From the NCBI GenBank assembly GCA_951406725.2, contig OX597830.1:26722001-26786000 (forward strand): a stretch of 64,000 bases of DNA. The letters are read 5' to 3'. Both the position numbers and the translations under genes were made by a program. How positions within the stretch are numbered: the stretch's first letter is position 1; each line of letters starts with the position of its first letter. Below the pieces are notes generated by a model that saw only the letters and a program-made list of their open reading frames with translations, had not been told where the DNA came from and did not search any database. Shown one piece after another: positions 1 to 64,000 of this stretch. Source of the stretch: Octopus vulgaris. Taxonomy: Eukaryota.

Positions 1-222
1 AAGGGGGTGGGGAACAACCTACATAAAAACACAGACATTACCCTACTAAAAAAAATTGCTTCTTAACATGAAACACTGCTTGTTTAATTAACGTGGAAAA
101 CAAATCTATAAATATTGCATGTTAACAACTAATAATTATTTATTTATTTATTACTTATTGCAAAATTGATTAAGAAGATACACTGCATGCAAGATACAGC
201 CTTATATTGTATTGAACATATA

Positions 223-1021
223 CAGGGTGATTAAAAAGTCGCCATACAAAGGAACAATTTATCTTTTTATAAGAAACGGTTTATAAAAATAGTTTTTTTT
301 ATCTAACAGCGCAGGAGTGGCTGTGTGGTAAGTAGCTTTCTAACCAACCACATGGTTCCGGGTTCAGTCCCACTGCGTGGCATCTTGGGCAAGTGTCTTC
401 TGCTATAGCCCCGGGCCGACCAATCAATGCCTTGTGAGTGGATTTGGTAGACGGAAACTGAAAGAAGCCTGTCGTATATATATATATATATGTATATGTG
501 TGTGTGTATGTGTTTGTGTGTCTGTGTTTGGCCCCCTAGCATTGTTTGACAAACCGATGCTGGTGTGTTTACGTCCCCCGTTACTTAGCGGTTCGGCAAA
601 AAAGACCGGTAGAATAAGTACTGGGCTTACAAAAGAATAAGTCCCGGGGTCGATTTGCTCGACTAAAGGCGGTGCTCCAGCATGGCCGCAGCCAAATGAC
701 TGAAACAATTAAAAAGAGAAATAGAGTAAAGAGTCTCTATATGGTTACCATTGTTTTGAATACACATTGCAATACGTTAACCCCACTCACTCTGAAAACT
801 CATAATAGCACATCAGGTGATACGTGTGCAAAGGAGTTGGTGATGCGTTCCTTCAAATGATTTATGTCTTTTATCGTTCCACGATACACCGTGCCTTTCA
901 AATGCCCCCAAAGATAGAAATTAAGAGGGGTCAGATCAAGGGATCAGGGTATCTTATAAACAGTTTTTATAAAAAAAAAAAAAAATTTTTTCCTATGTAT
1001 GGAGACTTTTGAATCACCCTG
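223..1021. mobile_element. Non-autonomous Tc1/mariner element with nested SINE
   Basis: TA-CAGGGTGATTAAAAAGTCGCCATACAAAGGA ... TCCTATGTATGGAGACTTTTGAATCACCCTG-TA TIRs; SINE inserted at 309-732. Confidence 0.85.
309..732 (+). mobile_element. tRNA-derived SINE family 1 (GCGCAGGAGTGGCTGTGTGG head, internal TA/TG microsatellite, AAGAGT tail)
   Basis: A/B-box head. Near-identical copies at about 8966-9378(+), 12300-12753(-), 22240-22675(-), 25450-25848(+), 26925-27210(-), 36346-36745(+), 36885-37280(-), 38397-38792(-), 41225-41614(-), 49603-50015(-), 62266-62690(+). Confidence 0.9.
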
Positions 1022-2522
1022 TATATTGTTTATGTAGAATACAAGGATGTATTTATTGCAACATGCTTGACCTGTTTAAAATATCACAATTGGTACTGGT
1101 GGAATTTATTATCACATTTTTAGGGGTTAGTTCAGTTTAATCTCATCTATATTTATCATAATATTGATTAATGTTACGTTTTGTTACCATACACAGGTAT
1201 ATATATATATATTGTATTGGTTAGCTTACACATCTTAGTGTTGGCAACTGGAGTCAATACTTCAGTGATCCAATGTATATTGGGTAACCATGACAAGAGT
1301 TGTATGTTTTGTCCAGTCCAAGAACTGAGAGAATAGTCATTTATATGAACTAATACTTGGACTGATACTTTATTTTATCAACCCCACAAAGATGAATGAC
1401 AAAGTTGACCACGGCAGGGTTTGAACTCTTAAATTGAATTAAACTTAAAACAAATACTTCTTTCTAATCATAGCACAAGGACAGTAATTTGAAGGAGAGG
1501 AGGATAGTGAATAGATCGACCAGAGTACTTGACTGGTGCATTATTTTATCAAACCCAATAGGATGTAAAGCTAACTCAGTGGCATCTGAACTCAGAATGC
1601 AGAACCAGAAAAAATGCTGCCAAGCATTTTGACCAGCATCATAATGATCCTGCCAGCAGCCATGAGTTTATAATTAATAATACAAGTTTAACCTTTTAAT
1701 GTTCAGATTAATCTGCCAAATTCAATGCTTATATATTCACATTGTTTTGAATTAATCATGGATTATCTCACAGCTTTGGGATTTCAATAGTGTGAATGTT
1801 TATTCTTAGAGTAGGTGTGAGAAGCCAGATCTGTCCAGTTTAAACATGAAACAAGTAGAATATATGGGCTGGACACGGCTGGTTTAAAATGTGTGTTGTC
1901 TAGTATCTGGTAAGCCTACATTATATTCTTTACATCGATCATGCCAACACTGCTGGAAATGAAGAAAAGATTGAAAACCCCTGGCCAAAAGACAGGGCTC
2001 AGAAGACTCTTTAGTCTTGCTCAGGGTTTGGCAGCAACTCTAGTGCTGGTGCTAGATTGTGTGCCTGATTGGCTCCAGTGCTGGTGGCACGTGAAAAGCA
2101 CCAACAAATCATGGCCGATACCAGTTACCCACTGACTGGCTTTTGTGTCGGTGGCACATAAAAATCACCATCCGAACGTGATCGATGCCAGACCTACCTG
2201 ACTGGCTCCTGTGCCAGTAGCACGTACAAAGCACCTCTTGGAGTGGTTGGCATTAGGAAGGGCATCCAGCTGCAGAAACATTGCCCAATCAGATTGGAGC
2301 CTGGTGCAGCCACTGGCTCTCCAGACCTCAGTCAAACCATCCAACCCATGCCAGCATGGAAAACAGATGTTAAACGATGATTAGGATGATGATGAGTACA
2401 CACTTTGAAACATCAGGTGTTAGAAACTGTGCCAAAACTGATACTAGTGGTCCTCTGACTTGTCTAAGCAGGAAGCCGCTTTGAATACAAACGGACTTAG
2501 GCAGCAAAGAAACTTTCACACA

Positions 2523-2920
2523 GGTGGCAAGCTGGGCGAAATACTTAGCGGTATTTCTTCTGCTGCCACGTTCTGAGTTCAAATTCCGCTGAGGTCGACT
2601 TTGCCTTTCATCCTTTCGGGGTCGATTAAATAAGTACCAGTTACGCACTGGGGTTGATATAATCGACTTAATCCGCTTATCTGTCCTTGTTTGTCCCGTC
2701 TGTGTTTAGCCCCTTGTGGGTAGTAAAGAAATAGGTATTTCGTCTGCTGCTACGTTCCCAGTTCAAATTCCGTCAAGGTTGGCTTTGCCTTTCATCCTTT
2801 CGGGGTCGATTAAATAAGTAGCAGTTATGCAACGGGGTCGATATAATCGACTTAATCCGTTTGTCTGTCCTTGTTTGTTTCCTCTGTGTGTGGCCCCTTG
2901 TGGGCAGTAAAGAAATAAGA
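2523..2920 (+). mobile_element. SINE family 2, dimeric copy
   Basis: Two tandem ~180-bp units matching 58303-58690. Confidence 0.85.
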
Positions 2921-3015
2921 AACCTTCACTTTCGCCAGCATAGAAAAACAGACATTCGACAACGATAATGACAACATTGGTGAATCAACAATGAAAGAGA
3001 TCAAAAGCAACAGAC

Positions 3016-44896
<41,881 letters not shown>

Positions 44897-44898
<2 letters not shown>

Positions 44899-45045
44899 TA
44901 TTTCAGTCGAACTTCATTAATATCACCGATAAATAAATACTTCTAAATTGTTAAACACAAATATCTGGGTGAACGTATTTGTATTAATGACTGTTGCCTC
45001 TCAGCCCAAGCAAACACAACACATCAATGACAACATGAAAAGGCA
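44897..45045 (-). other. HELLS: HELLS exon 1: mostly 5' UTR, ends with the AT of the start codon (5' boundary approximate)
   Basis: Strong donor AAATAAT|GTAAGT at 44896 in unique sequence just downstream of an E2F site. Splicing to 34091 creates in-frame AT|G-CCC-AAC (MPNISPPVSMMQ). Confidence 0.65.
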
Positions 45046-45130
45046 CGCTAGATTTTCGCGCCAATTCGCTGAGACCTATCGGTGCTAGTGCATCTTCGTT
45101 CCGTGTACAAATGTCATCCAGACAACCGGT
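45045..45130 (-). promoter_or_regulatory. Putative HELLS promoter with E2F site
   Basis: TTTTCGCGCC at 45053-45062 matches the E2F consensus TTTSSCGC, in locally CpG-richer unique sequence ~155 bp upstream of the exon-1 donor. HELLS is an established E2F target in vertebrates. Confidence 0.6.
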
Positions 45131-48091
45131 TGTTATGTATTACAGTTTTCTGTTATAAACTTTTATTGGCAAAGATCGCCCCTTTTATTTATTGTTTCGT
45201 TCACGTGTATTAATTTATATGCGGTATACAACTACCTTCATATGCTTCATATAAAAGGTTTGTCAGATTACATCATGTTATTTCGTCTAATAAAAGCCCG
45301 TTGCATTTGGCTATATTTAGACAACAGGATGTGTTTATGGTCATGTGATGTTACTTGTTCGATCTTGTCAGTTTTGAAAAAAAAAAAAAAAAAGTTTCCG
45401 AACGGTTTTCGAGCGTTTTATTGTTTTGTAAACCCGATCGAACGCCTGTGCAGATGATCTCGATAAAAATATCAAATAGTGTCGGCGAAAGGGAAAGCTT
45501 TTCCAAAAGATAGTTTGACTTCAGCTGTCGGCATCGTGTTATTTTATTAAATTATGCAGTTAACTTTCATCGTAGACTATATTTACTTTGGTGACTAATT
45601 CTTTTCTTCTTTCCTTTTCAGTTCAAAACGTATTTACTATTCACTATTCTTTGGTTTTTTGATGTTACACTGAGAGTGAAAATATTGATTACAATTCGAC
45701 AGTATCAAGGCAAACTTACCTGGAACCTTATATTATATATTTTATATTATATACTAATTTATATTCCTTTTATATTATATATTTTAGAAATATTGCATTT
45801 CTGAAATCTCTCAGAGAGACTTATACAATAGCAGCACGATAAAGTGATGGAAGATGCTACTGTTATATAACCCCAGGAAACGTGGCTAATGTGACACAGA
45901 ACGCTTGTATCACATAGCCAACTGGAAACTTAGCATTCTTGCCTCTGGAACTGTCGCATTAAGTTGGCAACTTAGCGGTATTTCGTCTGTCGTTACGTTC
46001 TGAGTTCAAATTCCGCCGAGGTCAACTTTCATCCTTTCGGGGTCGATAAATAAAGTACCAGTTTCGCACTGGGGTCGATATAATCGACTCAATCCCTTCG
46101 TCTGTCCTTGTTTGTCCCCTCTATGTTTAGCCCCTTCTGGGCAGTAAAGAAATATAGGCGATCTTTCGTAAAAAAAAAAAAAAAAATTTTTTACGGAAAT
46201 CGACGGAAAGGTCTACTAGAGACGAAAGATTGCCGAAATATATATTTTATTTTCAGTTTTTTTTTTTTTGTTTTATTCGGACATTTACGTTTTCAAATAA
46301 CGAACACCACGATTTAAAAACACAAAAAAAAAAAAAAGTGAGGTGGCGAGAAAAAAATTTCACGTTTATCTTTCTCTTCCTCTTCCTTCTACCAAGATTT
46401 TAGAGGATTCCACGCTTAAAAACTGAGATTGCGGTCCATTCTGAAGACAATTTGCTTACCATTTTTTTTTATCTCCTTCTATCCAAAATACCTATGCTGA
46501 TAACCTTTTACTTGTTTCAGTCACTGGACTGTGGCCATGCGGGAGCATCGCCTTCAAAGGCTCAGTCGAACAAATTGATTCCAGAACTTTTTCTTTTCTT
46601 CTCTTTTTTATGTTAAAGCCGGGTATGTTTTCTATCGGTCTGTTTTGCCGAACCGCTACGTTATGGGAACATAAACAAGCTGACACCGGTTATCAAGCGG
46701 TGGAGGAGGGCGATAAGCACAAACACAAAGACACACATTTACTTGTTTAAGTCATTTGACTGCGGCCAAGTTGGAGCACCGCATCGAAGGGTTTTAGTCG
46801 AAGAAATCAACCCTAGGACTTGTCCTTTTAAGCCTAGTCATTTTAGGTTTCTTTCAGTTTCCGTCTACCAACTATACTCACAAGGTTTTGGTCAACCGGA
46901 GGCTACAGCAGAAGATACTTGCCCATGTCTGCACCTGTGATATCTTTCCACTTACAGCTTATATTCAGAAATCGAAAGAATGGTTAACTGTTATTTATTT
47001 TCTCGCTGCAGAAAAAAATAATCGAAGACATTTGATTCGCATTACGAAAGTTTTTTTTTTTTTTTTCTTTAATCTTCTCTTGTCCAATTCTCATCGGATC
47101 TGCTGTTGGATAAACAGAGGCATTGAATGGATGCTCAGTGCCGTATCCAAAATACAGTTTGTTTCACAGACAAACTTTTCGTTTGCGAAGGTAAAAAATA
47201 CGCACACCCGGTGTTTTTAGGTTTAGGGTTAGAGTTACGCCGAAAACGGTGGTGTTCGTATTCTTTACCTCCGCCTTTTTTCGTTTATAATATTCAACGA
47301 GTTTCTAATCAGATACCTACACCATGTGGGAAAGGGGGAAAAAATGGTGGTGGGGTGAGGGGAGAGAAAGTGCCTTTGATTTTTTTTTTTTTTAAATTCT
47401 TTAAGGTCACTAATTTCTTAGGCGCAAGCGTGGTTATATTGCAAAAAGCTTGCTTCCCAATCATATTGTACCAAATTCAGTCCCACTGCGTGGCATCTTG
47501 GGAAAATGCCATCCACTATAACCAGAGGCTGACCAAAGCCTTGTGAGTGGATTTGGAGGACGGAAATCCGTCCATATATTTGTAACGACATGATTGGGAG
47601 GAGAGAAGGCGAAAGTTACGATGAGGCTTGAATGATGTTGATGTATCGTAAAAATGAATGAATGAAAAAACAATTAATTATAGAGATGGCCATTTATTTA
47701 GTAGATTATAATGACGCTACAACATAAGATAGAAACGTTGGCGTCGCGTCGTTTGCCCGTGTACTTACATGTTGGTAGTCAGTTGTAGTAATACTTTCTG
47801 GTTTAATGGATTCTTTGCGTGTGGGAGCTCGCTTAATTGTCTGCTGCTAGTGAGGGAGAAAAGAGGAGAATTGTGATGTCAAAACAGAGTACAAGCAGTG
47901 CATTGTCCCTCTCTTTTCCATTCGGCCGAGATGCTTGTTGGTCAGAAGGCAGATACCAAAGAGGCTCAAGAAACCTCTCGTTGGGTACGTATAAAGTTTG
48001 TCAACTAAAGCAGGCCAATGATAAAACAAAAGGTTGATCCTTCCACGACCACAGAAGGTCTCAGAAGTCAACTCAACCTCATCAATTTTGA

Positions 48092-48495
48092 AGGCGGCGA
48101 GCTGGCAGTAACGTTAGCATGCCGGGCGAAATACGTAGCCGTATTTCGTCTGCCGTTACGTTCCGAGTTCAAATTCCGCCGAGGTCGACTTTGCCTTTCA
48201 TCCTTTCGGGGTCGATAAATTAAGTACCAGTTACGCACTGGTGTCGATATAATCGGCTTAATCCGTTTGTTTGTTCTTGTTTGTCCCCTCTGTGTTTAGC
48301 TCCTTGTGGGTAGTAAAGAAATAGTTATTTCGTCTGTCTTTATGTTCTGAGTTCAAATTCCGCCGAGGTCGACTTTGCCTTTCATCCATTTGAGATCGAT
48401 AAATTAAGTACCAGTTGCGTACTGGTGTCGATCTAATTGACTGGCCCCCTCCCCAAAATTTAGGGCCTTGTGCCTAGATTAGAATAGAAAAGAAT
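48092..48495 (+). mobile_element. SINE family 2, dimeric copy
   Basis: Match to 58303-58690. Confidence 0.88.
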
Positions 48496-49602
48496 CCTCA
48501 TTAATTTCCAAGAGCAGAAAGACCGGAAATTTATCTGACAATTAATAAAACTGTGGATTCGGTTTCGAATCTTCTCAGTTGCTGTAGCTGGTCCCTAAAT
48601 ATATATAAAGAAGTTGAAAATGCACTAGGAATCTTAGATGGTTTATTTTTAAAGGCTTACACGGTTTCACAGATTTTTGATTTTCGAATGTTAAGTGAGA
48701 TTGAAAGGCCATAGGCCACGTAGCAATGGTCTTGCTTCTGACTGGAGTTCGAAAATTTTCTTTCTATGGAGTATATGACTCAAATAAGAATTTGTTTAAG
48801 ATACAGTTTGATTGGCAGATGATGGTGAGGTAATTAGGCTTAGAAATGCTTGTATCTTCCCCTCTACGTCCGTCGTTGATGTCATGTGACAATATTTTTT
48901 GTGCCGAAAGTTAAAGCTGTCGCGGTCGAGTGAATGTGTTTAGTGACAGTCTCAGACAATCAAGGCCCTTTAATCTGTCGAATAGTAAAGTAGACAGAAA
49001 TTGTTTGCGTGCACTCATTAAATTTTGTTAGCTCTCCTTTACTATCTGTGAGTTAGTGCTTATGTGGTTTGTTAATGTCATTTCAGTCGTGGTTTGTATT
49101 TTTGTGTAAATATATTTTCTCTAATTATTCGTATTTGAATTATGGTATTGTTTGAATAAAAGTAAAGCAGGAACACTTGGAATTTTTGGAATTTATTTAT
49201 TGCAGAAGTAATGTTGGCTGTGTAAATTCATCATGTCAAATGGCAGAATGTGTTTATGCGGGAATAGTTGTTAGCGAAAGTACTTTGTTAAAGTTTTACC
49301 CAGCCGTGGTTTGTATTTTTGTTTGAATATATTTTCTTTATTTATCCATGTTTCATCTGTGGCATTGACTGAACAAAGGTAAAATGGGAAGACTTGGAAT
49401 TTGGGAGACATATTTTGCAACTATGTCTTTGTATACTCTCAGTGACATCTGTCTAGTACTGAGATCTCGTATTTGTTGATAATAAATAGACATTCTTTTA
49501 ATGAGAGTAAATTTTGTTTGAATCTTGGAATCCTCGTTACGTCCTTTATATCTGATAACATTTATTAATTTTTGACGAATCGATAAAATTTCTTTATTCT
49601 TT

Positions 49603-49775
49603 TATTCTTTTACTTGTATCAGTCATTTGACTGCGGCCATGCTGGAGCACCGCCTTTAGTCGAGAAAATTGCCCCCAGGACTTATTCTTTGTAAGCCTAA
49701 TACCGCTACGATACGGGACGTAAACGCACAAGCATCAGTCATCAAGAGATGTTGGGGGACAAAAACACACACACA

Positions 49776-49852
<77 letters not shown>

Positions 49853-50015
49853 GACGGGCTTCTTTCAGCTTCCATCTACCAAATCCACTCATAAGGCTTT
49901 GGTCGACCCGAGGCTATAGTAGAAGACACTTGCCCAAGGTGCCACGTAGTAGAATTGAAGCCGGAACCATGTGGCTGGTAAGCAAGCTACTTACCACACA
50001 GCCACTCCTGTGCCT
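49603..50015 (-). mobile_element. SINE family 1 copy
   Basis: Reverse-complement match to 309-732, with an expanded (TA)n. Confidence 0.88.
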
Positions 50016-51119
50016 ATTTATGGTAACAAATTGTCCCATTTCAAGTTTATGTTTTGTCTTCAGTGAGGTTGATGCAAGTACCGTAGTTTGGGCAACCACG
50101 CTTTTTGACTGTTAGTGTGGGGTTTGTAGATTATATAATTTAGCGCTGGTGAGTAGTATTTTGAGGGATTTTGATTATCTTTTATTTTTGATTATCCCGA
50201 GTATTTCGAATGCTTGTTTCATCCCTGGGTTTTGTCTCAGTACAAGCATAATCTGGTGGATAATGTTAACTTCTGTGTTTTGTGGAGGTTGTCAGTTGTG
50301 TAGGCGTGGTTACCCCCCTTGACAGTGGGTTTAAACAAACTGGCACTGGATGGCCTTAGAGTGTGAGATTCTGGCATTGGGCATTAGGATTTACTCTTTC
50401 TGCGTCGTGACATGCGACTGTTAAGACGTAACCTAACTAGCTCTCTCTCTCTCACTCCACAGGCCAGTAGCAGAAAGGAGCTAACGCACAGAAAACCATG
50501 ACCTCCACGCATCAAACCATTTTCGCTTATCATCCAATTTGTGCAGGTACGTGTCGCCATATTAAAGGTATATAAAGCCACAGCCTTGTTTATGTATTCT
50601 TTATACCAGGTTTCCTGTCAAATGATATTACAGCCTTCTGAGTAGAGTCACATTAGATGGAACACAACATATCCTTCTATAGATGTAATAAAGGGTCGAG
50701 GAGAGTATTGGACGTCTCTGAAGTGCTTTTGTTTGTTTTTCATAGCTCTTGAATATCTATTAATTCGGCTCGTTTTATTCGGTTGTCTATTATCATCGAT
50801 CGACGTTGTATTTCAAGTAGTACTTGTTTTAATTCCTGGTGTCTTTTATTACGAGTTTCATAATTCTAAACAATGTTTGAAGCAGAGCCTATAACTGATG
50901 ATCTAGTGAATGAAGCATTTATATAGGAAGAACCTTATTCTCAGAGATGTCGAGAGAAATGACACTCACTCTTCTAGCTAGATTAAGTGGAATATTAGTC
51001 TTCGTGTAATAGGGAATGGCATGAGGAGAACAGCTGATAAATTCTTATAAATTCTTATAACGAAGGTGATAACGTAACCCCAAATCTTTTGTCATTCATT
51101 AACTGATACAGACACAGAA

Positions 51120-51245
51120 ACATATATACATGCATACATACATACATACATACATACATACATACATACATACATACACACATACATACATACATACATA
51201 CATACATACATACATACATACATACATACATACGTACGTACGTAC
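51120..51245. repeat. (CATA)n microsatellite
   Basis: Directly visible. Confidence 0.95.
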
Positions 51246-51411
51246 CTGTGTGTGTGTGAGAGTGTGTATGAGTGTAAAGCTAAGCGTTTTATGGTAGCCA
51301 AATCCTGGCTAACCCTATGAATCGGCCATAACAATCTTTCTCTAAATACTCAACTGCTCTATAACTTAAAGTGCGGCTTCTGTTTCTGATTCTTGAATTA
51401 CTGGCTATATA

Positions 51412-52278
51412 CAGGGTGCGATGAGTAAATTGTCGCCATTTTATATTTTTAATTTCGTGCATGCACATTGTTTTCGATTTTATCGACTACACAGTATAGT
51501 AGGGTCAATTGGGCACCCCCCTGTGAAAAAAAAAACAGCACCATGACGCAGTTCACTCTGCCAGAAATTTGGAAACACATTGTACTGTTTGGCATTCGCG
51601 CTGGAATCTCCAAAACGAACATTTCAGAGTGTTTGGGTGTCATTCTGAGGACATGTACCGAGAGTGATAAAAACCAAACATCCAGTCAACATCATGGTGC
51701 TTAGAGTTATCACTAGTGATGGCGATGTTATGCCTCTATTCATCTTCCCACACGTTCTCAGACTCAACACGGAGGTCTACATCAAGTACCTAGAGGAGGT
51801 AGTGCTGCCCTGGGTCAAGAGAGTGGCTGCTGGAAGACCCTAGGTCTGGCAACAGGACTTTACACCATGCCACACAAGCCGGAGAACCCAGTAGTAGCTG
51901 TGAGACAATTTCTGCGATCACATCACACCTAACATCTGGCCACCTAAGTCCCCAGACGGCAACCCTCTTGATTATTATGTGTGGGGCGCAGTTGAGCAAG
52001 AGACTAACAAAATTCCTTGTAACACTAAAGGTGAACTGAAGGCAAGGATTATGGCAGCATTCACCAACTTAAACAAGGAGACCATCAAGAAGAGCTGCAG
52101 GAGATTACGAAGTCGTCTGAAGGCTGTGGTTGAAGCCAATGGCGAATTTATTGATTAATTTCCTCTTTAGTATTTCAAGATATTTTTATGTAATTTTGGT
52201 AAATATATATGTTAAAATGAGATATCAGTATTTTCATTTTTGCGTAATTTAGACGACAGTGTATTTACCACACTTCTA
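51412..52278 (+). mobile_element. Internally deleted maT/DD37D-like transposon
   Basis: TA-CAGGGTGCGATGAG start; fragments SDGDVMPLFIF, WQQD, WPPKSPDGNPLDYYVWG; degenerate right TIR. Confidence 0.82.
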
Positions 52279-53394
52279 ATGCTCTCTTAGACTAGCAAGA
52301 ATGATGGCATTAATGTCCCTTTTGAATCGTTCCAAATCAATGCCCGCTGGAAAAATATAAGCAGGGAAGAAATCCCAGAGGACCAACGTTCTGCGCAGTA
52401 AGAAGGGCACGGTGATTGGGGTAGGGCTTGGATACGATGAATAGAGGAAAGATAAGTGGATCGGGGGCGGGGCTTATGAGAGAACTCGTATTGCAAAGGA
52501 AGGGCCCATGAATATCTATTGGGATTCTGCCCACCACCACTCACAAAGCTCAGTTTCTTTGAATTTGTGAAATACAGTGTCTCTAAAGGACTTAAAGATG
52601 TTTGAGGCAGAGCCTATAATTGACGATCCAGTGAATGAAACATTTATATGGGAAGAACCTTATTCTCAGAGATGTCGAGAGAAATGACACTCACTCATAG
52701 AAATTATTGAATAATTACAACAACATAAAATACCAGCCAAATATCGGAGTCGATGGTATTACACGAGAATACCTGACGCACCGAAAAGAAAATGTCTTGG
52801 TGTATATATATTCCGGCTGTTTACATTTTGAGTTGAAATTTCGCCGAGTTTCAACCTTGCAGTGTGGATAAAATAAAATACAAGTCAAATACTAGAGTCA
52901 ATAGTATCGGCTGAATCACTGAAGAATCGCTAACGGCGAAGTCGACCAGGGCGGAATTTTGAACTCAGAACGAAAAGACGAATGAAATACCGCTAAGCAT
53001 TTTCCCCGGCTGGTTAACGATTCTGTCAGCTCACCGTCTTGAGCGCCGTCAGTTTATAGTATAAACATTATATTATATGAATAGGGCAATGAATAGAATA
53101 CTACGTGGAATTTGACCTCAGAATGTCAAGAGCCGGTGTTTCTATTTCAGATTCCCCGTCCTCACTCACGTTTCAGTTTACCTCCCGATAGGTTAAAATC
53201 TCTTGAAGTTTTCTAGGATTACGTAGGATGAAATCGATTTCAACTTATCCCCGGTTTTAACTCGAAATGAGGGTTAAGTCCTTATATCGGAAGAAATACC
53301 GCAAAGCATTTTGTTCGACACACTAACGATTTTTCTCGGTCGTCCCTTTAAAAGGATAACCATTTCTGACTCAGACACAGAGAGCCCATTTGTT

Positions 53395-53768
53395 TATACT
53401 CGTGGCACTCCGTCGATTACGACGACGAGGGTTTCAGTTGACCCGATCAACGGAACAGCCTGTTTGTGAAATTAACGAGCAAGTGGCTGAGCACTCCACA
53501 GACACGTGTACCCCTTAACGTAGTTCTCGGGGGAGATTCAGCGTGACACAGAATGTGACAAGGCTGGCCCTTTGAAATACAGGTACAGCAGAAACACGAA
53601 GAAAGAGTGAGAGAGAGTTGTGGTGAAAGAATACAGTAGGGATCGCTACCACCCTCTGCCAGAGCCTCGCGGAGCTTTAGGTATTTTCGCTCAATAAACA
53701 CTCACAACGGCCGGTCTGGGGATCGAAACTGCGATCCTATGACCGCGAGTACGCTGCCCTTAACCACT
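53395..53768 (-). mobile_element. tRNA-derived SINE family 4 copy
   Basis: Reverse complement shares its head and GTGTTTATTGAGCGAAAA with 5338-5630. Confidence 0.75.
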
Positions 53769-54167
53769 TGTTTATACTAATCTCTAATATTTAACTGGCA
53801 CTTAGTATGATCTAATGAACTCAGAATATAAAATTCCAGAATAAATACTGCATTGCTTTTTTGCCGATTAAATCAGCTCACCGCGGATTAAAGTTTCTTT
53901 GTGTTACGTGTGTGAAGCAAACGTGATATGGCTGACTAAATCAATTCCAGTTCTTGGTTTGTGAATATTTTATTATCAATCCTTGAAAGTTGTTGGAGCA
54001 TTAAATCATCATCGATTGGAAAATAAGAGCAGAACGTTCAAAGGGAGGTAATTAAGGACTGAAAACTAAAATGACTACGAAGTACCGGAATGTAGAAAAT
54101 ATGTGTAAATCACAGCCGTCCTACGTTCATTCATTTATAGACCGACACATACGGCTTATAGGTTCGT

Positions 54168-55236
<1,069 letters not shown>

Positions 55237-56014
55237 ACACACACACACACACACGAGTAAGCATATAAATGCAAAACAACATAGAAAAACATATGGTAAA
55301 TTTTGGGAAGTATACCCGCATGGGTTTCAATGAGAAAAAATGAAAACCTTCGGGGATTTTTTTTTTTTTTTTGCGTGGAATCAAGTACCCTGACTTCATA
55401 ATGTGCCGCAAACCCCTTACTTTTGTTTGGAAAAAAAGGGGTGGCTGGGAAACCGTTTCCCCTTTACTCAGAATCATTGGAAAATTTTTTTGTTGTTGAA
55501 TGACTTACGGTGACCTCCTAATAAGTCACAAAACGCTTATTTTTATCCGGAAAAGTAGGGTGGGATGGGATGGAAACCTCGGAAATTTTACCCACCCACC
55601 ATTTTCCCGAGAAAAATATATTTTTGGTGTTTCTTTCTTTACCCTTATATAATAGATAATATTTTGCAGAAATACGTTTTCGAGTGTGGAGATTACATAA
55701 GAGTGACAATTGTTACCACTTGTCGTTTATTTTTCAAGTCTGGTGTGTATTTTATCGATTTACGCCGAACCGCTAATTTACGGTAAACAGACCAACACCG
55801 GTTATTGGGCGTGTTGTGATAAGCACAAAGATACGTACATGTGTACATGCATACACACAAACATTGAAAAGAATAAGTGAAAATGCTAAAGTTATAAAAA
55901 TTAGTGGTAACGAAGTCTGGGCACGAGAGATAAAGAATGATACAAAATTCTTCTAAAATGAATGTTAGTGTGTGTGTGTGGGGTGTATGTGTGGGGTGTG
56001 TGAAACAAGTAAAA

Positions 56015-56191
56015 GTATACAGTTCTATATTTAAGAGATGAGGAATTATGTACATTATTTACATTCGACGGATATTTGTCCTCATCTTGTTTGTTGTTAA
56101 CACAACATTTCGACTGATATAGCCTCCAGCCTTCTTCAGGTGTCTTGGGGAAATTTCGAACCTGGGTTCTCATTTCTAAGGTATTTTTTGA

Positions 56192-56244
<53 letters not shown>

Positions 56245-56283
56245 GTTCGATTCCAAGCAGTGACCTGAACAATAACAACAACA

Positions 56284-56317
<34 letters not shown>

Positions 56318-56469
56318 TATAAATAACATCGAAAAATACCTTTGGAATGAGAACCCAGGTTCAAAATTTCCCCAAGACACTTGATGAAGGCTGGAGGGTA
56401 TATCAGCCGAAATGTTATGTTAACAACAAACAAGATGAGGACAAATATCCGTCGAATGTAAATAATGTA
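56015..56469. mobile_element. Palindromic tRNA-head/hammerhead element, copy B
   Basis: ~150-bp highly similar inverted arms plus (TTA)n/(TAA)n; the centre keeps only the B-box remnant GTTCGATTCC; hammerhead motifs at ~56097-56144 (-) and ~56376-56421 (+). Confidence 0.8.
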
Positions 56470-56784
56470 AGTAAAAGTATGATATTAAAACAAAATATCT
56501 TTTCCATACTTCTTAAAATCACTGGATATATTAATCCCAGATTGCAGAATAGATTTTAAATGGTATCGTGTGTTTCAGGGGTGCTTTTGGGTCTTTACTC
56601 TCTTTACATTACGAGTCAATTAATAGGTCGATAATACTGACTAACCCCCTCCCCTAAAAATTATTGGTCTTGGGTTAAAATCAGAAACAATTATTCGAGT
56701 ACGACCCGACCTTCAATATCTTGGTGTCGAGGAGGTTTTTATCTCTTAATCTCTAAATGTTATGAAAATAGGGCCATGATTTAA

Positions 56785-57307
56785 AATGGACGGATAGGTC
56801 TCCTCACCTTGTTTGTTGTTACCACAACTTTTCGGTTGACGTACTCTCCAGCCTTCATCAGGTGTTCTAATGGAATTTCGAACCCAACCCTTTATTTGGA
56901 TAATGAGGCACTCTGTTCTCATTCCTAAGGTATTCTTTTTTTGCTGATTTTATCATTTGTTGATATTGTTTCTCAAGTCCCAGCCTGGAACTGAACTCAG
57001 AATCCGAGGGTTAGTAGCCCGTGCTCTTATCCACTACGCTATATGCCCGTAGGGATATCTCAGGTAGGGGCTTGAGAAATAATATTAACAAAAAATAGCA
57101 TCAGCAAAAAAAACAAAAAAACTTAGGAAAGAAAGCCGAGTACTCCATTAGTCAAATAAAGAGTTGCGTTCGAAATTCCACCAGAACTCTTGATGAAGGC
57201 TGGAGAGTAAATCGGCCGAAACGTTGTGGCAACAATAAAGTGAGGACATCTATCCGTCCATTGTTAATAATGTACAAATTCCTCATCTTTATAATATAGA
57301 ATAGTAC
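56785..57307. mobile_element. Palindromic tRNA-head/hammerhead element, copy C
   Basis: Inverted arms; tRNA-like head on - (~56976-57048); hammerhead motifs at ~56820-56866 (-, CTGATGA..GAAA) and ~57185-57230 (+, TTGATGA..GAAACGTT). Confidence 0.78.
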
Positions 57308-58133
57308 CGTTATTTGTGAGACTCTACACCAGGAATGTAGCAGCAGTGTCTGGAAAGGGCATAGATCGGGCTCCTAGCACCTTTGCCAAGGATGTTAAAA
57401 TAGAGATTTCAAATTTTGGCACGAGACCAGCAATTTGGGAGAGAGGCTGAGAAGATTACATCGACCTCAGTGTTCAACTGTTACTTTATTTTATTGACCC
57501 TTTATTGACCCCGAAAGGATAAAAGGTAAAGTCGACCGCGGTGGAATTTGAACTCAGAACGTAAAGAAAGACAAAATACTGCTAAGCATTTTGCCCAGCG
57601 TACTAACAATTCTACCACCTCACCGCCTTATGAATGGTTAAATATAATCTTAATTTGGCCCTATTTGTTCCATGATTGTGGTTTTACTTACGTCAAAGTT
57701 ACAGTTTTTCATGAAATATTTTCGTAGTAGACCTGGCTAATTTCTCGCTGTAATACGTTTGTTCGTCATAAATTTGTTAGACATAAATCAACTTTTGTTA
57801 ACTGTGCACTTCGTTTCATCTCGCTTTTATATTGACTAAAGTCTATCTATACATACATATACACTATCTGAGCATTCGATCGTATTTCAATACACGAAGT
57901 AGAGTCAGTGATTTTTCCAATTGATTGAGCACGGCACATTATATACGATCGATGCATTCGATTGTTTTTCTTCTTTTCAATAGACTCCACTCTCTATTTC
58001 TATTGATTAATGAACACAATACATTAATTTGCCATTAAAAAAATGTCAAATATTGTCTTTCCACAAACAAGTAATTTTGCAATATTTTTTATTGATTTGG
58101 ATTACATTATTAAGTAGCATCATTAAGAAGGAT

Positions 58134-58302
58134 TTTCTTCTTCTTCTTCTTCTTCTTCTTCTTCTTCTTCTTCTTCTTCTTCTTCTTCTTCTCCTCCTCC
58201 TCCTCCTCCTCCTCCTCCTTCTTCTTCTTCTTCTTCTTCTTCTTCTTCTTCTTCTTCTTCTTCTTCTTCTTCTTCTTCTTCTTCTTCTTCTTCTTCTTCT
58301 TC
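58134..58302. repeat. (TTC)n-(TCC)n-(TTC)n microsatellite
   Basis: Directly visible polypurine/polypyrimidine tract directly before a SINE. Confidence 0.95.
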
Positions 58303-58689
58303 AGGCGGCGAGCTGGCAGAAACGTTAGCGCGCTGGGCGAAATGCTTAGCGGTATTTCGTCTGCCGTTACGTTCTGAGTTCAAATTCCGTCGAGGTCGAC
58401 TTTGCCTTTCATCCTTTCGGGGTCGATTAAATAAGTACCAGTTACGCACTGGGGTCGATATAATCGACTTAATCCGTTTGTCTGACCTTGTCTTGTTTGT
58501 CCTCTCTGTGTTTAGCCCCTTGTGGGCAGTAAAGAAATAGTTATTTTGTCTGCCACTAGTTCAAATTCCGTCGAGGTCGACTTTGCCTTCCATCCTTTCG
58601 GCGTTGATTATTAAGTACAGTTGAGTACTGGGTCGATGTAATCGACCTTATCCTTTCCCCCAGTTTGAGGCCTTGTGCTTTCAGTAGAA

Positions 58690-58690
<1 letters not shown>
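58303..58690 (+). mobile_element. tRNA-derived SINE family 2 (GGCGGCGAGCTGGCAGAA...GAGTTCAAATTCC...GTCGACTTTGCCTTTCATCC), often dimeric
   Basis: A/B-box head. Copies at about 2523-2920(+), 16360-16760(-), 28480-28930(-), 34305-34535(-), 39420-39645(+), 45960-46155(+), 48092-48495(+), 60820-61210(+), with many decayed copies at 1330-1660, 3570-4100, 9470-9670, 14440-14610, 20180-21370 and 57405-57630. Confidence 0.88.
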
Positions 58691-58742
<52 letters not shown>

Positions 58743-58744
58743 GT

Positions 58745-59380
58745 ATGGTTTCCTTTCATTATAACTTTATTTCAGCTGCCTTAGTACTGGGCATCTTCTG
58801 GAGACCAAGAGTATCGAGGGCACTTTTGTCTTGCAATGCATGCTAAAATTATCACCGCATTTATTCCATTTTAGATGGCGAGTGCTTTCCGCAGTATATG
58901 GGCTGTACCCATCAAAATTATCTTTTGCAGTTCATGGAAATTGCAGTTATCAGGGAGTTGCTGAATATACTTCTAGCTCCCTTCTTTATCATTCCCAATG
59001 CACCAATTACCACTGGTACTATCGTAGAACTAAGCTTCCACATTTTTGTGATTTCAGTTTGCAGATCATTATATTGAGAAAACTTTTCGTATTCTTTTCT
59101 TCAGACATTTTGATCTTGTTGGACAGACATATCTATTAACAGACAAGTTCTTCTGTTGTAGTCCTCGATCACAATGTCTGGTCGATTGGAGTCTATTTTT
59201 CTGTCTATTTGTATTGGGAAGTTCTAAAGGATGGTGCCTGTACCACTTATCATGGGATTTAATTTTGTAGTATTAACAATCATTCCAGTAGATGTACTGA
59301 CCTCGTCTGTCATGTCTCATGAGGTACTCCTTTTCAGTGAGGACAAGGCAGCCAGAAACAACATAATCAATTGCCTCTCT
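58745..59380 (-). mobile_element. R4/Dong-clade non-LTR retrotransposon 3' fragment with (TAA)n tail
   Basis: Minus strand reads NRPDIVIEDYNRRTCLLIDMSV...EKFSQYNDLQTEITKMWKL...VPVVIGALG (PD..D nuclease). Confidence 0.8.
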
Positions 59381-59687
59381 TTTACTTGTTTCAGTCATTT
59401 GACTTTGGCCATGCTGGAGTACCGCCTTTAGTCGAGCAAATCGCCCCCAGGACTTATTCTTTGTAAGCCTAGTACTTTGTCTCCCACAGTGAATACAGAT
59501 AAATAAACAATACATTATTTATCAAACTCACAATGGAAATGCAAATAATTTTATTTTCTGCTCTTGAATTTCAGCTGCTTCCATTTTTCCGTAGTATAAC
59601 AACATCTGCAATTGTTAACGTCTCAGACAATATTTTCATTGATCACAACACTTATAAAAACCATCACCTTTTTCAAATGAGCTTTTT

Positions 59688-59740
<53 letters not shown>

Positions 59741-60179
59741 CATACACACACACATTATTACTTTTACTGGGGATTATTTTACATTTAGGACATTTTAAGA
59801 CTTAATATAAATATTGTCTTCATAATATAAAACAGACATCGCAATTTTAGAGATTTGTCGTAGGTAAATCTTAAAATTGCCGAAATGCAAGAAATTAAAG
59901 ACCAAATATGTTACAAACTACAGAAGTTTCTCAAGAAAGCCAAGAGAAAATGATGTTTTATAAACACATTCTACCAGAATACGAAGTTTAAAATTTTTTA
60001 GTTACCTAGAAATTATGTTAAAAACTGCCGTTCAAACCGAAAAGATCCTTACATGTAAAAATATGTATTATACATATGTACAGCATGTTAGTGGGATTGT
60101 TTTTGGTTTTTTAAATTGGGAAAAAGTAGGGGGAACAAAAGATGGTTTGTCCTCTGTCCCTGAAAAGTGTGTGGTGGGG

Positions 60180-60715
60180 AGAATTGTCCCCTGGTACTTT
60201 CCTGAAACAAAGCCCTTGATTATGAAGAAGAACTGTTTTCAAACAGTCTTTTATTGAACTATCACCATTCATCCACGTTTTGTTTATAACCATCAGAATT
60301 TATGAGTGAACTAAACCTTTTCAATACACAAGTCCACCATCTTCGTGGGCGAACTATATTTTGAATTCATCATGGCGACTGCTGAAAACACAAATGTCAG
60401 CGTCAGGGTAACATATATTCCATCTCTTTCTTGAACTTGAAATTTTATCTTAGCTTTTAAATACATTCAAATCACGAACTATGTTAGTCAAGTGTCCTTG
60501 TGATAGTAAATGTGGGTCGTTGGAAGAACAGACTGGAATGTTGAATGAGAAATGTCTTCATTCTTATTCTCTTGTGATATGTTCCGGCTTTCAATTGATT
60601 CCTTACACATAAAACGGTATTTCTTATTGGGAGAACCACCCCCTGAGTGGAGTGTGAGGATTAAAAAGTGGGCACGAAGAAAAAGGAAATATACGGAGGA
60701 ACACTGTATGCTATT
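60180..60715 (-). mobile_element. Chapaev-3-like (CMC) transposase remnant
   Basis: Minus strand reads PHLLSQGHLTNIVRDLN...SRHDEFK..F..EDGGLVY...DSSIKDCLKTVLLHNQG, matching the ELNDLVRDL and DSSK.SLK.VLLHNG blocks as I recall them for Chapaev-3; stops present. Confidence 0.6.
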
Positions 60716-61614
60716 TTATCATTAATGAAAAAGGGGAAATAAAATAAAAACATAAACAGGTTCCCATGCCAAAGAACGGAACCCGGAACGCCTGGGTTAA
60801 ACCTGGAATACCAACCGTCAGACCGGTAGAATCGTCATTGCGTTGGACAAAATGCTTAGCGGTATTTCGACTGTCGCTATATTCTGAGTTCAAATTCCGC
60901 CGAGGTCGACTTTGCTTTTCATCTTTTCGGGGTCAATTAAATAAGTACCAGTTACGCACTGGGGTCGATATAATCGACTTAATCCGTTTGTCTGTCCTTG
61001 TTTGTCCTCTCTGTGTTTAGCCCCTTGTGGGTAGTAAAGAAATAGGTATTTCGTTCGTCTTTACGTTCTGAGTTTAATATATCTGCCAGGGTCGACTTTT
61101 GTATTTCATCCTTTCGGGGTCGATAAGTTAAGTACCAGTTGAACACGGGGGTGGATATAATCGGCGTGCAGCAATCGCGAAATGGCTGGCTTTGTTCTAA
61201 AATTTGAAGCCAATATTTCTTAATATAATTGTGTGTTTCCTATTTTTAACGATTGTGATTTTCTTTCATTCCCGTTCCGTATTTCATGTACATAAAATGA
61301 AAGATCGTATATTTTATGTATATAAAACGAAATGTCGTCTATTGTATATACAGAAAGCAAAAGATCGTGCGCGACAGAAATGGTGCACTCTTTCAAATAT
61401 GGCAAACATAGATAAATAAATAAATATTCAAGCAAACAAAATAAAATAATTATGAGTGTGTGGTAAGAAGTTTGCTTCCCAACCACATGGTTCCGGGATC
61501 ACTCCAACTGCGTGGCACCTTGGGAAAGTGTCTTCTGCTACTGACGGATCCAACCTAAACCTTGGGAGCAGATTAGACGGAAACTGTATGGTAGCTCGTT
61601 CTACTTCCGGTCTT

Positions 61615-61790
61615 TCAATATGTGACCCCGTGTGTACCGTTGGCGATTTTTTTCCTCTGTCTTCCCTTCTCGGGATCTTTCCTTCTTCTATGTTTCCGAC
61701 GAAGAGCTCCGCTCGAAACGTTAAACCCCCCTTCTTCCCTTCTTTCCTGAGCGTCCAATTATTTGTTCCACGTCCTCGCGTTGTGTTTTT
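61615..61790 (+). mobile_element. Second copy of the same Penelope-like LTR fragment, hammerhead at 61692-61726
   Basis: Near-identical to the reverse complement of 38185-38355; GUUU-CCGACGA-A-GAGC(ucc)GCUC-GAAACGUU-AAAC, with core U4 changed to C. Confidence 0.7.
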
Positions 61791-61820
61791 TTGTTTTTTT
61801 TTGTGTTTTCTTGTTTGGAT

Positions 61821-61863
<43 letters not shown>

Positions 61864-62265
61864 TCACACATACGCACACACACATATGTATGTGTGTTTT
61901 ATGTATCTGTATATGTGTCTGCGTTAGTGTTTGTTCCCACTACCGCTTGACGATCGGTGTTGCTTTGTTTACAACCCATTACGTTGCTGGGATCTTTACC
62001 TTTTGACCAGCAGATTTAGAAAATAATTTTTTGTAACTAAACATATATACGACGGGATTCTTTCAGTTTCCGTCTACCAAATCCACTCACAAGGCTTTGG
62101 TTGGCTCGAGGCTATAGTAGAGGACACTTGCCTAAGGTGCCACGCAGTGGGACTGAACCCGGAACCACGTTGTTCGTTAGCAAGCTACTTACCAGGTTTT
62201 AACAATAAAAAGGGGGTAATTGTTCAATTTGGTGATATAATAAAAAAGTAAATAATAATAATAAA

Positions 62266-62428
62266 GGCGTAAGAGCTGCTGTGTGGTAAGTAGCTTGCTA
62301 ACGAACAACGTGGTTCCGGGTTCAGTCCCACTGCGTGGCACCTTAGGAAAGTGTCCTCTACTATAGCCTCGAGCCGACCAAAGCCTTGTGAGTGGATTTG
62401 GTAGACGGAAACTGAAAGAATCCCGTCG

Positions 62429-62461
<33 letters not shown>

Positions 62462-62690
62462 GTATGTATGTATGTATGTGTGTGTATGTGCTTGTGTGTC
62501 TGTGTTTGTCCCCCCAACATCGCTTGGCAACCTATGCTGATATGTTTACGTCCCCGTAACTTAGCGGTTCGGCAAATGAGATCAATAGAATAAGTACTAG
62601 GCTTACAAAGAATAAGTCCTGGGGTCGATTTGGTCGACTAAAGGCGGTGCTCCATCATGGCCACAGTCAACTGACTGAAACAAGTAAAAT
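62266..62690 (+). mobile_element. SINE family 1 copy
   Basis: Full-length match; its 5' part is duplicated in inverted orientation at 62043-62194. Confidence 0.88.
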
Positions 62691-62735
62691 AGCAAGGGGG
62701 AGATAAGTAGTAAAAGCGGCAAAGGGACATTGGGT

Positions 62736-62788
<53 letters not shown>

Positions 62789-62811
62789 AGAGAGAGAGAG
62801 AGAGAGAGAGT

Positions 62812-63160
62812 CTCAAGGAATTGTTTTTTGGGTCAAAGTTCCTGACCACACAGAAGAAACTTTAATTGAGCTGATACAAAGTTGGATTTTGCCTGGGTCT
62901 CACACAGTCAGCGATAGATGGTGAGCATATAATAACATTGGTATCCTCAATGGTGGTACCTACACACAAGAGGGTGATTATACACCAACAACATTTTGTT
63001 GATCCTCATGATCAAGACGTCCACACAGAAAATGTGGAAAATATCTGGATGCTGGTGAAACGGAAGTTGAGACGACAGTTTGGGACATTGGACCAATTGT
63101 TTGTTTCATACCTGCATGAGTTTCTCTGGGGTAATTCCACTGAGAAAAAGGAGACAGGGA
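62812..63160 (+). mobile_element. Merlin (IS1016/ISXO2-like) transposase remnant
   Basis: VPDHTEETLIELIQSWILPGSHTVSDRW*AY...HQQHFVDP...VHTENVENIW...SYLHEFLW. Confidence 0.85.
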
Positions 63161-63354
63161 TCTTTTCCTTTTGAACGGCAGTTTTCAACACAATTTCTAG
63201 TTAACTAAACACTTTTAAACTTCGTATACTGGTAGAATGTGTTAAAATAAAACATTTTTTTCTCTTGGCTTTCTTGACAAAACTGTAATTTGTAAGTTTA
63301 ACGTAGTTTAATTTTTCGAATTTTAACCAATCCTATCGCCTCTGTTGAGCTAAA
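63159..63354 (+). repeat. Dispersed repeat starting GGATCTTTTC..TTTGAACGGCAG
   Basis: Inverted copy at ~59860-60048 and a short copy at ~61989-62042. Confidence 0.7.
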
Positions 63355-63716
63355 ATCATTTGCTGCGTCTAAAACAGACAACATCCTGTCACTAACCCTA
63401 ACTCTAACTCTAACTCTAAATTTTAGCCTTTCGTTTTTTTTTTCTTAATTGTTAAATTAATTTAAGGATAACAATTAAGAAAAAAAAAAACGAAAGCAAT
63501 GGAAAATAATTTTAATTTAACAATTAAGAAAAAAAAAACGAAAGGCTAAAACGAAAGCAAAAACTCAAAACAAAAACAAAACGAATAATTTTAGACACAC
63601 GCGTAACAATTAAATTAATTTAACAATTAAGAAAAAAAAACCGAAAGGCTAAAATTTAGGGTTAGGGAAAGGGTTAGTGACAGGATGTTGTCTCAGTTTT
63701 AGACGTAGCAAATGAT
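63355..63716. repeat. Long inverted repeat with telomere-like TAACCC/TAACTC units
   Basis: ATCATTTGCTGCGTCTAAAAC..CATCCTGTCACTAACCC ... GGGTTAGTGACAGGATG..GTTTTAGACGTAGCAAATGAT. Confidence 0.8.
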
Positions 63717-63829
63717 TGTAGCAATATCGTCACACTCATTGCTATCTTCTCTGTTTAAGAAGAGTATTAAGAATAATCTCGTTCGAGATTACAAACATCT
63801 TCGACTAGTTTAACATTGTTGTAAACTCT

Positions 63830-63990
63830 AATTCGATTGGCTGATATGTGGTCTCTACTACGTTCGCGCCGCTGGTTGTCACGTGACGCGATTTGCCTCC
63901 GCTTATTTTCGCGCCATTGTTCCAAGCAGCCAATCACAGCTTTCCATTTCTGAAGTTCATTTTGAACCATATAAACCTTATATAAAGAAG
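63830..63990. promoter_or_regulatory. Cell-cycle-type promoter cluster of a neighbouring gene, probably beyond the window
   Basis: ATTGG (63836-63840), TTCGCGCC (63863-63870), palindromic GTCACGTGAC (63878-63887), TTTTCGCGCC (63906-63915), AGCCAATCA (63928-63936), CHR-like TTTGAA (63961-63966) and TATATAAAG (~63979) within 160 bp. Confidence 0.65.
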
Positions 63991-64000
63991 GGTTCTCAGA

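What the first reader, a model, noticed from the sequence alone, without database searches (positions are those of the whole stretch)
56015..57307. Palindromic element family with a tRNA-like Pol III head at the apex and a hammerhead ribozyme motif in each arm
Seen: three related ~420-520-bp fold-back elements (18435-18848, 56015-56469, 56785-57307). Each arm carries consensus GACAC-CUGAUGA-A-GGCUG(10 nt)CAGCC-GAA-ACGU-U-GUGUU reading outward, so both strands encode a hammerhead. Between the arms is a tRNA-like head with an A box, a GGG-CT-ACT-AA-CCC anticodon-like arm and a B box; copy B keeps only the B box. Established: minimal type I hammerheads with palindromic stem III are typical of Penelope-like element pLTRs and retrozymes, and schistosome SM-alpha links a Pol III repeat to a hammerhead. 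Inference: this is a Penelope-mobilised, Pol III-driven self-cleaving SINE or retrozyme that integrates as an inverted dimer. A read-through RNA would be rod-like with ribozymes of both polarities, superficially like a viroid. I know of no description of this architecture in cephalopods but cannot search. Each individual copy has some core or stem decay.
Basis: partly seen in the sequence, partly recalled or inferred. Interest (0 to 1): 0.85.

Follow-up and report, generated by a model that had tools for sequence, protein, structure and literature searches.

The report
Penelope retrotransposon ends with tRNA promoter
These fold-back repeats are the end repeats of a Penelope-type retrotransposon inserted head to head, an arrangement already described with its ribozyme motif; the unusual part is a tRNA-like sequence at the start of each repeat, which likely serves as an RNA polymerase III promoter and would let the repeat spread like a SINE.

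Summary
The three fold-backs, the hammerhead motif and the tRNA-like head are real. They are not a separate SINE or viroid-like dimer. Each arm is the terminal repeat (pLTR) of a Penelope/Poseidon-type retrotransposon found in the same genome: pLTR, 835-codon RT plus GIY-YIG frame starting inside the pLTR, pLTR. The head is the 5' part of one arm, not an apex. Head-to-head pairs carry the known Penelope signature: a ~33-nt tail on exactly one side in 39 of 44 pairs and on both in none; target duplications of about 9-16 bp in 27 of 44 (control 10 of 300). No arm in the window keeps an intact ribozyme, though the family majority does. What I found no description of: the pLTR begins with a tRNA-derived A/B-box head; 34 of the 43 copies that reach it stop at its first bases; the 2,662-nt unit has no T4 run (P about 0.03, post hoc); 14 related elements from other animals show no such head. 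Pol III transcription and cleavage are untested. Verdict: new variant of a known kind.

The parts
18437..18604 (-). Copy A, left arm: 5'-truncated pLTR (starts in the A-rich/AAT tract), short 3' end, decayed hammerhead (G8 to A, stem II broken)
18605..18849 (+). Copy A, right arm: full pLTR from the first base of the head to the short 3' end; a third subtype (6 nt longer than type B after the ATG, in frame)
18605..18682 (+). Copy A tRNA-like head: decayed A box 18619-18629, anticodon-like arm 18640-18652, B box 18662-18673
18762..18805 (+). Copy A right hammerhead motif, core broken (G12 to A, deletion after stem III)
56007..56018 (.). Copy B target-site duplication, left copy (12 bp)
56018..56242 (-). 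Copy B, left arm: pLTR truncated in the (AAT)n tract, carrying the ~33-nt tail (56018-56050)
56099..56144 (-). Best-preserved hammerhead motif in the window: invariant core intact, wobble pairs in stems II and III
56243..56469 (+). Copy B, right arm: pLTR truncated at the B box (56245-56254), (AAT)n tract, ORF start region, hammerhead 56376-56421 (C3 to U, stem I mismatch), short 3' end
56469..56480 (.). Copy B target-site duplication, right copy (12 bp)
56775..57055 (-). Copy C, left arm: full type-C pLTR; head 56976-57055 (A box 57031-57041, anticodon-like arm 57008-57020, B box 56987-56998), ATG at 56922, hammerhead 56821-56866 (stem II and III mismatches), short 3' end
57059..57306 (+). 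Copy C, right arm: type-C pLTR truncated just after the B box, hammerhead 57185-57230 (C3 to U), tail 57275-57306

Best explanation
The elements are head-to-head pairs of solo terminal repeats (pLTRs) of a Penelope/Poseidon-type retrotransposon, likely copied by that element's RT-endonuclease from an RNA that likely starts at the tRNA-like head, which would act as an internal Pol III promoter. Shown: the ~275-nt unit (head, A-rich/AAT tract, ATG, minimal hammerhead, two alternative 3' ends ~33 nt apart) flanks an RT plus GIY-YIG frame in the same genome; the frame starts 131 nt after the head begins and ends 23 nt before the next head. Inferred mechanism: the enzyme cuts both strands of an AT-rich target about 9-16 bp apart and primes reverse transcription from each nick at an internal site of the RNA, one strand at the short end and the other at the tail end. 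Each cDNA runs at most ~240-275 nt before it reaches the RNA's 5' end, and the two cDNAs are joined head to head, often through the 12-nt near-palindrome at the 5' end or in the AAT tract. This gives an inverted pair with a tail on one side and a target duplication. Because priming is internal, the 5' pLTR of a full-length RNA and the RNA of a solo pLTR would both yield the same short product, so the pLTR behaves as a built-in SINE. The hammerhead is the ordinary PLE minimal type, predicted to cut only as a dimer or with protein help; the copies in this window are old and decayed.
For: Endonuclease C-terminus directly upstream of the head in 25 of 30 loci found with a query that stopped short of the head (24 of 29 without the query locus). 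pLTR-ORF-pLTR copy L151/L154 and ORF running on past the tail in L145, L152, L133, L140, L136, L132. 835-codon majority frame from 55 segments; 51 protein relatives, most listed with PF00078, PF28514 and PF26215; the alignment matches telomerase and group II intron-like RT structures weakly; quick tree places it apart from the genome's two Neptune-type elements. Subtype indels after the ATG are +6 and +27 nt, both in frame. Tail on one side in 39 of 44 pairs, both sides 0, neither 5; 17 of 17 in the set whose query lacked the tail; duplications scoring 9 or more in 27 of 44 against 10 of 300 mismatched controls. Arms are of the same subtype in 41 of 44 pairs and share more non-CpG variants than cross pairs (permutation p 0.0045 and 0.013). 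5' ends: 34 of 43 segments that reach the head start stop within 10 nt of it, 11 at one base. Head aligns to the genome's own tRNA genes, best tRNA-Arg, z 8.3-9.6, with tRNA-like A-to-B spacing. Internal initiation at two sites bounding the tail, on both strands, was shown in vitro for anole Poseidon (PMC11167929, parts 1-2 of the text read).
Against: No direct evidence of Pol III transcription or of cleavage. Two RNA-seq runs of a coded organism (about 6% read) gave both directions about equally and no place where many molecules begin or end; such libraries are a poor test, and the signal fits passive read-through. The 5'-end peak sits on a palindrome, which could stop or redirect the RT without being a start site; 9 of the 109 5' ends were corrected by hand from the BLAST map. 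The T4 depletion is weak and post hoc: P 0.027 by synonymous shuffle, 0.078 and 0.19 by di- and trinucleotide shuffles of a shorter version, and G4 runs are also absent. Parent tRNA is unsettled: only 20 genes of 6 isotypes were compared, and Thr and Ala also scored z about 8 against the type-B head. No stem II covariation between types B and C. Copies A and C show no target duplication, and A has no tail. No ORF-bearing copy examined had an open frame over 338 codons.
Confidence: 0.68

Rival explanations
1. Same element, but the tRNA-like segment is a passenger: a tRNA or SINE fragment captured once between the stop codon and the pLTR. Transcription is by Pol II from a pLTR promoter or by read-through, and short copies arise only from internal priming in the 5' pLTR or from RT stalling at the palindrome.
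For: Pol II-type motifs (TATA, Inr) and 5' palindromes are reported for rotifer Penelope pLTRs (PMC3846280, passages). The protein must be translated, which Pol III RNA does poorly (established knowledge). RNA reads show no strand or start preference. The cloverleaf is not kept.
Against: The 5'-end peak lies 13-14 nt upstream of the A box, where a Pol III start is expected (spacing recalled, position). Both boxes fit the recalled consensus in types B and C although the two heads differ at several positions. No T4 run from the head to the next head.
Confidence: 0.3
2. The inverted copy is made by self-priming: the first cDNA (or an antisense template) folds back at the 5' palindrome and is extended, rather than by two nick-primed cDNAs.
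For: Self-priming on an antisense template was proposed for head-to-head Penelope structures with junction palindromes (PMC3846280, passages). Several junctions centre on the 12-nt palindrome, and L008 has only a short inverted stub there.
Against: Many pairs have a gap or a different truncation on each side, with no palindrome at the joint. Simple fold-back copying of one cDNA does not by itself explain a partner that ends ~33 nt beyond the first copy's 3' end in 39 of 44 pairs.
Confidence: 0.2
3. One reading: an independent Pol III SINE or retrozyme that borrowed a Penelope end, self-cleaves, and integrates as a dimer with viroid-like ribozymes of both polarities.
For: Short copies far outnumber ORF-bearing ones: 7 hammerhead arms and no ORF-body hit in 400 kb of arbitrary sequence; only 9 of 109 segments extend upstream of the head. 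Schistosome SM-alpha joins a Pol III promoter to a hammerhead (PMC6765202, passages).
Against: The head is part of ORF-bearing copies too, so no separate element is needed. Single and tandem copies exist; truncations vary. Retrozymes are tandem arrays (bioRxiv 10.64898/2026.07.22.740005, part 1 of 5 read); only 1 of 28 arm-B loci is tandem. Only 15 of 152 instances keep core, stems and the ACGU palindrome.
Confidence: 0.08
4. A non-autonomous DNA transposon (MITE or foldback) with long terminal inverted repeats.
For: Fold-back shape and a flanking direct repeat in copy B.
Against: Ends are unequal, duplication length varies from about 9 to 16 bp, inner ends are variably truncated, and the arm is the 5' end of an RT-endonuclease frame.
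Confidence: 0.01

Closest known systems
Penelope/Poseidon-clade Penelope-like elements (anole PAc, rotifer Pen2/Pen3, Drosophila virilis Penelope)
   Same: pLTR-ORF-pLTR; ORF starts inside the pLTR near the hammerhead; RT then C-terminal GIY-YIG; inverted 5'-truncated copy; 30-40-bp tail on one side; short variable target duplications; palindrome at the inverted joint; solo pLTRs (PMC11167929, PMC3846280, PMC8557442).
   Different: The pLTR begins with a tRNA-derived A/B-box head; pLTR-only pairs dominate; the unit has no T4 run. The endonuclease motif reads CVY...YKG here, as in its nearest relatives P0001 and P0003.
Minimal type I hammerheads of metazoan PLEs
   Same: Core CUGANGA...GAAA, extra base before stem II, G-C first pair, short stem I, palindromic 15.2-16.2; pairs of motifs 100-700 bp apart on opposite strands were noted in Schistosoma (PMC4209133, parts 1-2 read).
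   Different: None of substance; activity untested here.
Cassandra, Helenus and Ajax (TRIMs with 5S- or tRNA-derived Pol III promoters in their LTRs)
   Same: A small-RNA-derived promoter-like segment inside the terminal repeat of a retrotransposon (PMC10886601, passages).
   Different: Those are non-autonomous LTR elements with PBS, PPT and fixed 4-5-bp duplications; here the segment lies in the repeat of the protein-coding element itself, and the element is a PLE.
tRNA-derived SINEs (octopus OK, OR1, OR2; SINEBase definition)
   Same: Under 700 bp, tRNA head with A and B boxes, 3' part recognised by a partner RT, many copies.
   Different: The partner is a PLE, head and body both belong to the autonomous element, insertions are mostly inverted pairs. 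OR1 is listed as a CORE-SINE (PMC4824008, passage); I could not compare sequences with OK, OR1 or OR2.
Schistosome SM-alpha/Sj-alpha and animal non-LTR retrozymes
   Same: Short non-coding repeat with a type I hammerhead; Pol III promoter in SM-alpha; PLE origin proposed for retrozymes.
   Different: Those are tandem head-to-tail repeats processed to monomers or circles; this family is mainly inverted or single, with a minimal hammerhead and no evidence of processing.

Membership tests
Penelope-like element (EN+) | Single ORF with RT and C-terminal GIY-YIG endonuclease | tested here: met
   835-codon majority frame; relatives carry RT and PLE-associated domains; weak match to telomerase RT structures. 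The local Pfam copy gave no hit on two fragments.
Penelope-like element (EN+) | pLTRs flanking the ORF, ORF start inside the pLTR | tested here: met
   L151/L154, L145; ATG 131 nt after head start; in-frame subtype indels.
Penelope-like element (EN+) | Inverted 5'-truncated copy and 30-40-bp tail on one side | tested here: met
   39 of 44 pairs one-sided, 0 two-sided; loose ends pile at both 3' ends in four public runs.
Penelope-like element (EN+) | Short variable target-site duplication | tested here: met
   27 of 44 against 10 of 300 controls; absent in window copies A and C.
Penelope/Poseidon clade | RT groups with Poseidon, no CxxC linker before the endonuclease as in Neptune | tested here: inconclusive
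   Quick tree separates it from two Neptune-type elements and groups it with unlabelled relatives including an anole protein; no labelled Poseidon reference was in the tree. No CxxC linker seen.
Minimal type I hammerhead ribozyme | Conserved core and stems I-III | tested here: met
   Family majority; 69 of 152 instances keep the core, 29 also the stems, 15 also ACGU; stem II varies with pairing kept in 14 related loci from other animals.
Minimal type I hammerhead ribozyme | Self-cleavage after the NUH triplet | not testable with these tools
   No read-end pile-up in RNA-seq, an unsuitable library type; monomer folds are not better than shuffles.
tRNA-derived SINE | Head derived from tRNA with A and B boxes | tested here: met
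   Alignment to genome tRNAs z 8.3-9.6; box consensus recalled; not detected by ARAGORN default or Rfam.
tRNA-derived SINE | Transcribed by Pol III from the internal promoter | not testable with these tools
   Indirect only: 5'-end peak, no T4 run.
tRNA-derived SINE | Non-autonomous element distinct from its partner, mobilised by a LINE | tested here: not met
   Whole unit is the pLTR of the autonomous PLE.
Non-LTR retrozyme | Tandem repeats with a hammerhead in each unit | tested here: not met
   1 of 28 arm-B loci tandem.
Non-LTR retrozyme | Abundant circular or unit-length RNA | tested here: inconclusive
   One 'goes back 55' joint with 23 and 10 reads, no unit-length joint among the rows shown (98 joints not shown).
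DNA transposon / MITE | Equal terminal inverted repeats and fixed-length duplication | tested here: not met
   Unequal ends, variable duplication.

The most novel reading that the evidence does not exclude
A protein-coding retrotransposon whose template RNA is made by RNA polymerase III: a Poseidon-type element captured a tRNA gene as the promoter of its terminal repeat, purged T4 terminators from its whole 2.66-kb unit, and thereby turned its own pLTR into a Penelope-mobilised SINE with tens of thousands of copies.
Probability: 0.22. Interest if true: 0.82.

Novelty: new variant of a known kind. Interest (0 to 1): 0.5.

Why it matters
The fold-back and ribozyme are explained by known Penelope biology, so the viroid-like reading falls away. 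Two things remain useful. First, a tRNA-type promoter inside the terminal repeat of an autonomous Penelope element would be the PLE counterpart of Cassandra/Helenus and a route to SINE-like amplification without a LINE partner; annotation pipelines would probably file these copies as SINEs or MITEs. Second, the family gives a large natural record of how PLE insertions are finished, an open step in the mechanism: tail on exactly one side in 39 of 44 pairs with a 9-16-bp duplication predicts two nick-primed cDNAs starting at different sites, which can be tested with the existing in vitro Poseidon system.

Tried and rejected
Rfam and ARAGORN: no hammerhead or tRNA hit; minimal hammerheads and degenerate heads fall outside these models. 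A young 781-codon Neptune-type family found through PF01541 is not the partner: no similarity to arm or head. Local Pfam on two ORF fragments: no hit. Folding of single hammerheads: no better than shuffles. Run search: no RNA holder listed on record, no evidence either way. RNA-seq lay: both directions, no start or end pile-up; not a suitable test of Pol III or cleavage. ARAGORN at lowered threshold on related loci was noise. First-look candidate counts (1940, 2171, 2352, 360) are not copy numbers and were not used as such. The careful tree did not finish; the quick tree is reported. Earlier findings of this scan: nothing. SINEBase supplement could not be read, so identity with octopus OK, OR1 or OR2 is untested. 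Repbase and Dfam could not be searched.

Full report
Observation. The three fold-backs are at 18437-18849, 56018-56469 and 56775-57306 and are related to each other. The hammerhead motif and the A box, anticodon-like arm and B box are there as described. Rfam and ARAGORN do not report them.

The unit. Searches of the genome with arm B and arm C gave 30 loci each, one of them the window's own in each set. Mapping shows one ~275-nt unit: tRNA-like head, A-rich or (AAT)n tract, body with hammerhead, and two alternative 3' ends about 33 nt apart. Of 28 other arm-B loci (L030 overlaps L023 and was left out), 21 are head-to-head pairs, 6 single, 1 tandem. The head belongs to one arm; the partner is usually more truncated.

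The unit is a pLTR. Locus L070 has the C-terminus of a GIY-YIG endonuclease directly upstream of the head. A search with that coding stretch, ending short of the head, gave 30 loci; 25 have the head right after it. A search further upstream gave copies with the unit on both sides of the frame (L151/L154) and copies in which the frame continues past the tail. The majority of 55 segments gives a 2,662-nt repeat unit with an 835-codon frame that starts 131 nt after the head begins and ends 23 nt before the next head. The arms therefore encode the first ~50 residues, and subtype indels after the ATG are +6 and +27 nt. Protein relatives number 51, most listed with RT and PLE-associated domains; the nearest full-length one (P0003) has a homologous N-terminus across the hammerhead. 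A quick tree sets the family apart from the genome's Neptune-type elements; assignment to Poseidon rests on domain order and unlabelled neighbours. The family is old: long segments are 81-95% identical to the majority, and no copy examined has a frame over 338 codons.

Insertion signature. In 44 inverted pairs with both outer ends, the tail is on one side in 39, on neither in 5, on both in none; in the 17 pairs found with a tail-less query it is one-sided in all. Flanking direct repeats scoring 9 or more occur in 27 of 44 against 10 of 300 mismatched controls, length about 9-16 bp; copy B has a 12-bp duplication, copies A and C none. Both 3' ends also show as loose-end piles in two RNA runs and in contigs of two other coded organisms. 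Arms are the same subtype in 41 of 44 pairs and share slightly more derived variants than cross pairs (p 0.0045, 0.013), but most differences are private, so they decayed independently. This is the known Penelope pattern: inverted truncated copy and 30-40-bp tail (PMC8557442, passages), inverted pLTRs with 8-10-bp duplications, junction palindromes and solo pLTRs (PMC3846280, passages), opposite-strand minimal hammerheads 100-700 bp apart (PMC4209133, parts 1-2 of 4), and internal RT initiation at two sites bounding the tail, on both strands (PMC11167929, parts 1-2 of 4).

The ribozyme. The majority is a complete minimal type I hammerhead in 95 type-B and 54 type-C instances (3 unassigned), with decay mostly at CpG and variation at the free position 7; stem II is identical in the two types, so there is no covariation inside the family. 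Of 152 instances, selected with at most 6 mismatches, 69 keep the core, 29 also the stems, 15 also the ACGU palindrome. In 79 loci of related elements from metagenome contigs, 14 show the same core with different but paired stem II sequences. No arm in the window is intact. Such motifs cleave poorly and as dimers (PMC4209133; PMC6765202, passages), and an inverted pair cannot put two sense copies on one RNA. An RNA started at the head reads outward through one arm, so the viroid comparison does not hold.

The head. Its majority aligns to tRNA genes of this genome, best to tRNA-Arg (z 8.3-9.6 against shuffles; 20 genes of 6 isotypes; Thr and Ala close behind), with A and B boxes spaced as in those genes (box consensus recalled). 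Among 109 hammerhead-bearing segments (9 corrected by hand), 43 reach the head start; 34 of them stop within 10 nt of it, 11 at one base, and 9 run further upstream; another 38 stop in the A-rich tract. This edge is what an RNA 5' end would give, and it lies 13-14 nt before the A box, but it coincides with a 12-nt near-palindrome that could also cause it. The unit has no run of four T on the sense strand (14 runs of three); expected 2.9 by synonymous shuffle, P 0.027; the Neptune frame has 9 against 6.5 expected. Other shuffles gave P 0.078 and 0.19, and G4 runs are absent too, so this is a hint only. None of the 14 related hammerheads has a B box or a tRNA score above background within 260 nt upstream, so the head looks lineage-specific. 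RNA-seq of a coded organism shows the family on both directions with no start or end pile-up, which neither supports nor excludes Pol III.

Abundance. In 400 kb of arbitrary sequence there were 7 hammerhead arms at 4-5 sites, 5 of 8 blocks empty, and no ORF-body hit. My arithmetic puts this at roughly 30,000 sites, with a range of about 8,000-80,000.

Mechanism. Shown: identity with the pLTR, two 3' ends, one-sided tail, duplication, 5' edge. Inferred: Pol III start at the head; double nicking and internal priming at the two sites, one per strand; joining of the two short cDNAs head to head. Rivals: passenger tRNA fragment with Pol II transcription (0.3, mainly a rival for the promoter step); self-priming fold-back (0.2, a rival for the joining step); independent SINE or retrozyme dimer (0.08); DNA transposon (0.01).

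Novelty. Ten literature searches listed no paper describing a tRNA-derived promoter in a PLE pLTR or a PLE-mobilised SINE; most hits were seen as listings only, and the library lacks most subscription papers. The closest precedent is Helenus/Cassandra in non-autonomous LTR elements (PMC10886601, passages). The Octopus vulgaris annotation lists 190 Penelope-like families and mentions no hammerhead in its supplement (PMC13282606, passages and supplement search). Passages of PMC5786205, PMC8967140, PMC7229834, PMC4824008 and PMC3531059 added nothing on this. Repbase, Dfam, the SINEBase supplement and Ohshima and Okada 1994 (reference listing only) could not be checked, so the family may already carry a name. 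Verdict: known architecture, new variant in the head; interest 0.5.

Noticed in passing
window 61621-61783 (+) and 38193-38355 (-); also L047:2620-2771: A second, unrelated repeat family with an intact-looking PLE-type minimal hammerhead (core CUGACGA or CCGACGA, stem II GAGC/GCUC, GAAACGUU); the copy at 38279 has the canonical core.
   Followed up: partly
L051-L054: A young Neptune-type PLE family with many 781-codon open frames, preceded by a separate upstream frame of 360-480 codons and followed by a tandem-repeat 3' region; a candidate hammerhead lies at L052:5737.
   Followed up: partly
L012, L015, L019, L022, L027; G000:C16 block near 40026500-40030300: The (AAT)n tract inside the pLTR is often interrupted by insertions, several with the same terminal sequence, suggesting a separate AAT-targeting element.
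   Followed up: no
L110:1420-2250: RNA runs list 13 A>G places against 5-6 in the two contig sets; inverted pLTR pairs would form long double-stranded RNA and could be editing substrates, but differences are relative to one diverged copy and no matched DNA run was laid.
   Followed up: no
L093:1975-2050: A different tRNA-headed SINE is inserted at the very start of the pLTR head in this copy.
   Followed up: no
window 54056-55250: Long compound trinucleotide array (TAC/TGC/CTG) of about 1.2 kb.
   Followed up: no
window 41998-42450 (-): Degenerate RTE-like retrotransposon coding fragment interrupted by a microsatellite (family label recalled).
   Followed up: no
window 8145-8226: An 82-nt near-perfect hairpin formed by two inverted copies of another repeat.
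   Followed up: no
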